A stretch of 64,000 bases of DNA from an uncultured Candidatus Micrarchaeota archaeon. GTDB lineage: Archaea > Micrarchaeota > Micrarchaeia > Micrarchaeales > CABMGC01. Below, one piece after another: positions 1 to 64,000 of the stretch. Numbering within the stretch: position 1 is the first letter of the stretch; the number at the start of each line of letters is the position of its first letter. A model generated the notes under the pieces. The model did not search any database and was not told the DNA's origin. It worked only from the letters and a program-made list of their open reading frames with translations. Location of the stretch: positions 114,845 through 178,844 of the forward strand of contig CAWHXT010000005.1 of assembly GCA_963833485.1 (NCBI GenBank). Reading direction: 5' to 3'. Made by a program: the position numbers and the translations under genes.

Positions 1-375
1 GACCTTGAAACGCAGGAACTGAACTTTGAGTCGTTCTATACCCAGCTCAAGGCGATGTCAAAGATGGGACCTTTGAAGAACGTACTTGGGATGATGGGCG
101 CAGTTGATGTTCCAAAGGATATGGTTGAGCAAAGCGAAGCGAAGCTGAACAAGTATAAGGCGATAATAGGCTCGATGACAAAAAAGGAAAGAGAGAATGA
201 GAAGCTGATGAGAGATCCAAAGAGAATAAGGAGAGTTGCTTCCGGAAGCGGATGCAGCGAGAAGGACGTGCGGGAGCTACTTAACGATTTCAACAAGATG
301 AAGAAGATGATGGGGGCGATGCAGAACGACAGGGACCTGAAGAGAAGATTATCAAAATTCATGCCTGGAGGCTGA
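1..375 (+). CDS. srp54: Signal recognition particle protein SRP54, C-terminal M domain (5' partial)
   Basis: Met-rich M domain with KMGPL...AIIGSMTKKER...RIRRVASGSG motifs; frame open from position 1. Confidence 0.93.
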   Translation, partial: DLETQELNFESFYTQLKAMSKMGPLKNVLGMMGAVDVPKDMVEQSEAKLNKYKAIIGSMTKKERENEKLMRDPKRIRRVASGSGCSEKDVRELLNDFNKMKKMMGAMQNDRDLKRRLSKFMPGG

Positions 376-405
376 GGGTATAAAAAAGAAAAATATGAAA
401 TACAA

Positions 406-430
406 AAATCTCAAACAAACTTTGAGATTT
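406..430. terminator. Hairpin between convergent srp54 and small basic ORF
   Basis: AAATCTCAAA-caaac-TTTGAGATTT 10-bp inverted repeat, followed by T-rich tract on the minus strand. Confidence 0.5.
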
Positions 431-482
431 ATCTTCTCGTTCTTTTTCGAGTAGTTCGCCTTGTTCTTTTTCTAGCCGCCAT
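429..482 (-). CDS. 17-aa Arg-rich micropeptide MAARKRTRRTTRKRTRR
   Basis: ATG..TAA read manually; GAAGTGA SD-like motif upstream, TTTAAATA box about 45 nt upstream, hairpin downstream. Confidence 0.55.
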   Translation of the reverse strand: MAARKRTRRTTRKRTRR

Positions 483-544
483 GTTGGTCACTTCAAAACA
501 TTTAAAAATAATGTCAATAAAGATATTTAAACTCGCATTAATAA

Positions 545-1708
545 ATGCATGAATCTCATAATAAAATAGATATACAAGTAAAAGATTTTGGGATTTTTGT
601 GCCAGATAAGAAGAAACTTGAAGAAAAAATAGAAGAACTGCAGAAGGAATATTCTAAAACAAAATACAACAAAGCGACAAACAAGTACCTTGGCATCTTG
701 AGAGCAAAGATCGCTGCAGCAAAAAGAAAGATAAGTTCGCAGAAGCGAAGGAAGGGAACAGGATTCCTGATCAAGAAATCGGGAGACGCAACAGTTGCAC
801 TTGTAGGATTTCCAAATGCAGGGAAGTCTTTGCTGCTTAGCAATATCACAGACGTGGAATCGAAGGTTGCAGCCTATGCCTTTACAACGGTTGATTTAAT
901 ACCTGCAACCCTGAGGTACAAGGGAGCTAGCATACAGATGTTTGATCTTCCTGGGTTGATTGAAGGCGCACATATAGGAAGGGGTGGTGGAGCGCAGATT
1001 GCAAGTGCTATCAGAGTTTCGGATCTCCTTCTTTTTGTGGTAGATTCGAACGCACATTATAATCTTTACACATTGCTTGAAGAATTGGGTGATTTGGGCA
1101 TTAAGGCGGGAAAGAAAAAACCGAAGATACTGATAGAGAAAACAAAAGGAGGAGGAGTGCTGATCGAAGCCCAAAGGCGTCGCACACCGGACAAACGTAC
1201 AGTAACCAAGATTCTAAACGAGTTTGGAGTGTTCAACTGTAAAGTAATTTTCATGGAGGACGCTGGGGAAGACGAACTCATAGATGCAATTTCTGAGAAT
1301 AACGTTTACATTGACGCTATTGTAGCGCTCAACAAGATAGATCTCAGCAAGAACTATAACGAAGTCATGAAGGAGATCATAGAAAAGACCGGCTTGAAAG
1401 TTATTCCAATAAGTGCATTGCAGCATACTAACCTTGAAGCGCTAAAAGAGATCATTTTTGAGGAACTGAAACTAAACAGGATTTACCTGAAGCCGAAAGA
1501 GGGCGAACCTGATTTCGAAAAGCCAGTGATAGTAAGAGAGGGGAGCAACGTTTATGACGCTGCAATAAAGATACACAGCAGTATCGCTGAAAATCTGAAG
1601 TATGCATATGTGACTGGCAAGAGTGTGAAGTTCAAGAACCAGAAAGTCGGCAAGGAACACAAACTTGCGGATGAAGATGTGGTAACACTAGTTTATCAAA
1701 ACGTCTAA
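545..1708 (+). CDS. DRG/OBG-family GTPase with TGS domain (true start may be GTG 599)
   Basis: GFPNAGKS, AYAFTT, DLPG, NKID motifs; C-terminal TGS-like domain. Confidence 0.92.
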   Translation: MHESHNKIDIQVKDFGIFVPDKKKLEEKIEELQKEYSKTKYNKATNKYLGILRAKIAAAKRKISSQKRRKGTGFLIKKSGDATVALVGFPNAGKSLLLSNITDVESKVAAYAFTTVDLIPATLRYKGASIQMFDLPGLIEGAHIGRGGGAQIASAIRVSDLLLFVVDSNAHYNLYTLLEELGDLGIKAGKKKPKILIEKTKGGGVLIEAQRRRTPDKRTVTKILNEFGVFNCKVIFMEDAGEDELIDAISENNVYIDAIVALNKIDLSKNYNEVMKEIIEKTGLKVIPISALQHTNLEALKEIIFEELKLNRIYLKPKEGEPDFEKPVIVREGSNVYDAAIKIHSSIAENLKYAYVTGKSVKFKNQKVGKEHKLADEDVVTLVYQNV

Positions 1709-1878
1709 TCTTAGTAGAAGCTGTTAAAACTATCTTAATATGGTTACTAGCGGCGAGATCGTTGTCTTGAGCCTAGACTGGTGGATATCGCGTTTGCTGG
1801 TTTAGATTGTTGATGATGCAGAGTGCCAGTACTCCAAATTTATGAAAATGTTTAATAAGTTATAACAACATAATAGTA

Positions 1879-2400
1879 GTGGCGATACAGTTGACAATCA
1901 GGTATTGGGAATTTGAAGATGCACCATTAAGGGAAAAACTGAAGAACCCTAATGTGAAGGAGATAGCCAAGATATACTTCGACAACGAGACTAAAGCTTA
2001 CAGATTTGCGAAGGCACTTCTTGAAGTTAAGAAGAGGGGTAATGTGAGGCTGAAGGATTGCAGCAAAGAGCTTCCGCTTGCGACATGGAAGAGGTATCTT
2101 GATTTTGGAGTAAACGTTGGCATATTGAAACACGAAAACAGCGCCTATTCTTTCACAGACAGGTATTCTAAGCCTCTGAAGAACATCGCAACCTACATAA
2201 AAAGCTGGATAGATTCGAATAGCAGCGATGATGCAGAAATCCTATTTGCAAATGCAAAGATGGAGAAGCAGCAGAAGAGGGGCGGGAGAACAATGCAGGA
2301 AGGCCCAGCAGCGCCAAATAAACCAGAACCAGATGAGATGTTAGGAGCGCAGATTGGGCGCATGCAGGAAAACAATAACCAAGACAACGTTGCTGCATAA
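1879..2400 (+). CDS. Hypothetical protein, possible winged-helix domain with disordered tail
   Basis: 173-aa ORF with TATA-like upstream sequence; LPLATWKRYLDFGVNVGIL resembles an HTH-wing. Confidence 0.55.
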   Translation: MAIQLTIRYWEFEDAPLREKLKNPNVKEIAKIYFDNETKAYRFAKALLEVKKRGNVRLKDCSKELPLATWKRYLDFGVNVGILKHENSAYSFTDRYSKPLKNIATYIKSWIDSNSSDDAEILFANAKMEKQQKRGGRTMQEGPAAPNKPEPDEMLGAQIGRMQENNNQDNVAA

Positions 2401-2412
2401 AGCTGAAAGCTT

Positions 2413-3873
2413 TTATTCCTTGTGCCACTTGACGCCATCCTTTGTGTCCTCAAGCAGTATATGATATTTTTCCTTCAGCATCTTTCTTATAGAGTCGGCC
2501 TTAGTGAAATCCTTATTTTTTCTTGCATCTTCTCTCTCAGCAACCAGCCTTTCAACTTCGTCAGGAATTTCCTTGCTGATGTTGAGATGCGTCTCAAAAT
2601 CTAACCCAAGAAGTTTGTCGAACTCTAACATCTTCTTTACGATGAGATTTGCTTCACCTTTGCTGAGCATTCCAGCTTCTCTCCTTTTGTTTGTAGCGCT
2701 TATGAGCGCGTGTAGCACAGATAACGCAACCGGTGTGTTGAGGTCGTTATTTAGAGCAGCATAGAAATCTTTCTCCATCTTCCTTACTCCGACAACGAAT
2801 TCCTTATGATTCTGCGCTTCAACATCGCGCTGAATCTCCGACAGTCTTTCCATAAACGAGTATATGCCAAACAGAGTTTTTTGCGCATTGGAGAGTGCCT
2901 CAAACGTGAAATTGATCTTGCTCCTGTAATGTGCGGATAGGATAAAATACTTGAAAGTCATTGGAGAGAAATCTCTCTTGATAAGATCACTAAGAAGATA
3001 GACGTTTCCTAGCGATTTCGAGATCTTAGTGCCATTTACGTTAAGAAATTGGTTGTGAACCCAGTAGTTTACGAAATTCTTTCCAGTCGCTGACTCAGAT
3101 TGTGCGATCTCATTAGTATGATGTATTGGTATGTGATCGACACCTCCGGAATGAATGTCCAATTGCTCCCCAAGATAATGCATGCTCATTGCGCTGCACT
3201 CTATGTGCCAGCCTGGAAATCCTCTCCCAAACTTTGAGTCCCATATCATCTCCCCTTCCTTGTCTAAAAATCTCCATACGGCAAAATCTGTAACATTTTT
3301 CAGACCAGCAGCCCTTTCGACCCTTGCTCCCGCCTTGAGAAACTTATTCAGCTTTTTGAAAGTCATGCCTGAAAGCTTTCCGTAAGCCTTGAATTTTGAC
3401 GTATCAAAATACAGACCCGTCTTTACCTTGTAAAGATAACCTTTCTTGTCAAGGATATCTACCAGATCGAGCATCTTTTCTATGTGTTCTGAGGCTCTGG
3501 GCATGACATCTGGCAATGGAACGTTGAGCAGCTCTAGATCCTTGATGAAAGCTTCAGTGTAAAATTTAGCTATTTCGTGCTCACTCTTATGTTCTCTTTC
3601 CGCTGCTGAGCGCACCTTGTCCTCTCCAATGCTTCCGTCACCAAAAAGATGACCGACATCGGTTATGTTCATTACGTGATTCACTTCATAAGAATTCAAC
3701 TTCAGTACCCTCTTTAAAAGATCGGAGATGATATATGGCCTAAGATTGCCTATGTGAGCGTAGCTGTAGACTGTAGGGCCACAGCTATAAAACCCGACCT
3801 TTTTTCCACTTATGCTCTTGAACTTTTGCTTCTTGCGTGCAAGAGTATTGTATAAGAGAAGCAATGATATCAC
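2413..3873 (-). CDS. cysS: Cysteine--tRNA ligase
   Basis: CGPTVY..AHIGN, PGWHIECSAM, KISKS. Confidence 0.97.
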   Translation of the reverse strand: MISLLLLYNTLARKKQKFKSISGKKVGFYSCGPTVYSYAHIGNLRPYIISDLLKRVLKLNSYEVNHVMNITDVGHLFGDGSIGEDKVRSAAEREHKSEHEIAKFYTEAFIKDLELLNVPLPDVMPRASEHIEKMLDLVDILDKKGYLYKVKTGLYFDTSKFKAYGKLSGMTFKKLNKFLKAGARVERAAGLKNVTDFAVWRFLDKEGEMIWDSKFGRGFPGWHIECSAMSMHYLGEQLDIHSGGVDHIPIHHTNEIAQSESATGKNFVNYWVHNQFLNVNGTKISKSLGNVYLLSDLIKRDFSPMTFKYFILSAHYRSKINFTFEALSNAQKTLFGIYSFMERLSEIQRDVEAQNHKEFVVGVRKMEKDFYAALNNDLNTPVALSVLHALISATNKRREAGMLSKGEANLIVKKMLEFDKLLGLDFETHLNISKEIPDEVERLVAEREDARKNKDFTKADSIRKMLKEKYHILLEDTKDGVKWHKE

Positions 3874-4633
3874 TTAGCTGACTATTATCCCAGGCGTTTG
3901 AACTGGGGTCTTACCAAGAGTGAAGTCTCCAACTGCGATGTACTGCTCCCTGTCTGCAGCACCTCCAACCACACTAGCGACCACTTTTATCGAGACATTT
4001 TGACATAGGAATGCTGATAGAGCTATGCTGGCGTTGACGAACTGACTTGGAGCAAAAGTGTTGTTTCGCGCTGCGTAGGTGTTATAGTGCGTAGTTATCA
4101 GAGGGTCGTCAGAAGATGAAAGTATCTGAATGTAAAGATCGTTGTTTTCTGGGGATACTATCTTGAAGTTTAGATAAGGCTCTATCACCTCAAACTTGTG
4201 TGATGTTAGGTTTCCTGCCTCAACGTTTATGCCTCCCTCATATGTTGTGGCAACGAAGGTTCCGTTGTACCCTTCCCATGTGTGATTGTAGTATGCGCCG
4301 TTCTGATTTGCTGCAGTCAGATTGAATGGAGCCGTACCGAAGCCGGTGCCTGTTGCATTCCAGTAAGAATAGTCTCCTGTTGCAAAGTCACCATTTTTCA
4401 GCGGCACGTCCTGCAAAGGTGATAAGCAACTACCTACAGGTATTATCGATGTTGTTGTGCTGCCGCCTGGGCCTTTCTTTATTGTTGTGGTCTGGGTAGT
4501 AGATGTTGTAGACTTGCTGCTCACGGCAGTAGTCTTGACTGTTGTGAATGAACCTTTACCTGTAAAAACCGATAACCGCCACTACGATAATGAAAATCAA
4601 TACTACAGCATACGCGATGTAACCTTTCTGCAT
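3874..4633 (-). CDS. Secreted/surface protein with Thr-rich linker; apparent frameshift near 4565
   Basis: Signal-like MQKGYIAYAVVLIFIIVVAVIGF lies in another frame and joins the 3874..4524 ORF across a T5 run. Confidence 0.65.
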
Positions 4634-4831
4634 TCAACCAACTATTTAATACTGAATTAATAGAAAGAGTTATTTAAACCCATGCGAAAGTCAGAAACAG
4701 GCATAATGGAACATAACCAATAGGTGGGTTCAGTATAGGAAAAATGTCATAATATATTTAAGTCTTCTGATACATAATTATCCTGGACTTCTGACTAAAT
4801 GTTAGAGGTATTGCTATTCTTAGGTGTATAT

Positions 4832-5080
4832 TTGCCTGGCGAGAGAGACCATGCTCTGACATATTATGAGAATATGTTAGTTCCAAAACACGAAATTCTT
4901 AGCGAGAACGAGGCTAAGAAAGCACTCGAGGAGCTAAAGACGAACGCAGACAAGCTTCCTAGAATATTCAACCACGACCCGGCTCTTGCTGGCAAAGGAA
5001 AGAAAGGACAGATCGTGAAGATAACTAGAGAGGACATCCACGGCAAAAAGTACGCATACTACAGAGTAATCATTGATTAG
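4832..5080 (+). CDS. rpoH: RNA polymerase subunit H (Rpo5), probable TTG start
   Basis: LVPKHEIL..LPRI...DPA..G..VKITR..YYRVI; first gene of the rpo operon. Confidence 0.93.
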   Translation: MPGERDHALTYYENMLVPKHEILSENEAKKALEELKTNADKLPRIFNHDPALAGKGKKGQIVKITREDIHGKKYAYYRVIID

Positions 5081-5088
5081 CTGATATT

Positions 5089-6561
5089 ATGAGCAACGAA
5101 TTAATTGACTCTTACATAAACTTATCTACCCTGTTGCAGCATCAGGTGGAGAGCTTCAACAGATTTGTTGATTTCGGATTGCAGAAGATAATCGACAAGC
5201 AGGGATCCATAGAGCCCAACGTCGAGGGGTTCTCGCTTAAGCTGGGAAAGATAAGGCTAGACAAGCCTTCGATAATAGAAGCGGACAGCTCTAGGAGAAA
5301 CGTACTTCCGAACGAGGCCAGACTTAGGAACCTTACTTACTCCGCGCCAATGTTCCTTGAATTCATCCCAGTTGTCAGAGGGATAGAGAAGCCAGCATCA
5401 TACGGCGAAGTGTTCGTAGGCGAACTTCCAGTAATGCTTAAGAGCAACCTCTGCCACACCAGAAACATGACGCAGAACCAGTTCATAGAAAATGGAGAGG
5501 ACGCTCTGGATCCTGGAGGCTACTTCATAATAAAGGGCACTGAAAGGGTTCTCATTGGTTTGGAGGATCTTGCGCCGAACAGGATAATCGCGACAAAGGA
5601 GAAGGGCAACTCGGAGGTGGTTAGCAAAGTATTCTCCACAGCTGCGGGATTCAGGGCGAGGTGCGTAGTCTCAAGAGACCTCCACGGAATCTACACTGTT
5701 AACTTCCCAACAGCACCTAAGCCGATAAACCTTCTAGTGATGCTGAGAGCTCTTGGACTGCAGCCGAAAGAGATGATAGAAGCTGTTCAAGATATACAAG
5801 TGGTAAAGAACGATATACTGCTGAACATAGAGGTAAGCGACATAAAGGATCAGGGACCTACCGAAGCGATATTGGAAATAGGAAAGCTCGCTGCGCCAGG
5901 ACAGGCAAAGGAGTACCAGCAGAAGAGGGCGGAGACACAGGTTGACACTTATCTTCTTCCACATCTCGGAACCGAGCCTGCGGCTAGAAAGGGCAAGGCG
6001 AGATATCTTATAGAGATGGTGAAGAAGGCTTCACTTGTCGCAAACAACTACATAAAACAGGACGACAAGGATCACTATGCAAACAAGCGTGTGAAGTTCT
6101 CAGGAGAGCTTATGGAGGAGCTGTTCGCATACGCGTTTAGGTTCTTTGTCAAGGACGTCAAGTACCAGATAGAGAGGACGAGCGCAAGAGGAAGGAAGAT
6201 GACTATTCAGACGATAATAAGCCCCGACACGCTTACGGAAAAGATAAACTACGCAATGGGAACAGGGACTTGGGTCGCAGGACAGACAGGAGTCTCCCAG
6301 GTTCTTGACAGGACGAACATGATAAGCACCATAACCCACTTAAGAAGGATAAAGTCGCCGCTTGCAAAGAAGCATCCGCACTTCCGAGCCAGAGACGTTC
6401 ATGGAACACAGTGGGGTAAGATCTGCCCAAGTGAGACGCCTGAAGGACAGGAGGTCGGGCTGACCAAGTACCTTGCGGTCATGGCGGTGCCTACCGTAGG
6501 TGCGGATGAAAAGATGACTGAGCAGAAGGTTAAGGAGCTTACAAATATCGAGAGTATATAG
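5089..6561 (+). CDS. rpoB2: RNA polymerase subunit B'' (Rpo2N)
   Basis: EARLRNLTYSAP, DPGGYFII, CPSETPEG. Confidence 0.97.
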   Translation: MSNELIDSYINLSTLLQHQVESFNRFVDFGLQKIIDKQGSIEPNVEGFSLKLGKIRLDKPSIIEADSSRRNVLPNEARLRNLTYSAPMFLEFIPVVRGIEKPASYGEVFVGELPVMLKSNLCHTRNMTQNQFIENGEDALDPGGYFIIKGTERVLIGLEDLAPNRIIATKEKGNSEVVSKVFSTAAGFRARCVVSRDLHGIYTVNFPTAPKPINLLVMLRALGLQPKEMIEAVQDIQVVKNDILLNIEVSDIKDQGPTEAILEIGKLAAPGQAKEYQQKRAETQVDTYLLPHLGTEPAARKGKARYLIEMVKKASLVANNYIKQDDKDHYANKRVKFSGELMEELFAYAFRFFVKDVKYQIERTSARGRKMTIQTIISPDTLTEKINYAMGTGTWVAGQTGVSQVLDRTNMISTITHLRRIKSPLAKKHPHFRARDVHGTQWGKICPSETPEGQEVGLTKYLAVMAVPTVGADEKMTEQKVKELTNIESI

Positions 6562-6564
6562 GTT

Positions 6565-8400
6565 ATGATTATGGGAAACCAGATTAACGAGAAATGCTAC
6601 GTTTACATCAACGGTAGAATTCTTGGATTTGTGAAGGACGGTGCTGCACTCGCGCGCGAGATAAGAGGCGCTAGGAGGAGTGGAAGCATCTCTGGAGAAG
6701 TCAATGTAATATACTTGAACAAACTAAACGCAGTGCACATCAACACAGACAACGGCAGGATAAGGAAACCGTACATAATAGTTGAGGATGGGAAATCAAA
6801 GTTTACGCCAGAGCTTTTGGACAAGCTAGTCAAGAAGGATATAGACTTCGGCTACCTGAAGAGGCATGGAATAATAGAGTATCTAGATGCGGAGGAGGAA
6901 GAGAACGCGCTGGTTGCCTTTGACGAGAGCCAGATAACAAAGGACACCACACACCTAGAGTTTGATGTTACTGGAATGTTCGGATTTACGATAAATACAG
7001 CGCCTTATCCTGAGCACAACAGCGCCGCAAGGCACGCAATGATATCTAACTTCATAAAGCAGAGCCAGGGGCTTTACGCGACGAACTTCAACTTGAGATT
7101 TGATTCAAGATCATACTTATTGTTCTATCCGCAGAGGCCGATAGTTTCCACAAGCGTTTACAAGTCTGCGGGAATTGAGAAGCATCCTAGCGGACAGAAC
7201 TTTGTCGTAGCACTAACCACCTACTACGGCTACAACATGTCGGACGCGGTGGTCCTGAACAAGGGGGCAGTTGATAGAGGGTTGGGAAGAAGCATGTTTT
7301 ACAAGACCTATCAGGACGAGGAGAGGAGATATCCTGGAGGGCAGAAAGACGTATTCAAAGTGCCTCCGCCAACTGCTGAGGGGTACTTGGGAGAACACGC
7401 TTATTCAAAGCTTAGCGACGATGGGATAATAGAGCCGGAGACCACAGTGGAAGAGGGAGATGTGCTAATAGGTAAGGTTGCACCTCCGAGATTCCTTGAA
7501 GAGAGCATAAGCGCATCTGGGCTTGAGGAGAAGATCAGGGATGACTCAGCAACGCTGAAGGCTGGAGAGGCTGGAGTGGTGGACAGTGTTATATTTACAG
7601 AGTCTACAGGAGCAACTAAGGTGGTAAAGGTTAGGATAAGGGGATTGAGAGTACCTGAGAAAGGCGACAAGTTCGCAAGCAGGCACGGTCAGAAGGGAGT
7701 TGCTGCTTACATAGTGCCACAGGAAGACATGCCATTCAACGAGCAGGGAATAGTGCCGGATCTGCTTCTGAACCCTCACGGAATTCCAAACAGGTTAACA
7801 TTCGGGCACCTGTTGGAGGAGATAGGAGGGAAGGCAGGTGCTGTAGGAGGGAAGATAATCGACGGTACTGCGTTCGTTGAGCGCGGATCCGACAGAATAG
7901 CCGATTATGGTAATATACTTCAGCAATACGGATTCAGCAGCGAAGGAGATGAGATACTTTACGACGGTCTAACAGGAAGACCGTTCAAGACGAAGATATT
8001 CAACGGTATCGTCTACTACAACAGACTTTACCACATGGTAAGTAACAAGTTGCAAGTGAGAAGCAGAGGGCCAGTGCAGATACTCACCCACCAGCCTACT
8101 GAAGGAAAGGCAAGGCAGGGAGGACTTAGGTTCGGTGAGATGGAAAGGGACGTGCTTGTTGGTTACGGCGCGAGCCTTCTTCTGAAGGAGAGGCTGCTGG
8201 ACCAGAGCGACAAGGCGCCTGTGCTCATATGCAGGGACTGCGGGAACATAGGTTACCATGATTACATAAAGAAGATTGATATTTGCCCGATATGCGGAGG
8301 GAACAACATAGCTGAAGTAGAGATAAGCTACGCGTTCAAGCTGCTGCTTGACGAGATAAAGTCGATGCACATATTCCCTAGGGTGAAGATAAAGGAGTGA
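6565..8400 (+). CDS. rpoB1: RNA polymerase subunit B' (Rpo2C)
   Basis: GDKFASRHGQKG, GGLRFGEMERD, C-terminal Zn ribbon. Confidence 0.97.
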   Translation: MIMGNQINEKCYVYINGRILGFVKDGAALAREIRGARRSGSISGEVNVIYLNKLNAVHINTDNGRIRKPYIIVEDGKSKFTPELLDKLVKKDIDFGYLKRHGIIEYLDAEEEENALVAFDESQITKDTTHLEFDVTGMFGFTINTAPYPEHNSAARHAMISNFIKQSQGLYATNFNLRFDSRSYLLFYPQRPIVSTSVYKSAGIEKHPSGQNFVVALTTYYGYNMSDAVVLNKGAVDRGLGRSMFYKTYQDEERRYPGGQKDVFKVPPPTAEGYLGEHAYSKLSDDGIIEPETTVEEGDVLIGKVAPPRFLEESISASGLEEKIRDDSATLKAGEAGVVDSVIFTESTGATKVVKVRIRGLRVPEKGDKFASRHGQKGVAAYIVPQEDMPFNEQGIVPDLLLNPHGIPNRLTFGHLLEEIGGKAGAVGGKIIDGTAFVERGSDRIADYGNILQQYGFSSEGDEILYDGLTGRPFKTKIFNGIVYYNRLYHMVSNKLQVRSRGPVQILTHQPTEGKARQGGLRFGEMERDVLVGYGASLLLKERLLDQSDKAPVLICRDCGNIGYHDYIKKIDICPICGGNNIAEVEISYAFKLLLDEIKSMHIFPRVKIKE

Positions 8401-8404
8401 TGTT

Positions 8405-10957
8405 ATGCAAGCTGAGGTCATAGACTACGTAAGGTTTGGAGTGCTCTCACTGGAGCAGATAAAGAGGCTGAGCGTAGCTAAGCTCACGGTGCCAGACACC
8501 TACAACGAGGACAGCTATCCAATAGATGGAGGTCTTCTTGACCAGAGGCTTGGTGTAATAGACCCAGGACTCATATGCAAGACGTGCGGAGCCAGGGCGA
8601 AGGTCTGCCCGGGCCACTTTGGACACATAGACCTGATAAGGCCTGTGGTGCATTCTGAATTCTCAAAGATAATCTACCTGCTGCTTCAGTCAACATGCCA
8701 GCAGTGCCACAAGGTCCTGCTTAACGATGAACAGATCGGTGGGATGAGTGAGAACATAAAGAGCCTTGTTGAAAGCGACGTCAGCGAACTGGTCGGAACA
8801 GAGAGTGAGAGGATGGACGCGAAGGACACGCTCTTCAAGAAGCTAAGGAGCATAAAGAAGTGCCCACACTGCGGAACTCCACAGCAGAAGATAAAGTTCG
8901 AGAGCCCTACTTATTTCTTCATAGGGGAGATCAGGCTGAAGCCGGACGAGATAAGAGACATACTAGCTAAGATAACGAACGATGACCTAAGACTATTGGG
9001 AATAGACCCTACATCAAGCAGGCCAGAATGGCTGATACTTTCTGCTTTGCTTGTGCCTCCAGTGAACGTGAGGCCTTCAATAACACTAGAATCTGGAGAG
9101 AGAAGCGAAGACGACTTAACACACAAGCTTGTGGACATAATGAGAATAAATCAGAGACTAGAGCAGAACATAAACGCGGGCGCACCGCAGATAATCATAG
9201 ACGACCTTTGGGAGCTGCTTCAGTATAACGTAACGACATACTTCAACAATGAGACCCCTGGAATCCCTCCGGCAAGGCACAGGAGCGGAAGGGCGCTTAA
9301 GACCCTTGCGCAGAGGCTGAAGGGCAAAGAGGGAAGGTTCAGATACAACCTTAGTGGAAAGAGAGTCAACTACTCTGCAAGAACGGTGATCTCTGTCGAT
9401 CCGTTCATCGGGATAGATGAGGTCGGAGTACCTTATGAGATCGCTAGCAGGCTTACGCTTCCTTTCTACGTCACCACATGGAACATAGAAAAAGCAAAGG
9501 AGCTTGCCATGAAGAGCGAGTACCCTATGGTTATCGGGATAATAAGCAAGGATGGAAAGAGAAAGAGGATAATCGATGCAAGCCGTGAGGAATCGGCCAA
9601 GGGAATACAGGTTGGCGATGTATTGGAAAGGCAGATCACCAATGGGGATATCGCATTATTCAACAGGCAGCCATCGCTTCACAGGATATCAATAATGGCC
9701 CACAGGGTCAAGGTTCTGCCAAGCAAGACGTTCAGAATCAACTGCTGCACAACGAGTCCTTACAACGCAGACTTTGACGGAGACGAAATGAACCTGCACA
9801 TACCACAGACGCTCGAGGCCCAGGCTGAGGCCGAATACCTGATGGACGTCAAGAACCAGGTGTTCTCGCCAAGGAACGGAGAGGCGATAATTGCAGCGGT
9901 AGAAGATGGAATAACTGGCGCTTATGATATTACACAAGATGATACAAGAATAGACAAAGAGGAAGCGTGCTATCTCTTAGGTCTCGCCAATGTGATGGAA
10001 CTCCCAGATTCAGAAAAGGACGGCACTTATACTGGAAAGAATGTAATTTCCATGCTGTTCCCGAAGGACTTCGACTTTGAAATGAAGACGAAGAAGGGCG
10101 GAGTTATTAGAATAAAGAAGGGGAAGATGATAGATGGAATATTTACAAAGGAGTCCTTCTCGCAAGGCAGCAAGATGCTTGCAAAGATGGAATTTGACTA
10201 CGGAAGCACGGTTCTCCGTGATTTCATAAACAACTCCTCAAGGTTGGCTTACGCGTACGCCACCACACACGGCCTTACTGTAGGGATAAAGGAGTACACT
10301 GTAGAAGCGAAGGTGGAGGAGGAGAGACAGAGGATCATAAAGGAGACCTTCGGAAGGGTTAGAGCGCTCATAGAGCAGTACAAGAACAAGAAACTTGACG
10401 CCCTCATCGGCTACACGCTCAAGCAGTCGCTAGAAAAGATGATAATAGCGGAGCTAGACAAGGCTAGGGAGAGCGCTGGAGAATCTATAGTGAAGTACAC
10501 GGCTAAGGACAACAATGCAGTTATCATGGTAAATGCAGGATCCAGAGGTAGCATATTCAACCTTGTGCAGATGTCGATGCTTCTTGGCCAGCAGGCAACC
10601 TCCTCAGGAGGCAGGATAAAGAGAGGCTACGCCACCAACAGGGTGCTTCCGCACATAAAGCCTGGGGACATAAGCCCGGAGGCCAAGGGATTCGTGACAA
10701 CCAACTTCTTCATCGGATTCTCTCCAATAGACATGTACATGCACGCGATCGGATCGAGAACCTCTGTAGTATACAAGGCGATGCTTACTGCGAAGTCTGG
10801 TTATCTTCAGAGAAGGCTCATAAATGCGCTTCAGGATTATCAAATTGAGAACGATCTTTCAGTCAGGGATGTTCATGGAAACATCATTCAGACTAGTTAC
10901 GGTGGGGATTCTACAGACCCGATAAAGGTGGAGATAGCAAAGTTCGCTGAGGAATGA
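8405..10957 (+). CDS. rpoA1: RNA polymerase subunit A' (Rpo1N)
   Basis: CPGHFGHI, catalytic [15 protein letters not shown]. Confidence 0.98.
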
Positions 10958-10961
10958 TATT

Positions 10962-12008
10962 ATGACAAAAAAGAGCAATTATGACGTTATATCTGGTGAG
11001 CCAGTAGGGGTCATAGCTGCGCAGTCGATAGGAGAGCCAGGAACGCAGATGGTGCTAAAGTCATTCCACTTCGCAGGAGTCGCAAGCACGATCGCGACTT
11101 CGGGGCTCCCAAGAATGGTCGAGATAGTAGATGCAAGGAAGAAGCCTGCAACCGCATTCTCATATATTTATCTCCAAACCAAGGTTGGTAAGGACTTCGA
11201 GAAAGCAGAGCAGATAATGAAGAAGATAAGCGAGGTGAAGGTGACTGACATCGCCAGAAGGTTCATTGAGAACTTCTCGAAGGGCACGATAATCATCAGG
11301 CTCGACCAGCAGAAGCTGGAACTGAATGAGCTTACCGAAAGAGGGGTTGCAGCAAGGATAGCGAAGCTTGCAAAGATTGATACCAAGGCCTTTGACCACT
11401 CGATACTGATTAAAACACATTTGAAGAGCGCAAAGCAGATAAGGGCGCTCATGGTCCAGATAACAAAGCTCAACGTGAACGGTATGGAGGGAGCCGGAAA
11501 GGCTGTGGTGCAACAGGACAGAAAGACTGGAGAGTTCTTCATAGTCACCAACAACAGCAACCTTTCAGAGATACTAAAGATTGAGGGGATCGACCCGAAC
11601 AGAACATACACGAACGACATATTTGAGATGTACAGGGTATTCGGAATAGAGGCGGCTAGAAACACGATAGCAAAGGAGCTCATAGACACGCTTGATGCGC
11701 AGGGAATTTCGGTAAATTCGAGACACCTCTACATCCTTGCAGACGCAATGACCGCTAGCGGCGGAATTAAGAACGTGGGAAGAAGGGGTCTTAGCGGAGA
11801 GAAAGAGTCTGTTTTCGCAAGGGCTGCATACGAAGAGACGGTGAAACATCTAATAAATGCTGCTGCTTTCGGAGAAAAGGACCCGATGAAGGGGATAACC
11901 GAAAATGTGCTTGTTGGCAAGCAGATCCAGCTTGGAACCGGGACTGTCAGGCTAGCGATAAGGAAGGAGGACATATCCAAGATAACCGCCGTGAAAGCAA
12001 AGAAATAA
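10962..12008 (+). CDS. rpoA2: RNA polymerase subunit A'' (Rpo1C)
   Basis: [22 protein letters not shown] tail. Confidence 0.97.
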
Positions 12009-12032
12009 TAATCTCATTTGTTTGGTAATCAT

Positions 12033-12254
12033 ATGCAAGAAAGACCTTTTGATCTTTTGAACAAGGCCATAGGGCAGCAGGTACTGATAAGGCTGAAGAA
12101 CGGCGTAGACATAAGGGGAAAGGTAACCTCGTTTGACATACACATGAATATCGTACTTGAAAATGCAGAGGAGCTTGATGAGGGCAATCTCAAGGCTAAG
12201 CTCGGAACCATACTCCTAAGAGGAGGGAACATACTTTTTGTATCTCCTGCCTGA
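12033..12254 (+). CDS. Sm-like (Lsm/SmAP) RNA-binding protein
   Basis: RPFDLL, FDIHMNIVL, LLRGGNI Sm1/Sm2 motifs. Confidence 0.93.
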   Translation: MQERPFDLLNKAIGQQVLIRLKNGVDIRGKVTSFDIHMNIVLENAEELDEGNLKAKLGTILLRGGNILFVSPA

Positions 12255-12271
12255 ATTTATTTCAAAAATAT

Positions 12272-13000
12272 TTAGCTATACGCTTCTTCTATCGCTGCTT
12301 CTGCAAGCACGTCTAAAGTATCTATCGCTTTTATTGGAGACTCTTCTTTTTTAATTACAAGAGGCAATTCAGTACATCCTATTATAACGCCTTCGGCAGA
12401 TTTCTTCTTAAGTTTATTTATTATCGATATTAATACCTTTTTGTCTCCCTTTTTAATTTTTCCTCCCATAACGTGTAATATTATCTGAGTTATTCTTTTT
12501 CTATCATCAATTTCTGGTTTTATCAGGGTTATTCCATGCTGTTTTAATTGCGCTTCATAAACGCCTTCTTGGTAAGAATCTTCAGAAGAAAGCAAGCCTA
12601 TTCTGTGCATTTTCAATTTGGCGGCTTTTTGCACTGCCTTTTCTGTCATGCTTATGATGGGTATCTTAACGTGTTTTTTTAACTCAGAAATAAATGTGTG
12701 CGCTGTGTTGCATGGTAAAACTGCAAAATCACATCCAGATACAGTTAATCTTATTATACCATCTATAAATTCGGTCAGTAACACATCTCTGTTTTTTATT
12801 CCAGTTTCATCAGACCCTTTTGGCGCCATTGAAAAAATCATTATCCTGGGATAATCTCCGTCTTGTACAGCCCTGTGGGATACTTGACATAACTTTAATA
12901 TCCTTCTATAAAGTTCAGCGCTTGCTTCAGGCCCCATCCCACCCAAAATACCTATAGTCTTTATCTGTTTCAAGCTATCCACTCTTCTGCTAAAAACCAT
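12272..13000 (-). CDS. Aspartate/glutamate racemase family protein
   Basis: IGILGGMGP, PCNTAH and GCTELP with both catalytic Cys. Confidence 0.9.
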   Translation of the reverse strand: MVFSRRVDSLKQIKTIGILGGMGPEASAELYRRILKLCQVSHRAVQDGDYPRIMIFSMAPKGSDETGIKNRDVLLTEFIDGIIRLTVSGCDFAVLPCNTAHTFISELKKHVKIPIISMTEKAVQKAAKLKMHRIGLLSSEDSYQEGVYEAQLKQHGITLIKPEIDDRKRITQIILHVMGGKIKKGDKKVLISIINKLKKKSAEGVIIGCTELPLVIKKEESPIKAIDTLDVLAEAAIEEAYS

Positions 13001-13077
13001 AACCTTGAATAGATATTTATAACGCTAATGTTTGCAAGGTAAGTGGTTAAATATCTTCAGAAGAGATATAATTCGTT

Positions 13078-13166
13078 GGGCTCCTAGCGCAACGGTAGCG
13101 CGCCTGCATGGCATGCAGGAGGTTGCGGGTTCGAAAGCTATACGCACGAAAATCCCGCGGAGTCCA
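13078..13166 (+). tRNA. tRNA-Ala(GGC) with 17-nt intron at 59/60 (13136-13152)
   Basis: Acceptor GGGCTCC/GGAGTCC with G3:U70; anticodon arm CCTGC-ATGGCAT-GCAGG; BHB-like motif TTCG/CGAA with AAA and AAT bulges in the T loop. Confidence 0.92.
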
Positions 13167-13178
13167 ATACGTGAAATT

Positions 13179-13916
13179 ATGGAACATGAGGAGAGATTAA
13201 CTCTAGCAAACGAAGCCACTAAAGCTCTGTTAAATAAGTATGGCGAGAGAATTCTATATGTTGGCTTAAGCGGTTCTACCGCTAAGAACGAGGACAAAGA
13301 GAATTCAGACATAGATATGGTTGTGGTAACAAAAACCAAAAACGGCCATTTATTGTGTGTGTTAAAAGGTATAGTGTTTTCTGTAGATTTTTTAAGTTTG
13401 AAATTTGCAGAAAAATTGACAAAATCCGTAAGCGCAACTTGGCCTTTAGAGGTCGGTCAAATTCTTGGAAGTGTTAAACTATACGATAATAATTTTCTTG
13501 AAAACTTCAATAAAGAAATTAAATCGGTAGAAAATAAGAAATTTGCCAAAGCTGCAAAAAAAATTTTGCCAGACCTGAGGGAAGATATAGACAAGCTCAA
13601 GAATAAGTACGCAATAAAAAATCGTGGAGACGTGAATGGCGTCGCTGATCTTTTTTACTACGAAGCAAATAATTTCATTGCCATAATAAATAAAGCTTGG
13701 CTGACGCGCACAGACTCTGGCTCTTTGATCGATATCGAAAAACTGTCTAAGAAGCCCAAGAACTACATTCAGTTATTCACAAAACTTCGAGAAAATAATA
13801 ATATAGATGAGGTATATAGCATAACTTTGGAGTTATGGAGGAACCTATTAGAATTTGCAGAAGAAAATGGAATAAAACTAAAAGAGTACAAAGAGATAGA
13901 CGACATTAGCTTATAA
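13179..13916 (+). CDS. Kanamycin nucleotidyltransferase (KNTase/ANT(4')-I)-like protein
   Basis: Pol-beta NTase GS..K..D...SDID plus WPL.GQ...LYD..FLE...KSVE..KF pattern recalled from KNTase; true start lies after the tRNA. Confidence 0.75.
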   Translation: MEHEERLTLANEATKALLNKYGERILYVGLSGSTAKNEDKENSDIDMVVVTKTKNGHLLCVLKGIVFSVDFLSLKFAEKLTKSVSATWPLEVGQILGSVKLYDNNFLENFNKEIKSVENKKFAKAAKKILPDLREDIDKLKNKYAIKNRGDVNGVADLFYYEANNFIAIINKAWLTRTDSGSLIDIEKLSKKPKNYIQLFTKLRENNNIDEVYSITLELWRNLLEFAEENGIKLKEYKEIDDISL

Positions 13917-14001
13917 ATGATACGAGAGTTACGTCGAACTCATCTATTTACCATAAGACTTATAAAGGTAGAATTGTGAAAGAATTATGGGGGTTATTCA
14001 T

Positions 14002-14796
14002 ATGGGTATACCATATGTGATCAGAGTTTCTTCACAAAAAGGGGGCGTCGGAAAGACGACAATTGCCGTCAATCTAGCAACCGCATTAAGAAGGTCGGGA
14101 TACGGGGTTTTGCTTGTTGACACTGATATAGTAAGCCCTGCTGTCGGGGAATATTTTGGCATAAGAAATTCAAACATCGGATACGCAGACCTGCTACAGG
14201 GGGGCGTGGAGGTCAAGAATGCTATATTCGCATACCAACCTATAGACCTCAGCGTTATTGCCGGGACATACATGAGTAGTGCGTATGATCCTGATCAAAA
14301 GAAGCTCATGAAGGACCTTGAGAGCTTCTATGCACAGATAAAGAAACTTGACTATGATTTTGTAATTATCGATTCGCCTCCAGGGGCAATACCCACAGGA
14401 ACAGCTAAGTTTTATGATGAGGTTTTGATAGTAGCTACCCCTGAAAGAGTTTCATGCTCAGGAAGTAGAGCTTTGGCTAAACAATGCGAAAAGAACCACC
14501 TGAAATGCAGAATGATTATTAACAAAAGAGGACACAGCAAATACGAACCAAGTCTGTACGAGATGCAAATGCTTTATGGAGACCTTGTAGAAGCTGTAAT
14601 CCCAGAAAACGAGATAATACCAGAAAGCCTGATAGCGCACGTTCCTGCGCACATTCTTAGCGAGGATAACCCATTCACGAAGGCGATAAAGAACCTTTCT
14701 AAAATATATTCACTAAGAATCGAATCAGATAGGAGAGGATCGAAAGGAGTCGGCAATTACTTTGGTTCTGTAAGCAAAATAGCAGGACTGAGTTAA
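14002..14796 (+). CDS. MinD/ParA-family ATPase (paralog 1)
   Basis: Deviant Walker [19 protein letters not shown]. Confidence 0.88.
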
Positions 14797-14869
14797 GCTG
14801 ATAGGTATTTAGCCTCTTTCTCCAAAACTTATATAAATCCAGAATCCACTATTTTACAAGGCACAGTTT

Positions 14870-15673
14870 ATGGCAGATTCGTACGTAATAAGAATATCAT
14901 CTCAGAAGGGAGGAGTAGGAAAGACCACGATTGCTGTTAATCTTGCAACAGCTTTGCAGACAATGAGATACAACGTTCTACTTATAGACACTGACAATGC
15001 CAGCCCAGCGGTAAGTGAATATTTTGGGATAACGAGCTCAGAAACTGGATATATTGAAGCATTGAGCGGGGAAATCGAAGTCAAGAATGCGATATTTGCA
15101 TACGAACCAATAGACTTGAACATAATAGCTGGTACAAACATTACTGCTCCCTATGAGGCGGATCCGCAAAAGCTCACAGGGGACATGGAAAACTTCTATA
15201 CACAGATTAAGAAATTAGGTTATGATTTTGTCATAATTGATGCCCCTCCAGGACCTTTGCAGCAAGGTACTGCAAAATTCTACAATGAAGTACTGATAGT
15301 TAGCACCCCTGAGAGGATCTCATGTATAGGAAGCAAGAAGCTTGCCGATCAGTGCGAGAAGTACCATCTGAAACATAGGTTGGCGATAAACAGGTCTGGC
15401 TATAGTAGATATGAACTGCCAGTTGAAGAGATAGAGAAACTTTATGGGGATCTTGTTGATGTGATGGTCCCAGAAGACATGATAATATCTGAGAGTATGA
15501 CCAAACACAAACCAGCATACGCGCTTAACAAAGATAACCCGTTTTCGAAAGCTATAGGAGAACTATCAAAGATATACACATTCAGAGCTGGAGAGAAGGA
15601 GGAGGAAGAAGACAACAAGAAAGAGAAAGGAGGCTTCTTCGGTGCTCTCGGAAGGGCTATAGGGTTAAAGTAG
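14870..15673 (+). CDS. MinD/ParA-family ATPase (paralog 2) with C-terminal amphipathic helix
   Basis: [18 protein letters not shown], terminal GGFFGALGRAIGLK. Confidence 0.9.
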   Translation: MADSYVIRISSQKGGVGKTTIAVNLATALQTMRYNVLLIDTDNASPAVSEYFGITSSETGYIEALSGEIEVKNAIFAYEPIDLNIIAGTNITAPYEADPQKLTGDMENFYTQIKKLGYDFVIIDAPPGPLQQGTAKFYNEVLIVSTPERISCIGSKKLADQCEKYHLKHRLAINRSGYSRYELPVEEIEKLYGDLVDVMVPEDMIISESMTKHKPAYALNKDNPFSKAIGELSKIYTFRAGEKEEEEDNKKEKGGFFGALGRAIGLK

Positions 15674-15760
15674 GTTAAATTAAGTAAAACCTATAAATTT
15701 ACAACTTTTTCTTGAAAAAAACGAACATTATTTAAATATATCCATACATATACTATACGT

Positions 15761-16216
15761 ATGGGCAACGAAGAGAAGATAGTAATCAGGACAGTGAACA
15801 AACCAGAGAAGCAGAACTTTGATGAACTAATAGCCTGGTTCTGCAGGTCTTTTGACTTGTCGGAAGATGAAAACTCTCTGGAGTCTACAATGCTGAAGGA
15901 GATTGTTGGCACCAGTTTTTCCGGATCAGGGATAACTAGCAAGGAGCTAAACAACAAGCTTGCTACTCCAAGGACAACTGTGATATACCACCTTAATAGA
16001 TTCATAAACTCTGGCTTGATAGTAAGAAAGGGAAGGAGGTACTTCCTTAGATCCCAAGACATGGAGAGTACGATAGAGGAGCTGCAGGCTGACATGTTCA
16101 GAGAATTCAACAGGATGATAGAGTTTGCAGAGAAGCTAGATCAGATAATGTCAAGTGATGTCATATGGCAGAAGAGAAGAAAAATGGAAAAACAAAGCAG
16201 GAAAGCGCTGAAGTGA
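15761..16216 (+). CDS. Winged-helix transcriptional regulator heading the grpE-dnaK-dnaJ operon
   Basis: ITSKEL...TPRTTVIYHLNRFINSGLIVRK HTH-wing. Confidence 0.75.
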   Translation: MGNEEKIVIRTVNKPEKQNFDELIAWFCRSFDLSEDENSLESTMLKEIVGTSFSGSGITSKELNNKLATPRTTVIYHLNRFINSGLIVRKGRRYFLRSQDMESTIEELQADMFREFNRMIEFAEKLDQIMSSDVIWQKRRKMEKQSRKALK

Positions 16217-16692
16217 AAGAGGAGATAAAAGAAACTAAGGCGGAAGAGGAGAGCTTAGCGGAGATTAAAGAGAGACTGCTTCGCCTTGCGGCAGAGTTTG
16301 ACAATTACAAGAAGAGAATAGCAAAAGAGATGGATGCTTCGAAAAGCATGGGCAAAGCTGAAATCGTTAAGAAGATTCTCCCTGCGCTTGATGAATTTGA
16401 GCTGGCTATCACCGCAATGGAAGATGGAAAAGAAGGTTCAAAGACTGGGGTAGAGCTCGTATACTCCAATCTGATAGAAGCTCTCAAGCACGAAGGGTTG
16501 GAAGTAATAGAAGCGAAGGGCAAGTTCGATCCATACAAGCACGAGATCATGCTTACAAAGGAAAGTGAGAAAGGTGAAGGGACCATTGTTGAGGTCGTAA
16601 GGAAAGGGTACATGTTCAATGATATTATGTTAAGACCAGCTTCTGTGATAGTTGCAAAACAGAAACCTGCTGATCAGAAAGATAAAAAATAG
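16165..16692 (+). CDS. grpE: Nucleotide exchange factor GrpE
   Basis: LRLAAEFDNYKKR, FDPYKHE, KGY...LRPASV. Confidence 0.96.
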   Translation: MAEEKKNGKTKQESAEVKEEIKETKAEEESLAEIKERLLRLAAEFDNYKKRIAKEMDASKSMGKAEIVKKILPALDEFELAITAMEDGKEGSKTGVELVYSNLIEALKHEGLEVIEAKGKFDPYKHEIMLTKESEKGEGTIVEVVRKGYMFNDIMLRPASVIVAKQKPADQKDKK

Positions 16693-16701
16693 GTGAATAA
16701 G

Positions 16702-18531
16702 ATGAAAATTATTGGAATAGATTTGGGAACCTCAAACTCGGCAGCAGCCGTATTGGAAGGAGGAAGGCCGGTGCTTATACAGAGCGCAGAGGGCACTTCG
16801 ATGTATGGGAAATCTTTCCCTAGCCATGTTGCTTTCACAAAGGACGGGCAGAGACTTATTGGGGAGCCGGCAAGAAGGCAGGCAGTAGCAAACGCAGAAG
16901 GAACGGTAACCGCGTTTAAGAGGAAGATGGGAACAGACTACAGATACAAGATATATGGAAAAGATTACACTCCTCAAGAACTGTCTGCTATGCTTCTGCA
17001 AAAGATAAAGAAAGACGCTGAAGCATTCCTTGGCGAGGAGGTGAAGAAAGCGGTCATAACAGTACCCGCTTATTTCGACGACAATCAGAGGCAGGCTACA
17101 AAAGACGCTGGAGAGATTGCAGGCCTTGAAGTTGTGAGGTTGGTCAACGAACCAACAGCAGCAAGCCTTGCATATGGTTTGGACAAGCAGAGCAGGGACA
17201 TGAAGGTGATGGTCTACGACTTTGGAGGTGGAACGCTTGATGTTACTATAATGGAGTTCGGAAAAGGAGTGTTTGAGGTAAAGTCAACAAATGGAGATAC
17301 CCAGCTAGGAGGAACGGACATGGACAATGTCATAGTGGATTTCCTAGTGCAAGAAGTGAAGAAGCAGTTTGGAGTAGACATAACTAAGGACAAGCAGGCA
17401 ATGCAGAGGGTAAGGGAGGCAGGGGAAAGGGCAAAGATAGAGTTATCTACCACCTTAACAAGCGAGATAAACCTTCCGTTCTTGGGCATGGGCCCAGACA
17501 AAGCACCAATACACTTCACATACCAGTTCACAAGGGCAAAGTTAGAGGAGATAGTCGTACCTATAGTGGAAAGAACCACCAAGCCGGTGATTCAGGCACT
17601 AAAGGATGCAAAGCTTGAACCAAAGGATATAGAAAAGGTCATACTGGTTGGAGGACCAACGAGGATGCCAATAGTGCAGAGGTACGTTGAGCAGCTGCTT
17701 GGGAAGAAGATAGAGCATGGAGTTGATCCTATGGAGGCTGTGGCATTCGGCGCAGCTATACAAGCAGGTGTTCTTACTGGAGAAGTGAAGGACATAGTAC
17801 TTCTAGATGTAACACCACTATCTCTCGGTATCGAAACCTTAGGAGGAGTCATGACAAAACTCATCGACAGGAACACCACAATACCTATAAAGAAAACGCA
17901 GGTTTTCACAACAGCTGACGATTCGCAGACCAGCGTTGACATTCATATACTGCAAGGAGAAAGGGCGATGGCAAAGGACAACATAGAGTTGGGTAAATTC
18001 GTGCTCACGGGCCTGCCCCCTGCGCCAAGAGGCGTGCCACAGATAGAGGTCACTTATGATATTGACTCTAATGGGATATTGCACGTGACAGCAAGAGATA
18101 AAGCGACAGGAAAGGAGCAGGGCATGCAAGTTATCGCACCGCACAAGATGAACAAAGACGATTTGGAGAGGAAAATGAAGGAAGCGGATCAATACTCTGA
18201 AGAGGACAGGAAGATTAGAGAGTATGTCGAGATAAAGAACGACTCGGAAACGATGATATACGCAACGGAAAAAATGATAAAGGAAAACAAGAACAAGCTC
18301 TCAAAAGAGGTTGTGGAAAATTTGGAGAAAGCTGTGGAAGAGCTTAGGAAAGCGATAAAAGAGGAAGACAAGGACTTAATAAAAGAGAAACATGATGCTC
18401 TGAAGGATCAGATGCAGAACGCTGGCGCTGAGATGTATGGATCACAATCATCTGGAGGAGAACCTGGTCCAGGGAGCTCACCTCCTGGAGATGAAAATGC
18501 GGAGGACTCCAGTTTGAATAAGAAAAAATAG
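16702..18531 (+). CDS. dnaK: Chaperone DnaK (Hsp70)
   Basis: [35 protein letters not shown]. Confidence 0.98.
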
Positions 18532-18540
18532 GAATGAATA

Positions 18541-19251
18541 ATGCCAAAAGACTATTATGAAATTCTCGGAGTACGAAAAACCGCTAGCATTGACGAGATA
18601 AAGAGGGCGTACAGAGAGCAGGTGCTGAAATACCATCCTGATGTGAACAAGGACCCAAAAGCAGAGGTTAGGATGCGTGAGTTGAACGAGGCTTACGCTG
18701 TATTAAGCGATGAGCAGAAGAGGCAGCAGTACGACGCTTTTGGCCCGGAGCAGTTCGGACAGCAGTACTCTCCTGAAGACATCTTCCGCGGATTTAATCC
18801 AGAGGACCTGTTTAAAGATATCTTTGGCTTTTCAAACTTTGGGCAGTATGGAGATATGTTTGGGATGGAGCAGGAGAATGAGATGACAGGTTTGAATCTC
18901 TACTTTCCATTCGACGAGCTTGAGAGAGGGGTGGAGAAGGATTTTGAGGTGCGCCATTACAAGAAATGCCAAAACTGCAGGGGCAGTGGAGGCGAACCTG
19001 GATCTCAGCAGATTAGATGCCCGAAGTGTGATGGAACTGGAAACAGGTTCACACAGCAGAACACCATCTTCGGCAGGATACAGATGCACATCACTTGCGA
19101 TAAATGTGGGGGTAGAGGAAGAGTGTTTGAGAAGGAGTGTACAGCCTGCAAGGGCAAAGGCAGAGTTGTGGTGACAGACAAATTTAGGGTAAAGGCTGAG
19201 AAGTTGAACAAGGAGGGAGAAGAACCTAAAAAGAAGAGAGGCTTCTTCTAA
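18541..19251 (+). CDS. dnaJ: DnaJ, short form (J domain, G/F region, Zn finger)
   Basis: HPD motif, four CxxCxGxG repeats, only 236 aa. Confidence 0.9.
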
Positions 19252-19263
19252 GGTTATAGTTTT

Positions 19264-20325
19264 CTACTTACGCTGTTTTTTGGCGCTGATTCTTATTGGC
19301 ATATAAAACGCGAAAAATAATGCGATTAAGCCAATAATCAACAATAGTATAGAATATTTTAGAAGTGAGATTTTAACAAGTGGAAGCCCGATGGCAAGGG
19401 CAATTGATATGAAGGCGAGCTGCGGTGGGATTGCAGGCAGCATCTGGACTCTAGATTTGTATTTTCTTAGATATAATGTGGTGAGGAGTATGCCTATAGC
19501 TGCGCCGACCACGATAACTATGCTCAGGTAGTACGTGAAGAATAGGCTGTAAGCACTAACAGCAACTATCAGTGGTATTATCAGGTCTCCAGTTCCGAGT
19601 TGGATCTGAGCGATTATTGGGACATCCCCGCTCTTGAGTATCTTGTTCATCACAGGATTATTGAGATCTTTCACCTCCTTCTCATGTTTCTCATATCCTT
19701 TCTGCTCCTCCTTTGTAAGACTCTTGAAAGGTATCGCCTCTATGTCTGTCGATCCAACGAAGAGGGCTATGTTCCTGTTCATGAACGCCTTCGCGAGCGT
19801 GACCATGTGCTTCGTGACGAATACGGCTATGTAGTCGTACATCGCTAGCACAGCAAGAACTAGATAAGCGAGTACAAGGCTGAAACTCGTGCCAACTATG
19901 AGCCCAAGGCTTATGCTTGCTAACACTGCTGCGAGGTTCCTGAGAGACTGCCTCTTGTTCTTAGCTATTATGAGAAGTGACGCGAGCATGAATGAGATAA
20001 ACATGTTGAGCAGCGTATTTAGGTTGGGCAGAAAGTAGTATATTATGCCGATGAACAGCAGGAAGGCAGGTCCGCCTATTGCATACGCCTCAAAGTATGT
20101 GAAGAGCCTTGTGCCACGATAGTATTTGATGAGCAGCATTGTGAGTGCAGGGACAATTATCACTATAGCTATCAGGAAAGGAATTATATCGAGAAGCGAT
20201 ACTGTGTACGTTGTAGATGTTGGGGTTGGTGCAAATACTGGTATCAGGAGAATTCCTCCGAACTGCACTATAAGAAATAGCGTGAGTATGTGCACTAGCT
20301 GCCGGTTCTCCTGTCTCAGAAACAA
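19264..20325 (-). CDS. Presenilin/SPP-like intramembrane aspartyl protease
   Basis: YD, LGTGD (GxGD) and PAIP motifs in a multi-TM protein. Confidence 0.85.
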   Translation of the reverse strand: MFLRQENRQLVHILTLFLIVQFGGILLIPVFAPTPTSTTYTVSLLDIIPFLIAIVIIVPALTMLLIKYYRGTRLFTYFEAYAIGGPAFLLFIGIIYYFLPNLNTLLNMFISFMLASLLIIAKNKRQSLRNLAAVLASISLGLIVGTSFSLVLAYLVLAVLAMYDYIAVFVTKHMVTLAKAFMNRNIALFVGSTDIEAIPFKSLTKEEQKGYEKHEKEVKDLNNPVMNKILKSGDVPIIAQIQLGTGDLIIPLIVAVSAYSLFFTYYLSIVIVVGAAIGILLTTLYLRKYKSRVQMLPAIPPQLAFISIALAIGLPLVKISLLKYSILLLIIGLIALFFAFYMPIRISAKKQRK

Positions 20326-20333
20326 ACGAACAC

Positions 20334-22394
20334 CTATTCCTCTTCGTGCCTGACTATCTTCAGTATTCCAGGTCTGGGAACGTATATGTCCCCGCTTCTT
20401 TCTAGTTCGTTAATATATTTAGTTGTTGTTGCGCGGTCTATTCCCTCCTTCTCAGCCTCCTCTAGCACCCTGACCATCTTTGCGTTCTGCTCATCCGTCT
20501 CCAACTTCTTTATTATGTTCATCAGGCTGTTTATCCTGCTTATCTTCTCCCTTGGCATTCCTGTGAGAAGAGTGTCTATGTCAACCCTGCCACCTCTGTC
20601 CACTGCCAGAGTCTTCAGCATGTATTCGAAAAGCTTTATCGCAATTTCGGCGTCCTGCAAATCGATCATCAGGGAAAGTCTAGACTTTGCGCTTGCCTCA
20701 GCAAGCCTTATCAGCCCCTCTATCTGCCTTGGGGTCATCGGCACCGCACCCCTTTTCATACCAAGCCTTCTAAGCTCAACATAATAGTCTTCGATTCTCT
20801 TGCTAGCTTCTGGAGACAGTCTTGGTTTAACGTTCTTCTTAGCGTAAGCTATGTATTTCCTTAGCAGATCAGCCTTTATTGGAGGAGCCTGAACCTGCTC
20901 GTAGTTCACCATCTCTGCGATCTTCGCTCCTGCTGCCTCATGCTGCACCATTATGTGCCTCGCCATCTTCTTGTCTTGTTCCTCGTCCAGAACGTCCTTT
21001 ATTGGAAATATAAGGTCAAATCTTGAAATGAGCGTTGGAGGGATATCGAACTGCTCTGAAGGATATGTGTTTGGATCGAACCTTCCGAACTTAGGGTTTG
21101 CAGCAGCAAGAACAGAAGCCTTTGCGTTGAACCTTGCGACTATGCCCGCCTTTGCAACGCTAATCGTTTGGGATTCCAGAGCTTCAAGGAGAGCAGACTT
21201 GTCGTCGTCGCTTATCTTGTCGAACTCGTCTATGCTGACCTCCCCTCCAGAGGCGAGCACTAGCGCCCCCGCCTTCAGAGTCCATCCTCCTTCTGAAAAT
21301 TCGTCCCTTTCTGCCGAAGCTGTAAGTCCTGCACCGCTGGTTGATTTTCCACTAACATAGATTCCCTTTGGTACTATTGCGGTAACTGCCTGCAACAATC
21401 TAGTCTTAGCCGTACCTGGATCTCCTATGAGCAGTATGTGTATATCACTTCTTATCGCCCCTCCATCTACTAGGAACTTGTCCGGAGTTCCTCCGAAAAG
21501 TTGTAGCGCGAGTGCCTGCTTTATCTCATCGTAACCATATATTGACGGGGCTATCGATTCGGCTATTTTTTCGAAGATTTTCTGATCCTTCGCAAGCTCC
21601 CTTATCTTCTGCTCCTCATCTAGAGAGATTTCTATTTCAGCGAACTCCTTCTGCTTCGGCTTTATCGATATTGTGTCAAAGAACATGGTGAACAAGGTCT
21701 TGTCCTCCTTTCCTTTCGAAGACCTCCTTGGCTTTATCCTAAGTATGCCAGTTACATCGACCCGATCTCCAGGGATGACTGTGTTAACAAGATCGTCTTC
21801 TAACCAAACCTCAAGCTGCCATGTCGGCGTGCTTCCCTTGAGTCTCTCAAGTGGGTCCTGTACTGCGAGTCTCTGGAGATTTATGAACTCTGACTCATCG
21901 TTTATCTGCCTTAACGACCTTCGCTTGCACTGCGGGCATGTGTCTGGAACGTTGTCGCTGTCTATTCTGATTTTCAACACTGTGTTGCAGAATGCGCATT
22001 TGTAGACCCCCATGTGAACCTTAGGAGTTATCTCTGACCTCTTTACGACTAGCGAATCTATCGTAAGCAGCTTGCCTATGTTCTGCGACCCTACGTCTTG
22101 TATAAGCAACTGCTCGCTCTCTAGGCTGTGGAATCTGGCGTATACTGGCTCAGTGGCTTCGGTATTGGGGTTCATTGAAGAAAGCGCACCGTTTGCGATA
22201 GGCATTATGGTGTCCGGCTTAGTTATGAGGTCCGTGGCAATCTCAGCATCGAACTTCTCTAGGTCCTTTATGTCCATCAGTACGCTTCTTTTCTTTGGAT
22301 AAGAGACGTACATATCGTTAATCTGCTCTAAGTAGTAGGTGTTGAAAAATTCGGTGAACTTGTTCTTCAGTTCTTCACTAGCTATCGCATCCAT
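20334..22394 (-). CDS. mcm: MCM replicative helicase
   Basis: Zn finger, GDPGTAKT, IDEFDK, SRFD. Confidence 0.97.
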   Translation of the reverse strand: MDAIASEELKNKFTEFFNTYYLEQINDMYVSYPKKRSVLMDIKDLEKFDAEIATDLITKPDTIMPIANGALSSMNPNTEATEPVYARFHSLESEQLLIQDVGSQNIGKLLTIDSLVVKRSEITPKVHMGVYKCAFCNTVLKIRIDSDNVPDTCPQCKRRSLRQINDESEFINLQRLAVQDPLERLKGSTPTWQLEVWLEDDLVNTVIPGDRVDVTGILRIKPRRSSKGKEDKTLFTMFFDTISIKPKQKEFAEIEISLDEEQKIRELAKDQKIFEKIAESIAPSIYGYDEIKQALALQLFGGTPDKFLVDGGAIRSDIHILLIGDPGTAKTRLLQAVTAIVPKGIYVSGKSTSGAGLTASAERDEFSEGGWTLKAGALVLASGGEVSIDEFDKISDDDKSALLEALESQTISVAKAGIVARFNAKASVLAAANPKFGRFDPNTYPSEQFDIPPTLISRFDLIFPIKDVLDEEQDKKMARHIMVQHEAAGAKIAEMVNYEQVQAPPIKADLLRKYIAYAKKNVKPRLSPEASKRIEDYYVELRRLGMKRGAVPMTPRQIEGLIRLAEASAKSRLSLMIDLQDAEIAIKLFEYMLKTLAVDRGGRVDIDTLLTGMPREKISRINSLMNIIKKLETDEQNAKMVRVLEEAEKEGIDRATTTKYINELERSGDIYVPRPGILKIVRHEEE

Positions 22395-22566
22395 CCTTTA
22401 ACCCCCGAAAATGAGCAATATATTAAGTCTTCAGAACTAATAAAAATCAATGCGTGTAAAGTATAACTGCCACTAAAACACTTAAATGGTTAAAGTCCAA
22501 ACAAAAGTTCCACGATACAAAATTATGAATGGAGCTTATAAATTATAAACGCATATTATTGTAAAG

Positions 22567-24060
22567 GTGATTCAACCGCAGAGAATAAGTTTTATATCAC
22601 AACGGCGATACCGTACGTAAACGGAGCGCCACACATAGGCCACGCCTTAGAGTTTGTGCAGACAGATATAGTGAGGCGTTTTTACAAGATTAGGGGCTTT
22701 GATACACTGCTGCTGACCGGCGCAGATGAAAACAGGTATAAAGAACGTGAGGGCTGCAGATGAACTGAAGATTAGCACGCAGGAGTTGTGCGATAGAAAC
22801 TCTGCTTTATTTGTTGATTTAGCCAAAAAAATAAATCTCTCTTACGACGTGTTCTTCAGATCTTCGAACCAGAAGGAGCACTGGCCAGGAGTGCAGAAAA
22901 TATGGAAAAGCTGCATTGAATCTGGAGATATTTATAAGAAAAAGTATCGCGGATTGTACTGCGTTGGCTGCGAACAGTTCTATACGGAAAACGAGCTTGT
23001 TAGTGGGCTCTGTCCAGAACATAAGACAAAACCTGAGTTAATAGAGGAGGAAAACTACTTTTTCAAGCTCTCAAAGTACCAGGAAAAACTTAGGCAGCTC
23101 ATAGAGAGTGGAGAGCTGAAAGTCATTCCTGAAACTAGGAAGAATGAGGTTCTCAGTTTCATAAAGAGCGGCCTTGATGATTTTAGCGTATCTAGGTCAG
23201 TACAGAGGACCAAAGGGTGGGGCGTGCCAGTTCCGGACGACCCTGGGCAGATAATTTATGTGTGGATTGACGCGCTTTCAATTTATATGACAGGGATAGG
23301 TTTTGGTACCGATCAGAGCAAATATGAAAGATGGTGGCCGGCAAACGTCCACGTAATAGGAAAGGGTATAATCAGGTTTCATGCGGTCTACTGGCCGGCA
23401 ATACTCTTATCGGCAAAACTCAAGATTCCAAAATCAATATTTGTGCATGGTTACTTAAACGTCGAAGGACAGAAGATGAGCAAGTCGATAGGCAATGTGA
23501 TAAATCCTCTAGAAATTTTAGATAGATACACGGCAGACGAGCTCAGATATTATCTGGTAAGAGACATACCCACTTTTGAAGACGGAGATTTTTCTGAGAG
23601 TTCTCTCAAAGACAGAGTAAACAAAGAGCTTCTAGGGGACCTTGGAAATTTAGTTAACAGGGTGCTCACAATAGTTGAAAAATCAGGTTTCAAGGAGTTT
23701 ACGGGAGATAAAGAGTTGGAGGCCAGACTTGATGTGAAGAGGATAGAGGCACTTGCCCTAGAGCTAAAGTTACACGAATCTTTGGGAGCGATAATGGAGT
23801 TTGTGAGAGACTGCAACAAATACATCAATGAGAAAGAACCTTGGAAACTCAAAGGGGAGGAGCTCAACATTGTACTTTACAACCTTTTGGAGTCAATAAG
23901 GATAATTAGTATACTTTTGTATCCTTTTATACCTGAAACTTCTGAAAAGATAGCCGAAAAACTCGGAACTAAGATCACAACCTTAGATGACTGCAAGTTC
24001 AGAGAGAAATATGTGGAGAATTTGCAGAAAGGAGGCTATTTGTTCAAAAAGAGAGAATAG
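22567..24060 (+). CDS. metG: Methionine--tRNA ligase (frameshift near 22734, start uncertain)
   Basis: Upstream frame reads KFYITTAIPYVNGAPHIGH...TGADEN; continues in the 22726 ORF with GKGIIRFH and KMSKS. Confidence 0.9.
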
Positions 24061-24062
24061 AC

Positions 24063-24593
24063 TTAGGAATATTTTACAGTTATTGCTGCTACTTCTTGCT
24101 CGATGTTGCCGTAGCCATTTACGGTGTAGTTAAGCCAGATATACCCTGAAAATGCCCTTCCAAGAGTGCCAGTAGCCACGCCTGCTGAGCCATAGCAGTT
24201 TAGGACAAAGGTGTAAGTTCCTGCGCTGTAGATCACGTTGCCTCCTGGATTGTCTCCTGTTGGATAGTAGCTAGGATTGTTTGTTACGTAGACGTTTCCG
24301 TACTTTGGCTTATCTCCAGTAGTGTTCTTCTGGTTAGAACAAGATACGCCGTTTATGGTTATAGGGCCTCCGCTGTCCTGTGAGAGAGTCAACGTCAGCG
24401 CACCACTAGTCGAGCTTAAGAAAAAGGAACCGCATGAGAAACTTGTGGTGCCGGAGCAGGATGCGGGTATTAAGGATGTGTTGAGCACGCCGAGGCTGTA
24501 CATCACTTCGATAGCTATTCCAATCATTAACATTGCTATACCGTATGAAAGTAGGAAGTCTACAGCAGCCTGGATTTTCAGCAACTTTTGCAT
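24063..24593 (-). CDS. Type IV pilin-like protein (class III signal peptide)
   Basis: KIQAAVDFLLSYG followed by a hydrophobic helix and a Ser/Thr/Cys globular part. Confidence 0.65.
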   Translation of the reverse strand: MQKLLKIQAAVDFLLSYGIAMLMIGIAIEVMYSLGVLNTSLIPASCSGTTSFSCGSFFLSSTSGALTLTLSQDSGGPITINGVSCSNQKNTTGDKPKYGNVYVTNNPSYYPTGDNPGGNVIYSAGTYTFVLNCYGSAGVATGTLGRAFSGYIWLNYTVNGYGNIEQEVAAITVKYS

Positions 24594-24664
24594 GGTTTAA
24601 GGTGCCAATTTAAAATATTTATACAGTTGCTTTGAATTAAAAGGTCCTTGCTATGAAAAATCGA

Positions 24665-25108
24665 TCAATATTCCTCTTCTGTTGTAACCCTTATTCCGTT
24701 CTTCTTCAATAAGGCAGTGGTAACTCCATCTCCATCAACCAGAGTGCCTGAAAATGTTCCATCATATATCTTGCCGCTGCCGCACGAAGGGCTCCTTGCC
24801 TTTAGAATGGCCTCTTTTGCTCCCACAGCCTTTGCTATCCTAAGAGTTTCGGAAGCTCCTTTTAAAAATTCAGATGTAACATCTTCACCTGTTGGATTGA
24901 CTACCTTCACTTTGCCAGCTAAAACATCTGATCCAGTTCCTTGTTTTATCTCCGCTGGAGGTCTTGGTATGCTTTCTCCCCCTAGAATTTCTGGGCAAAC
25001 AGGATACATGCCACCTTCTTTAAACTCTTCAAGCAATTTTTTAGTTAATTTACTTTTTCCTTTATAGTTGCAATTAATCCCAAGCAGACATGCGCTTACT
25101 AACTTCAT
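24665..25108 (-). CDS. DUF523 / TudS-like thiouracil desulfidase family protein
   Basis: VSACLLG, VCPE, SPSCG Fe-S cysteine pattern. Confidence 0.85.
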   Translation of the reverse strand: MKLVSACLLGINCNYKGKSKLTKKLLEEFKEGGMYPVCPEILGGESIPRPPAEIKQGTGSDVLAGKVKVVNPTGEDVTSEFLKGASETLRIAKAVGAKEAILKARSPSCGSGKIYDGTFSGTLVDGDGVTTALLKKNGIRVTTEEEY

Positions 25109-25121
25109 AAAAACACGATTC

Positions 25122-25754
25122 TTACTTGCTCTTAGTATCAACTTTTGCCTCAAAATCCGATATCTTGTACTTGAATTCGTCGTCCGACTTTATCAAGCCT
25201 TTCTCCTTGAGGAAATCTCTTGCAAGAAGATAGTATATCAGCGCAAGCGACCTCCTTCCCTTGTTGTTGCATGGTATTATGAGATCAACGAACTTTACCC
25301 AGTTGTCTGTGTCGCAGAGGGCAACGACAGGGATGTTGGTCTTGCTTGCCTCCCTTATTGCCTGCTTCTCGTTCCTGGTATCGCTGACCAGCATCATCGC
25401 AGGCTCTGCGTAGTCCGGCCTGTTTGAATTCGTGAACACTCCAGGGATTACCCTTCCCTGCATGAACTTAGTCTTTGTTATCTCAGCGAACTTCGATGCA
25501 GCTGCTATGGCGTATATTCTTGAAGCCGTAACCACTATATCCTTTGAATCATATCTGGCAAGCATCTTAGCTGCGAGCTTTATCCTGTCATCTATCGTAG
25601 CAAGATCTGAGCAAGTAACAGCCCGTCTTCTCTTATCTTGTAAACGAATTTCTTCATTCCCGTGCGTTCTTATCTTAGTGCCGATGTGCACGCCTACCTC
25701 TAGATACGCCTCCTGATCTGCGTTTAGCTTGTTTTCTTCGTTTGCTTCTTCCAT
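25122..25754 (-). CDS. rps2: 30S ribosomal protein uS2 (compensating internal indels)
   Basis: GVHIGTK, PGVFTN, IPVVALCDTD, IPCNNKGR. Confidence 0.93.
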   Translation of the reverse strand: MEEANEENKLNADQEAYLEVGVHIGTKIRTHGNEEIRLQDKRRRAVTCSDLATIDDRIKLAAKMLARYDSKDIVVTASRIYAIAAASKFAEITKTKFMQGRVIPGVFTNSNRPDYAEPAMMLVSDTRNEKQAIREASKTNIPVVALCDTDNWVKFVDLIIPCNNKGRRSLALIYYLLARDFLKEKGLIKSDDEFKYKISDFEAKVDTKSK

Positions 25755-25771
25755 TTTAATACCATTAAATT

Positions 25772-25860
25772 TGGGGTCGCCGAGATTTTCAAGTGTTATT
25801 TTTGAACTCGGGTCTTGTGCGCCCTAGGCACAGAGCCTAACCAAGCTAGCAGACGACCCC
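25772..25860 (-). tRNA. tRNA-Pro, anticodon reads AGG, 15-nt intron at 59/60 (25786-25800)
   Basis: GGGGTCG/CGACCCC-A; TGTGC-CTAGGGC-GCACA; BHB TTCA/TGAA in the T loop. Confidence 0.85.
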
Positions 25861-25903
25861 TGTCAGTATACTTTAGTATCAAGACCTTTTTATAACTCAT
25901 CCA

Positions 25904-26105
25904 TCACTTTCTTCCGTAGCTTATGATATCATCTATGAGATCGACATGGCTTATCATCATGCGCCTGCAGCAGTATCTCTTCACTCCGAGCTCGTCGAGC
26001 ACCTTTGCCGGCATCCTCGTGCTCCTTGTTGACCCGCCTGTCGTACTCCTCCCATTTGTCTGCGATCACTTGCCCGCATGAGAAACATCTTATTGGTATC
26101 ATCAT
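25904..26105 (-). CDS. rpoN: RNA polymerase subunit N (Rpo10), one frameshift
   Basis: [11 protein letters not shown]...[16 protein letters not shown] read across two frames. Confidence 0.9.
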
Positions 26106-26109
26106 GGTA

Positions 26110-26638
26110 TCATCTATAAGACGTCTGGAACCTCGCCCTAGCCTTTGGTCCTAGGAACTTCTTAGGCTCCACACGTCCTGACGTCATCGACTGAGCAGAG
26201 TCCTGTCATATTTCATGTAAGCCTTCTTTATCACGTCAGAGTTTGACGCGCCTGAGAGCACCTTTGCGACTGCAGTCCTTACGGCCTGTGCCTGCCCACT
26301 TACTCCCCCGCCATGCACATTTACCTTTATGTCGGAGCTGTTTGCTATCTCTTTAGTAAGGGTTGAGAAATTTATTGGCTCAAGCATGAGTTCTCTTATC
26401 TCCCTTGGCTTTAACATGTTTATCGCAACACTGTTTATAGTGAGGTTGCCCGTTTCCCTTGACCAGCCTGGCCCTCGCAACCGCATTCTTCCTCTTTCCT
26501 TTTGTGAAGACGACCTTAAGGTTTGGCGTGCCTTTTCTCCTTAACCTGGCGGGCTATCTTCTTTTCTGGCGGGGCTGTATCACTTGCTTATCTCCTTATT
26601 AAGATTGTCAACGCCACTTGTACTGGTGTTTCTACCAT
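26110..26638 (-). CDS. rps9: 30S ribosomal protein uS9, several frameshifts
   Basis: [16 protein letters not shown] and terminal [19 protein letters not shown]. Confidence 0.88.
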
Positions 26639-26643
26639 GAATA

Positions 26644-27085
26644 TCAACCTTTGAATCCTAGCTTCTTCAATAAGGTCGTTCGACAGAGACAGTGTCTTCG
26701 TAAATCTGCTTATGATTGCTTGGAGTTAACTTTCATTGAATGCTTGAGTCTCTTATATTCATCAGGCATGCCCGAGTAGACCCTTAGCAGCCTGAATGCG
26801 GTCTTGCCTTTGGTTTTTGTAAGGCAGCATTCCCCTAACCACTCTCTTAACAAACAGGTCCGGCCTCCTAGACCAGTATGGAGAGTGTTCAGGATTCGCC
26901 TTGTCCTTGAAATCGAAGCTTCTGCTTGTATTTGGCCTTGAGATCTTATGTGCCCGCTGATGAAAAGCCTGTCTGCGTTTATCAGTCACAACCTTGTCCC
27001 CTTTAAGCAACATCTTTGCTACCTGGCTCGCTACCCTGCCGAGCACTTTGTCCTTTCCATCAACAACTTTAACGTTTTCCTGCAT
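26644..27085 (-). CDS. rpl13: 50S ribosomal protein uL13, several frameshifts
   Basis: VVDG...LGRVASQVAKML, RRPDLFVKRVVRGMLP. Confidence 0.87.
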
Positions 27086-27092
27086 AAAAATC

Positions 27093-27431
27093 ACATCACT
27101 CATTCTTGGATTTGCTTCTTCAGCATGCTGTCAACTCCGATTATTTCACAGCCGTTCTGCTTAAGCTTGCCGATGCTCTTCTGAGTACTCCACAGCAGCG
27201 ATCTCAAACTTGTGTTAATAGTTCCAAATCCAAGAACCTTACCAGGAACTACTATGAACTCCCCTTTTTTGCAAGCTTGTTCAACTGATCGAGGTTGATA
27301 GTCTATCCTCGACCTCCTTGGCAGCGAACTAGCTTTGAATGCTCATCCACGCTTTGCGCTTTTAGACTTTGTCCATCTCGGCGATCGTACTCCCATGAGT
27401 TGATAGAATGCTTTTCTATCATACTTTTCAT
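27093..27431 (-). CDS. rpl18e: 50S ribosomal protein eL18, heavily frameshifted (boundaries approximate)
   Basis: Fragments such as PRRSR..INLDQLNK and VVPGKVL; conserved position between rpoD/tRNA-Leu and L13. Confidence 0.7.
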
Positions 27432-27447
27432 AATCATCAGTTGTGAA

Positions 27448-27548
27448 TGCAGGGGGAGAGATTTGAACTCTCGAAAGCACAAAGCTACAGGATTTCCAAA
27501 AATGAATTCCTTAGTCCTGCGCGTTTGACCAAGCTCCGCCACCCCTGC
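27448..27548 (-). tRNA. tRNA-Leu, anticodon reads AAG, 15-nt intron at 37/38 (27494-27508)
   Basis: GCAGGGG/CCCCTGC-A, long variable arm, CAGGA-CT-AAG-G[intron]A-TCCTG, BHB helix CTAA/TTGG. Confidence 0.9.
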
Positions 27549-27564
27549 ACAAAAGCTTATTTCT

Positions 27565-28131
27565 TCAGCTCCTTGTGAGTGGCCTTAGGTCCTCATTTAT
27601 TATCTCTAAACCCCTATTTAAGATTTGCTTCGCAGCCATTTGTCCGAATCTTTCAACATAGAACTCAGCCTCGCCCGATTCTTCGTCCTGCTTAAAGGTG
27701 ACAAGCCCGGGCTGGAACTTTGCGCTCTTCATGCTGTTGCTAAGAATTGCCTTGCCCTCTAGCTTTATTTTCTGTCCTTCAGCCAACTTGATTATTGGAA
27801 TATTTTCATTCGTGACCTTGACCTTTTTGTCCGTGCTCTTTAGGTCCTTCGAGTAAACTGTCCTTGGTCCTTCTGCTTCAAGGTTGAATAGTATCTCGTC
27901 CTTCTCATCATAGCCAGATCTGGTGTGACAAGGGGGATCGAGCCCTATCCTATGCGCTATATATTCGTCAAACATTGAGCTTGTGTTCTCGTAGAACGTG
28001 ACCTTGTCAACGGCAAAGCAGCTAACGCTGTTTATAAGGATCCTCCTGATGCAGTTAGCGAATGTGGTGTCAACTCCGCTAACTTTGAACCTGATAGCTG
28101 ATGGTGTGTCCTCTATGAAGCTAATTTTCAT
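27565..28131 (-). CDS. rpoD: RNA polymerase subunit D (Rpo3)
   Basis: FANCIRR, NTSSMFDEYIAHRIGL, IPIIKLAEGQ. Confidence 0.93.
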   Translation of the reverse strand: MKISFIEDTPSAIRFKVSGVDTTFANCIRRILINSVSCFAVDKVTFYENTSSMFDEYIAHRIGLDPPCHTRSGYDEKDEILFNLEAEGPRTVYSKDLKSTDKKVKVTNENIPIIKLAEGQKIKLEGKAILSNSMKSAKFQPGLVTFKQDEESGEAEFYVERFGQMAAKQILNRGLEIINEDLRPLTRS

Positions 28132-28206
28132 ATTCCATAAAAATAGGCAAAAGCCCGAATTATATAGAGTATATGTTATTATATATATTTAAAGATAGCG
28201 CTGGGC

Positions 28207-29127
28207 TTATGGTACAGTATAGCCGTTTAACCATTGGTTTGTGAAAGCGGTGCCTCCTACCAACGGACTACCTTCGCGCACACCGCTTTCTGAATTGCCT
28301 GAATAGTCAATAAAATCTCCATTAAGAGGCCACCACCCTACTAGATTTTTAAGCACTATTGGGGGGCCGCCTATCCCTCCAGTGTATAAGGCCTGCACCT
28401 CATTCGCTGTCAGTGAAGTGTTATAGAACTGCACATCTGCGATGCTTCCGTTTGCATATTGCCTTGTTGTACCACCAACATATCCAACTGAAAAATTAAT
28501 CATGCTGTTTGTGATATACCCAGAAGCTGTAGTACTGGCCACCAGTTTGCCATCCATATAGCAGGAAAGCGCAACGCCATTATAGGTTAAAGCGAAATAA
28601 TGCCACTTAAATGTTGATATTAATCCTCCATTGATAGTGTAATCGCGCCAGCACCATTTTGAAATACGCAGTTTAGCGTTCCCTGATTCGGTGCGCTGAC
28701 AACATAGAACCCTCCACCTAGAGGAAGAAGATATAGGAGATATTCCAGCGTAGTCTTGCCAGTTTGATATAGGAGATGTGGGCAATACGTAAGCCCAAAA
28801 AGAAAGGCTCATTTGCGAGTTTACTACAAGTGAGGAGAAATTTATCGCATCCATATACCAATTTTGATTGGTAAAAGTAGCCACAAACTTTGGAAGTTCC
28901 CCCGAGCAAATACCTTTTAGTTGCATTCCCACTGTGGTGTTTGAGCCATACGGACGAGAAACTTGACAAGAGCCAGCAAGTGCTCTGGGGCTCAGGCTTC
29001 CTATATCAAAGACATTTAGCTTGAAAAGCACTAGCAAGATTATGATAAGGATTATTATTGCTATACCATATGTCTGAAGATACTCCAGAGCGCTTTGTGC
29101 CCTGAACCTCCCCTTGCCTTTTTGCAT
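28207..29127 (-). CDS. Pilin-like N-terminus plus LamG/ConA-like domain surface protein
   Basis: RAQSALEYLQTYG class III signal; WHYFALTYNG..YMDG, GSIADVQFYN. Confidence 0.8.
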   Translation of the reverse strand: MQKGKGRFRAQSALEYLQTYGIAIIILIIILLVLFKLNVFDIGSLSPRALAGSCQVSRPYGSNTTVGMQLKGICSGELPKFVATFTNQNWYMDAINFSSLVVNSQMSLSFWAYVLPTSPISNWQDYAGISPISSSSRWRVLCCQRTESGNAKLRISKWCWRDYTINGGLISTFKWHYFALTYNGVALSCYMDGKLVASTTASGYITNSMINFSVGYVGGTTRQYANGSIADVQFYNTSLTANEVQALYTGGIGGPPIVLKNLVGWWPLNGDFIDYSGNSESGVREGSPLVGGTAFTNQWLNGYTVP

Positions 29128-29172
29128 AGAGTATTAATGATAAATTGAATTTAAATAGGTTTTTAGTAAGCC

Positions 29173-30081
29173 TTAGTACATGTGTTCTAGCTTGGCTATT
29201 CTGTCTTCAATCGGGGGGTGGGTTGAGAAGAGGTTCATGATCGAACTTGCGCTGAAAGGGTTGGCAAAATAGAGAGAGGCATTTATCTCATTTGCATGGG
29301 CCACTGGCTGGACGTTTGGCTTTGCGTCATACTGCTGTATCTTCTTAAGGGCGCTTGCAAGAAACATTGGGGCCCTTGTTATCCTTGCCCCGTTCGCATC
29401 TGCCATGTACTCTCTCCTTCTAGAGATTGCAAGTCTGAGAAGTAGTGCAAACAATGGCGCAAGGAGACCAATTACTAGAGCTATGAGGACTAAGATTCCT
29501 CCGTTCCTTCTGCCTCCGCCCCTGAGGCCACCAAAGAAGAATAGGTTTCTGATTACTGCCGCTATCATTCCTATTGCCCCTGCGAAAATGACAACAAAGA
29601 GCATAAACTGTATGTCATTGTCTGATATGTGAGACATCTCGTGCGATAGTACTCCCTCTAACTCATTCTTGTTCATTACGGAGAGAAGCCCGGAAGTTAC
29701 TGCTACTGAGGCATGCTTCTTGTTCTTTCCTGTTGCGAAAGCGTTTGGGGAAGGGTCATTTATGATGTAAATATCTGGCACTTTTATCTGGCTTGCCATT
29801 GCCATGCCTTCCACTGCATCGTAGAGAATGGGGTACTGCTTCCTGTCAGCAGGCTTTGCCCCGCTGAGCTTAAGCACCATTGTGCTGCCAAACTGATAGG
29901 TGAATATCGCATAGAACAGCACTATCACAGCTCCGAATATCAGCCCACCCGGTCCTCCGCCAAGCACCAATACGAATAAGTAGATTACGAAGGTGAAAAG
30001 TGCACCGAACAGTAGCATCAATATGACCGATCTAAGCCTGTTTCTAGCTATTTCATCGAAGAAACTTGTCATTGGTATCAC
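29173..30081 (-). CDS. htpX: M48 zinc metalloprotease HtpX
   Basis: PNAFATG, HEMSH, SRRREYMAD, THPP. Confidence 0.93.
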   Translation of the reverse strand: MIPMTSFFDEIARNRLRSVILMLLFGALFTFVIYLFVLVLGGGPGGLIFGAVIVLFYAIFTYQFGSTMVLKLSGAKPADRKQYPILYDAVEGMAMASQIKVPDIYIINDPSPNAFATGKNKKHASVAVTSGLLSVMNKNELEGVLSHEMSHISDNDIQFMLFVVIFAGAIGMIAAVIRNLFFFGGLRGGGRRNGGILVLIALVIGLLAPLFALLLRLAISRRREYMADANGARITRAPMFLASALKKIQQYDAKPNVQPVAHANEINASLYFANPFSASSIMNLFSTHPPIEDRIAKLEHMY

Positions 30082-30728
30082 TGACCCTTCTTTTTGCTAG
30101 ACTTCCCTCCTGTAGGTGCCTGTGGAGGCTGCGAGGTCTGCGCTGGCGCGGACATGTCGCTGAAATCAACCTTCACTGGTTGTCGCTCTGCGTCTGAAGC
30201 AGTCTGGAAGAAGTCAGCCTTCTGGAAGCTGAATGTGCTTGCGAATACACTACCTGGAAACTGTTGTATCGCATTATTGTAATCAAGCACATAGTCGTTG
30301 TAAGAGGTCCTGACAAATGCAATCTTATCCTCTGTGCCTTCGAGCTCCTGTTGGAGCATCTGGAAGTTCTGGGATGCTTTCAGGTCTGGATAACTTTCTG
30401 CCACTGCGAAGATGCTCTTAAGTGCCTGAGAGATCTTGTTGTTTGCCGCTGCCTTGTCTTGAACAGAACCTGAGATTATCGATGCTCTAAGGGCAGTGAC
30501 CTGTGTTAGGGTGCTCTTCTCGAATTTGGCATAACCCCTTACTGTCTCGATTAGGTTAGGTATCAGGTCGTATCTCCTCTTGAGCTGCACATCGATCTGT
30601 GCCCATGCGTCCTGTACCCTATTTCTCTTTGATATTAAGCCGTTGTAGCCCAATATCACGAACAGTGCTATCAATATCAGCACTATTATGATTATAGAGA
30701 CTCCTGAAAATAGTTGTAATAATATCAT
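30078..30728 (-). CDS. lemA: LemA family protein
   Basis: AWAQIDVQLKRRYDLIPNL, ESYPDLKA. Confidence 0.93.
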   Translation of the reverse strand: MILLQLFSGVSIIIIVLILIALFVILGYNGLISKRNRVQDAWAQIDVQLKRRYDLIPNLIETVRGYAKFEKSTLTQVTALRASIISGSVQDKAAANNKISQALKSIFAVAESYPDLKASQNFQMLQQELEGTEDKIAFVRTSYNDYVLDYNNAIQQFPGSVFASTFSFQKADFFQTASDAERQPVKVDFSDMSAPAQTSQPPQAPTGGKSSKKKGQ

Positions 30729-30772
30729 TATTTCCCTCTATACAAATTAGCAATAAACATAGGCTTGTCTAA

Positions 30773-31264
30773 TTATAAAAAACCTTTGTTATCTTTAGCT
30801 TCATTGAGTTTGAGAATCTCAAAGAGCGTCGGATGGGAGTAGTAAGCGATGACGTCATATGATGGGTCGATCAACTCAATCATTTCCATATTCGTGCGTT
30901 TAATTAGGCTGAAACCTGGTTTTCCAAGACACGCACTCTTGAACGAATCGTAATCAGCGATCGTGAAATCTGCATCCCCGCGTTCAGGACGTTTAGGATC
31001 TGGGCTTCGTATTTTTAATAACTTGAGGGTGCCGGCATCTGTGGAGAGTGGAGTGATATAAAAAACAGGCCCTGTTGGCGTTTCCTGTACTAATGGACCG
31101 AGCTGGCTTGCTACCTTGATCGTCACTTCATACTCGATTAGACTATGAGTGAATATGCAGGCATAATTGACTGGCGCAGTCTTCTCAAAAGTATGTTTCA
31201 TACTAAGTTTAAGCGATTCTGCAACTATACTTTGCACCAGTACTTTAAGTTTATCAGTCTTCAT
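30773..31264 (-). CDS. Hypothetical protein
   Basis: 163-aa ORF in operon orientation; LLKIRSPDPKRPERGDADF. Confidence 0.65.
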   Translation of the reverse strand: MKTDKLKVLVQSIVAESLKLSMKHTFEKTAPVNYACIFTHSLIEYEVTIKVASQLGPLVQETPTGPVFYITPLSTDAGTLKLLKIRSPDPKRPERGDADFTIADYDSFKSACLGKPGFSLIKRTNMEMIELIDPSYDVIAYYSHPTLFEILKLNEAKDNKGFL

Positions 31265-31301
31265 GCATGCTCTCTATAAAAGATACAAAAAATATGGGCG
31301 A

Positions 31302-31502
31302 TTAGTATTCGACAGCAACTTTGAGATTTACTCTGTATTCGTCTACCTTTCCGTTTTCAACCTTTACAGTCATCTTCACTATATCTATACCTCTGAGCCC
31401 CTTCTCCTTCCTGCTGAACTCCTCCACAGCTTTGTTTATCGCGTCGTCAAAGCTTTTCTTTGAGGTGCTTACCACCTCAACAATTTTTCCCACTTCCTTC
31501 AT
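31302..31502 (-). CDS. Dodecin family protein
   Basis: KIVEVV..S.KSFDDAI..AV...LRG...EYRVNLKV, 66 aa. Confidence 0.85.
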   Translation of the reverse strand: MKEVGKIVEVVSTSKKSFDDAINKAVEEFSRKEKGLRGIDIVKMTVKVENGKVDEYRVNLKVAVEY

Positions 31503-31619
31503 TATATCATCTGCAAATTATATCACGGATTAGAGATATAAGGTTAACACTAAGTTAAAGCAAATAAAAAATTAAGAAATAGAATAAAAAAATAAACTAA
31601 ACTGCCTATTTGCTTGAAT

Positions 31620-31964
31620 TTACTGCTCTTCGTTTGAATTCTCGTCGGCTGGCTCTGCAGGCTCGGCAGCTGGTGCAGCAGCGGGTGCCGCTCCTCCAAC
31701 CTTTTCGCCTATTGCGAATCTTGCCTTTACATCAGTGATCTTTACTTGCACTGACTCTCCTTGCTTTGCTCCAGCAACAAAGATGACGAATCCGTCTTTC
31801 TTTGCTATTCCGTCTCCTTTAGAAGCTACTGCTTCTACTGTGACATCTACGATGTCACCGACCTTCACAGGCTTAGGCAGGAAGTAGTTAGGCTTTATGC
31901 CCATCCTTCTTTCTCCTCTGTCATCGCTTCTGCTAGATCTTTCAAATCTGTCCGGTCTTTCCAT
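31620..31964 (-). CDS. Single TRAM-domain RNA-binding protein
   Basis: PVKVGD..DVTVE...KGDGIAKKDGFVIFVAGA. Confidence 0.9.
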   Translation of the reverse strand: MERPDRFERSSRSDDRGERRMGIKPNYFLPKPVKVGDIVDVTVEAVASKGDGIAKKDGFVIFVAGAKQGESVQVKITDVKARFAIGEKVGGAAPAAAPAAEPAEPADENSNEEQ

Positions 31965-32046
31965 TTTATTTTCCTCTGTAGAATTAGCGCTTTGAAACGC
32001 TGTACTACTTGATTAATATGGGCGTTCTCTCATTTATAAACTTATC

Positions 32047-32063
32047 GGTATATTTGGCGTCGT
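32047..32063 (+). repeat. 17-bp direct repeat, left copy GGTATATTTGGCGTCGT
   Basis: Identical to 33081-33097. Confidence 0.85.
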
Positions 32064-32165
32064 GAAAAAAGTCAGAAAATATGTAAAAGTGTGCTAAATT
32101 TCTTTTAAAACAAATATGCAATCATATTCATAAACCGGTAAATCAATATTCTATTTGGGGCTGTA

Positions 32166-33053
32166 ATGTCTAGGATTTATTCGAACAGTATTGAGACTAA
32201 TGGCACTCATATTAGTATAAGAAAGGCTTTGGTAGGGTTGGAGAGAAGAGTGAGCACACCATTTGCGTTGATGTTTACTAGAAGAGGCTTGCGCTCAGAG
32301 TTTGAATCTGTTAAGCCTTTTACCGAAGAGCTCTTTGGTATCAATTTTGATGAGCACCCTCGCCCAAAAATAACGATTGGGTCAGAAATTGCGACTGATT
32401 ACAACATGTGGAAGGCGGAATGGGAGATGCAATTTTCCTTTTTCGCAGCGCTACGTGGAGAGAGACAAAAGAAGAGTGATATCGGCCATGAACAGGCCCA
32501 CTTAGCTTTAGCATATGGCCCTGAAGGCATGAATACAAAGACTTTACATAATACCTATGGGGGTTTCTGGAAAAAAGACGGCTATTATCAGTTTCGTACT
32601 CCTGAAGAGGGTATCGCGGACTTTTCTGAGGCTTTTACCTTAATAAGAGACAGTGGCATTGCAGTCGCTTATGAAAGTATTATGACACAGATGAAGAAGA
32701 TAATAGGAAGACGTCTGAAAGAATTCCGCTCTAAAGATTCTGCAGAAGAGGCTCTCGATAGAGTTTTATTTATGATAAACAACCATCCTGAAGATTGGAA
32801 TGGAGAAAAAGGATATGAGAGTTTCATTGAACATATCAATTTACACAAAGGTAATGGGGTCGTAGATCGATTGCTTGAACGCGAAGGAGATGGAGATCAT
32901 GTATTTGGGCCACTTTATGTTGCAATCTCATTCCGCTTAAGATTCTCAGGGCGTATGCAAATAAATGCAGACGAACTTAGATCTTTCCTAAAATCTATTG
33001 TGAATGGAAAAGCCTTTGCTGATCAATCTGCGCAAAAAGTCTCTAATTTGTGA
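32166..33053 (+). CDS. Hypothetical protein, putative gluzincin-type metallopeptidase
   Basis: HEQAH (HExxH) plus downstream EEGIADF. Confidence 0.55.
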   Translation: MSRIYSNSIETNGTHISIRKALVGLERRVSTPFALMFTRRGLRSEFESVKPFTEELFGINFDEHPRPKITIGSEIATDYNMWKAEWEMQFSFFAALRGERQKKSDIGHEQAHLALAYGPEGMNTKTLHNTYGGFWKKDGYYQFRTPEEGIADFSEAFTLIRDSGIAVAYESIMTQMKKIIGRRLKEFRSKDSAEEALDRVLFMINNHPEDWNGEKGYESFIEHINLHKGNGVVDRLLEREGDGDHVFGPLYVAISFRLRFSGRMQINADELRSFLKSIVNGKAFADQSAQKVSNL

Positions 33054-33080
33054 AAATAGTAATACTTATTTCACGACGCT

Positions 33081-33097
33081 GGTATATTTGGCGTCGT
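33081..33097 (+). repeat. 17-bp direct repeat, right copy, inside a hairpin with ACGACGC (33073-33079)
   Basis: Identical to 32047-32063. Confidence 0.85.
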
Positions 33098-33174
33098 ATA
33101 AAAAGAAAAATCAGCCTGCTTTAAACAAATCACGAGTTAACCTATAAATATAATAAAAATCAAATTTTAATTTG

Positions 33175-33717
33175 ATGACCGTTAAAATAGAGGATGTCCT
33201 TAAGGGAAGGAGGGACATAGGTACCATAATTGATGACAGAGCTTCAACAATTGAACTTACCGCAAACATGCTTTTGCTAAACAAAGCCGTTGGAGGGGAC
33301 GATTCGATACAGCAATACAGAGAGTTGTCTAAGTATACTAGAGAAACCATGAATATTATAATAGCGGCACAGAAAGCAGAAAACGGGCTTGTGGATCAAC
33401 TTACTGAGTTACTCAGCAAGATTGAGAAGAAAGTTGGTGCTGGAGAATTATCAAAAGCCTCTGAGTGCTTGGATGCTGCTGCAACTAAGCTTGAAGAAGC
33501 CGACTGCATTATTTTATCTGAATGGACAAAGGTAGTCAAGAAAGGATTAGAAATGATAACTGCCAACGATAGCATACTTGAATTGGGACGTAATGCTTAC
33601 ATGCAGCTCCTGAAGAGTGGAATGTTAGAAACAGAGAAGCAGATAGAAAAAAAGGAAGGCGAAAGACAGAAATGTTTGACTATAATGATAAAGTTAGATT
33701 CTCTCACAAGAGGATAA
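33175..33717 (+). CDS. Hypothetical helical protein
   Basis: 180-aa ORF, no motif recognised. Confidence 0.55.
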   Translation: MTVKIEDVLKGRRDIGTIIDDRASTIELTANMLLLNKAVGGDDSIQQYRELSKYTRETMNIIIAAQKAENGLVDQLTELLSKIEKKVGAGELSKASECLDAAATKLEEADCIILSEWTKVVKKGLEMITANDSILELGRNAYMQLLKSGMLETEKQIEKKEGERQKCLTIMIKLDSLTRG

Positions 33718-33721
33718 AGTA

Positions 33722-34366
33722 TCAAATTTTAGTTTTGATAGTTCTTGCGAGTTCTTCTACGCTCTCAAAAAGGTAGTCCGGTCCAGCTTCCTTGAGATTC
33801 ACGTAAGTTCCTACACCTCCAGCTACCCCACAAGATGTTATGCCAGCGAGTTGTGCGGTTATCACATCGGAAGCCATGTCGCCTATGTAAATGCTCCTTT
33901 CCTTCTTTGCGCGCATCTTTTTTACTATGACATTTAGCCCTTTAGGATATGGCTTGTATGAATCCACCAGCTCAGAGCATAAAACCAAATCAAAGTATTT
34001 CGATAAATTGAGGCTATGCGTCTCTTGCTTTAATCGGTATGGTCTTGCATCAGAGAAAATAGCTACTTTCTTCTTTGCATTTTTTAGAGACTGTAGTGTT
34101 TCGAGCGCGCCTTCTCTAAGTTTCGTTTTTACAAAGGTGCTGTAAACATCATAAATTGATTCGTACAGCTTATGCTCCTCTGCCTCGATCTTAATGTTTT
34201 GAATTTCAAAGTTTTCCTTTCTGAATTCTTCCATGTGTTCCTTTATGTACCACGGCTTGTATCTCTGCTTCAAGGAGTCTCTTACTACTGTCAAGAAACC
34301 AGATGTACTAAGAGTGCCGTCCCAGTCAAATATGAAAAGATCGAATTTCCTCAGCAAAGTTTGCAT
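33722..34366 (-). CDS. HAD-superfamily hydrolase (phosphoglycolate phosphatase-like)
   Basis: FDWDGTL, KPYP, YIGDMASD. Confidence 0.9.
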   Translation of the reverse strand: MQTLLRKFDLFIFDWDGTLSTSGFLTVVRDSLKQRYKPWYIKEHMEEFRKENFEIQNIKIEAEEHKLYESIYDVYSTFVKTKLREGALETLQSLKNAKKKVAIFSDARPYRLKQETHSLNLSKYFDLVLCSELVDSYKPYPKGLNVIVKKMRAKKERSIYIGDMASDVITAQLAGITSCGVAGGVGTYVNLKEAGPDYLFESVEELARTIKTKI

Positions 34367-34397
34367 AAGAGTTATTAATCTTCTTAACAAATAAAAA

Positions 34398-34460
34398 TCT
34401 GATGATGATTGAGGTAATCGCTGAGCTTTTGCTATGACGAGTGATAGGCGGTCTGAGAAG
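34398..34460 (+). ncRNA. Box C/D 2'-O-methylation guide sRNA
   Basis: C ATGATGA 34402-08, 12-nt guide, D' CTGA 34421-24, C' ATGACGA 34434-40, 12-nt guide, D CTGA 34453-56. Confidence 0.88.
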
Positions 34461-34468
34461 GTTTTATT

Positions 34469-35368
34469 GTGGAAGAAAAGAGCAATGTCCTAGCCAAATT
34501 GAAGAAATCTAGTATACTTGCTACGGATGTTGCCGGACAGTATTGGTGTGAGCGCCAGACGGAGCTCAACTACTTGTATGGAAAGAGGTATGCAACGGCC
34601 GCTATGAAGCAGGGAAGTAAGATCCATAAGGAACTTCAGGAGGAGCTGGAGACTACAATAAGCGTTGAACCAATAAATTATGCTGACTTCTTGTACAAGG
34701 AAGCGTATGAAAATTATCTAACACTCAAGAGCTTGAACGAAAAAGGAATAGGGAGAGAGCTTAAAGTATATGGATTGATAAACGGGTTTAAAATATCTGG
34801 GAAGATAGACGAGCTAAGACATAAGGGAGGCAAGACGTCGATTGCTGAGATAAAGACTAGAGACTTGAATGGCAAACTAGGAAGGAGTCCATCTGATGTA
34901 AAACATGTGAGCGAGGCTACAATGCGACCTCATAGGGTCCAGGTTATGATCTACAAGAGACTTCTTGACGATCTTAAAGATAAAAATTATACTTTTGAGA
35001 ATTTTAATAAGGCGTATTCGGTGAGTAAATTAGCACTCTCAGAAAAATTCCTCGAGCAGCTGAAGATTCTTGGAATGGACACTTCGATCAAGATTGAGGA
35101 GATTTATAAGATGATGTTTGAACAGATATATAAGATGCCACAGGTCAGCGACAGGCTGGAACTCAAGTACGTGGACAGATACACTGGAAAAGAGTTTGCG
35201 GAGGTCGACATTGAGTATAAGAAAAATGAGTTCGATGAAATGCTCAAGGATGCGATGGGATATTGGAATGGAGAGAGGGAGTCAAGGCCGGTTGCGAAAG
35301 ACGAGAGCTGGAAATGCCGCTTCTGCAAGTTCTTTGGAAATGAATGTAAGGCATGGTGGTCTGGTTGA
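34469..35368 (+). CDS. Exonuclease V (Exo5)/Cas4-like PD-(D/E)xK nuclease with Fe-S cysteines
   Basis: QYWCE, SGKIDEL, EIKT, QVMIY, CRFC..C. Confidence 0.8.
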   Translation: MEEKSNVLAKLKKSSILATDVAGQYWCERQTELNYLYGKRYATAAMKQGSKIHKELQEELETTISVEPINYADFLYKEAYENYLTLKSLNEKGIGRELKVYGLINGFKISGKIDELRHKGGKTSIAEIKTRDLNGKLGRSPSDVKHVSEATMRPHRVQVMIYKRLLDDLKDKNYTFENFNKAYSVSKLALSEKFLEQLKILGMDTSIKIEEIYKMMFEQIYKMPQVSDRLELKYVDRYTGKEFAEVDIEYKKNEFDEMLKDAMGYWNGERESRPVAKDESWKCRFCKFFGNECKAWWSG

Positions 35369-38037
35369 CAATTGAAGTAAGTGATCTTAACAAGAAGTCG
35401 TTGCGTGAAGAGTTTGGTAGGAGGTATAACGACTACTATTCTACAGCACTATTTGACGAGAAAGGATTTACGAGAGAAATATGCAGCGAATGTGGAAGAG
35501 GCTTTTGGAGTATAGAGGACAGGGATACCTGTGGAGAGCATGAGCCTTACACCTTCTTCAAGAGTAAGCCGATAAAGACCAGTTATGTAGAGCTTTGGAA
35601 GATGTTTTCCGATTTCTTCAAGAAGAACAAGCATGTGATAATTGATAGGTATCCTGTAGTGAGCAGGTGGAGACAGGATCTTTACTTTACAATTGCAGGC
35701 ATCCAAGATTTTCAAAGGATAGAAAATGGACTGATGAACTTTGAATATCCTGCAAATCCTTTGCTAGTTCCGCAGATCTGCCTTAGATTCAGTGATATTG
35801 AGAACGTTGGGGTTACGGGAAAGCATTTCACTGCCTTCACCATGGCAAACCAAACTTCGTTTAATTGGCCAAAGGAGGGTTATTGGAGAGATAAAACAAT
35901 AGAGCTTAATTACAAGCTTATGACAGAAGTCCTAGGTGTCGAGAAGGAGGAGCTTATTTACCATGAGGATGTCTGGGCTATGGGGGACTTTTCAGAATTC
36001 GGACCTTCTTTAGAATTCTTCGCACACGGGTTGGAGATGGGAAACAACGTTTTCACCCAGTTTGAATATTCTAACGGAAAGATAAGAGAATTGGATGGGA
36101 AAGTAGTTGATGTTGGTTGGGGGTTCGAAAGGGTACTATGGTTTTATACAGGATACAACTCAGCATTCGCCGCAGTTTTCAATGGCCTTGTGGAGAAGAT
36201 TAGTAAGAAAACAGAGTTGGACTTTGATAACGAAATTTTCAAGAAGTTTTCGAGAGTTGCGGGAGAATTTGATTTCTCTGAAGGAAACGAGGCGAGGCAA
36301 AAAGAGAAGGCGTTACTTAAAGAACTGAATATATCTGAAAAACGGTCTGAAGAGGAGATCAGACCAATTCAGGCAGCGTACTCTGTTTTTGACCACACAA
36401 GAACTTTGTTGTTCGCAATCGCGGATGGTGGGTTGCCCTCAAACATTGGAGGAGGTTACAACCTTAGAATAATACTAAGAAGAGCGCTTAATTTCATCGA
36501 GGAGTACAAGCTGGATATCAGCATGGAAGAGATTGCTAGACTTGAGGCTGCTGAATTAAAGGAGATGTACCCAGAACTTACTAAGAGTCTTGATAGTTTT
36601 GACAAGATCGTTTCAGTTGAGGCAGGTAGGTACAATAAAAGCAGAGAAAACGCTGGCAAGATAGTGGAGGGATTGCTGGCTAAGACAAAGAAAATTAATG
36701 GCAAAGAGCTACGAACATTATATGAAAGCTATGGAATTACCCCAGAACTCATACAGGAGTATGCGACAACTAAGAAAATCAAGATCGAGATGCCGGCAAA
36801 TCTATACGAAGGTATGGTTCAAGGAGATTTCGTAAAGAGAGAGAAAGAGAAGAAACTTAAAATTGATTTGCCGAAGCTGCCGAAGACTGTTCCTTTGTAT
36901 TATGAATCCCTAGAAGCTGAGGCTGAAATCCTATTCTCACACAGAAATTATCTGGTACTTGACAAAACACCCTTCTATCCAGAAGGGGGAGGACAAATGG
37001 CCGACCATGGAACTATAGGTGAGGGAAAGGTGAAAGATGTGCAGAGGGTAGGAGACGTGATCGTGCACATTATGGAGCAGGATGTTGGAAATAACAAAGA
37101 GTTTAGGACTGGCTTGATTGTAAAAGCAATTGTCGATGTTGACAGGAGAAGAAGACTCATGGCACACCACACTGCGACTCATCTGGTAAACGCATGCTCA
37201 AGAGAAGTGCTTGGAAAGCACGTATGGCAGGAAGGCACCACCAAGGACTATGAGAAAGCAAGAATAGACATTTCGCACTACGAGAAGGTGAGCGACGAGC
37301 AGGTGAAAGAGATAGAGAACAGAATCAACCGTTACCTGCAGGAGGGCATAAAGGTGGAAGTGAAGGAGATGGAAAGAGGGGAGGCGGAAAAGAAGTACGG
37401 ATTTACAATATATCAGGGGCACGGTACCCCATCAAAGATCATGAGGATAGTCACGATCTCCACAAGAGATGGTAAGCTCATTGATGCTGAAGCGTGTGGA
37501 GGGACACATGCTGTTGGGAAGGAGAGTTACATAGGCATGGTAAAGATCATAAGCGCAACTAAGGTTCACGATGGTGTTACAAGACTTGAGTTCGTTGCTG
37601 GGCCTGCGGCACTGGCTTACTTCCAGAAGGAGGACAGCGCTCTCTCCGTAATAGGCGAAACCATGAATGTTGAGAAGCTCAAGAGCGCAGAGGCGGTGCT
37701 TGCTTCAAGAGAGGGGTATAGGGAGTTATACAAGAAGCTGAACCAGTACGACGAAGTTATGGGTAAGATAATAGCGGAGCAACTTGCAGGAGAGGATATT
37801 ATTGAAAAGAAGTTAGAAAAAGCGCCTAGGGATCTTCTACGAGCAGTTGCGGCGGCAGTGGTGGAGAAGAATAAGAAGGCTATGATCTTACTTACAAATA
37901 ACGCAGGGGACGTTATTTGCATGTGTGGAGAAGCAGCGCAGAAAGGAGCGATAGACTTTGTAAAGGAGAAGCTTTCTGCTAAGGGCTTTAAAGGAGGAGG
38001 GTCGAAAAAGGTGGCAGAAGGAAAGCTGGAGAAATGA
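35353..38037 (+). CDS. alaS: Alanine--tRNA ligase (archaeal type; start may be TTG 35365)
   Basis: YPVVSRWR, VDVGWGFER, HHTATH, EACGGTH, GGGS. Confidence 0.96.
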   Translation: MVVWLTIEVSDLNKKSLREEFGRRYNDYYSTALFDEKGFTREICSECGRGFWSIEDRDTCGEHEPYTFFKSKPIKTSYVELWKMFSDFFKKNKHVIIDRYPVVSRWRQDLYFTIAGIQDFQRIENGLMNFEYPANPLLVPQICLRFSDIENVGVTGKHFTAFTMANQTSFNWPKEGYWRDKTIELNYKLMTEVLGVEKEELIYHEDVWAMGDFSEFGPSLEFFAHGLEMGNNVFTQFEYSNGKIRELDGKVVDVGWGFERVLWFYTGYNSAFAAVFNGLVEKISKKTELDFDNEIFKKFSRVAGEFDFSEGNEARQKEKALLKELNISEKRSEEEIRPIQAAYSVFDHTRTLLFAIADGGLPSNIGGGYNLRIILRRALNFIEEYKLDISMEEIARLEAAELKEMYPELTKSLDSFDKIVSVEAGRYNKSRENAGKIVEGLLAKTKKINGKELRTLYESYGITPELIQEYATTKKIKIEMPANLYEGMVQGDFVKREKEKKLKIDLPKLPKTVPLYYESLEAEAEILFSHRNYLVLDKTPFYPEGGGQMADHGTIGEGKVKDVQRVGDVIVHIMEQDVGNNKEFRTGLIVKAIVDVDRRRRLMAHHTATHLVNACSREVLGKHVWQEGTTKDYEKARIDISHYEKVSDEQVKEIENRINRYLQEGIKVEVKEMERGEAEKKYGFTIYQGHGTPSKIMRIVTISTRDGKLIDAEACGGTHAVGKESYIGMVKIISATKVHDGVTRLEFVAGPAALAYFQKEDSALSVIGETMNVEKLKSAEAVLASREGYRELYKKLNQYDEVMGKIIAEQLAGEDIIEKKLEKAPRDLLRAVAAAVVEKNKKAMILLTNNAGDVICMCGEAAQKGAIDFVKEKLSAKGFKGGGSKKVAEGKLEK

Positions 38038-38537
38038 TCTCTATGAATTTATACACACTGATAATTTATCCCTTAATATTCATATTTCCTGCATACGTAG
38101 CAAATGGGGCACCGGTGGTATTTGGAGGAGGCAGGGTGATAGACAACGGAATGCTGTTGTGGGGCAAACCGCTCTTTGGTAAAAATAAGACTATCAGAGG
38201 ATTGGTTGCTGGGATACTTTCAGGTAGCTTCATTGCCTTTCTTGAATCGTTGTTCATTCCTTCTCTTCTCATTTCAGGAATTGCGATGAGCTTTGGCGCT
38301 CACTTTGGAGACCTCATAGGGAGTTTCATTAAGAGGAGGATGGGAAAGGGTTCTGGAGCAAACGTCTTTTTCCTCGACCAATACCTGTTCGTGATATTTG
38401 CGCTAGTGTTTGCTTATCCATTTGGAAACTTCCTGAGCTTCTGGGGGCTTATTTTCATACTAGTACTTTCAGGCGTTCTGCATCCGCTTACCAACGCTGT
38501 GGCTCATAAACTTAAGCTTAAGAGCGTCCCGTGGTAG
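38034..38537 (+). CDS. carS: CDP-archaeol synthase
   Basis: PAYVANGAPV, GKNKTIRG, GDLIGSFIKRR, LDQ, VPW terminus. Confidence 0.92.
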   Translation: MISMNLYTLIIYPLIFIFPAYVANGAPVVFGGGRVIDNGMLLWGKPLFGKNKTIRGLVAGILSGSFIAFLESLFIPSLLISGIAMSFGAHFGDLIGSFIKRRMGKGSGANVFFLDQYLFVIFALVFAYPFGNFLSFWGLIFILVLSGVLHPLTNAVAHKLKLKSVPW

Positions 38538-40079
38538 TTAGAACAGTATCCATATCCATGGAAGAGCGTTTATCACAAATAGAGCAAGCACAAAGATGCC
38601 TATTGCGATGAGAAGCTTCTTTTTCTTTCCTGCCCTTACGGAGTATATCTGCCAGCCGTCAAGTCCTGGAAGAGGAAGGAGGTTGACGATTCCTATGAAG
38701 AAGTTGAACGCCAGAGAAAGCACGAGCACTACGTAAATGAAATAGACAAACTGATCGTATGGCGCGGGGCTCTTTAGCGCCTGCTCTTCACTTACATATA
38801 CACCAATCTTGCCTGCAGAGTTGGCCTTTATTGTATAGTTTCCCTTGCTGGTCACTAAGCTGACGTTAGTGAACGGCTTGTCCTGCGAACCTGCCGCATT
38901 GACATCTGAGATGTTATTGATCTTATGATTGTTCCACTGGTACACTATCGCGCCTGCTGGAATAACGTTAAAAGCTGGAGAATTCGGAACAGTTGAGCTT
39001 ATTACAGCCGCATTGACTAATACATTAGAGAGCACATATGTTGTAAGAAGTACAAGCAGAACGAAAGCTACTACTGCAGTGAATATGTTTGCAGAGACTC
39101 CTGCTATGAAGATTCTGTTCTGCTTTATCTGATCTAACTTCTTCACCTGTTTTTCGTCTGGCTCTACGAAAGCGCCAATAGGAACTAAACCGAAGATAAG
39201 CAAGCCTATCTGTTTTATCTTAACTTTTGCTATTCTTGCAAGTATCCCATGAGAGAACTCATGGACTATCAATATTATCGCAAGGGTAACGACGCCAGCT
39301 ACCAGGGGCACTGTAAATCCTGGGATTACTGGACCAAATCCTGGAACCTGCGAGCTCAATGAACCTGTATTCGGGCTCTTTGCTACCACACTCGCCAGGA
39401 ATACTGCTATGCCATAAAGTATCTCAGCTGCGTTTAAGGCAAGGATTGCAACTATGAAGAGCAGGAAGCCACCTGCAAGAATGATTAAATCAATCACAAG
39501 ATCGTAAGGCGTGGCCAGAGCGCATGAGCCGCTGCCAGCTTGGAATACGCACTGGGATACGGTATGCAGCAAATTCTCAATGAAGCCGAAGCTAAACGTC
39601 TGGGCGCCTGATGGTATGTTGCTTATTCTCGAGCTGACTCCTGGAAGATTTATGAAGCTTAGAGAGGGAACAGATGCAGGGAGAAGTATGTAAAAGAGCA
39701 TGAACATGGTGATCAGCCCAAATACTAGCATCTTCTTGCTTACCTGCTTCTTGAATATCAGGTATGAGAGTAAGCCGAAGCTTATGACGAACCCCCAGTC
39801 TGCGAACGCGTTCCATAAGCGTGGCGAAAGCTTAGACAGCTTATCTACCAATCCGATACCCTTCTTTCCTCCAAGCAGATACGCGACAAACATCAACTTA
39901 AGGCCGTTGGTTGTGGCTATTATCCAGCTATCATACCCAAGAATTAGGAGTGCAACGACGATCTTGACCAGTGGATTAAAGCTAGTGTAGTATAAGTAAT
40001 AGAAGAGCGCCAGTGTGGCCAGCACGAATAGCGTGGTCGTTAGTAACCTATAACTTTTTGATTTAGGAACCAGTTTCAT
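38538..40079 (-). CDS. Site-2 protease (M50) with PDZ-like domain
   Basis: HEFSHG, GAFVEPD, NLLPLPGLDG. Confidence 0.9.
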   Translation of the reverse strand: MKLVPKSKSYRLLTTTLFVLATLALFYYLYYTSFNPLVKIVVALLILGYDSWIIATTNGLKLMFVAYLLGGKKGIGLVDKLSKLSPRLWNAFADWGFVISFGLLSYLIFKKQVSKKMLVFGLITMFMLFYILLPASVPSLSFINLPGVSSRISNIPSGAQTFSFGFIENLLHTVSQCVFQAGSGSCALATPYDLVIDLIILAGGFLLFIVAILALNAAEILYGIAVFLASVVAKSPNTGSLSSQVPGFGPVIPGFTVPLVAGVVTLAIILIVHEFSHGILARIAKVKIKQIGLLIFGLVPIGAFVEPDEKQVKKLDQIKQNRIFIAGVSANIFTAVVAFVLLVLLTTYVLSNVLVNAAVISSTVPNSPAFNVIPAGAIVYQWNNHKINNISDVNAAGSQDKPFTNVSLVTSKGNYTIKANSAGKIGVYVSEEQALKSPAPYDQFVYFIYVVLVLSLAFNFFIGIVNLLPLPGLDGWQIYSVRAGKKKKLLIAIGIFVLALFVINALPWIWILF

Positions 40080-40143
40080 AGATATCAGTCAAGTAGGTAA
40101 ATGCATTATATAAGTTGTGCAATAATATTAAAAAGGTGGTTGA

Positions 40144-40617
40144 ATGGAAACCTGTGAGGTGTGCGGAAAAGCAACAGAGGAGTTATATCTTGCAAGAATA
40201 GAGGAAGCTACCATGTGGGTATGTCTCTCCTGCTCTAGAGGAAAGCAGGTACTTCAAAGCATGAACATAAAACAGGAAAGTCCGAAACAGGTTGCGATCA
40301 AGAAGGGGAAGGAAGAGGAAGAAATAGCAGAAAACTACGGCGAAGTGATAAGGAAAGCGAGAGACAGGCTTGGGTTGCCGCTGAAGGTGCTTGCTGAAAG
40401 GATAAGTGAGAAGGAGAGTGAGCTTGTTAGAGTAGAAAAGCAGAAGACTCTTCCAAGCGAGAGCCTTAGGAAGAGGCTTGAGAAGGAGCTAGGCATAAAG
40501 CTGACAGTTAAAGTGGAGCAGGAAAAGAAGCAGGTCACCACAAGCAAGAACGAACCGATAACTATAGGGGATGCGGCTTTCAGTAAGAAGCAGATTGATG
40601 AAGAGGAGAGTGAGTAG
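40144..40617 (+). CDS. Archaeal multiprotein bridging factor aMBF1
   Basis: N-terminal CEVCG..CLSC Zn ribbon plus Cro-type HTH. Confidence 0.88.
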   Translation: METCEVCGKATEELYLARIEEATMWVCLSCSRGKQVLQSMNIKQESPKQVAIKKGKEEEEIAENYGEVIRKARDRLGLPLKVLAERISEKESELVRVEKQKTLPSESLRKRLEKELGIKLTVKVEQEKKQVTTSKNEPITIGDAAFSKKQIDEEESE

Positions 40618-41676
40618 TTGGCTGTAGACCTTGGGAAGTTCGTTGGTGAAGTCAAGCAGAGAATAGAAATTGAGGAGCTTGCGAACAAGAGAGTGGCGAT
40701 CGACGCTTACAACACGATATATCAGTTCATATCGATAATAAGGCAGCCTGACGGGACGCCGCTCTTCGATTCGAAGAACAGGGTGACCAGCCACCTGTCC
40801 GGGCTTTTCTACAGGACGATAAACCTGATGGAGAAGGGAGTAGTGCCTATTTACGTCTTTGATGGGATCCCTCCATCGTTTAAGAAAAGGACCCTTGAGG
40901 CGAGAATGAACAGGAGGAAGGAGGCCTACGAAGAGTGGCAGGCTGCCAAGGAGAAAGGCATGATAGAGGAGGCGAGGAGCTACGCAATGGCAAGCAGCAA
41001 GATAAACAAGGAGATGGTGGACAGCGCGAAGGAGCTGCTTAATTGCATGGGCGTGCCTTACATACAGGCGCCTAGCGAAGGAGAGGCTCAGGCTGCGAGT
41101 ATGGTCAGGGAGGGGCTAGTATACGCAGCGGCAAGCCAGGACTACGACCTTTTCCTTTTCGGGTCTGATGTAGTGGTGAGGAACCTAACGATTACTGGAA
41201 AGAGGAAGCTTCCGGGAAAGAACATTTACATAGATGTAGAGGTTGACAGGATCCTCCTAAAGGAGCTGCTCAAGCACCTCGGGATTGACAGAAGGAAGCT
41301 TATTTGGGTTGGCATGCTTGTAGGAACAGATTTCAATGAAGGGATAGAGAAGGTCGGACCGAAGACAGCGTTCAAGATAGCCAGCACCTGCAAAAACATG
41401 AAAGAGATAGAGTTGCACATCAAGGAGAAATATGGCAAAGAGTTTGATGTTGACCCACAGGAGGTAGAAGATATCTTCATGAAGCCAGAAGTTTCAAAAC
41501 TTGACTCTGAAGAGTTTGAGGAGAAGATCAAGAATTCGGTACCTAACAAGAGCGCGATAATAAAACTTATGTGCGACGAGCATGACTTCTCTGTCGATAG
41601 AATATCAAAATTTACAGATAAATTATTGGATATTAAACACACGGCGGGTCAAAAAGGTATAAATAACTGGATGTAA
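40618..41676 (+). CDS. fen: Flap endonuclease 1
   Basis: IDAYNTIYQF, APSEGEAQ, SQDYD, GTDFN, PIP-like QKGINNW. Confidence 0.97.
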   Translation: MAVDLGKFVGEVKQRIEIEELANKRVAIDAYNTIYQFISIIRQPDGTPLFDSKNRVTSHLSGLFYRTINLMEKGVVPIYVFDGIPPSFKKRTLEARMNRRKEAYEEWQAAKEKGMIEEARSYAMASSKINKEMVDSAKELLNCMGVPYIQAPSEGEAQAASMVREGLVYAAASQDYDLFLFGSDVVVRNLTITGKRKLPGKNIYIDVEVDRILLKELLKHLGIDRRKLIWVGMLVGTDFNEGIEKVGPKTAFKIASTCKNMKEIELHIKEKYGKEFDVDPQEVEDIFMKPEVSKLDSEEFEEKIKNSVPNKSAIIKLMCDEHDFSVDRISKFTDKLLDIKHTAGQKGINNWM

Positions 41677-41684
41677 CAGAATAT

Positions 41685-42221
41685 GTGATTTTGATGGTGA
41701 GGAAGAAGGATGGGAAGGACCCGTTCAAATATCTTGATAACTTTTTCACTGACGACGCAAAGCTTGCTAATCTGTTCAACGTTCTGGTGAGGGAGATCTT
41801 CAACAATATGGAAGACACTGGTGAGAGATCCTCTTTTGTATATGGGATAAATATGAAGGTTGACAAGGATGGTGAACCAGTGGTAGAGCAGTTTGGGAAC
41901 GTGAAGAAGATGCCGGATGGCACGAGGGTGATGGAAGAGCGAGAGCCGCTTGTGGATGTCATAAAAAAGAGAAATGAGGTAGTGGTCATTGCCGAGATCC
42001 CTGGAGTTGAGAAGAGCGACATAAGGATAATTGCAAAACCATCAGAGATAGAGATTGTTGCTAATAGTAGGGAACAAGGCAGGAACTATTTCAAGAGAGT
42101 GAGCCTCCCGAAGAAAATAATTCCAAAGACTGGAAGCGCTACATATAATAATGGAATCATAGAGATTAGTGTTAGGACTGGCATTGATTCTGAAAGCGTG
42201 GGGAGGATAAGTATTAAGTAG
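41685..42221 (+). CDS. hsp20: Small heat shock protein Hsp20 (archaeal type)
   Basis: EQFGNV, EREPLVDV, AEIPGV, ATYNNGII. Confidence 0.92.
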   Translation: MILMVRKKDGKDPFKYLDNFFTDDAKLANLFNVLVREIFNNMEDTGERSSFVYGINMKVDKDGEPVVEQFGNVKKMPDGTRVMEEREPLVDVIKKRNEVVVIAEIPGVEKSDIRIIAKPSEIEIVANSREQGRNYFKRVSLPKKIIPKTGSATYNNGIIEISVRTGIDSESVGRISIK

Positions 42222-42229
42222 GTTATAAC

Positions 42230-42346
42230 ATGCAAATAAACATTAAGAAAAAAAGCAGGAGAGTTGGAAAAAGCTATAGAAAAGTCAGAAAGGCTTCTAG
42301 GTTGAGCAGAGCTATCAGGAAGCGATTTAGGAGAAGTAGGAGATAA
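42230..42346 (+). CDS. 38-aa Arg/Lys-rich peptide MQINIKKKSRRVGKSYRKVRKASRLSRAIRKRFRRSRR
   Basis: ATG 8 nt after the hsp20 stop; fills the gap; 19 of 38 residues K/R, none acidic. Confidence 0.55.
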   Translation: MQINIKKKSRRVGKSYRKVRKASRLSRAIRKRFRRSRR

Positions 42347-42400
42347 AAACAAGCACTAAGGAACTAATTTAAAGGCAAAAATCGTAATAAATACGATACA

Positions 42401-42808
42401 ATGGGCCAAATTTTGAAGCGCATTAAAGAAGGAATTAAGTCAGAACTCAGCGAAGCGCAGCAATACATGATTTCAGATAAAGGGCAGAGAGAAATAGAGA
42501 GGGCAGGATATAGCGGATTAGCCGCTGCGCCTGGCTTTGCAGCTATGGCTGGCATCACATATGATTATACCGCGAGATTCTTGAATTTTATTTTGACAAA
42601 TAATCGTTCGTTTATACCAACAGGGATTGATCCAGCTACTTTTGTTGGCGTTCCAATAATTTTTGCAAGTGCCACCGCTGTGGTTTACTTAAACAGAAAT
42701 GAGATCAAAGGACAGTTCATAGAGGGCGTTAACGAAATGAAGGGGTTAAAAAGAGATCTTACAGGTTTTGCAAAGGGGATCGTGCATCAGGCTAGGCGAC
42801 TATGCTAG
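42401..42808 (+). CDS. Hypothetical membrane protein
   Basis: 135 aa with two hydrophobic segments. Confidence 0.55.
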   Translation: MGQILKRIKEGIKSELSEAQQYMISDKGQREIERAGYSGLAAAPGFAAMAGITYDYTARFLNFILTNNRSFIPTGIDPATFVGVPIIFASATAVVYLNRNEIKGQFIEGVNEMKGLKRDLTGFAKGIVHQARRLC

Positions 42809-43387
42809 ATTGTTGTACATCTTGTCGTTAAACTCGTATGCTGTTACTTCTCCACCGTCTTTTATCTTGAGATCGGCGAGGAGCTCGTCCTTGCTTTGGA
42901 ACTCAGATATTCCGTTATCTAAATCAAACGCGAGCAGGCCCTTGCCATATTCAGAATAGACAACGAACCTTCGATCATCTTGCCTTGTGACTACTATTAT
43001 TCTTGTAGATACACAGCCGAGCGCTATCAGCAAGCTACATAGCAGTACAGCCTTGTCGAATACATCTCCAGCCCCGCTCTTAATCACTTGGTCCGGGCTC
43101 AGCCAGAAATCTACTGGAAGCTCCACCTGCGTTATCGTACTTTTCACGTACTTGTAAGCTTTCTCTGCTGCTTCCCTGAAGTTCTGCTCTAAGGCGTAGT
43201 TCTGAATTGTGCTCTTCAGATTATCAGCAAACCCAACTACGCTCTCTTCTTCAGGAGTTACAAGATTTGGCAACTCGGCTACGCTAAGGTCCTCATTTTC
43301 CTCTATGTATCCCCGGTACCGCATTATGATCTCTAGATAAAGAAGGTTATACTTCTTCAGCAGCTCTGCGTCATTTTCCATTGTCAT
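42800..43387 (-). CDS. Transglutaminase-like fold protein, probably inactive
   Basis: FWLSP.QVI..GAGDVFDKAVLLCSLL resembles GDCxDxAxLL. Confidence 0.6.
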   Translation of the reverse strand: MTMENDAELLKKYNLLYLEIIMRYRGYIEENEDLSVAELPNLVTPEEESVVGFADNLKSTIQNYALEQNFREAAEKAYKYVKSTITQVELPVDFWLSPDQVIKSGAGDVFDKAVLLCSLLIALGCVSTRIIVVTRQDDRRFVVYSEYGKGLLAFDLDNGISEFQSKDELLADLKIKDGGEVTAYEFNDKMYNNLA

Positions 43388-43501
43388 AAGCGTAATTAAA
43401 CAGACTTATCGTTAAGTCATTATATAATAGAGCAGAAAAAGATAATATTCTATTGTACCATCAGAAAATATGGGCTTAAGTGGAAAATCTGACAGCAGGG
43501 G

Positions 43502-43717
43502 TTATGTCTTCTTCTTTGACATCTTTTTTACTATCTTTTCGACATAATTAACAGCAAGGCCTAAGACTATAGCTAAAATTGCTAGGTAATAGAAAATTGT
43601 TCCCTTTCCTGCACATGATGAGATGACACATAGTTGACTCGAGTTGATAAAGAATCCTAAGGTCAGTGCTATGGCTCCAGTCCCGAACCAAGCAAAACTA
43701 TTTCTCGAAAACTTCAT
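43502..43717 (-). CDS. Small membrane protein
   Basis: Two TM segments, basic tail. Confidence 0.5.
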   Translation of the reverse strand: MKFSRNSFAWFGTGAIALTLGFFINSSQLCVISSCAGKGTIFYYLAILAIVLGLAVNYVEKIVKKMSKKKT

Positions 43718-43826
43718 AAGATTAAAACAACCTTAAAGTATTTAAAATATTGCAAGATTTAGTAAATGCTGGAGGCATAAATGCAGGCCAAAGCGCCAAT
43801 AAATAACTTACCTACATAGTCTTTTT

Positions 43827-44015
43827 ATGGACAATTATCTCAAACTGCTCAGTTCTGGGCTTCTTTTAGCCGTTGTAGGAGCAGTTGGTATTTTGAGCAA
43901 ACAAAATGACCCGCTAGCAAATTTTCTCTTCTGGGCGTTGTTTCTTTTGGGCGGATTCATCTTGTTAGGTTTTAAAGGAGGATTTTGGAAGAAGTGGCTT
44001 CGGCGTAACAAATAA
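43827..44015 (+). CDS. Small membrane protein
   Basis: Two TM segments, basic tail; ends next to the tRNA-Ser 3' end. Confidence 0.5.
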   Translation: MDNYLKLLSSGLLLAVVGAVGILSKQNDPLANFLFWALFLLGGFILLGFKGGFWKKWLRRNK

Positions 44016-44017
44016 AA

Positions 44018-44139
44018 CGCCAGGGTAGGGATTTGAACCCTAAAGCCCTTGCGGGCACTGGTTCGCTTGTTTTCGCATCACTAATCAGCTCTTGAGAAAA
44101 CCTCAAGACCAGCGCGTTACCAGATTCTGCCACCCTGGC
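44018..44139 (-). tRNA. tRNA-Ser(TGA) with 38-nt intron at 37/38 (44064-44101)
   Basis: GCCAGGG/CCCTGGC-G73, long variable arm GCCC-GCAA-GGGC, CTGGT-CT-TGA-G[intron]A-ACCAG, BHB helix CTTG/CAAG. Confidence 0.93.
44064..44101 (-). ncRNA. Putative intron-encoded minimal C'/D' K-loop guide for Um34 of the host tRNA
   Basis: GUUUUCUCAAGAG-CUGA-UUA-GUGAUGC; guide complementary to tRNA 31-39. Confidence 0.65.
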
Positions 44140-44196
44140 ATAATTAACATTCTGCTTGCTACCTTTATATCGTTTTCTAGGATTTAGAATAGATAT

Positions 44197-44451
44197 TTAA
44201 TGTGCCTGAGCTGCCTGATCTCTTCTTAGTTTCATTTCACTTGCTATTGGATAGGTCTCAAAAAGGATACCTTCAGACTGATCTTCAAACTCCTTCCAAG
44301 TCTCAGCAGGTATCTCGTCAGGGTTGCTGTAACTTTTGACCTTCTCATAAAGCTCCTTAAAGACTGAAGTCCTCAGTGCTTCATCAAGCTTAGGGTCAGC
44401 GGCTATATCTCTTAGCCACCCTGCTCTATCCACGACTTTTTGTCTATACAT
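44197..44451 (-). CDS. Hypothetical protein
   Basis: 84-aa ORF with AT-rich upstream region. Confidence 0.5.
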   Translation of the reverse strand: MYRQKVVDRAGWLRDIAADPKLDEALRTSVFKELYEKVKSYSNPDEIPAETWKEFEDQSEGILFETYPIASEMKLRRDQAAQAH

Positions 44452-44508
44452 AATTTAATTTATGTTGCAAAAATATTTATTCTTTCCGATAATTTTTCTG
44501 AAAAAAAA

Positions 44509-45822
44509 TTATAATTGACGTACAAGGGCTTTTGCTTCTCTCGTAATCTTAAGCGCTACAGGTTCTTTGCCTGCTAGAATCTCTAACGCAGCGCCTCCAG
44601 CTGTCATCCTTCTCCCTCCAAGCTTCTGATATACTTCTCCTAATCCAATATTATCAATCGAATCCGAAGAATTTCCACCTGGAACGAACAGATGTGATTT
44701 TTGGCTCAGAGCTCTATTAAGGATTCTCAATGTTTTATTGCATCCTTCTAGTTCATATCTATCCACAGGTCCGGCAGAGATTATGGTATCAGCACGTTCC
44801 ATCTCAGCAAAAAAGAGATTAAGGGATTCTTCACCTATACTTATTATATTTCCTTTTTTAGTGGAAAGGTCTTCTATCTTTACCTCTTCTTGCGTATCTA
44901 GAAGAAAATCAGTTGGGGATATTATGCGTCCTGGGAAGTCGTGCAAAAGCTTTTCGGCAGTCTCTAAGCCGCCGGTGCTTTGGATAAATTCCAGATTCTC
45001 CTGATTGAAATGCTCCTTAAAATTCACGCATGTTACGGTTTGCCCGGGGACTCCGCCGCACAACGCTATAACATTCTTGTTTCTCGCCAGTATGGGATGG
45101 ATGTTCTCGATTTTTTCAAATTTTGAACCTCCAATTATTAGCACAACGCGCCTTCCAGATTCAAGCTCATTTTTCATCTCGTATATTGTACCTAATTCCT
45201 CCTCCATCTGTCGCCCCAAGTAATAGGGTAGCGAGCCGATTGGACCTACTAGTGATGTGTGCCCTCTATGCATGGATGCAGGGGCATCGTTTTCAAAGAA
45301 ATCGGCAAGTTTTACCAAACGCTGTACCATAGCGCATTTCCTTTGCTCTTCGAGACTTGCAAACTTCCTCTTTTCATCAGGATCCGATCTAGTATTTTTA
45401 AGAAGAAGGGCCTGCCCCTCCTTTAGACTTCTAACTGCTTTTTCTGTTTCTTCTCCACCTAAAGAATTTGAGTATACAACTTCTGTGTTTACTGTGAGTT
45501 TGTTTAGCGCCTGCGCAAGCTGTTCGAGATTTTCTAGGTATTCTGGGTCTCCAGGAGTAGCGTAATGAGTGCATAATATTACCTTTAAGCCTTTTTTAGT
45601 ATCCTTATCTAAATGTCTTGCAACTTCTACAACTCGAAGATTTCTCTCGCTTAGTTTAACGGTAGGGGTGGTCTGCGTAGCTGTAGTTGTTGTTTGGGTA
45701 GAAGCTGTTGATGTAACAGTAACCTGTCCGGGTACGTTCAGATCAACCCTCTTAAGTACTGTTAAACCACTTAACCTATCAATATCCCTGCTCACAAAAA
45801 GGTCGGCGTATTGACTCATCAT
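44509..45822 (-). CDS. pgk: Phosphoglycerate kinase-like protein (divergent)
   Basis: RVDLNVP, LLKNTR, NDA..MHRGHTS, IGGSK, TAGGAALE. Confidence 0.8.
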   Translation of the reverse strand: MMSQYADLFVSRDIDRLSGLTVLKRVDLNVPGQVTVTSTASTQTTTTATQTTPTVKLSERNLRVVEVARHLDKDTKKGLKVILCTHYATPGDPEYLENLEQLAQALNKLTVNTEVVYSNSLGGEETEKAVRSLKEGQALLLKNTRSDPDEKRKFASLEEQRKCAMVQRLVKLADFFENDAPASMHRGHTSLVGPIGSLPYYLGRQMEEELGTIYEMKNELESGRRVVLIIGGSKFEKIENIHPILARNKNVIALCGGVPGQTVTCVNFKEHFNQENLEFIQSTGGLETAEKLLHDFPGRIISPTDFLLDTQEEVKIEDLSTKKGNIISIGEESLNLFFAEMERADTIISAGPVDRYELEGCNKTLRILNRALSQKSHLFVPGGNSSDSIDNIGLGEVYQKLGGRRMTAGGAALEILAGKEPVALKITREAKALVRQL

Positions 45823-45872
45823 CTTATCTAACCCCCTGCTAAGCTAATACTCGCTTTCCATGTTTTTATAAT

Positions 45873-46736
45873 TTATGGATATGTTTTTTTAATAAAATAG
45901 ATGTCCCCCATTGATCTTTTTTCTTCTAACGCGATAGTAAACCCGTTAGATCTTAACAAGTTTTTAACTTGGCTTCGTAATTTTGGACTATGAACCTCAA
46001 CAACAATCTTCTTTATGTTTTTAAGTAACTTTTTGCTAGATTTTAAGACTCTGAACTCTCCGCCTTCTATATCAATTTTTAATAAGTCGATCTTTTTTAT
46101 CTTAAATCTCTTGCAGATTTCCTCTAGGGTTGTTGAATTTAGTTTTACTTTCTTAACATATTCCTGCGCTAACCATGAACGTTTTCCTTGAACCCTGAGG
46201 CCACCTATTGCAGTAACTCCCTTCACAATTTCAAAATTCACCCTTCCTTTGACTTCAGAAACTACGCTATTCACTAATTTTACTTTTAGTTTGTTTGCTT
46301 GCATATTCTTTTTCAAAATTTTAAATGCAACAGGATTAGCTTCAACAGCAATGATTTTAGCTTTGGGTGCTTTTTCTAAAGCTGCTAACGTGAAATATCC
46401 TTCATTACCGCCCAAATCAATGATAATTCTGTCATTTTTAGAAGGAAAACCTGGCAGTTGCTGGTGAGCTCTATCTTTAAAAAGCTCTAGAAAAGTATCA
46501 AGGGAACCTATTTCGTTTTCTTTATTAAACCATAAATTCCATTTTCGTAGCTTTGCCGGGAATTTTTGCCCAGGACTGACTAATATAATATCATTTTTTA
46601 CTCTTGCAGTCCCATTTTGCATCCGTATTAGATAATTCTTTCTTTTTAATTCCTTTTTGAGATTATTGATATATTCGACAGTCTTCTTGTCGTTTGTTTG
46701 CTTCAATGCCCAACCAAAATCTAATTTTAACATCAA
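45873..46736 (-). CDS. FkbM-family SAM methyltransferase
   Basis: IIDLGGNEG, AVEANP, LLKIDIEGGE. Confidence 0.88.
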   Translation of the reverse strand: MMLKLDFGWALKQTNDKKTVEYINNLKKELKRKNYLIRMQNGTARVKNDIILVSPGQKFPAKLRKWNLWFNKENEIGSLDTFLELFKDRAHQQLPGFPSKNDRIIIDLGGNEGYFTLAALEKAPKAKIIAVEANPVAFKILKKNMQANKLKVKLVNSVVSEVKGRVNFEIVKGVTAIGGLRVQGKRSWLAQEYVKKVKLNSTTLEEICKRFKIKKIDLLKIDIEGGEFRVLKSSKKLLKNIKKIVVEVHSPKLRSQVKNLLRSNGFTIALEEKRSMGDIYFIKKTYP

Positions 46737-46764
46737 ACTACTCTCACGTCAAAAAGTGCGTACA

Positions 46765-48027
46765 CTACTCTGAATTTGGTTTTAAGGTAGGTTTTCCTGG
46801 TTCCCACCCTTCCGGGCACAGTTCCCCAGGGTGTGCTCTTGCATATTGAGCTGCAGTTAATTTTCTTAATATTTCTTGCACGTTTCTTCCTATTTTATCT
46901 TCATTCATTTCCATTACCTGCAGAATTCCATCAGGATCGAAGATGAAAGTTGCCCTTACGATAGGATTGCCTTCATTATACACGTGGAATAATTCACATA
47001 CTTCTCCTTTTGGGTCTGATCCCATGGGGTATTTTATTTTCTGTATATTATTAGAGGAAGCCCGCCATGCTATATGTGAATCAATACTATCCATACTGAT
47101 GCTTAAAATCTCCGCTTCTGCAGCCTCAAATTTATCATAATTATCTGCTAATGCTCCCAACTCAGTAGGGCAGACGAAGGTAAAATCTCCTGGATAAAAG
47201 ACGACTACAAGCCATTTACCTTTGTATGCTGCTGAGCTCAGCGTTACGGATTTTGTAAACTGATATGCATTAATTGTGAAATCTGGAAGTTTCTGCCCGA
47301 TTTTTAAAGATTTACTATAATCTGTAGGTAATGATTCAAGAAGAATGCCAGTATTGTCTTCGATACGATAGGGTTTCTTTGTTAGAAGTACGCCGTTTGC
47401 ATCAATCTTTTTTACATTTATCCATCTCTGATTCCTCTCTTCATTGAAACTGAGAATTATGGAGTCTTTTATGGTACGCTCCAGCATGTTTGAAAGGCTT
47501 AGCTGCTTTTTATCAGCAGAGATTTCTGAAGTTATAAATGTAGTAAGAGCATGATTGCTCTCTAACAAAGATACCAGTTCTTTCATGTATGCTAAACAAT
47601 CTGCCTCTGATTCTTCAGAATAACTCAAAAGTGAGTCTATAGAGTCTATTACAAGCCTCTGTGCCCCCAACGAACTAATATGTGTTGATAATAGAGCGAA
47701 CATTTCCTTTGCGCTTAGTATTGGTTTACTGCTTTTGGATACGTAAGGTGATAAGTCTAGAATAACTAATTTGCTGCTTTCTACCCATTTTCTTAAGTTC
47801 CAGCCCATTCTCCCGGCAAGACCAAAAATATCAATTGGTTTTCCAATAGTCGTTGCATAAACGGCATTCTCTCCTTTTTCCAATCCACGATTGATAAATT
47901 GTAGACTAAAAATTGTTTTTCCTGTTTTTGCCTCACCATTTACAAGAAAAACCTTATTTTTCTCTAGACCGCCCCCTAACAGATAATCTAAATCAAGTAT
48001 ACCAGTTTCGATTTTTGAAGCTGTCAT
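46765..48027 (-). CDS. KaiC/RAD55-like ATPase domain fused to AhpC-type 2-Cys peroxiredoxin
   Basis: TGILDLD.LLGGG, GEAKTGKT, LVIDS; then YPGDFTFVCPTE, GRN, GELCPEGW. Confidence 0.9.
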   Translation of the reverse strand: MTASKIETGILDLDYLLGGGLEKNKVFLVNGEAKTGKTIFSLQFINRGLEKGENAVYATTIGKPIDIFGLAGRMGWNLRKWVESSKLVILDLSPYVSKSSKPILSAKEMFALLSTHISSLGAQRLVIDSIDSLLSYSEESEADCLAYMKELVSLLESNHALTTFITSEISADKKQLSLSNMLERTIKDSIILSFNEERNQRWINVKKIDANGVLLTKKPYRIEDNTGILLESLPTDYSKSLKIGQKLPDFTINAYQFTKSVTLSSAAYKGKWLVVVFYPGDFTFVCPTELGALADNYDKFEAAEAEILSISMDSIDSHIAWRASSNNIQKIKYPMGSDPKGEVCELFHVYNEGNPIVRATFIFDPDGILQVMEMNEDKIGRNVQEILRKLTAAQYARAHPGELCPEGWEPGKPTLKPNSE

Positions 48028-48088
48028 TAAAATCGTTAAATAATAGGCAGCAAAATTTAATAAAGGTACTTTTTAACAGACGCTTAGT

Positions 48089-48163
48089 TGCTCCCATCGG
48101 GATTTGAACCCGAGTTTCTGGGTTGAGAACCCAGCGTCCTTGGCCGGGCTGGACGATGGGAGC
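48089..48163 (-). tRNA. tRNA-Glu(CTC), intronless
   Basis: GCTCCCA/TGGGAGC-A, CTGGG-TTCTCAA-CCCAG, TTCAAAT T loop. Confidence 0.95.
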
Positions 48164-48224
48164 AAAGTAATTTATCCTTTTTCAGATAATATCTATTTGC
48201 TGCTTATTAATATTTGCTGGTTCC

Positions 48225-49445
48225 ATGTTGCTTTCCGAGAAATACGCACCGAATACGCTCAATCAGGTCATTGGCAATGATTTTGCCATAAAGAGGCTGC
48301 TGAACTTCGGCACCGAAGTACAGGAGAGCCACATTGGCAAGCCTCTGCTTATTTTTGGTCCTCCTGGAGTAGGAAAGACGTGCGCTGTGCACGCTTTAGC
48401 GTATTCAAACGGATTTGAGCTCCTTGAATTTAATGCAAGCGACTACATGGACGCGGGGTCTCTGAGCAAGAGGCTGCTTCCAGCTACCAACTCCCGTGGT
48501 CTGTTTAGCAAGAGGATGCTGATCCTGCTTGATGAGGTGGATGAGAGATCGATAAAGTTCGATTCCGGTTCAGAAAGGATACTTTTAGAGGTGGCAAAGA
48601 AATCAAAGCATCCAGTTATCTTCATTGCGAATGACTACTGGAGCAGAAAGATCAGCTTTCTCAGAGATATAGTAGAGAAAGTGGAGTTCAAGAGAATTCC
48701 AAAAGAGGATGTGCTGGCTCTGATTAAGGCTGTTCTGAAGAAAGAGAAGAAGGAGATGAGCGCAGAGCTGCTTGAAGAGATAGCTGGAAGGAGCAATGGG
48801 GACGTGAGGGGGGCACTGAACGATCTGGAAGTGATGCTTGGGGCCAAATCGGAGCTCATAGAGAACCTTGGAATTAGAGATAGAAAGTCAGAGATATTCT
48901 ACGTGCTTGACAAGATATTCACATCAGGAAACTTTGATATCGCAAGAAATGCCTACTCTTCTACCGACATTGAGAGCGGTATGCTCCTGAATTGGATTGA
49001 TCAGAACGTGCCGAACAGGTACAACTACTTTGGGGACATAGCAAACGCTTATATGAACTTAGCAAAGGCGAGCTTCTTCATAAACCAGGCGGAGAGGAAG
49101 AACCACTACAGCTACATGAGATACTCGAGCATCCTAGTTTCTAGTGGGGTTGCGGTCTCTGGAAGCGAGGGTTCAGGATACTACAAAAGCTATGCATTCC
49201 CTGAAAGCATAAGGCAGTTGAGCAAAACAAAGACTAGCAGGAGCGATCTTGCAAAGGTCCTTACAAAGCTCATATACGTGCTCCACGTCCACAAGAAGAA
49301 CATTTTCAGTGAGTACATATACATGCTGAAAGATATGATAGTCGAAGGAAACAAGGAATATGGTGAAGAGAAGACGCTTGAGTTCTTTGAGAGAGTATAT
49401 AACCTTGACAAGAACAATGTTGAAACGATTTCAAAGCTGAGCTGA
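48225..49445 (+). CDS. rfcL: Replication factor C large subunit
   Basis: EKYAP, GPPGVGKT, EFNASD, LDEVD, GDVRGALNDL. Confidence 0.93.
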   Translation: MLLSEKYAPNTLNQVIGNDFAIKRLLNFGTEVQESHIGKPLLIFGPPGVGKTCAVHALAYSNGFELLEFNASDYMDAGSLSKRLLPATNSRGLFSKRMLILLDEVDERSIKFDSGSERILLEVAKKSKHPVIFIANDYWSRKISFLRDIVEKVEFKRIPKEDVLALIKAVLKKEKKEMSAELLEEIAGRSNGDVRGALNDLEVMLGAKSELIENLGIRDRKSEIFYVLDKIFTSGNFDIARNAYSSTDIESGMLLNWIDQNVPNRYNYFGDIANAYMNLAKASFFINQAERKNHYSYMRYSSILVSSGVAVSGSEGSGYYKSYAFPESIRQLSKTKTSRSDLAKVLTKLIYVLHVHKKNIFSEYIYMLKDMIVEGNKEYGEEKTLEFFERVYNLDKNNVETISKLS

Positions 49446-49461
49446 GTGTGAGAAAGGCCTT

Positions 49462-51093
49462 TTACAGAATAATCTCGAATGCGACAGCCGGTTCCTCTAT
49501 CCCGAAGTTGCTAAGCACCTCGGGATGCAGTTCTCCGAATACCCCAATCTCCTTCCCGTCAATATTAACCGAGGCGCAACGGCCCTCTATGAAGCTCTTT
49601 TGCAGCTTTTCTTCTATCGTGTAGTTCAGCTCAAGGTCATATAAGATCTCTTCTACAATCGCCTTCATCTGGTTGAAATTCACTTTCGGATCAGCAATAA
49701 CCCCAGAAAGGTTGTTGCTTTCGACCAAGTCCTCTCTTGAAATTTTGAATGCAAGGTCGAATTCGAACAGTTTCTGCGGCATCTTATCGTGTAGTGATGA
49801 GCCAAGATCTTTAAGCAATGAAGGAATGATAGAGGTCCTCATCATAGATATCTGCTGAGATTTTGCATTCTTTATCCTGACATACTCCTTTTCCCTGCTT
49901 ATCCGCATATTGTCAAAGTTAATGGCCTCATTAGTTAGGTAGGAGTTGAACATCTCGCTGAAGCCTAGCCCAAGCATTATGCGGGATACCTTGTCTCTAA
50001 GCAGCGAAGTTGCATCAAGCTCACCACGCTGTTCTGAATATATTGGCACTGGTCTTATGTAGTCGTAGCCGTAAGCTATTGCTATGTCCTCGATTATGTC
50101 TTGGTCGTTTATTATGTCGAGTCTATATTCAGGAACCCTGAACCTCACACTCTTGCCGATAAGCGCGGCCTCGTAACCCATCTTGCTGGCAAGCGATAGG
50201 ACGTTGTTATACCCTATTATCACGCCTATTTGCCCCTCAAGCCTCATCAGCGGTATGTTTATGAATTTTGAAGTCATCTTTGGAAGCACGACATTGGACT
50301 TGGAGTATTTTACTTTTATTTTATAGACGTCTGCGCCCATGTCGATGAACATCGCTGCAAAGAGATCTGTAGATTTCTCTATTATGTACTGCGAGGTACC
50401 GGTTATGTCAACAAGAAGATTCCTAGTCGATGAGCTGACTTTAGTCCTTTCTGAGTTTATTATAGGGATGAGAGACAAAACTCCCATGTTGTCCTTCAGC
50501 GCAGGGTACAGCTGCGCCTCTTTCTTTGGTATCGTCTTACCATATGCGAGCCCCTTTTCATGAGTCGCTATAATTTCACTGAACTTCATCTCCTTGTTTC
50601 TATTCAAGGGAAGGAAGCTTTCGTCAGGGAAAGCATCGTAACGAACTGGGGGCACTATTGTATCTAAATTGTGCAGACCTATTGCAAGCTTTCTTCTATT
50701 TCTCCCGTAGTTTATGCTAAACTTTTCAGTGAAATTTATTAGATGCTTAAGAGTCTCGTCGCTCATCTTAAGGTTCTTGACCACCATCCCAGAGATAAAT
50801 GGCCTAAAGTTGCTCGCATTCTTCCCTACTTCTATCTCAAGGTAAACAGGAGCGTCCTTTATCTCGTACTTCAGCTTGGAGCTCTTGTGCATGAAGTTCT
50901 TCAACGATCTTATGAAACCAACTATGTCGAGCATATCAGGCCTGTTCGGAGATACGTCAAGTTTTATCTCTTTGCTGCTTATTTCCTCGACGTCAAGCCC
51001 CATCTTCGCTATCTGATCTGCGAGCTTCTTATCATCCAGCTTGAAACGTAGTAACTGAGCAAAATACTCTTTGTTGAAAGTTACAGCTACCAT
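49462..51093 (-). CDS. pheT: Phenylalanine--tRNA ligase beta subunit
   Basis: PNRPDML, PIINSERT, YRLDII..DIIEDIAIAYGY, GELHP. Confidence 0.95.
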   Translation of the reverse strand: MVAVTFNKEYFAQLLRFKLDDKKLADQIAKMGLDVEEISSKEIKLDVSPNRPDMLDIVGFIRSLKNFMHKSSKLKYEIKDAPVYLEIEVGKNASNFRPFISGMVVKNLKMSDETLKHLINFTEKFSINYGRNRRKLAIGLHNLDTIVPPVRYDAFPDESFLPLNRNKEMKFSEIIATHEKGLAYGKTIPKKEAQLYPALKDNMGVLSLIPIINSERTKVSSSTRNLLVDITGTSQYIIEKSTDLFAAMFIDMGADVYKIKVKYSKSNVVLPKMTSKFINIPLMRLEGQIGVIIGYNNVLSLASKMGYEAALIGKSVRFRVPEYRLDIINDQDIIEDIAIAYGYDYIRPVPIYSEQRGELDATSLLRDKVSRIMLGLGFSEMFNSYLTNEAINFDNMRISREKEYVRIKNAKSQQISMMRTSIIPSLLKDLGSSLHDKMPQKLFEFDLAFKISREDLVESNNLSGVIADPKVNFNQMKAIVEEILYDLELNYTIEEKLQKSFIEGRCASVNIDGKEIGVFGELHPEVLSNFGIEEPAVAFEIIL

Positions 51094-51097
51094 ATGA

Positions 51098-52573
51098 TCA
51101 CAATATTCTCCTGTTTCTAGTCCAGCCTATCCCTTGGTTGTAAAGCTCCGGTAGGTTCTGGATGTAACCTTTTGCAAGCATTATCCTCTCTACTCCTCCA
51201 CCCCATGCAAGCACGGTTATGTTCTTTCGCGCTATTCCAGATATCTCTCTTCTCAATATACCCGCGCCGAGGAGTTCAAACCACTTTCCGGTTTTCTTAA
51301 GGTAGGTCTGGACCTCGACCCCTGGCTCGACGAACGGGAAGTAGGTCGGTTTGAATCGTATCTCAAGGCCGGTACTCTTGTAGAGCCTTATCAAAGTGTC
51401 AAACAGGTTTGCGAGCGTTAGGTTTTCTCCGATTATCATTCCATCCATCTGGTAGAAGTCAGTTAGATGACTGTAGTCTGGATTCTCGTTCCTGAACGTC
51501 CTCCCTATAGTAAAGATCTTAAGTGGAAGCCTATAATCTTTGTACGCGCCGAGGTTGTACAGCTCCCTTACTGAGACGCTGGTTGTCTGTGTTCTTAGCA
51601 CCCCCTGCATCGCCACCTTTTCTAGCCAGTCGCTGTGCCATGAGCTTTCATGTGATGCCTTCACCTGGCTCACCAGTTTCTTGTTTCCTATGTCTATCTC
51701 CTCTGGATTCGAAAGATAGAAAGTGTCCTGCATGTCCCTGGCTGGATGGTCTTGTGGCATGAAAAGAGAGTCAAAAGTCCAGAAGGCGGGGACCACGACA
51801 GGTCCTGCGACCTCCTTGAATCCCATGTTCGTATATTCCTTCTTCAGCTTTTCTATCATCTCTCTAAGAGGATGAAGTTTAGCGGCAAACTCCCTCTCCA
51901 CCTTCACGTCTATCGCGTAGCGCTTGAATGACTTGTCAGTCCACTCTTTGTTTGTTATCATCTTCTTGTTGAGAGCATCGACCAGCTCGGCTCCAGAGCT
52001 CTCTTCCAGCAGCAACTTGGCGCCGTGCTCCGTTATGCTGACGTTCTCTATCTCGCTCCTGGTGCTGACGTTGAGCAGCTTCCTCTTTATCAGACTGAGA
52101 ATCTCGTTGTTGTACTTTGTTGATATGCCTGCGTAGCTCTCTGGCTTATCGTAAAGCTCCTTGAGCACTAGCTCCTCCTTAATCTCTTCGTCCAACGCAA
52201 ACTTTCCTTTCTGTGTGAGGAACAGCGCGCCATCCTTTATTTCAACAAACTGTCTGCTTCTCGCCCATTGAAGACCTATGCGCTCTTCAGGGCTTGATAA
52301 GTCCTTAACGTTCACCTTTTCTTTAGCTATCTTATGGATTAAGATGATCTCTGGCAGGTGATCTTTTGCGTAGCTCTTACCTTCTTCAGTAAGTTCTGCT
52401 TCTTTCTTTATCACTCTCTTTACTTCAACCGCATTCTCCTTTGAAAGGGTCTCAAGAGCCCATAGAACTTCGTCCCTGCCGATCTTGCTTGCTTCTATCA
52501 GACCGTCAATGCTCAGCGATTTGTGTGATTCTAGGGTTTTCAATACGGCAATTTCGTAGCGATGCAAACTCAC
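51098..52573 (-). CDS. pheS: Phenylalanine--tRNA ligase alpha subunit
   Basis: PQDHPARDMQDTF, FRNE, YFPFVEP. Confidence 0.96.
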   Translation of the reverse strand: MSLHRYEIAVLKTLESHKSLSIDGLIEASKIGRDEVLWALETLSKENAVEVKRVIKKEAELTEEGKSYAKDHLPEIILIHKIAKEKVNVKDLSSPEERIGLQWARSRQFVEIKDGALFLTQKGKFALDEEIKEELVLKELYDKPESYAGISTKYNNEILSLIKRKLLNVSTRSEIENVSITEHGAKLLLEESSGAELVDALNKKMITNKEWTDKSFKRYAIDVKVEREFAAKLHPLREMIEKLKKEYTNMGFKEVAGPVVVPAFWTFDSLFMPQDHPARDMQDTFYLSNPEEIDIGNKKLVSQVKASHESSWHSDWLEKVAMQGVLRTQTTSVSVRELYNLGAYKDYRLPLKIFTIGRTFRNENPDYSHLTDFYQMDGMIIGENLTLANLFDTLIRLYKSTGLEIRFKPTYFPFVEPGVEVQTYLKKTGKWFELLGAGILRREISGIARKNITVLAWGGGVERIMLAKGYIQNLPELYNQGIGWTRNRRIL

Positions 52574-53343
52574 ACCTTGTTCTCAGACATCCTTGCATAC
52601 AGGTACACTACCAATACTAGGAATAGTACTAGAATTACGAAATATATGAAAGTTTTGTAATTTGTGTATATGTAAGCAAAGTAGCTAGTCACCTCCTGCC
52701 CTGGTGACTGGCTTATTATATAGGAAAACGAGAACGTCGCCAACGGGTCGTTAGAGTACCAGGAGAACTGTGAGGACCCTGTATAGTTTCCTATGAAGTT
52801 GAGGTGCGGGTAATCTGGCACTGGATATACTGAAACCACCTCAGATCCTTTCGGTATTATTATGTTCAGCCTTGCATACGGGGGCAGTGTCTGGCCGCTA
52901 ACGATATGTGCGAAGTTGAAGACTGTGTCATTGAAGGTATATTCGAATTTCCTTGGGCCAATGGCTTTTTCGGTGGTCACGTTGTTGACGTAGTAGCTCA
53001 TGGTAAGAATCGCAGTGCCGTTGCCAAGAGCATATGTTATCGGGCTTGGCAGAATTGTGAATCCATATATCCCTGACTTAGGGTTCAGGATGTGCGTAGC
53101 AAGAAGATCACTCTGAAGCGCCTTTTGCCATCCGCTAAGAGTGAGGTTGATCGCCTGCCTGTCATTGAAATAGGTCTGTAAGGAAGAGTTGCTTATGTAA
53201 AGTTTGAAAGATTCGGTTACGTGTGCGCTGTTGTTTGGATTAAGGGTGACTGTGGTGTTCAGGGAGGTCACGTTAAAGTAGGCATGCGTGTTGGGAATGA
53301 GCAGCATTAGGGCGACTGCAAGATATAGGAGGTTCTTTTGCAT
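52570..53343 (-). CDS. Secreted protein with C-terminal membrane anchor
   Basis: Signal peptide, N-glycosylation sequons, C-terminal TM helix. Confidence 0.7.
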   Translation of the reverse strand: MQKNLLYLAVALMLLIPNTHAYFNVTSLNTTVTLNPNNSAHVTESFKLYISNSSLQTYFNDRQAINLTLSGWQKALQSDLLATHILNPKSGIYGFTILPSPITYALGNGTAILTMSYYVNNVTTEKAIGPRKFEYTFNDTVFNFAHIVSGQTLPPYARLNIIIPKGSEVVSVYPVPDYPHLNFIGNYTGSSQFSWYSNDPLATFSFSYIISQSPGQEVTSYFAYIYTNYKTFIYFVILVLFLVLVVYLYARMSENKV

Positions 53344-53468
53344 CAGGATAGCACCACAATACTATTTTTGAACCACATTTTTTAAGGGTATTGTTTAACA
53401 GTCGGGACTGCCATGCATAAGGTATTAAAACGTTAATGCAGATATATAACCACTAATACTGTGATAAA

Positions 53469-53891
53469 ATGATAACGGGCGTGAGAATAAGCGAAGTCCA
53501 AGCTAAGAGAGAGACAGAGGACATGATAACCAACATGAAGTTCAACATAAACTTCGATGATGTCAAGATCACTGGAGAGAATGTCGAAGTGATGTACACT
53601 TTTGTTGCTACATATGATGGAGGGGAGCCTTCGAAGCAGAAACAGATAGGAGAGCTCAAGATCATAGGCACGGTGCTTTCCAAGGAGAGCAAGAAGGATG
53701 CTGACGAGATAGCCAGCGTTTGGAAGAACAAGAAGACCCTTCCACTTGCGTTCGCGGAGAACGTGATAAACCTGCTAAACTTTGAGTGCGGGGCTAGAGG
53801 AACGCTTCTGGCGTCAAGCATAGGCCTCCTTGCGCCGATACCGCTTTCAAGGGCTAAGCTTCAGGAAACACCAACAGGCAAGAGCGCCTGA
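53469..53891 (+). CDS. Hypothetical protein (SecB-like topology suspected)
   Basis: Beta strands followed by helices and a GLLAPIP tail; upstream of polB. Confidence 0.65.
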   Translation: MITGVRISEVQAKRETEDMITNMKFNINFDDVKITGENVEVMYTFVATYDGGEPSKQKQIGELKIIGTVLSKESKKDADEIASVWKNKKTLPLAFAENVINLLNFECGARGTLLASSIGLLAPIPLSRAKLQETPTGKSA

Positions 53892-53944
53892 AAGCAGGCA
53901 TTTTTATTTTTGAACGCTCATTCTCTTTTTAGCTAAATGATACC

Positions 53945-56371
53945 ATGGAAAAAACTGAGCTTTTGGGGGTCATCCTTGATGCGGATTACGTGCTGAACGA
54001 GGGAAGGGGGACTATAAGGCTGTCCTTCAAGACCAAGGATGATAATTACGACCTTTTCGATCCTTCTTTTTTTCCGTATTTCTACCTTCTGCCAAGCAAT
54101 GACAAGCTTGATGCGGTCTCGCTGAAGGGAATCAGCATATGGACGGATAACAACGAGGAGGTGAAGCCCAAAAGCGTAGAAGAGGGGAAAAGGCTTGTGG
54201 GGACCAAAGAGAGGAAGGTGTACAAGATCTTCGTTGAGAGCCCTAGAAACGTCCCTAAGATGAAGGAGGCCTTCGCGGAGTTCGGAACCTGCTATGAGCA
54301 TGATATAGTCTTCTGGAAAAGGTATCTCATAGACAAGCAGCTATCGCCACTGCAGCAGACCAGGGTGGTTGTCCACAAGGAATCAGAAAGGTATGTGATA
54401 GACAGCATAGAGGGCTTGGGGAAGACATCAGAAATCAAGCTAAAGGCGCTCAGCTTTGATATTGAGACCTACAACCCGTTAGGTATCCCTAACGAGGATA
54501 AGGATCCTGTGATAATGATAAGCTACACTGATGGCAATGAGGGTCATGTGCTTACCACTAAGAAGATAGACAAGCCTTTTGTGAAAGTGTTCAAAGGGGA
54601 GAAGGAAATGATAAAGGCGTTCATAGATGTGATAATCAGGCTTGATCCAGACATAATAGCAGGCTACAGCTCATCGAATTTTGACATTCCATACCTAATC
54701 AAGAGGGCGAACAAGAACAAGATGGAGTTTGCGATCGGTAGGCATGGGGAGGAACCGAAGAAGGAGCACCACGGACTGATAGACGCGATTAAGATCTCTG
54801 GTAGAATACACATGGACGTCTACCATGTGGCAAGGTTCGTTTCCGCCGTAGGGGCTTCTGAGAAGGTAATAAAGGTAAACAACTTCAAGCTCTACGAAGT
54901 CTACCATGCGATAACAGGAAAGGAAAAGAAGATGGTCGACAAGGGGGACATTTGGGAACAGTGGGATGCTGGAGGGGAGATTCTTGCAAACCTCGCTGAA
55001 TATTCGCTTGCGGATTCGCTTGCACTGCACGAGCTTTACGAATTCTTCCTGCCAATTGAAGTGGAAGTTGCGAGCGTTAGCGGAACGACCCTTGGCGAGT
55101 CAAGCATCTCAACCACAAGTCAGTTGGTAGAGTACATGCTGATGCGATACGCATACAGATACAATCAGATGATACCAAACAAACCAGATTCCCACGAGAT
55201 AGATGTCAGGGCCGCTAATCCTTATGTTGGAGCCTTTGTAAAGACCCCAGATGCTGGGATCTACGATAACATAGTAGTGTTCGACTTTCGAGGGCTGTAT
55301 CCATCGATAATCATCACGTACAACATCGATCTTGCGACCATCTGCAGCGACTGCACTGAATACTATGAGTCCCCAGACGATGTTAAATTCAGGAAGGATG
55401 TGATTGGGATAATGCCGATGCTGCTGAAGATATTGATCGAGGAGAGGTATGAGGTGAAGAAGGCTTTCAAGAAGAGTCCTGACAGCAAGTCGCTGGGGGC
55501 GAGATCCACTGCGCTCAAGATAATTGCGAATGCATTCTACGGCTACTTAGGATATGCAAGGTCTAGATGGTATTCTAGGGAATGCGCTTCGAGCGTCACG
55601 TCCTTCGGAAGGTTGTACATCTCTGAGACCATAGAGAAAGCGGAGAAGGCGGGTTTCAGGGTCCTTTACGCTGACACCGATTCCATCTTCATGCTGAAAG
55701 GAGATAAAAATAAAGAGGATGCCAACAAATTCCTAAACGAGGTAAACAAAAACCTTCCAAAACCGATGGAGATGGAGCTTGAGGATTATTACACCAGAGG
55801 TGTTTTTGTAGGCAAGCGAGGAGGGGAGGTGGGAGCGGGAGCAAAGAAAAAATACGCAATGCTCTCAGAAGGCGGCAGAATAAAGATAAAGGGTTTTGAA
55901 CTCGTTAGGAGAGACTGGTCAAAGGTTGCTAGAGACACGCAGCTTGCCGTCCTTGAAGCAATATTGAAGGAGGGAAGCAAGGAAAAGGCGGTTAGCATAG
56001 TCAAAGATGTTGTAGACAAGTTGAAAAGCGGAAAGATGGAGCTGAAAGATCTGGTCATACACACACAGCTCCGAAAAGGGATAAGGAACTATGATATAAA
56101 GTCACCAGAGCTGGCGGCAGCTAAGAAAGCGATAGAACGGGGGGTAAAGAGAAGGGACGAGCTGGAAGGGGCAGCAATAGGTTACGTTATAACAAAGCAC
56201 GGAAACAGCATATCTGAGAAGGCGGAGATTGATGAAACAGCAAAGGACTACGATCCTGATTACTACATAGATCACCAGGTGATCCCAGCCACACTTAAAA
56301 TCCTTAAGGAACTAGGGTATAACGCTGACGAGCTTAGGAACAAGGGCTCGCAGAAAAAACTTGGTGGTTGA
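53945..56371 (+). CDS. polB: Family B DNA polymerase
   Basis: FDIET, DFRGLYPS, KIIANAFYGY, YADTDS, KKKYA. Confidence 0.97.
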   Translation: MEKTELLGVILDADYVLNEGRGTIRLSFKTKDDNYDLFDPSFFPYFYLLPSNDKLDAVSLKGISIWTDNNEEVKPKSVEEGKRLVGTKERKVYKIFVESPRNVPKMKEAFAEFGTCYEHDIVFWKRYLIDKQLSPLQQTRVVVHKESERYVIDSIEGLGKTSEIKLKALSFDIETYNPLGIPNEDKDPVIMISYTDGNEGHVLTTKKIDKPFVKVFKGEKEMIKAFIDVIIRLDPDIIAGYSSSNFDIPYLIKRANKNKMEFAIGRHGEEPKKEHHGLIDAIKISGRIHMDVYHVARFVSAVGASEKVIKVNNFKLYEVYHAITGKEKKMVDKGDIWEQWDAGGEILANLAEYSLADSLALHELYEFFLPIEVEVASVSGTTLGESSISTTSQLVEYMLMRYAYRYNQMIPNKPDSHEIDVRAANPYVGAFVKTPDAGIYDNIVVFDFRGLYPSIIITYNIDLATICSDCTEYYESPDDVKFRKDVIGIMPMLLKILIEERYEVKKAFKKSPDSKSLGARSTALKIIANAFYGYLGYARSRWYSRECASSVTSFGRLYISETIEKAEKAGFRVLYADTDSIFMLKGDKNKEDANKFLNEVNKNLPKPMEMELEDYYTRGVFVGKRGGEVGAGAKKKYAMLSEGGRIKIKGFELVRRDWSKVARDTQLAVLEAILKEGSKEKAVSIVKDVVDKLKSGKMELKDLVIHTQLRKGIRNYDIKSPELAAAKKAIERGVKRRDELEGAAIGYVITKHGNSISEKAEIDETAKDYDPDYYIDHQVIPATLKILKELGYNADELRNKGSQKKLGG

Positions 56372-56795
56372 ATTGGAGGTGCTTTTTGTTTGCAATACAA
56401 ATGTTGGAAGGAGCCAGATGGCAGAGGCGCTCTTCAACAGGCTATCGAAAAAGAATCATGCAAGTAGTGCAGGTTTAAATCTTGAATACCGTGAAGACAA
56501 GACGCTGGAAGAGCTTGAAGCGATAAGAGTGATTAATGCGATGAAAGAAATAAAGATAGACGTATCAAAAAATATTTCAAAGCAGCTGACCAAGAAGATG
56601 TTTGATAAGGCAGATAGAGTTGTTGCGATGCTTGATCCTAGACAAAAGTTGAATTTGCCGACATATTTTAAGAATTCACCTAAGGTTGTCTTTTGGGACG
56701 TGCTGGATATGGCCGGCATGTCATACAAATACCACTGTGATGGTAGAGACAATATAAAGAAACATGTCGCGAAATTGGTTAAAGAGATTGGTTGA
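56361..56795 (+). CDS. Low-molecular-weight phosphatase / ArsC family protein
   Basis: FVCNTNVGRSQMAEA P-loop, SSAG. Confidence 0.85.
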   Translation: MVVELEVLFVCNTNVGRSQMAEALFNRLSKKNHASSAGLNLEYREDKTLEELEAIRVINAMKEIKIDVSKNISKQLTKKMFDKADRVVAMLDPRQKLNLPTYFKNSPKVVFWDVLDMAGMSYKYHCDGRDNIKKHVAKLVKEIG

Positions 56796-56855
56796 ACATA
56801 GGAGAGAAACTTAGAAAATAGACAGAGAAGCTCACAGAAGAAGTTGTGAGCGCAA

Positions 56856-57347
56856 TTATATAGGTTTAGAATTATTTAACAGCTCTTGAAAAACTCCTTC
56901 AGTAGGAAGGCCTGCTCCTTTTAATCTGGCTATAAATGATCTGCACATTCCAACCTTTACCTTTTTATTATGATTCTTGATCCATCGACATAGGAGCTGC
57001 ACTACTTCTCTTTCCCTTCCTATTTGGTATATTATTACTTTGTTTAGCTTATCGTCACCAAAGAGATCTGAAAGGGTGTATGCCTTGCTAGCCCAAGCTA
57101 GTGAAAGTCCCTGCTTGATTGAGAAATATGGAAGGGAGTATCTTTCTCTGTCTGGCAAATTTCTCATGTCTCCTAAGGTTTTTACGAGCACCCCCTCACG
57201 CTCTAATTCTAGCAAGATATAACCGGTATCTTCGCTGAGGCCATCCCTTTTCAACATCTGGAGCTGGCTTTCTCTCGTAATATCTTCTACAGCGTCCCTT
57301 CGCAATCCAGTTACTTCTACTTGTTCTGTAACTAACTCTAGAGCCAA
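56856..57347 (-). CDS. Hypothetical protein
   Basis: 163-aa ORF with GGGTG SD-like motif before TTG. Confidence 0.5.
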   Translation of the reverse strand: MALELVTEQVEVTGLRRDAVEDITRESQLQMLKRDGLSEDTGYILLELEREGVLVKTLGDMRNLPDRERYSLPYFSIKQGLSLAWASKAYTLSDLFGDDKLNKVIIYQIGREREVVQLLCRWIKNHNKKVKVGMCRSFIARLKGAGLPTEGVFQELLNNSKPI

Positions 57348-57461
57348 TTTAACACCCAGGAATGGTGCTAGAAGATAGCTGCAATCGCTATTTAAATGTT
57401 TAGAGAAAAACAGATTAGTGGAACAAAAATGCGATTTGAAACAGCCAATAATTGATTGTGT

Positions 57462-58349
57462 ATGGACGAAAAAATAATGGAAATTGGGAAAGCAACGGCA
57501 GAAATACTCCAGAGATCAAAGTCTTTGGTCAAGCCAGGAGTTTCACTTGAAGAAGTTGCTAAGAAAGTGGAGGAGATGGTGGAGGAAAGAAAGATCAAAT
57601 TCTCCTTTCCGATAAACATATCGATAAACGATCAGGCGGCTCACTACACTCCTTCTTTCAAAGATGAAAGAATTTTCAAGGAAGGAGACATGGTAAAAGT
57701 TGATATTGGATTAAGAAATGAAGCCATAATAACAGACACCGCACTCACCGTGGACCTCTCCTCAAAGAATCCAAAGCTTGTTGAGGCTACCGAAAAGGCG
57801 CTAGAATCTGCAATTAGCATGGTAAAGGCTGGAAGAAAACTTAGGGATATTGGGAAGGAAGTGGGGTCCATAGCAGAAAAGTATGGGGTGAAACCGATAA
57901 AGAACCTTGGAGGGCATGGGATGGAGCAGGGAGAGCTGCATTCGCATTATTTCATACCAAACTTCGACAACGGGGACGAAACCGAGTTGCAGGAAGGCGA
58001 CCTCATAGCTGTTGAAGTATTCCTAACAGATGGATATGGTGAAGTTGATGAGGGGGAATACGTGCAGATATTCCAGAAGGACGCTGGGGCTACAACAAGA
58101 ACCAACAACATTAGAGACATATCTGATTACATCGAAGAGGTATACGAGACGTATCCATTTGCGCTTAGGTGGCTCGTAGAGAAGTTTGGTTCTGAGTTCA
58201 GAGTGAGGTCTGCGCTCAATGAGCTGATGAGAAACAATACTTTGGAGCTATTCCCAGTACTTGTTGAAAGGAAGAAAGGCATGGTGGCTCAGGCTGAGCA
58301 CAGCTTAATCGTAACAAAGGATTCGTGTGAGATTATCACAAAAATCTGA
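57462..58349 (+). CDS. map: Methionine aminopeptidase type II
   Basis: FPINIS..AAHYTP, KVDIG, DTA.T, NLGGH, AQAEHS. Confidence 0.95.
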   Translation: MDEKIMEIGKATAEILQRSKSLVKPGVSLEEVAKKVEEMVEERKIKFSFPINISINDQAAHYTPSFKDERIFKEGDMVKVDIGLRNEAIITDTALTVDLSSKNPKLVEATEKALESAISMVKAGRKLRDIGKEVGSIAEKYGVKPIKNLGGHGMEQGELHSHYFIPNFDNGDETELQEGDLIAVEVFLTDGYGEVDEGEYVQIFQKDAGATTRTNNIRDISDYIEEVYETYPFALRWLVEKFGSEFRVRSALNELMRNNTLELFPVLVERKKGMVAQAEHSLIVTKDSCEIITKI

Positions 58350-58350
58350 T

Positions 58351-58767
58351 CTACTTCAGCAACGTTACGCTAATTTTTGCCCACTTCTGGTATGCGTACA
58401 AACCGGCAGATGTTTGGTTTACTGTAACGTACAAGTATTGAGAGTGAGATCTGAAGATGACCGTATTGCCAGGATATACACTGGTGGTGTTAGTTAGAGT
58501 ACCCTTGTAGTAGACGTTGATCGCTGCTGGGCTTATTCCATTGGTAGTCGGAGTTCCTAGATCGGCAAGTTCCACAGTGTAAGCTTTACCGCATGCGACT
58601 GAGTGACCTACGTATACTGTAGTTGTAGGGACGCACACCTGCCAATTTGGCGTAGGATTAGGATATGCAGACACTATACCTACAAAAAGGAGCAGTATTG
58701 CAGCACCGACAAAACTTAGAGTTTGTATTTTTGATTTCACGTAACCACTTTTGTATCTTTTAAGCAT
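58351..58767 (-). CDS. Small secreted protein
   Basis: Signal peptide and Thr/Val beta-rich body. Confidence 0.6.
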   Translation of the reverse strand: MLKRYKSGYVKSKIQTLSFVGAAILLLFVGIVSAYPNPTPNWQVCVPTTTVYVGHSVACGKAYTVELADLGTPTTNGISPAAINVYYKGTLTNTTSVYPGNTVIFRSHSQYLYVTVNQTSAGLYAYQKWAKISVTLLK

Positions 58768-58833
58768 AACTGGAAATATTGATATAAATACCTGGCTTTA
58801 TTGTTTGTTTTTTTAAGAGCAGCCAAAACTATC

Positions 58834-61155
58834 TTAGGAGCACCTGCTGTAGCCGCAGCTGTTGCAAGAATCGCATCCGTTCTCGCTCCTCAGGGTCATC
58901 TCACCACACTTTGGACACTCGCTTACTCCAAGCTGCTTGTTTGACGTAATCGCATGGTTCTGAGCAGCCATCTGCGCTGGATTTTCCATGTTAGGATTGT
59001 TAATGACTGCCTGATGCGCTTTGTTTGTTACCATCTCAAGTGCCTTCCCAACTGCGTCTGGAACGCTTAGCAGCTGCACTCCATGATCCCAAGTGGCCGT
59101 CCTCCCTTGTATGCCTTTGAGGCTCTTTATCGCTTCCTTTACTCTTCCTCCATGCTGAAGGTAAAGGCTGAGCAACCTTCCTATCGCCTCTGTGTAGCTC
59201 TTGTCATCGCTTCCTGACTTCCCCATGGTCACGAATATCTCCTTAGGGCCGGTCTCATCGCTGTTGATCGTAGTGTAAAGAGCGCCGTTCGGCAGTCTGA
59301 AAGTCACCGTATCGCCGGTCATGACCTTCGGCCTGATCCAGCTCTCCATCTGAGCCTCGCCCTTCTTCAATTCGTTCTCCTGAGCCTTCTCATCAGTTAT
59401 CAGTATCCCTTCCCTTGAACCCTCTCTATACACTGTTATGCCCTTGCAGCCAGACTTCCAAGCTTGCATGTATATCTGTTCGACTTCTTCTGGGGTGACG
59501 TCCTCAGCAAGGTTGACTGTTGAGGAGATTGCGCTGTCTATGTGCTTCTGCACTATCCCCTGCATCTTCACCCTGAACTCTGGCTTTATCTTATGCGCAG
59601 GCACAAAGAAGTCTGGAAGATCCTCCTCCTTCGTGAGCCTGTACTGAGCCATGTACTCTGCGACCATTGGGTGGAAAACCTTGAAGTACTCTTGAGATAG
59701 AGATTCAGACCTTCTTGTGTAGCTGAATGCAAATATGGGCTCGATTCCGCTAGACGTTCCAAGAAGGGCTGAGCCGCTTCCTACAGGAGCTATCGTTAAT
59801 ATCGCAACGTTCCTCAAGCCGTTCTTGCCTATCTTCTCCTTTAACTCTTGGTTAAGAGCCTGAACGAATGGCATGCTTAGGTGCTTTGCTGCATCAAAAA
59901 GAGGGAATGAACCTTTTTCCTTTGCAAGCTCGGTGCTTTCGTCATAGGCTATGTTCTTCATCCTTTCCATCAAGCGATCAACAAATTCTAGTGCAACATC
60001 GCTATCGTACTTTATTCTCATCCTGACAAGCATGTCTCCAAGACCAGTAAAGCCCAAGCCTATCCTTCTGCTGTTCCTGCTAGCTTCTGATTGCTCTTTT
60101 AGCGGATGCTTTCCATCATTGTATGTAAGCACATCGTCAAGGAACCTGATAGAGTACCTTATCGCCTTTTCTAAGTTAACCCAATCCACGGACGCCTTTT
60201 CGGTAAAGCTGTTAGTTACGAATCTTGTTAAATTTACGTGACCCAGATCGCACGCGCCCCAGGCTTGTAGTGGCTGTTCTCCGCACGGATTTGTTGTTAT
60301 CACATTCATGTTGTTATATTCGCTTGGAGACCCTCTAACCACATTGTCCCAGAATATAAGGCCGGGCTCCGCCCAATCCCTAGCCGAATCAATTATCTCT
60401 TTCCACAGCTCCCTCGCTTTTATCTTCTTTTCTATCCTGCCGATCTTAGAGTTTTCATACCACAGCGTGAATTCTGCATCATTCTCAACAGCATGCATGA
60501 ACTCGTCAGTTATCCTGAGACTTATGTTAGCGTACCTGACGTTCCTAAGGTTCCTCTTTGATTTTATGAATTCAAGGACGTCTGGATGGTCCACTCTTAT
60601 CGTGATCATCAATGCACCTCTCCTTCCAGCTTGCCCTATGGTGTGAGTGGTCTCACTCATGACATTCATGAAAGATACTGAACCTGTTGAGAAGAGTGCA
60701 GCATTGTGCACCGGTGAGCCTCTAGGTCTAAGAACACTAATGTCGGTTCCTACGCCTCCTCCAAGGCTGTAGGTTCTTGCAGTTTCTTTACACCAGTCAA
60801 ATATCCCCTCTATGGAGTCCTCTCTGACAGGTATTACATAGCAGTTGATCAATGTAGCTCTTACTTTCTGTCCCGCCCCAAACATGATCCTTCCCCCAGG
60901 GACGAACTTGAAATCTTCCAGGAGCCAGTAGAAGTTGTTTGCCCATTCCTTCTTTTTCTCTTCAGTGAGCTCGGTGGCAGCCATGGCGTCGGAGACCCTC
61001 TTCCACATCTCAAAAGGTGTTTTCTCAACTATTTCCCCCTTTTCGTTTCTCCTTGTGTATTTTTCGTAGAAGACCCTCGCTCTCAGCTCATCACTGTTGA
61101 AGAATTCTAGAGTCTCCCTTGGAATTGTGATTTGTTTTGTTACATTGTCCTCCAT
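58834..61155 (-). CDS. nrdJ: Class II (adenosylcobalamin-dependent) ribonucleotide reductase
   Basis: INCYV, GRRGA, TNPCGEQ, TIAPVGS, KGITVYR, C-terminal domain with Zn ribbon; no small subunit nearby. Confidence 0.9.
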   Translation of the reverse strand: MEDNVTKQITIPRETLEFFNSDELRARVFYEKYTRRNEKGEIVEKTPFEMWKRVSDAMAATELTEEKKKEWANNFYWLLEDFKFVPGGRIMFGAGQKVRATLINCYVIPVREDSIEGIFDWCKETARTYSLGGGVGTDISVLRPRGSPVHNAALFSTGSVSFMNVMSETTHTIGQAGRRGALMITIRVDHPDVLEFIKSKRNLRNVRYANISLRITDEFMHAVENDAEFTLWYENSKIGRIEKKIKARELWKEIIDSARDWAEPGLIFWDNVVRGSPSEYNNMNVITTNPCGEQPLQAWGACDLGHVNLTRFVTNSFTEKASVDWVNLEKAIRYSIRFLDDVLTYNDGKHPLKEQSEASRNSRRIGLGFTGLGDMLVRMRIKYDSDVALEFVDRLMERMKNIAYDESTELAKEKGSFPLFDAAKHLSMPFVQALNQELKEKIGKNGLRNVAILTIAPVGSGSALLGTSSGIEPIFAFSYTRRSESLSQEYFKVFHPMVAEYMAQYRLTKEEDLPDFFVPAHKIKPEFRVKMQGIVQKHIDSAISSTVNLAEDVTPEEVEQIYMQAWKSGCKGITVYREGSREGILITDEKAQENELKKGEAQMESWIRPKVMTGDTVTFRLPNGALYTTINSDETGPKEIFVTMGKSGSDDKSYTEAIGRLLSLYLQHGGRVKEAIKSLKGIQGRTATWDHGVQLLSVPDAVGKALEMVTNKAHQAVINNPNMENPAQMAAQNHAITSNKQLGVSECPKCGEMTLRSENGCDSCNSCGYSRCS

Positions 61156-61174
61156 AGTGTCATCTCAAAAAATA

Positions 61175-61651
61175 TCACTTGCTCTCAAGCACCTTCTTCG
61201 CTTTCTTGTGGAACTGAGATACAGCCTTTATGAACTCTGTTGGAGAGCTGTACTGGTTGTATACGCTTGCAAACCTTACATAGGCTACAGGGTCGAGCTT
61301 GTAAAGCTCTTTTATCACCATCTCTCCTATCCTGCTCGTTTTCACCTCCCTGACCCCCTTGGCCCTTATTTTCTCCTCTATCTTTTCCCCTATTGTCTCT
61401 ATGGCCTCCCGCTTCACAGGCCTCTTCTCGCACGCCTTGGTTATCCCGTTTAATATCTTGTTCCTGTCGAACGCCTCTCTCATCCCGTCCTTCTTTATGA
61501 CCATAATCTCCGCGAGCATTATCTTCTCGTATGTCGTGAACCTCTTGTCGCAGGAATTGCAGACTCTTCTTCTTCTCACACTATTTTCTTCAGACACTCC
61601 TCTAGAGTCTATCACACTCAGATTCGTCGAAAAACAGTACGGACAACGCAT
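61175..61651 (-). CDS. nrdR: Transcriptional repressor NrdR
   Basis: MRCPYC..VIDSR..RRRRVC..C..RFTTYE, ATP cone, VAYVRFASVY. Confidence 0.96.
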   Translation of the reverse strand: MRCPYCFSTNLSVIDSRGVSEENSVRRRRVCNSCDKRFTTYEKIMLAEIMVIKKDGMREAFDRNKILNGITKACEKRPVKREAIETIGEKIEEKIRAKGVREVKTSRIGEMVIKELYKLDPVAYVRFASVYNQYSSPTEFIKAVSQFHKKAKKVLESK

Positions 61652-61656
61652 GGGAA

Positions 61657-61703
61657 CCACTACATATAGTATAGGTAGAGGCACAACACACAAGATGTTG
61701 TGT
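61657..61703. promoter_or_regulatory. Tandem NrdR boxes (61657-61672 and 61688-61703)
   Basis: ccaCTAcATaTAGtat and acaCAAgATgTTGtgt fit the acaCwAtATaTwGtgt consensus; starts 31 bp apart. Confidence 0.88.
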
Positions 61704-61876
61704 CAGAATCCAGCATAATACTTGTAATCTAGTTATTTAAATCAATCGATTTTATTTGTGGAAAAAAGAAACAAAAAGAGAATTCCGTAACTAATTTGTT
61801 TATTAAAATAAAAGAAAATACTCTCGACAAAATGATTTTTGACTTAGGCATATCTTATTCCCCCTCTGTAACTTTC

Positions 61877-62590
61877 CTACATCGAGGAGTTTATGAATTC
61901 CATTATGCGCTGCTGTCTTATCCCCGTCATAGTCTTCCAGTATGCCCGTATATAAGGCGAAAGCTCCTGTTTCTTCAGGTTTCTCTTTATCGCTTGGACT
62001 GTCTTCTTGTCTGAAGGATATCCAGATCCTAGGTCGAGTGAGAGCTTTTCACATATTCCCTCCATTTCCCAATCGCGCGTGACCTTTGCGATTATGCTTG
62101 CAGCTGAAACAATAGGATATCTGGAATCAGCCTTGTGCTCAGATATTACCTTAAGCGCATTCTTTTTCTTTGGATCCTTCTTTTGTCCGCTTACGCGCAT
62201 GTTTCTGCCTGAAAGTAGGCTTATTCTTATTCCAAAGCGCTCTGGGATCACGTCTGGGGAGTCAACAAACACCGCATCCACTCTGTTGAGTGAGTTGATC
62301 AGCTTTGAAAAGTGAATTGCCTCAAGCTCGTTGATCGATATCCCGCTCCTCATGAAGCTGTTTATCTCCTCAGGGAGTATTGCGTAGCTCTTTACCTCCT
62401 CAGCTAAAGAGTAGATTTCATCATACAAGAATTCGCGTTTTCTGCTAGTGAGTAGCTTTGAGTCTCTAACGCCGATTTTAGATAGTCTACCTATGTTGCC
62501 TTTACCTATGCTTACAACTCCAACAACAAGGGGGCCGATTACTGCGCCGCGCCCTGCCTCGTCGCAGCCAGCCACTATGATAAGAACCAC
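61877..62590 (-). CDS. rnhB: Ribonuclease HII
   Basis: GCDEAGRG, VRDSK, HKAD..YPIVSAASIIAKV, GSGYPSD. Confidence 0.96.
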   Translation of the reverse strand: MVLIIVAGCDEAGRGAVIGPLVVGVVSIGKGNIGRLSKIGVRDSKLLTSRKREFLYDEIYSLAEEVKSYAILPEEINSFMRSGISINELEAIHFSKLINSLNRVDAVFVDSPDVIPERFGIRISLLSGRNMRVSGQKKDPKKKNALKVISEHKADSRYPIVSAASIIAKVTRDWEMEGICEKLSLDLGSGYPSDKKTVQAIKRNLKKQELSPYIRAYWKTMTGIRQQRIMEFINSSM

Positions 62591-62842
62591 CTATATTGAC
62601 TTCCGGTCAATAACAATATAGTCATTCACCGCTGTGACAGCAGTGTACGTCAACTTCAGCTTTCCATCCTTCATGTCAAGCTTATTAACAAACGAACTAT
62701 CAACATTGGGTTCTACGATTAATGAAGTTATCTTACCGGTCACCTCATTTATCTCCGCGTCGACAAATTTACCTAAATCGAAGCCATCGTTTGTTACGAC
62801 TTCCTTACCAACAAGTTGCTCTGCAACTACATATTTTACCAT
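62591..62842 (-). CDS. PRC-barrel domain protein (CdpB-like)
   Basis: LVGKEVVTNDG..LGK..D..IN..TGKI..L.V. Confidence 0.85.
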   Translation of the reverse strand: MVKYVVAEQLVGKEVVTNDGFDLGKFVDAEINEVTGKITSLIVEPNVDSSFVNKLDMKDGKLKLTYTAVTAVNDYIVIDRKSI

Positions 62843-62938
62843 ATCTACACCCTACTCGATATGCATATTATTATAGTTAATATTTTATATCTATATCGTA
62901 TTATCGGGAATACCATTAATATGCCTTTTTGTGAGAAA

Positions 62939-63268
62939 ATGGCCAATAATAGCAGTTTTGGGACTATTCTTTTCAAAGATAAGCAGATACGCATAATCCT
63001 GGCGCTCGCTGACAAGAACAAGGAATGGCATCTTGCGGACCTCGCTGCCGCTGCGCAGGCCACTTATGTGCACACCAGCAAGTTCATCACGCGTTGCGAA
63101 GAGCTTGGAATAGTGAGGTTTGACAAGCATGGCAAGACCAAGAGTCTTTACCTTACTGAAAAAGGCGGAGAGATTGCACAGAACATCTCAAGCATAATGG
63201 ATAAAATAAGCGTTAAGAAGGTCGAGGCGGCTCCACCTGCGCCAAATAACGTAGCTAAACCAGCATAA
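62939..63268 (+). CDS. Winged-helix (MarR-like) DNA-binding protein
   Basis: LADLA...ATYVHTSK.I...EELGIV...GKTK...LTEKG. Confidence 0.8.
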   Translation: MANNSSFGTILFKDKQIRIILALADKNKEWHLADLAAAAQATYVHTSKFITRCEELGIVRFDKHGKTKSLYLTEKGGEIAQNISSIMDKISVKKVEAAPPAPNNVAKPA

Positions 63269-63285
63269 TTTGAATGAGACTTTAG

Positions 63286-63585
63286 TTAGACCAGCCTAAT
63301 CGTTGAAATGAGCAGCATTATAACAAAAAATACCGCTGACAGGGCTATGTAAATACGATAATTATGCTTCTTTCCATGAGCCAGATTTCGTAAAGTGTAT
63401 CTATAAAATACAGCAAATGATGCAAACAGCAAAAAGCTCAAGAGATACATTGCAATCTGAAAATGTGGATTAGAACAATAAGATGGAAATGAAATATTTG
63501 CAGCAGAAAAACAATTTAGTGTGAAGATTGCGGGCACTCCTGAGATAATTCCAGAAATCAGCCCAAACAAAATGTCTTTTAACAT
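63286..63585 (-). CDS. Small membrane protein
   Basis: Three hydrophobic segments. Confidence 0.55.
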   Translation of the reverse strand: MLKDILFGLISGIISGVPAIFTLNCFSAANISFPSYCSNPHFQIAMYLLSFLLFASFAVFYRYTLRNLAHGKKHNYRIYIALSAVFFVIMLLISTIRLV

Positions 63586-63606
63586 CTTACAAACCTCAAT
63601 TTTATT

Positions 63607-64000
63607 CTAGACTACTTCTATATCTGTTCTTTTCTTTATTGCATTTAACACATGCCCATAGTCCCTGTAGTGCGCAAATGCGGTTATAGTGAGAGTGTAA
63701 TCGCCTTTCTCAGTCCCCACATCGCTGAAGACATCTATCCTTGATTCTTTCTCCTCATTCGCAGCAAGATCACCAATTCTAATTTCTCTCTGCCTTGTCA
63801 TACCTATTTGATCAAAGCTGAGCTTGTTTGGCAACTCAACCACTAACGAGCTCATAAGCGTTTCCTTAGTGAGATTCTTGAGCCTTATGCTCAACATTGA
63901 GGAACTCCTTCTATTGGCATAAAGCTTGTAGGGAACAAACTCTGTGAGTATCCTGTAAGGGGTCTCCTTCTGTATTTCATTCGCGACATTTTTCTTTCCA
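63607..64000 (-). CDS. Hypothetical beta-sandwich-like protein (5' partial)
   Basis: Frame stays open to the window edge upstream of 63897. Confidence 0.55.
   Translation of the reverse strand, partial: GKKNVANEIQKETPYRILTEFVPYKLYANRRSSSMLSIRLKNLTKETLMSSLVVELPNKLSFDQIGMTRQREIRIGDLAANEEKESRIDVFSDVGTEKGDYTLTITAFAHYRDYGHVLNAIKKRTDIEVV

Follow-up and report, generated by a model that had tools for sequence, protein, structure and literature searches.

Intron-bearing tRNA-Pro(AGG) and tRNA-Leu(AAG) genes in Micrarchaeota, and how their wobble adenosine may be read

Can an archaeon decode the CCN and CUN boxes with adenosine in the wobble position, and if so, is that adenosine converted to inosine? 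Two reviews state that Archaea have neither ANN anticodons nor an A34 deaminase (PMC8007984, PMC8879553). The question is raised by two tRNA genes in a stretch of 64,000 nucleotides (the window) from a metagenome-assembled Micrarchaeota (DPANN) genome, G000, a 770-kb assembly that is approximately 75% complete and contains indel errors. We find that both genes are real, functional, and intron-bearing, and that the archaeal wobble G34 is replaced by A34 in each.

The tRNA-Pro(AGG) gene (25772..25860, minus strand, with G1 at 25860 and the discriminator A at 25772) is 89 nt long, and 74 nt once its intron is removed. Its anticodon loop reads C32 U33 A34 G35 G36 G37 C38; the anticodon AGG lies at 25823..25825 (minus strand), and A34 is the complement of the T at 25825. 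The sequence and the ARAGORN call after removal place a putative intron of 15 nt at T-loop position 59/60 (25786..25800, minus strand). As read from the sequence, the 3' part of this intron, UUGAA, is able to pair with UUCAA of the T-loop, giving a bulge-helix-bulge or relaxed hBH motif at 59/60. In relatives, the Pro genes are interrupted at this position by introns that differ in length, and an intron at this T-loop position has been described in ARMAN-2 (PMC3239211). The odd bases in the Pro D-arm, which a first-pass annotation of the window had listed as a caveat, are real, as U10.U25 is kept in 29/29 readable orthologues.

The tRNA-Leu(AAG) gene (27448..27548, minus strand, with G1 at 27548 and the 3' end at 27448) is 101 nt long, 86 nt when intron-free, and matches the Rfam tRNA model at 45.2 bits (E 7.6e-8, cut-off 29). 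Its loop reads C32 U33 A34 A35 G36 G37, followed by a canonical 15-nt intron at 37/38 (27494..27508, minus strand) and A38. The anticodon AAG is located at 27510..27512 (minus strand), with A34 the complement of the T at 27512. UUGG of the intron pairs with C32-U33-A34-A35, and the resulting CUAA/UUGG central helix with 3-nt bulges at 37/38 forms a bulge-helix-bulge, as read from the sequence. The first-pass annotation had read both anticodon loops in this way and had placed UU of the intron opposite A34-A35; both readings hold, on the minus strand. The intron base opposite position 34 is U in 5/5 Leu(AAG) genes, and C is found opposite G34 in 11/12 intron-bearing Leu(GAG) relatives (read by eye).

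Neither gene was detected by default ARAGORN, nor by Rfam at the gathering threshold over the whole window. On the sub-region, Rfam found tRNA-Leu and not tRNA-Pro, while ARAGORN with introns allowed missed tRNA-Pro and labeled tRNA-Leu as Ser(aga) with a misplaced intron. After the inferred introns had been cut out of both genes by coordinates, ARAGORN called tRNA-Pro(agg) of 74 nt and tRNA-Leu(aag) of 86 nt. The tRNA cloverleaf, in which stems pair, U occupies position 33, and position 37 is a purine, was recovered by Rfam for Leu and by ARAGORN for both genes, and covarying paired stems are seen in 104 Pro loci. Since standard tRNA finders miss or mislabel such genes, automated tRNA inventories likely omit them.

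The assembly between the two tRNAs contains frameshift-type errors. Relatives' ORFs for the intervening genes (25900..27440, minus strand), which by the conserved archaeal gene order are probably L18e, L13, S9, and RpoN, each map in two frames of the window by tblastn, consistent with the earlier description of an indel-rich stretch. The window also holds a control that keeps G34, as had been noted: tRNA-Ala(GGC) (13085..13141, plus strand; G000:C5:127929-127985), a partial Rfam match broken by a T-loop intron. Boxes other than Pro and Leu keep G34. In the tRNA inventory, whose composition had been proposed as a check on A34, the Arg anticodon is GCG, not ACG, and neither Pro(GGG) nor Leu(GAG) was found in the approximately 75% complete assembly among 33 Rfam hits and extra nhmmer hits or by pattern searches (0 matches). 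Intact Pro(UGG) and Pro(CGG) genes were likewise not found in this incomplete assembly by BLAST with relatives' genes, which returned one false match in a coding sequence and otherwise only pieces close to the end of contig C6; Pro(UGG) is present in relatives G009, G014, and G021, and Pro(CGG) in G010 and G023. G000 further encodes tRNA-Ile(UAU) (G000:C5:112773-112876), and its commonest Ile codon is ATA.

Order-wide counts were taken over 248 genomes from the family of G000 (f1, 117 other genomes and G000), its sister family (f3, 129 genomes), and f2 (one genome). The Pro(AGG) pattern is present in 105/117 other f1 genomes, 0/1 in f2, and 0/129 in f3, with 0 matches for the reversed control, while the Pro(GGG) pattern is present in 3/117, 1/1, and 101/129, respectively. 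AGG occurs in 23/23 orthologous Pro genes read in the family (G000 counted). Pro(AGG) is fixed across f1. The anticodon stem is fully paired (5/5) in 104/104 Pro(AGG) loci, in nine sequence variants of which some are fully compensatory, and the acceptor stem (7/7) in 103/104, indicating that these genes are real and under selection. With its shared locus, odd D-arm, and T-loop intron, the f1 gene descends in place from the Pro(GGG) gene ancestral to the family. Two genera within f3, g27 and g52, carry a Pro(AGG), recovered with Rfam and a second pattern, whose body resembles their own CGG/UGG isoacceptors, indicating a second, independent origin; a BLAST search for the f3-type Pro gene in these two genera gave no match.

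Leu(AAG) is sporadic. It was found in 5/248 genomes of the order, all of which also carry Pro(AGG), and G000 is its sole carrier among the 118 f1 genomes. Leu(GAG) is absent from 4/4 Leu(AAG) genomes tested, with a positive control in G004. The tRNA-Leu(AAG) gene stems from a G-to-A change in the syntenic Leu(GAG) gene that is far more recent than the change in Pro. Within the order, the minimum number of origins of A34 is two for Pro and three for Leu, always in the same two boxes. The earlier argument that A34 is genuine rather than a repeated error is borne out by these genomes; the relatives share the Pro anticodon broadly and the Leu anticodon only in the few genomes counted above. Among public data, the stretch itself is present only in two peat-metagenome contig sets (share 0.05). 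These contigs span both anticodons and keep A34 in both genes, every listed T>C difference lying elsewhere and none at 25825 or 27512, which lends thin support to A34. No RNA run containing the stretch was found among public datasets. Cultured DPANN archaea include ARM-1 (PMC8784108), and co-cultures of Micrarchaeota also exist.

The first-pass annotation had assumed that archaea lack TadA-type enzymes. This is not so for G000, which has one TadA-like gene of the CDA fold, P0001 (G000:C6:12162-12572, outside the window). P0001-like proteins are encoded in 13/248 genomes of the order (G000, 2/117 in f1, and 10/129 in f3), and the 40 nearest relatives yielded only three weak matches to P0001 (34% to 49% identity). 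One of the two other f1 genomes with a P0001-like gene, G103, has Pro(GGG), and the four other Leu(AAG) genomes have no P0001-like gene. Any PF00383 member is found in 9/24 f1 and 9/15 f3 relatives, and PF02137 and PF00962 in 0/5 genomes. A TadA-like protein of 209 aa is encoded by G023. The Pro(AGG) relative G009, which is 97% complete, has no match to PF00383, PF02137, or PF00962, so that relatives of this type combine an A34 tRNA gene with a genome without recognized A34 deaminase families. No deaminase is co-distributed with the A34 trait. Loss of Trm5 was considered as a driver, as both tRNAs have G36-G37, and was rejected because PF02475 is present in 5/5 genomes.

Whether A34 is unmodified or deaminated by an unrecognized enzyme was the right question for the first reading to ask, and the phyletic evidence leans to the former: we consider it probable that A34 stays unmodified in these tRNAs. 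Pro(AGG) would then read CCU, and also CCC through an A.C wobble stabilized by two G-C pairs, with Pro(UGG) and Pro(CGG), as in relatives, reading CCA and CCG. Leu(AAG) would be efficient at CUU and weak at CUC, and Leu(UAG) would provide a back-up. When an orthogonal, unmodified tRNA was given anticodon AGG in E. coli, it read CCU at 12.9%, CCC at 10.3%, CCA at 0.9%, and CCG at 1.0%; with AAG, CUU was read at 4.3% and CUC at 1.5% (PMC11066159). Several observations sit less easily with an unmodified A34. G000 itself carries P0001, its Pro(UGG) and Pro(CGG) genes were not recovered intact from the incomplete assembly, and codon usage, described below, does not speak for it in every respect.

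Codon usage was compared in samples of 44,828 to 52,653 codons per genome and in all of G000. CUC is strongly depleted in G032, a complete Leu(AAG) genome without a P0001-like gene (log2(C/U) relative to other four-codon boxes of -1.67), and ranges from +0.06 to -0.52 in five genomes without the Leu(AAG) pattern. This depletion, a signal from one lineage, suggests poor reading of CUC, which is predicted by unmodified A34 and not by I34. G000 lacks the depletion (-0.19), and I34 in G000 would be compatible with this too. For Pro, the ratio CCC/(CCC+CCU) in an initial small sample was 0.34 for f1 and 0.37 for f3, and a shift in codon usage was rejected when the values in larger samples overlapped (-0.90 to -1.26 in A34 genomes; -0.55, -0.82, and -1.24 in G34 genomes). 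Relative CCC use does not separate the two groups and so offers no positive evidence that A34 is unmodified in Pro. At high GC, CCC is frequent, making up 28% of the Pro codons sampled from G023.

The best-surviving alternative, which we nevertheless regard as unlikely, is that an unrecognized enzyme converts A34 to inosine in all of these lineages, with a eukaryote-like I34 reading CCU/CCC/CCA and CUU/CUC/CUA. I34 systems are recognized by A34 taking the place of G34 while the G34 gene disappears (PMC8879553), and Fujishima et al. pointed out a resemblance to eukaryotes in ARMAN-4/-5, in which the same two tRNAs are changed (PMC3239211). That CCC stays frequent, with no extra depletion in A34 genomes, also favors inosine. 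So does the presence of Pro(AGG) in every Leu(AAG) genome, as if a shared permissive factor were already in place, although its existence cannot be proved from three or four independent events. This alternative is weakened by the lack of any CDA-fold, ADAR-type, or amidohydrolase-type deaminase common to the A34 genomes, by G009, which is without all three families, by the P0001-like gene in a Pro(GGG) genome (G103), and by the CUC depletion in G032, which is unexpected if I34 reads C well. To our knowledge, the deaminase that makes archaeal m1I57 has not been identified so far, and another fold of tRNA adenosine deaminase may exist. That the f1 family, the two f3 genera, and ARMAN-4/-5 all make I34 with such an unrecognized kind of deaminase seems to us, if anything, slightly less likely again. 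An enzyme of this kind might be related to the archaeal tRNA m1A57 deaminase.

It is more doubtful still that P0001 edits A34 of Leu(AAG), and perhaps of Pro(AGG), in G000 only, while its relatives use unmodified A34. The protein has the zinc-binding and catalytic motifs HAE and CEPCxMC, and TadA is both its best NCBIfam match and among its best PDB matches, but the NCBIfam match reaches 44 bits where the cut-off is 150, and guanosine, guanine, and deoxycytidine deaminases score equally in the PDB search. G000 is the only Leu(AAG) genome in f1 and one of just 3/118 there with a P0001-like gene, and it differs from G032 in showing no CUC depletion; the latter is equally well explained by a recent switch, and the other Leu(AAG) genomes manage without such a gene. 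Overlap of P0001 with a HAD-hydrolase gene suggests nucleotide salvage. A conserved deaminase operon was rejected, as the HAD neighbor is not kept at 3/3 homologous loci. A tRNA-like fragment adjoins the deaminase gene; an integration footprint was also rejected, as no direct repeat of this fragment is present in the 3.3-kb locus.

Finally, that A34 is an assembly error or the genes are decaying pseudogenes is highly improbable, and for Pro already refuted, since, despite the frameshift-type errors in this region and the failures of standard tRNA finders, Pro A34 recurs across the family with covarying stems, Leu(AAG) occurs in four further genomes with the matching intron base, related peat contigs carry both A34, and the G34 synonyms are absent.

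The preferred reading, unmodified A34, has a few counterparts. The tRNA-Thr(AGU) of Mycoplasma capricolum reportedly has a naturally unmodified A34, and a Salmonella tRNA-Pro A34 mutant is said to read CCC; the orthogonal A34 tRNAs in E. coli described above also belong here. By analogy, the mechanism proposed here would be the same, A34 reading U and, in G/C-rich boxes, C. Those cases are single species or engineered systems, whereas the A34 genes described here are no stray occurrence and have become fixed across more than 100 species-level genomes. Should A34 be unmodified, no larger natural clade would be decoding with a genuine wobble adenosine, and the A.C wobble observed in engineered E. 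coli would have a test in nature; if it is inosine, an as yet unrecognized archaeal tRNA deaminase exists. As in tRNA-Pro(IGG) and tRNA-Leu(IAG) of eukaryotes, the substrates of ADAT2/ADAT3, A34 replaces G34 in the CCN and CUN boxes (PMC8879553, PMC8007984), but here the distribution of the trait is not matched by that of any ADAT or TadA orthologue, and only one or two boxes are affected, the rest keeping G34. Leuconostocaceae, with Leu(AAG) and Thr(AGU), likewise show Leu(AAG) replacing Leu(GAG) in a prokaryote (PMC8007984); they have TadA, whereas among the five Leu(AAG) genomes here a TadA-like gene occurs in G000 only.

The trait has been described before. Our literature search turned up no account of A34 tRNAs from Micrarchaeota, and the one report of such tRNAs that we found concerns ARMAN-4/-5, for which Leu(AAG) and Pro(AGG) without G34 synonyms were described in 2011 in NAR (PMC3239211). 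The DPANN A34 pair has thus been known since then but little noticed, and the Micrarchaeota family is a new member. The likeness is close, comprising A34 in the same two tRNAs, missing G34 synonyms, tRNA-Ile(UAU), and ultrasmall DPANN hosts, yet ARMAN-4/-5 belong to a different DPANN lineage, and the Micrarchaeota representative in that study, ARMAN-2, has Pro(GGG) (PMC3239211). Compared with ARMAN-4/-5, Pro(AGG) is here fixed in a whole Micrarchaeota family and originated a second time, in a gene of the CGG/UGG type; Leu(AAG) occurs sporadically, and the distribution of deaminases and codon usage have been analyzed alongside.

Two tRNA genes in the window carry A34 where archaea normally have G34, and both were read from the sequence on the minus strand. 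The tRNA-Pro(AGG) gene (window 25860 to 25772) has the acceptor stem GGGGUCG/CGACCCC, a U10.U25 mismatch in the D-stem, the anticodon stem UGUGC/GCACA with the loop C-U-AGG-G-C, and a 15-nt interruption of the T-arm at 59/60 (25786-25800, minus). The tRNA-Leu(AAG) gene (window 27548 to 27448) has the loop C-U-AAG-G followed by a 15-nt intron between G37 and A38 (27494-27508, minus), whose UUGG pairs with C32-U33-A34-A35 and whose splice sites are both flanked by 3-nt bulges. Default ARAGORN and an Rfam search of the whole window missed both genes; Rfam on the sub-region recovered Leu(AAG) at 45.2 bits and missed Pro(AGG), and ARAGORN with introns allowed misplaced the Leu intron and labelled the gene Ser(aga). 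With the inferred introns cut out by coordinates, ARAGORN called tRNA-Pro(agg) of 74 nt and tRNA-Leu(aag) of 86 nt. The loops CT-AGG-GC and CT-AAG-G and the intron UU opposite A34-A35, all described in a first-pass annotation, are borne out. That annotation had also remarked on an odd Pro D-arm, which is real and shared with orthologues in the same family (f1), and on an indel-rich stretch, where relatives' proteins from between the tRNAs indeed each map in two window frames. The genes of this interval (window 25900-27440), which by the conserved archaeal gene order would be L13, S9 and RpoN, each need two reading frames, which points to single-base assembly indel errors rather than pseudogenes. 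Related peat contigs show 1-nt indels relative to the analysed stretch at ten places.

The genome under study (G000) is a 770-kb assembly of six contigs with a GC content of 43.6% and an estimated completeness of ~75%, in which the window spans C5:114845-178844. Its tRNA inventory, drawn from 33 Rfam matches read by eye plus nhmmer extras, comprises Ala GGC/UGC/CGC, Arg GCG/UCG/UCU/CCU, Asn, Asp, Cys, Gln UUG/CUG, Glu UUC/CUC, Gly CCC, His, Ile GAU/UAU, Leu UAG/AAG/CAA/UAA, Lys UUU/CUU, Pro AGG, Ser GCU/GGA/UGA/CGA, Thr GGU/CGU, Trp, Tyr, and Val GAC/CAC. Met, Phe, Gly GCC/UCC, Pro UGG/CGG/GGG, Leu GAG/CAG, Thr UGU, and Val UAC are missing from this inventory, whose gaps may reflect the incomplete assembly, many genes with non-canonical introns, and indel errors in the region. 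Rfam and nhmmer found neither Pro(GGG) nor Leu(GAG) in this ~75% complete assembly, and no Arg(ACG), the purine-34 tRNA for Arg being GCG. In every other four-codon box that yielded a purine-34 tRNA, position 34 is G, as in Ala(GGC) at window 13085-13141, where this had already been noted.

Interrupted tRNA genes are present elsewhere in G000. T-loop (59/60) introns occur in Leu(CAA) (C5:354949-355046), the same Ala(GGC) (C5:127929-127985), and Arg(CCU) (C2:30031-30117), and the D-arm region is interrupted in Leu(UAA) (C5:39422-39500) and Ile(GAU) (C5:377221-377290); the Rfam matches for all five are partial or weak. The 72-nt intron of the tRNA-Trp gene (C6:93849-93993) contains stretches of GAUGAUGA and UGAUU and may encode a C/D-box guide RNA. 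The tRNA-Ser(UGA) gene (window 44018-44139) has a long anticodon-loop intron (30 nt by ARAGORN; 41 inserted positions by Rfam) that also contains UGAUUAGUGAUG. Two Pro-like fragments lie on the minus strand near the end of C6 (C6:110564-110600 and C6:112718-112749). One has a Pro-type D-arm and the loop UUUUGGA but pairs poorly in the T-stem; the other has a UUCGGGA loop and a T-arm but lacks an identifiable 5' half. Disruption, splitting, or mis-assembly of Pro(UGG) and Pro(CGG) genes may account for both.

The Pro gene was BLASTed against the 40 nearest genomes and the matched loci were read. A34 is kept at this locus in related MAGs, a comparison proposed in the first-pass annotation: AGG is found in G000 and 22/22 f1 relatives, in genes that share the odd D-arm and contain one T-arm intron or two. 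Orthologues in the sister family (f3) have GGG in 6/6 readable cases, all six with U38, the locus in G028 consisting of the 3' part only. Across the 248 genomes of the order, a pattern spanning the D-arm through G37 with U33-AGG matched 105/117 f1 genomes (104/116 without the unpublished-flagged G003), 0/1 in the single-genome family f2, and 0/129 in f3, and its reversed control matched 0. The GGG version matched 3/117, 1/1, and 101/129 (100/128 without the unpublished-flagged G038), respectively. Among all species genomes scanned, 104 loci had the AGG pattern, with the anticodon stem fully paired in 104/104 (nine variants, some compensatory), the acceptor stem 7/7 in 103, and positions 32/38 occupied by U/A (80), C/C (13), U/G (10), or U/U (1). 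The fixation of Pro(AGG) across a Micrarchaeota family is new here. The f1 genomes with the GGG pattern are G073, which matches both patterns, and G103 and G104, which match GGG only; G103 has an estimated contamination of 6%. These exceptions may stem from reversion, transfer, or a binning error.

A different Pro(AGG) gene is present in G032 (f3, genus g27), a complete genome on one contig. It is intron-less, its D-arm and anticodon stem match the Pro(CGG) and Pro(UGG) of the same genome, and Pro(GGG) is absent among the 44 Rfam matches of G032. A pattern for this Pro body, among the matches listed, showed A34 in three g27 genomes (G032, G228, and G229) and three g52 genomes (G175, G176, and G177), and these are the genera without the GGG pattern (0/3 and 0/5). 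The zero count of the AGG pattern in f3 is therefore specific to the f1-type D-arm. Pro(AGG) has originated on two or more occasions in this order, along two distinct routes that are newly described here.

Comparison of the Leu locus gave a divided answer on A34: Leu(AAG) recurs in four other genomes (G175, G032, G228, and G229; 5/248 by pattern with G000), and the 27 relatives in which Leu(GAG) was read include G003-G006 of the same genus. Leu(GAG) is syntenic, in the stretch upstream of the Pro gene, in 13 of these 27, G003-G006 among them; same-genus G001 gave no match. The Leu(GAG) pattern had no match in G000, G032, G228, or G175 and matched the control G004. In all five Leu(AAG) genes the intron lies at 37/38 and places U opposite A34, and position 38 is A; by eye, the base opposite G34 in 12 intron-bearing Leu(GAG) genes is C in 11 and U in one. 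Pro(AGG) is also present in 5/5 Leu(AAG) genomes. That Leu(AAG) is nested in lineages with Pro(AGG) is newly recognised; with only three independent lineages, the co-occurrence is no more than suggestive. Position 33 is apparently C, not the near-universal U, in the Leu(GAG) genes of G005 (L093), G003 (L091, unpublished), and G020 (L095), with the loops UCGAGGG and CCGAGGC.

Codons were counted in ORFs of at least 150 aa in all of G000 and in ten 20-kb pieces of each other genome, and log2(C/U) of a box was taken minus the same value for Ala, Thr, Val, and Ser4 pooled. For Pro, AGG genomes gave -1.14 (G000), -1.22 (G023), and -0.90 (G009) in f1 and -1.26 (G032) in f3, and GGG genomes of f3 gave -0.55 (G039), -0.82 (G208), and -1.24 (G142); since these ranges overlap, no effect is attributable to A34. 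The Leu values were -0.19 (G000) and -1.67 (G032) with AAG, -0.45 (G023) and -0.17 (G009) with GAG, and +0.06 (G039), -0.52 (G208), and -0.46 (G142) in a class defined by absence of the AAG pattern only, the gene itself being unread; G032 alone stands out. Pro codons in G000 are CCU 31%, CCC 9%, CCA 40%, and CCG 20%, and CCC makes up 28% in GC-rich G023, so it must be read well. An unmodified orthogonal tRNA in E. coli, as reported in PMC11066159, decoded CCU at 12.9%, CCC at 10.3%, CCA at 0.9%, and CCG at 1.0% in vivo with the anticodon AGG, and CUU at 4.3% and CUC at 1.5% with AAG. Consistent with these data, Pro(AGG) could replace Pro(GGG) without a codon-usage cost, and Leu(AAG) would read CUC poorly, as the G032 codon signal suggests. 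Together with the retention of Pro(UGG) and Pro(CGG) in relatives and the lack of a co-distributed deaminase, the E. coli results make it probable that A34 is unmodified.

The other reading raised at first pass was an A34 deaminase. PF00383 members of any kind are present in 9/24 f1, 0/1 f2, and 9/15 f3 relatives; G023 encodes, besides a dCMP-deaminase fusion, a distinct TadA-like protein of 209 aa that scores 74 bits, no NCBIfam model fitted the PF00383 ORF of G032, and PF02137 and PF00962 were found in 0/5 genomes (G000, G023, G009, G032, and G039). Lineage-wide I34 made by an unknown enzyme seems unlikely beside this negative deaminase profile of the A34 lineages, itself a new observation. 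The suggested search for CDA-fold deaminases did find one gene in G000, encoding the TadA-like P0001 (C6:12162-12572, 137 aa, HAE and CEPCxMC motifs). Its best NCBIfam match is TadA (44 bits vs a cut-off of 150), and in the PDB it matches guanosine deaminase, TadA, guanine deaminase, and deoxycytidine deaminase, all near E 1e-11. The family numbers 646 proteins (E up to 1e-5), mostly metagenome proteins without a name; those named include some Nanoarchaeota or Pacearchaeota 'nucleoside deaminases'. P0001-like proteins occur in 13/248 genomes of the order (G000, 2/117 f1, and 10/129 f3) and in 0/4 of the other Leu(AAG) genomes, and G103, an f1 holder, has Pro(GGG); a role of P0001 specific to G000 is improbable. 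The P0001 gene overlaps a HAD-hydrolase gene, a neighbour kept in 0/3 homologous loci. Just upstream of the P0001 gene, a G+C-rich tRNA-like 3' fragment with T-arm and acceptor strand (C6:12038-12074, minus) adjoins short GAGCGAGC repeats and has no second copy within 3.3 kb; an integrated element may have left it as a scar. Loss of m1G37 as the driver is ruled out by the presence of Trm5 in 5/5 genomes.

The A34 observation is confirmed, and its kind has been known since 2011, when Pro(AGG) and Leu(AAG), with their G34 synonyms missing, were reported in ARMAN-4 and ARMAN-5 (PMC3239211). The relevant passages of two reviews state that Archaea lack every ANN anticodon and have no known deaminase specific for A34 (PMC8007984, PMC8879553). 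A literature search that covered the text of PMC3239211 returned no report of A34 tRNAs in Micrarchaeota and no test of their modification state. In the text of Fujishima et al. (PMC3239211), ARMAN-2 is described with a Pro(GGG) bearing two T-loop introns and with an odd D-arm in Pro(CGG)/(UGG). Some 2 kb ahead of the window (C5:112773-112876), G000 also carries tRNA-Ile(UAU), whose canonical intron measures 29 nt, and ATA is by far the commonest Ile codon in this genome (9210, vs 3489 ATC and 3214 ATT). This tRNA is shared with all three ARMAN lineages, in each of which Fujishima et al. reported Ile(UAU) (PMC3239211).

What the first reader, a model, noticed from the sequence alone, without database searches (positions are those of the whole stretch)
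44064..44101. 38-nt tRNA-Ser intron appears to be a minimal self-targeting C/D guide for wobble U34
Seen: the intron reads GUUUUCUCAAGAG-CUGA-UUA-GUGAUGC-GAAAACAAGCG. GCUGA/UGAUGC forms a textbook K-loop (G-C, C-G, U.U, tandem G.A). The bases before CUGA, UUCUCAAGA, are the exact complement of spliced tRNA positions 31-39 (UCUUGAGAA), crossing the splice junction, and the N+5 rule lands on U34. In the precursor the same guide can form a 7-bp hairpin with 31-37 that competes with the BHB splice fold. Known: euryarchaeal tRNA-Trp introns carry full two-guide C/D RNAs for positions 34 and 39. I know of no single-K-loop 38-nt version or one in tRNA-Ser. Inference: a minimal guide acting in cis before splicing or as an excised circle, possibly a methylate-then-splice switch.
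Basis: partly seen in the sequence, partly recalled or inferred. Interest (0 to 1): 0.88.

Follow-up and report, generated by a model that had tools for sequence, protein, structure and literature searches.

The report
Self-targeting methylation guide in tRNA-Ser intron
The 38-base intron of a serine tRNA gene in a tiny Micrarchaeota archaeon carries a strongly conserved half-size copy of the RNA element that normally guides sugar methylation, aimed at the tRNA's own wobble base, which would be a natural example of a guide type so far made only in the test tube.

Summary
A tRNA-Ser(UGA) gene lies on the minus strand (44139..44018). Its 38-nt intron (44101..44064) sits at 37/38 in a canonical bulge-helix-bulge fold.

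The intron loop holds UCAAGAG-CUGA-UUAG-UGAUGC. This is an antisense stretch to nt 31-37 abutting a D'/C' K-loop, and it puts U34 at the N+5 position.

One copy alone is not beyond chance: the K-loop consensus occurs 7 times in the genome against 4.6 expected. Comparison decides it:
- The element is in 166 of 176 sampled genomes of two Micrarchaeota families and in no other family sampled.
- CAAGAG-CUGA and UGAUG are invariant while the rest of the intron varies freely.
- The loop is replaced in some lineages by a hairpin plus a 3-nt bulge, which is a true K-turn.
- N+5 is G in 22 of 29 Ser(CGA) paralogues.
- Position 37 covaries with N8.

Fibrillarin and L7Ae are encoded here, Nop5 in 40 of 40 relatives, and canonical C/D sRNAs obeying N+5 exist in this genome.

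Best reading (0.6): a natural halfmer C/D guide that methylates nt 34 in the precursor before splicing. No methylation, protein-binding or RNA evidence exists. I call it a new variant of a known kind.

The parts
44018..44139 (-). tRNA-Ser(UGA) gene with intron (pre-tRNA of 122 nt)
   Evidence: Rfam RF00005 at 40.3 bits, E 4.7e-05, model 1-71. The long variable arm is read.
44102..44108 (-). Target strand: tRNA nt 31-37 (UCUUGAG). U34 is at 44105 and the anticodon UGA at 44105..44103
   Evidence: Direct reading. Pairs with the intron guide: 95.5% of cells paired on A2, with two covarying pairs.
44064..44101 (-). 38-nt intron between nt 37 and 38
   Evidence: Boundaries follow from the BHB geometry (bulges AG|G and CG|A). 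The spliced loop CUUGAGA is a normal 7-nt anticodon loop.
44096..44100 (-). 5' strand of the outer BHB helix h' (UUUUC, intron nt 2-6). The first U's also extend the guide in this genome
   Evidence: Complementary to intron nt 28-32. Present in the BHB-constrained fold.
44089..44095 (-). Guide UCAAGAG (N7..N1). N2-N7 are antisense to nt 31-36, N5 (44093) lies opposite U34, and N1 G pairs with the last base of the C' box
   Evidence: CAAGAG is invariant in 30 of 30 UGA genes. N5 is G in Ser(CGA) genes. There is no G.U anywhere in N2-N7 in 45 sequences.
44085..44088 (-). D' box CUGA
   Evidence: Invariant in 45 of 45 sequences. Consensus taken from passages read.
44081..44084 (-). K-loop linker UUAG
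   Evidence: Varies in sequence and length (2-11 nt). In some lineages it is replaced by a covarying hairpin followed by exactly 3 nt, which is a K-turn.
44075..44080 (-). C' box UGAUGC
   Evidence: UGAUG is invariant and the last base is C or U, giving G-C or G.U with N1.
44070..44074 (-). 3' strand of the outer BHB helix h' (GAAAA)
   Evidence: Complementary to intron nt 2-6.
44066..44069 (-). 3' strand of the central 4-bp BHB helix (CAAG, pairs with nt 32-35)
   Evidence: the strand varies (CAAG, CAGG, CGGG, CACG, AAAG and others) and mostly keeps pairing through G.U; 91.8% of cells paired.
44163..44170 (-). A/T-rich box ATATAAAG, 24-31 nt upstream of the tRNA 5' end. Promoter candidate
   Evidence: Direct reading. 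That an archaeal TATA box lies at about this distance is recalled, not tested.

Best explanation
The intron is a natural halfmer box C/D guide built into a canonical BHB intron.

**Proposed mechanism**
1. In the precursor, the anticodon loop (nt 31-36/37, often plus the first intron bases) pairs with the intron's antisense stretch. This gives a 7-10 bp hairpin that abuts a D'/C' K-loop. This step is shown by comparison.
2. L7Ae binds the K-loop, and Nop5-fibrillarin is placed on the duplex. This step is inferred.
3. The ribose of nt 34, opposite the fifth base upstream of CUGA, is 2'-O-methylated. That gives Um34 in Ser(UGA) and Cm34 in most Ser(CGA). This step is inferred.
4. The RNA then refolds into the mutually exclusive BHB fold and is spliced. 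That the two folds exclude each other is shown; the order of events is inferred.

The same pairing could also form between two precursor molecules.
For: **Conservation**
- Full-length matches including the intron are in 38 of 40 relatives.
- CAAGAG-CUGA-U and UGAUG are invariant in 30 of 30 UGA genes, while the other intron columns vary in sequence and length.
- All 45 distinct genes parse as guide-G-CUGA-(2-11 nt)-RUGAUG-Y.
- An exact pattern is found in 168 of 401 genomes of the phylum sample: f1 76/82, f3 90/94. The single hit elsewhere is not in a tRNA. The reversed-pattern control gave 0.

**K-turn geometry.** Several lineages replace the linker by a covarying hairpin followed by exactly 3 nt before GAUG: UC[UUCG]GA+GAU, UCC[UUUU]GGA+GAU, UC[UUAG]GA+AAU and GC[UAA]GC+GAU.

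**Pairing with the target**
- Pair 34:N5 reads U-A 10, C-G 5, other 1. Pair 37:N8 reads G-C 6, A-U 4, G.U 3, other 3. None of 500 shuffles reached the observed score.
- 20 of 26 listed CGA genes carry G at N5, and no listed UGA gene does.
- N2-N7 never use G.U in 45 sequences, whereas the BHB strand often does.
- The spacing is fixed, so N+5 falls on nt 34 in all 64 sequences examined.

**The cis hairpin**
- It has 7-10 bp in 63 of 64 sequences and never more than 10.
- It is more stable than spacer shuffles: mean z -1.54, with z < -1 in 39 of 57.
- It is at least as stable as the BHB fold in 35 of 45.

**Machinery and rule in this clade**
- Fibrillarin E 8.8e-79 and L7Ae E 1.3e-27 in this genome.
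- Nop5 in 40 of 40 relatives.
- Two canonical C/D sRNAs in this genome pair 10 bp with tRNA-Leu(CAA) and with 23S rRNA. The first puts C34 at N+5 and is conserved in 28 of 41 genomes.

**Feasibility.** Halfmer C/D RNAs, including C'/D'-only ones, guide site-specific methylation in vitro, and the substrate duplex is limited to about 10 bp (passages of PMC7229835).
Against: - There is no direct evidence of methylation, L7Ae binding or even expression.
- The Watson-Crick guide core is only 6-8 bp, against 10 bp for the canonical sRNAs of the same genome.
- There is only one K motif. One in vitro study found a single-site complex active but not site-specific (passages of PMC1635284).
- 7 of 29 Ser(CGA) genes have A opposite C34, so pairing at the target is not always kept.
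- The C' box ends in C or U rather than the consensus A.
- Families that lack the intron also lack any stand-alone guide of this kind: 3 chance-like hits in 401 genomes. Their tRNA-Ser genes are intronless. So Nm34 on tRNA-Ser is not a general need.
- Nop5 was not found in this assembly, which is 75% complete.
- No Rfam C/D family reaches significance on the intron: E 2.6-9.9.
Confidence: 0.6

Rival explanations
1. A conformational gate without methylation. The antisense hairpin plus an L7Ae-bound K-loop holds the precursor in a non-spliceable fold or chaperones it. This would time or control splicing, or shield the anticodon, and no methyl group is transferred.
For: - There are two conserved, mutually exclusive folds.
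- The hairpin is as stable as the BHB fold or more so in 35 of 45.
- A.C at position 34 is tolerated in 7 of 29 CGA genes.
- There is a single K motif and a short guide.
Against: - A fixed spacing that puts nt 34 exactly at N+5 in 64 of 64 sequences is not needed for a mere gate.
- Nor is the strict absence of G.U in N2-N7.
- The motif is the D'/C' unit of the canonical sRNAs of the same genome, with the same CUGA-UUAG-UGAUG spacing.
- No benefit of delaying splicing is evident. Sister families manage with intronless genes.
Confidence: 0.2
2. A guide acting only in trans. The excised intron, probably circular, is a stable small RNA that methylates mature tRNA-Ser or another RNA, and the cis hairpin is incidental.
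For: - There is a precedent in the tRNA-Trp intron acting in trans and being stable as a circle (passages of PMC4090602; PMC3326292).
- In this genome complementarity runs to spliced nt 38-39, giving 9 bp.
- The A-type guides in some CGA introns match tRNA-Ser(UGA) rather than their own tRNA.
Against: - Pairing to nt 38-39 is not conserved.
- The helix is instead often extended by the first intron bases next to nt 37, which are joined to the target only in the precursor.
- No other target was sought beyond the rRNAs and tRNAs of this genome.
Confidence: 0.12
3. A chance resemblance or neutral intron sequence with no function of its own.
For: The K-loop consensus alone is not enriched in the genome: 7 found against 4.6 expected.
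Against: - 15 or more intron positions are invariant across two families while their neighbours vary.
- There is covariation with the anticodon and with nt 37.
- The linker is replaced by structure-preserving K-turn hairpins.
Confidence: 0.02

Closest known systems
Intron-encoded box C/D RNA of archaeal pre-tRNA-Trp (Haloferax volcanii; Pyrococcus sR50)
   Same: It lies in the 37/38 BHB intron of a tRNA. It is antisense to the host tRNA's own anticodon region, with nt 34 at N+5. The guide pairing and the splice fold exclude each other. A Trp intron of this type is also present in this genome and in 36 of 41 genomes searched.
   Different: - The host is tRNA-Ser (UGA and CGA), not Trp.
- The intron is 35-48 nt instead of about 65-72.
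- It has one box pair (D'/C') instead of C/D plus C'/D'.
- It has one guide of 6-10 bp instead of two guides, and no target at nt 39.

A 2014 review calls the Trp case a unique example (passage).
Engineered halfmer C/D RNAs (Yang et al. 2020, PMC7229835) and the hemi-complex of Hardin and Batey 2006 (PMC1635284)
   Same: A single set of boxes plus one guide. The hemi-complex even links guide and target in one hairpin, as here. The duplex is limited to about 10 bp.
   Different: Those are laboratory constructs. The 2020 paper asks whether halfmers exist in cells and doubts that C'/D'-only ones assemble, in eukaryotes. This one is natural, conserved and embedded in an intron. Its activity is untested.
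Stand-alone archaeal C/D sRNAs that target wobble nt 34 of tRNAs (Pyrococcus: Leu-CAA, Leu-UAA, Met, Trp; Pyrobaculum: Trp, Gln, Val, Thr)
   Same: The target position and the N+5 rule are the same (passages). This genome has such an sRNA for tRNA-Leu(CAA) C34.
   Different: Those are bipartite, act in trans, and use 10-12-nt guides. None is reported for tRNA-Ser in the passages read.
Ordinary archaeal BHB tRNA introns
   Same: Canonical position 37/38, two 3-nt bulges, and a 4-bp helix that pairs with the anticodon loop.
   Different: Ordinary introns have a median length of 12-25 nt (passage) and no conserved sequence of their own. Here a second antisense copy and a K-loop are conserved at the sequence level.

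Membership tests
Archaeal BHB (hBHBh') tRNA intron | Two 3-nt bulges separated by a 4-bp helix, with cleavage inside the bulges, at position 37/38 | tested here: met
   Direct reading. The central helix is fully paired (G.U allowed) in 32 of 45 sequences and has one mismatch in most others. 91.8% of cells are paired on A2.
Canonical bipartite box C/D sRNA | Terminal C box (RUGAUGA) and D box (CUGA) forming a K-turn closed by a terminal stem | tested here: not met
   There is only one CUGA and one UGAUG in the intron. No second box pair appears in any of 45 sequences. Rfam C/D families score E 2.6-9.9.
Canonical bipartite box C/D sRNA | Internal D'/C' boxes forming a K-loop | tested here: met
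   This is met at the sequence level: G-CUGA-(2-11 nt)-RUGAUG-Y in 45 of 45. The spacing is the same as in the canonical sRNA of this genome. Hairpin plus 3-nt bulge variants occur.
Canonical bipartite box C/D sRNA | Guide of about 12 nt directly upstream of D/D', pairing about 10 bp with the target, with the modified nt opposite N+5 | tested here: inconclusive
   N+5 falls on nt 34 in 64 of 64. The Watson-Crick run to the tRNA is 6-8 bp in 41 of 45. In cis the helix reaches 7-10 bp with intron bases.
Canonical bipartite box C/D sRNA | L7Ae, Nop5 and fibrillarin are encoded | tested here: met
   Fibrillarin and L7Ae are in this genome. Nop5 is not found here, in an assembly 75% complete, but is found in 40 of 40 relatives.
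Canonical bipartite box C/D sRNA | The target is 2'-O-methylated in a guide-dependent way | not testable with these tools
   No RNA run was listed. There are no modification data.
Halfmer C/D RNA | One set of C/D-type boxes and one adjacent guide | tested here: met
   The definition comes from passages of PMC7229835.
Intron-encoded C/D RNA of pre-tRNA-Trp | Hosted in tRNA-Trp, with two guides for nt 34 and nt 39 | tested here: not met
   The host is tRNA-Ser. There is a single guide and no complementarity placing nt 39 at N+5.
K-turn / K-loop (L7Ae site) | Tandem G.A/A.G pairs flanked by a 3-nt bulge (or loop) and a non-canonical stem | tested here: inconclusive
   The sequence fits, and the covarying C-stem is followed by exactly 3 nt. 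Structure and L7Ae binding cannot be tested here.

The most novel reading that the evidence does not exclude
A natural single-K-motif C/D RNP works strictly in cis as a methylate-then-splice checkpoint. The precursor is born in the guide hairpin, which is at least as stable as the splice fold. Only after L7Ae-Nop5-fibrillarin has methylated nt 34 and left can the BHB fold form. So every spliced tRNA-Ser is guaranteed to carry Nm34. On this reading the element arose once in the ancestor of two Micrarchaeota families, by capture of the D'/C' half of an sRNA into an intron.
Probability: 0.25. Interest if true: 0.88.

Novelty: new variant of a known kind. Interest (0 to 1): 0.76.

Why it matters
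**A second intron-encoded guide.** Reviews I read in passages describe the tRNA-Trp intron as the only tRNA intron that encodes a modification guide.

**An open question becomes testable.** The field still debates whether a single box pair can direct site-specific methylation, and whether halfmer guides exist in cells at all. Here is a halfmer that evolution has kept nearly unchanged in about 170 sampled genomes. It is joined to its substrate in one small RNA of about 55 nt (anticodon arm plus intron). That makes the question directly testable in vitro with three recombinant proteins.

**Wider points**
- It gives a concrete reason why an intron is retained in a very reduced genome.
- It offers a compact natural scaffold for programmable 2'-O-methylation.
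- It suggests that tRNA introns in uncultivated archaea should be screened for short antisense-plus-K-loop units that standard C/D finders miss.

Tried and rejected
**Tried, with nothing useful**
- ARAGORN in its default mode missed the gene. It was found with introns allowed.
- RNA evidence: no RNA holder was listed for window 43700-44500.
- Rfam at a permissive threshold gave only noise-level C/D-box hits on the intron.

**Searches that came back negative**
- Stand-alone sRNA for the Ser wobble base: the pattern matched 3 of 401 genomes. I inspected one hit, which sits in what looks like coding sequence with no further boxes. No Rfam hit fell on any of the three.
- Element outside the two families: the one f10 hit and a relaxed-pattern hit in G216 are not in tRNA contexts.
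- K-loop introns in other tRNAs of the order: a pattern anchored on the T-loop found tRNA-Ser genes almost only. Four listed rows were other loci in which the CUGA is not a D' box, for example the anticodon loop itself.

**Readings considered and dropped**
- H/ACA-like reading: there is only one guide strand and no ACA box.
- Acetylation guide: the target in Ser(UGA) is a U.
- I first suspected that the canonical sRNA at C5:213301 was an anti-guide, because its D guide repeats the Ser anticodon loop. It is simply the guide for tRNA-Leu(CAA) C34, whose loop is complementary to that of Ser(UGA).
- Independence of the 34:N5 covariation: exon and intron comparison of ten genomes suggests one old CGA paralogue with a G-type guide, plus later changes and exon homogenisation. 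I therefore do not claim many independent compensations.

**Tools and papers not available**
- Supplements were not requested. Supplementary tables of PMC6009581 and PMC7668247 could list tRNA-Ser wobble methylations or guides that I did not see.
- Papers not held: PMC92551 and PMC1289080. They are cited only through other papers' reference lists.
Full report
**What is at the coordinates**

The feature lies on the minus strand.
- Rfam's tRNA model matches 44139..44018 at 40.3 bits, with a 41-nt insert in the anticodon loop.
- ARAGORN finds the gene as tRNA-Ser(tga) once introns are allowed. Its default run missed it.
- Read 5'-3', exon 1 is 44139..44102, the intron 44101..44064 (38 nt) and exon 2 44063..44018.
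- The anticodon UGA is at 44105..44103, and the long variable arm fits tRNA-Ser.
- An A/T-rich box lies 24-31 nt upstream and a T-run follows the 3' end.
- It is the only tRNA-Ser(UGA) gene found in the assembly.

**Two folds are written in the intron**

*The splice fold.* This is a canonical hBHBh' motif.
- nt 32-35 (CUUG) pair with intron nt 33-36 (CAAG).
- The bulges are AG|G and CG|A.
- The outer helix is UUUUC (nt 2-6) with GAAAA (nt 28-32).

*The guide fold.* The 21-nt loop of the splice fold holds UCAAGAG-CUGA-UUAG-UGAUGC.
- The first part is a second antisense copy to the anticodon loop (nt 31-37).
- It is followed by a D' box, a short linker and a C' box. This is the order of the internal K-loop of archaeal C/D sRNAs. 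The consensus and the N+5 rule come from passages of PMC6009581; the detailed pair geometry beyond the two G.A pairs is recalled.
- The base five positions upstream of CUGA pairs with U34.

**Is one copy more than chance? No**

G-CUGA-(1-10 nt)-RUGAUG-Y occurs 7 times in the 770-kb assembly, against 4.6 +/- 1.9 in dinucleotide shuffles. Two of the seven are in tRNA-Ser introns. The second is a tRNA-Ser(CGA) gene on another contig (G000:C6:20572-20694) with a 39-nt intron of the same build.

**Comparison settles it**

The organism is a small archaeon: 770 kb in 6 contigs, 75% complete. The closest fibrillarin genes lie in MAGs labelled Candidatus Micrarchaeota.

*Distribution*

| Search | Result |
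|---|---|
| BLAST of the 122-nt precursor against 40 relatives (three families of one order) | full-length matches including the intron in 38 |
| Parse of all 45 distinct genes (39 UGA, 6 CGA) as guide-G-CUGA-(2-11 nt)-RUGAUG-Y | 45 of 45 |
| Exact pattern over 401 genomes sampled from the phylum | 168 hit: f1 76/82, f3 90/94, f2 0/1, all other families 0 |
| Reversed-pattern control in the same search | 0 |
| Looser pattern anchored on the T-loop, 121 genomes of the order | 110 hit: f1 52/60, f3 57/59, f2 0/1; nearly all are tRNA-Ser |

- The one hit outside f1 and f3 is not in a tRNA.
- In the alignment of 30 UGA genes, CAAGAG-CUGA and UGAUG are invariant. The 5' part of the intron, the linker and the 3' BHB strand vary in sequence and length.
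- The one genome of the sister family f2 has intronless Ser(UGA) and Ser(CGA) genes. One genome of another family has an intronless Ser(CGA) gene.

**Evidence that the box pair is a K motif**
- The base before CUGA is always G, and the base after UGAUG is C or U, giving G-C or G.U.
- In several lineages the short linker is replaced by a small hairpin whose stem covaries: UC/GA, UCC/GGA, GC/GC.
- That hairpin is followed by exactly three bases (GAU or AAU) before the G.A pairs.
- This is the canonical-stem plus 3-nt-bulge layout of a true K-turn.
- The tRNA-Trp introns of the same genomes use the same layout, xUGA-hairpin-GAU-GAUGA, with covarying hairpins.

**Evidence that the antisense stretch pairs with the anticodon loop**

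On the 16-sequence alignment that includes six CGA genes:
- The helix 31-37 with N2-N8 is 95.5% paired.
- Pair 34:N5 reads U-A 10, C-G 5, other 1.
- Pair 37:N8 reads G-C 6, A-U 4, G.U 3, other 3.
- None of 500 shuffles reaches the observed covariation, and slid controls pair at 23-63%.

Further points:
- Within the window's own genus, nt 37 and N8 run through G-C, G.U and A-U.
- Among the rows listed, 20 of 26 distinct CGA genes have G at N5 and 6 have A. No listed UGA gene has G. Three more CGA genes add 2 G and 1 A.
- N2-N7 contain no G.U pair in 45 sequences. The BHB 3' strand uses G.U freely: CAGG 11 times, CGGG 3 times, and others. The antisense stretch is thus under a stricter constraint than a plain helix.

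**The hairpin forms in the precursor**

Folding the stretch from U31 to N2 gives a hairpin of 7-10 bp in 63 of 64 sequences and never more than 10. It has one of two forms:
- a continuous helix, or
- six pairs, one bulged base (N8), then about four more pairs made by nt 37 and the first intron bases.

Supporting numbers:
- Against shuffles of the spacer the real hairpins are more stable: mean z -1.54, z < -1 in 39 of 57, z > 0 in 7 of 57. I count this as moderate support.
- By nearest-neighbour energies the guide fold is at least as stable as the BHB fold in 35 of 45 anticodon arms, with a mean difference of 1.5 kcal/mol. These energies ignore K-turn pairs and proteins.
The Watson-Crick run from N2 is 6 bp in 21 sequences, 7 in 11, 8 in 9 and 9 in one, which is this genome.

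**The machinery and the rule are in use in this clade**
- Fibrillarin (E 8.8e-79; Pfam check) and L7Ae are encoded.
- Nop5 is missing from this incomplete assembly but present in 40 of 40 relatives.
- The genome has at least two canonical C/D sRNAs. One pairs 10 bp with tRNA-Leu(CAA) and puts C34 at N+5. The other pairs 10 bp with 23S rRNA.
- The Leu guide is conserved in 28 of 41 genomes.
- The tRNA-Trp intron carries a guide that puts C34 at N+5.
- So RNA-guided wobble methylation already operates here on Leu and probably on Trp. The D'/C' unit of the Leu sRNA (CUGA-UUAG-UGAUGA) has the same spacing as the Ser intron.

**Most likely mechanism (confidence 0.6)**
1. The precursor folds into the guide hairpin next to the K-loop.
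2. L7Ae binds.
3. Nop5-fibrillarin methylates the ribose of nt 34.
4. The RNA refolds into the BHB fold and is spliced.

Shown: the conserved K-motif sequence, pairing of the guide with nt 31-37, the mutual exclusion of the two folds, the fixed N+5 geometry and the presence of the proteins. Inferred: protein binding, methyl transfer and the order of events.

In vitro work makes this feasible. Halfmer C/D RNAs, including C'/D'-only ones with an open-ended guide, direct site-specific methylation, and the enzyme accepts duplexes of at most about 10 bp (passages of PMC7229835; PMC9670817). An older study found a one-piece single-site complex active but not site-specific (PMC1635284). The 2020 paper ascribes that result to an over-long 15-bp duplex.

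**What speaks against it**
- There are no modification, binding or expression data.
- The core guide is short, and there is only one K motif.
- 7 of 29 CGA genes have an A.C mismatch at the target. Exon and intron comparison suggests these are later departures from an old G-type paralogue, or recent anticodon switches.
- Relatives without the intron have no substitute guide. Nm34 on tRNA-Ser is therefore a lineage-specific trait at most.

**Rivals**
- An L7Ae-dependent folding or splicing gate without methylation (0.2). It does not explain the fixed N+5 geometry or the ban on G.U.
- A trans-only guide made from the excised intron (0.12). It has the Trp precedent, but the helix extension by intron bases speaks against it.
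- Chance (0.02).

**Comparison with what is known**
- It works like the tRNA-Trp intron guide, but it fails that family's defining features: the host tRNA and the two guides.
- It also fails the canonical C/D definition, because it has no terminal C/D pair.
- It meets the definition of a halfmer C/D RNA, a class so far engineered or only suspected in human cells.
- Six full-text searches and term look-ups in two papers on Micrarchaeota splicing endonuclease found no description of a tRNA-Ser intron guide or of a natural single-K-loop guide.
- Reviews read in passages name only the Trp case.
- I therefore rate it a new variant of a known kind.

**Limits**
- Genome counts are samples of a larger group and the genomes are related, so the counts are not independent.
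- Two relatives (G003, G038) are unpublished. They enter the counts, but no conclusion rests on them.

Noticed in passing
G000:C6:20572-20694 (+), outside the window: A paralogous tRNA-Ser(CGA) gene with a 39-nt intron of the same build. The guide has G at N+5 opposite C34. The 3' BHB strand still reads CAAG, which leaves a C.A mismatch in the splice helix.
   Followed up: yes
G000:C5:213301-213345 (+), outside the window: A canonical C/D sRNA preceded by an A/T-rich box. Its D guide pairs 10 bp with tRNA-Leu(CAA) and puts C34 at N+5, and it is conserved in 28 of 41 genomes. The Leu(CAA) and Ser(UGA) anticodon loops are complementary. So this guide repeats 7 nt of the Ser loop and could pair with the Ser intron's guide. 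Its D' spacer is only 8 nt.
   Followed up: partly
G000:C6:95557-95605 (-), outside the window: A second canonical C/D sRNA. Its D' guide pairs 10 bp with 23S rRNA (gene positions 1932-1941, N+5 at 1935). No target was found for the D guide, and the two guides are partly complementary to each other.
   Followed up: partly
G000:C6:93849-93993 (-), and L148-L176 in relatives: The tRNA-Trp intron (72 nt here) has a K-turn made of xUGA, a covarying hairpin, GAU and GAUGA. After it comes a roughly 12-nt guide that puts C34 at N+5 from a weak D' (AUGA, UUGA or ACGA). In several genomes of family f3 the D' position reads ACAA or GCAA, so these may also work with a single K motif.
   Followed up: partly
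G000:C5:354949-355046 (+), outside the window: The tRNA-Leu(CAA) gene has about 13 extra bases inside the T-loop. This looks like a non-canonical intron (sequence).
   Followed up: no
whole assembly G000: About ten of some 30 tRNA genes carry introns. Only Ser(UGA), Ser(CGA) and Trp introns hold box motifs. Ser(GGA) has a plain 13-nt intron. ARAGORN mislabels several of the intron-containing genes, for example as 'Pyl' or 'Ser aga'.
   Followed up: partly
whole assembly G000: No Nop5 (PF01798) gene was found, although fibrillarin and L7Ae are present and 40 of 40 relatives have Nop5. Fibrillarin is not next to a Nop5 gene here. Its upstream neighbour on the other strand is a PAS-domain protein.
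   Followed up: partly
window 48087-48164 (-): An intronless tRNA-Glu(CUC) gene lies 4 kb from the tRNA-Ser gene.
   Followed up: no
G176, G267, G197 (loci L180-L183, L186, L187): In one genus the Ser(CGA) and Ser(UGA) genes have identical exons apart from the anticodon, but different introns. This suggests exon homogenisation or recent anticodon switching between the paralogues.
   Followed up: partly

Follow-up and report, generated by a model that had tools for sequence, protein, structure and literature searches.

A single open reading frame of a tiny symbiotic archaeon, a member of the Micrarchaeota (DPANN), joins a KaiC-like P-loop domain to an AhpC-type 2-Cys peroxiredoxin (Prx), and this fusion is real, rare and conserved in both domain orders. 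We put at about even the chance that its product is a working thiol peroxidase tied to a nucleotide-binding, barely hydrolysing KaiC-like ring, with its oligomeric and redox state coupled to the nucleotide state. The oligomeric state of peroxiredoxins follows redox state, and KaiC-like rings follow nucleotide state; a natural, hard-wired Prx–KaiC protein thus provides a ready system to ask whether and how redox and energy state communicate through quaternary structure. The combination is apparently new to the literature. Full-text literature searches returned no description of it, in agreement with the preliminary description, where no earlier description was known. It may still be listed in Makarova, Galperin and Koonin 2017, the paper most likely to catalogue KaiC-like architectures. 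PMC6393860 cites Makarova et al. 2017. The features of the gene are collected in Table 1, where positions refer to the window, i.e. the whole stretch of 64,000 nucleotides that was analysed.

Table 1 Features of the KaiC–Prx gene and its upstream region
Feature	Position	Strand	Basis
Whole ORF including stop codon: KaiC-like domain, 15-aa spacer, AhpC-type 2-Cys peroxiredoxin	46765..48027	-	
KaiC-family (RecA-superfamily) P-loop domain, aa 6–228	47344..48012	-	Pfam PF06745, solved relatives, fold match
Walker A GEAKTGKT, aa 31–38	47914..47937	-	motif read
I61-G62, at the KaiC catalytic E77-E78 position	47842..47847	-	HMMER alignment to 4dug_A and family table
Walker B RLVIDSID, aa 124–131, acidic D128	47635..47658	-	motif read and family table
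K207-I208-D209 at KaiC K224-L225-R226: Lys kept, arginine finger replaced by Asp	47401..47409	-	4dug_A alignment, family table
Spacer, aa 229–243	47299..47343	-	motif positions and AF2 model
AhpC/Prx1-type typical 2-Cys peroxiredoxin domain, aa 243–418	46774..47301	-	Pfam, Salmonella AhpC match, fold match
Peroxidatic motif FVCPTE at aa 284, Cys286	47161..47178	-	sequence; aligned to AhpC C46
Resolving motif LCPEGW at aa 403, Cys404	46804..46821	-	sequence; aligned to AhpC C165, W169
A/T-rich TTTATTAAAT box in the gap from tRNA-Glu to the ORF, ~33 nt before the start codon	48055..48064	-	by eye

The preliminary description had proposed a single 420-aa frame, and exactly these coordinates were recovered on the minus strand, with an ATG start and zero internal stops. 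Its assignment of the N-terminal half to a KaiC/RAD55 domain with Walker A and B holds as well: Pfam KaiC (PF06745) covers aa 6–228 at 131 bits against a cut-off of 26.6 (E 5.6e-38), and both motifs were located. The same applies to the AhpC half, described as complete, which is covered by AhpC-TSA (PF00578; aa 243–371, 119.2 bits against a cut-off of 26, E 1.3e-34) and 1-cysPrx_C (PF10417; aa 392–418, 26.2 bits against 21.1) and contains both Cys motifs as well as catalytic residues that align with Salmonella AhpC. Together with the recurrence in 21 other sequences, these E-values place the domain pairing far beyond chance. Methionine is found at positions 1, 74, 109, 148, 181, 312, 335, 372 and 374. 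The lack of any Met between 181 and 312, together with the recurrence of the frame in other assemblies, bears out the earlier view of one gene with a Met-free junction as opposed to two merged genes. The AF2 model (mean pLDDT 83.5) consists of two folded domains joined by a floppy linker, with pLDDT < 50 at aa 235–238 of the spacer. Complex prediction of aa 1–234 against aa 239–420, with a 16-row alignment per half, gave a score of 0.24 (mark 0.32), a value that weighs neither for nor against, and the ESM Atlas yielded no usable match.

Both domains are found in one chain in 22 of the 265 collected proteins, including the window protein; the other carriers comprise 18 KaiC–Prx and three Prx–KaiC sequences from independent public assemblies (jgi, ena, ncbi, lgn). 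All carriers with an available source name or record title are, by these, Micrarchaeota (DPANN), among which the fusion was detected in 5 of 401 genomes. The spacer is 14–16 aa long in 16/16 KaiC–Prx members and variable in sequence. In the KaiC-domain tree (66 rows), the 21 fusion rows used form one clade with two solo proteins (SH-aLRT 99), and in the Prx-domain tree 20 fusion rows likewise form one clade (SH-aLRT 99), separate from the 50 nearest solo Prx. The subclades match between the two trees, and the pairwise identities of KaiC halves and Prx halves are correlated with r 0.87 over 120 pairs. One clade per half and matching subclades point to a single origin of the domain pair, followed by joint divergence. 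Purifying selection acts on both halves, with NG86 dN/dS values of 0.14 (KaiC half) and 0.09 (Prx half) between the window protein and L133, which are rough values as dS is near saturation (1.4–1.7). The two solo KaiC proteins inside the fusion clade (P0121 and P0122) imply that the covalent linkage is not obligatory.

Among solved structures, the KaiC half is closest in sequence to KaiC chains (E 5.7e-27 and weaker), and its fold matches the KaiC CI domain 4tla_D with a target-normalised TM-score of 0.86 and an rmsd of 3.2 Å. Over the CI domains of cyanobacterial KaiC (4tla, 4tl7, 4dug), the shared RecA-like fold gives target-normalised TM-scores of 0.86–0.88 at 28–29% identity, with conservation of both Walker motifs and of the K224 equivalent. 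In contrast to cyanobacterial KaiC, the fusion has a single domain in place of CI–CII, with I/G at E77/E78 and D at R226. Alignment to the S. elongatus chain 4dug_A by HMMER places I61/G62 under E77/E78, K207 under K224 and D209 under R226, corresponding to TIGK at aa 60 and KKID at aa 206. For the window protein, the earlier claim of a missing arginine finger and a missing catalytic EE is thereby upheld, but the loss is not a family trait. It characterises a four-sequence subclade including the window protein, in which the E77/E78 equivalents are I/G, the arginine finger is D and the P-loop is intact. Among the fusion proteins, none has Glu at the first of the two positions; the second Glu is kept in 11/20 and the Arg in 16/21 members. 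In the 16-sequence alignment A2, G31, G36, K37 and T38 of Walker A are invariant.

With one RecA-like domain in the size range of about 230–250 aa containing Walker A and B, the KaiC half classifies as a single-domain archaeal KaiC-like protein. It shares size and fold class with PH0284 (2dr3), PH0186 (2zts) and SSO2452 (2w0m), at E 9.4e-15 to 1.1e-16, and with ArlH/FlaH (4wia, 4yds; E 1.8e-05 to FlaH). In contrast to the archaeal single-domain ATPases, it forms a clade of its own (SH-aLRT 99), set by the Prx association, and in contrast to ArlH/FlaH, an archaellum context is absent at the fusion locus. The nearest solo relatives are KaiC-only proteins of 232–254 aa. Every NCBIfam archaeal subfamily cut-off lies above the score of the KaiC half (KaiC_arch_3 97.6 vs 249, KaiC_arch_4 78.4 vs 248, thermo_KaiC_1 71.7 vs 307, thermo_KaiC_2 26.6 vs 232, ArlH 44.1 vs 215), and neither circadian KaiC model is reached (TIGR02655 circ_KaiC 66.8 vs 546, NF006799 98.1 vs 408). 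The fusion represents a defined, testable case among the largely uncharacterised archaeal KaiC-like ATPases.

The Prx half matches Salmonella AhpC (1yep) with E 9.8e-45, and its fold superimposes on 1n8j_A with a target-normalised TM-score of 0.88, an rmsd of 2.1 Å and 41% identity. Residues T283, C286, E289, R358, C404 and W408 align with T43, C46, E49, R119, C165 and W169, equivalents that are thus shared with bacterial AhpC (Salmonella typhimurium/E. coli; 1n8j, 4ma9, 1yep) at ~41% identity over aa 243–418. The resolving Cys404 lies in the C-terminal arm, followed by W408. Unlike bacterial AhpC, the Prx half has a 230-aa P-loop domain covalently attached to it, and the host is archaeal. The active-site P-x3-T-x2-C motif and the conserved Arg are present, with P279, T283, C286 and R358 invariant in alignment A2, and T283, C286, R358 and C404 are kept in all KaiC–Prx members covering those columns. 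The nearly invariant S317 corresponds in the alignment to T77 of AhpC, at which the variant chains 1yep, 1yex, 1yf0 and 1yf1 of an “activity and oligomerization” study differ from one another. The GGLG and YF motifs were looked for in the Prx half and are absent; the C-terminus is short and without a YF helix. By its motifs, the domain is of the robust bacterial AhpC type. Peroxiredoxins of this type are little prone to over-oxidation, while GGLG and YF are motifs of the hyperoxidation-prone Prx that underlies the Prx-SO2/3 rhythm markers. The score against the AhpC equivalog model TIGR03137 (196.1) is below the cut-off of 272, so the Prx half is AhpC-like without equivalog status, and function is not simply transferable to the fusion from NCBIfam scores below equivalog cut-offs.

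We envisage the fusion product as a redox enzyme of two modules that is complete in itself. Its C-terminal half would act as an AhpC/Prx1-type 2-Cys peroxidase with complete catalytic residues, in which Cys286 would attack the peroxide and the resulting sulfenic acid would be resolved by Cys404 of the partner chain, forming an intersubunit disulfide. The WCGPC thioredoxin present in the host genome is the likely reductant. Also in favour of this reading, the host genome has no AhpC-type Prx besides the fusion and only a Bcp-like one. Because 2-Cys chemistry is intersubunit, chains of the fusion would have to associate in pairs via their Prx domains. The N-terminal half would be a single KaiC-like RecA-fold domain of the kind that forms nucleotide-bound hexameric rings, under the assumption that a ring can form without the interface arginine. 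The fixed-length spacer (14–16 aa) would then tether every Prx domain to a ring subunit. In the simplest geometry, six Prx dimers would bridge two KaiC-like hexamers to give a D6 dodecamer; alternatively, three Prx dimers may sit on one ring. In either geometry, nucleotide occupancy in the ring would be mechanically coupled to the peroxidase, both to its oligomeric and to its redox state. The two-ring arrangement has a precedent in KaiC-RS (8fwi), by its entry title a dodecameric KaiC homologue with two hexamers joined via a C-terminal extension. The joining element of KaiC-RS is reportedly a coiled coil, not an enzyme domain.

The window subclade has lost the arginine finger and the general-base Glu and has kept P-loop, Walker B, the conserved Lys and purifying selection, which suggests an ATP/ADP-binding, non- or slow-hydrolysing module. 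The ring of the window subclade would accordingly serve as scaffold or sensor, not as motor or kinase. With both domain orders in existence, the Prx would sit on one face of the ring in some members and on the other face in others, which speaks against one precise allosteric interface. The redox/nucleotide-sensing switch suggested in the preliminary description is a reasonable hypothesis. The fusion also adds to the few stress-defence functions retained by DPANN archaea with ~1-Mb genomes.

A possible, although less probable, alternative is a redox-signalling hub, in which the Prx chiefly senses H2O2 and its disulfide rearranges the KaiC-like ring to signal to separate partner proteins. At least two other carriers (G010 and G055) also keep a stand-alone Prx of the same type. 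The fusion therefore need not be the housekeeping peroxidase; it may be specialised, and a regulatory role fits as well. Comparable pairings of an AhpC/Prx1-type domain with a regulatory or redox partner exist. Among the Prx-half matches with precomputed Pfam architectures are fusions to Ser/Thr kinase, cNMP-binding, LysR and glutaredoxin domains, which differ from KaiC–Prx in that none has a KaiC or RecA-type partner and the lineages are unrelated. The fusion is moreover the only KaiC-family gene of the host genome apart from one weak match just above the cut-off in a 347-aa frame, and archaeal KaiC-like ATPases were reportedly proposed as signalling hubs by Makarova, Galperin and Koonin (mBio 8:e01959-17, 2017).

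The surroundings of the gene argue against the hub, as no conserved partner gene was seen across five contexts. In the window, the neighbours are PGK, an FkbM methyltransferase, tRNA-Glu, the RFC large subunit and PheRS; elsewhere they are an HD domain and a PRTase (G010), a 1148-aa protein and a convergent solo KaiC (G125), GT2, cation efflux and a PRTase (G169), and histidine phosphatase and enolase (L133). In G055, the fusion is located at a contig end, next to an Ig-like repeat protein and a HerA-like protein. A more general adjacency of KaiC and Prx genes was rejected: a Prx lies within 6 kb at 2 of 80 KaiC-like loci, and both are the fusions themselves. KaiB (PF07689) gave no match in the host genome, although at 75% completeness of this genome its absence is not proven. 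Likewise, a robust AhpC type without GGLG or YF counts against the hub, and the ATPase of the window subclade is without catalytic residues, leaving phosphorylation or hydrolysis output missing.

Somewhat unlikely, in our estimate, is a covalent redox-to-nucleotide transducer, in which disulfides driven by peroxide in the Prx-dimer ring would switch the attached KaiC-like hexamers in conformation or nucleotide state, or ATP/ADP occupancy would switch the peroxidase; members retaining Glu and Arg might add slow ATPase or autokinase activity and possibly a redox-reset timer. If true, genome-reduced DPANN archaea would have oxidative stress and energy state linked through a single protein. Within the fusion family, natural contrasts are available between members that retain the catalytic Glu and Arg finger and members that lack them, between the two domain orders, and with solo relatives.

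We regard ATP-dependent upkeep of the peroxidase as improbable. Here, the KaiC-like domain would perform a sulfiredoxin-like reactivation of over-oxidised Cys or drive a holdase switch with ATP. Sulfiredoxin repairs 2-Cys Prx in an ATP-dependent manner and chaperone forms of Prx exist, both of which lend the idea some appeal. In addition, ATP hydrolysis or phosphate transfer may be within reach of most family members, which retain one Glu and the Arg finger. Yet the window subclade has lost Glu and Arg while the whole protein is under purifying selection, an AhpC-type Prx without GGLG or YF is hardly liable to over-oxidation, and the Pfam search revealed no sulfiredoxin similarity.

Highly improbable is a role in timekeeping, i.e. 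a minimal redox/nucleotide hourglass or clock uniting KaiC and peroxiredoxin rhythms, for which the identity of the two domain families alone speaks. The circadian link drawn in the preliminary description is not supported: the single-domain archaeal KaiC-like module is missing the CII phosphorylation module and stays far below the circ_KaiC cut-off, a search of the 75%-complete genome gave no KaiB, and the residues for the slow ATPase and kinase activities of KaiC are gone. The Prx, without GGLG or YF, is not of the hyperoxidation-prone type behind the Prx-SO2/3 markers. The hosts are DPANN archaea, one named carrier stemming from groundwater by its record title, and the bearing on circadian clocks is confined to the family names. 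Finally, an artefact, whether from a chimeric contig or from adjacent genes merged by an error in sequencing or assembly, is refuted in practice by the recurrence of the single frame, at 43–72% identity, in 21 other sequences of independent assemblies, by uninterrupted ORFs in G010, G125 and G169, by a spacer of conserved length that evolves as coding sequence (dN/dS 0.22), and by the agreement of the two domain trees.

Regarding possible electron donors, the sole clear thioredoxin reductase gene of the host genome (G000:C5, about 373.4 kb) reads in two frames, an observation that counts against the reading as a two-module redox enzyme. An AhpF-type partner was not seen in the host genome, where the TrxR model returned one split TrxR-like gene and one weak match.

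The base composition of the fusion gene sets it apart from its surroundings. With a GC content of 0.376, the gene ranks among the lowest 4% when 1,214 genome windows are compared, and its GC3 is 0.30 compared to 0.54–0.58 in RFC and PheRS. The GC-poor block is located at tRNA-Glu, and genomes of the same genus diverge beyond the tRNA. A mobile islet at this site was considered and rejected, as the 3′ end of tRNA-Glu is not repeated and a 13-nt repeat is the T-arm common to a second tRNA. Without such a repeat, horizontal acquisition of the fusion block is suggested by composition alone. The TTTATTAAAT box upstream of the gene (Table 1) is possibly an archaeal TATA element.

The gene had been described beforehand as a single 420-residue frame coding for a KaiC-like ATPase followed by an AhpC-type 2-Cys peroxiredoxin (Prx), and this is confirmed in all details. 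Pfam matches both domains, the Walker A, Walker B, FVCPTE and LCPEGW motifs are found at the places claimed, and no methionine occurs between residues 181 and 312, i.e. across the junction. The reported absence of the glutamate pair and of the arginine finger likewise holds: in a HMMER alignment with S. elongatus KaiC (4dug_A), I61/G62 fall under E77/E78 (the catalytic glutamates), K207 under K224 (the conserved lysine) and D209 under R226 (the arginine finger). Alignment of the Prx half with Salmonella AhpC pairs T283/T43, C286/C46, E289/E49, R358/R119, C404/C165 and W408/W169, and PDB entry titles name several of these AhpC positions. Both halves score under every curated equivalog cut-off.

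Coordinates of the fusion, its parts and the further features discussed
Feature	Position	Strand	Remarks
Fusion ORF	window 46765-48027	minus	single open frame, 420 codons, ATG to stop
KaiC-family domain	aa 6-228		Pfam, 131 bits, E 5.6e-38
AhpC-TSA domain	aa 243-371		Pfam, 119 bits, E 1.3e-34
Peroxiredoxin C-terminal arm	aa 392-418		Pfam
Walker A GEAKTGKT	aa 31-38		KaiC half of fusion
Walker B RLVIDSID	aa 124-131		KaiC half of fusion
FVCPTE	Cys286		Prx half of fusion
LCPEGW	Cys404		Prx half of fusion
Block of 4 co-directional genes	window 44197-48027		84-aa ORF, phosphoglycerate kinase (PGK), FkbM methyltransferase, fusion; flanked by two tRNA genes
PGK	window 44509-45822		two genes from the fusion
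Second tRNA gene	window 44018-44139	minus	Rfam RF00005, 40.3 bits, 122 nt; without ARAGORN call
Thioredoxin-reductase-like gene, own genome	G000:C5:372926-373821 (locus L006 1492-2414)		only clear one; reads in two overlapping frames
Nearest metagenomic fusion copy, then histidine-phosphatase (phosphoglycerate-mutase-type) gene and enolase	L133 1445-3223
Stand-alone KaiC-like gene in G125	L050 8730-9473		247 aa; convergent, directly downstream of the KaiC-Prx fusion
Fusion carriers among 401 genomes	own genome, G010, G125, G055, G169		G055 partial; G169 reverse order
Entries with other Prx fusions	P0053, P0070, P0076-P0095, P0081, P0100-P0116

Each half is an ordinary member of a well-known superfamily, and the apparent novelty lies in the combination. 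No description of a KaiC-peroxiredoxin fusion was found in the full-text literature searched. Among the matches listed, AhpC-type Prx domains also have other fusion partners: Ser/Thr protein kinase domains in proteins of about 480-495 aa, cNMP-binding domains in proteins of 310 aa whose clusters hold as many as 243 sequences, a LysR regulator in a protein of 537 aa, and glutaredoxin.

A protein search over 5.8 billion clustered proteins (8,000 candidates scored, 303 matches) gave, among the best 120 matches, at least 20 more proteins that combine the two Pfam families in a single chain; they are 43-72% identical and originate from JGI, ENA, NCBI and Logan assemblies; P0022, an N-terminally cut protein of the reverse (Prx-KaiC) order, is the 21st. 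Of the 265 collected proteins, 22 contained both domains according to profiles made for this analysis. Three members, P0017, P0020 and P0022, show the reverse order. The 16 full-length members align end to end, and all of them carry a spacer of 14-16 residues that is variable in sequence. Genomes G010, G125 and G169 contain uninterrupted fusion ORFs, and that of G055 is cut by a contig end. This independent recurrence, the constant spacer length and the intact ORFs in other genomes bear out the claim of one gene, not two merged, and exclude a misjoin or merged gene call for practical purposes. P0006 (373 aa), from the subclade of the window's protein, has a frameshift midway through the Prx domain and is either a pseudogene or the product of a sequencing error in its assembly.

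Members of the family are rare. When the 16-sequence profile was run exhaustively with HMMER against 1.84 billion representatives (50% clusters), it recovered both domains in five proteins among the best 150 matches (P0010, P0019, P0020, P0006 and P0022), and solo KaiC-like and solo Prx proteins ranked below these. Every available source name or record title is Candidatus Micrarchaeota. Five of 401 sampled genomes of the phylum carry the fusion (two of the 401, G029 and G198, are unpublished and were used for counts only), and it is absent from all five other same-genus genomes searched. Most genomes of the phylum encode a separate Prx, about 190-200 aa long and sharing 45-52% identity with the Prx half; G010 and G055 carry one besides the fusion. 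Public annotation of the fusion proteins is limited to "redoxin domain-containing protein" or "peroxiredoxin".

T283, C286, R358 and C404 are found in every KaiC-Prx member having those columns. In the reverse-order P0020 the resolving cysteine is replaced by isoleucine and FVCPTE by FICSAE (alignments A1 and A4), so that its Prx half may be a 1-Cys enzyme or degenerate. In the KaiC half, GKT is conserved wherever the column is present, and the acidic Walker B residue occurs in 21 of 21 sequences. The first glutamate position (E77 equivalent) is Glu in none of the family, 11 of 20 sequences have Glu at the second (Asp 3, Lys 1, Gln 1, Gly 4), and the arginine-finger position is Arg in 16 of 21 (Lys 1, Asp 4). 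The Gly/Asp states are confined to four sequences, namely P0002, P0003, P0006 and the window's protein, to which these three are most closely related. The degenerate ATPase is thus a derived trait of a small subclade, and the family looks ancestrally hydrolysis-competent. The same three proteins were the only close relatives of the window's KaiC half in a region-restricted search. Rough dN/dS values (NG86; dS 1.1-1.7) against the 69%-identical metagenomic copy L133 were 0.14 (KaiC half), 0.22 (spacer) and 0.09 (Prx half); the degenerate KaiC half remains under constraint.

In a KaiC-domain tree of 66 rows (21 fusion domains, omitting the 123-aa fragment of P0021, plus those 45 of 115 other proteins with a KaiC match that scored best), all fusion domains fall into one clade together with two solo proteins, P0121 (254 aa) and P0122 (232 aa) (SH-aLRT 99), within which the three Prx-KaiC members cluster with P0121 (SH-aLRT 96). 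The Prx-domain tree of 70 rows (20 fusion domains plus the 50 best of 128 other proteins with a Prx match; P0006, because of its frameshift, and P0022, with a remnant of only 64 aa, were omitted) likewise places the fusion domains in one clade (SH-aLRT 99), separate from all 50 solo Prx. The two trees show the same subclades, and pairwise identities of the two halves are correlated (r 0.87, 120 pairs). Because of the single clade in each tree, the matching subclades and the correlated identities, the association is attributed to a single origin with co-diverging halves and one order swap, or to an ancestral gene pair that would have fused twice; the trees come from quick IQ-TREE runs rooted at the midpoint and do not give the direction of events. 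From P0121 and P0122 it follows that there are unlinked forms, or that fission has produced them.

An AF2 model built from the 16-sequence alignment (mean pLDDT 83.5, pTM 0.76) displays two folded domains, and the linker between them has low confidence at aa 235-238. By Foldseek, the Prx half resembles Salmonella AhpC 1n8j (target-normalised TM-score 0.88, rmsd 2.1 Å, 41% identity) and the KaiC half resembles 4tla_D, an isolated CI domain of KaiC (TM-score 0.86). No Foldseek match among those listed covers both halves at low rmsd, full-length KaiC chains giving about 19-20 Å.

AhpC/Prx1 enzymes form antiparallel dimers in which the peroxidatic cysteine of one chain makes a disulfide with the resolving cysteine of the other, and dimers assemble into redox-sensitive toroids, the oligomer being the more active form. 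The PDB titles of 1yep, 1yex, 1yf0 and 1yf1 name this activity-oligomerization link; T77, the position varied among them, is Ser317 in the fusion and varies hardly at all across the family. Domains of the KaiC family assemble into hexameric rings that bind nucleotide between subunits. One chain would have to satisfy both symmetries, most simply as two KaiC-like hexamers bridged by six Prx dimers, for which the dodecameric KaiC homologue 8fwi provides a precedent. Because dimer-forming Prx and hexamer-forming KaiC domains share a chain, the fusion is best read as a peroxidase that would depend on thioredoxin and whose assembly would be coupled to a ring that binds nucleotide; in the window's subclade this ring would bind ATP and hardly hydrolyse it. 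Information could flow either way, with nucleotide state gating the peroxidase, or oxidation gating the ring and possibly outside partners. The existence of both domain orders and the stand-alone Prx genes of other carriers leave room for a signalling role. A tie to circadian timing is not supported. The interest of the fusion for peroxiredoxin and KaiC-like ATPase biochemistry is moderate to high.

The own genome, 75% complete with 770 kb in 6 contigs, holds no KaiB match and no other clear KaiC-family gene, a 347-aa frame giving only a weak 31.6-bit match. It encodes one WCGPC thioredoxin and one Bcp-like Prx, with no other AhpC-type Prx. The thioredoxin-reductase-like gene contains a 1-nt shift near L006:1990, past its CATC redox motif; the gene may be a pseudogene or the shift may be an error of assembly, which bears on Prx recycling. 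The fusion is flanked by housekeeping genes that have no relation to it and differ between carriers. GC3 is 0.30-0.35 in three measured genes of the four-gene block versus 0.54-0.58 in RFC and PheRS, which flank it, and the GC of the fusion lies in the lowest 4% of genome windows. PheRS-RFC-tRNA-Glu is common to same-genus genomes, which differ past the tRNA; no att-like repeat was found around the block. Lateral acquisition of the block is possible. The second tRNA has the appearance of an archaeal Ser/Leu-type tRNA, with an intron and a long variable arm. In both the window and L133 the fusion lies near lower-glycolysis genes, a loose neighbourhood.
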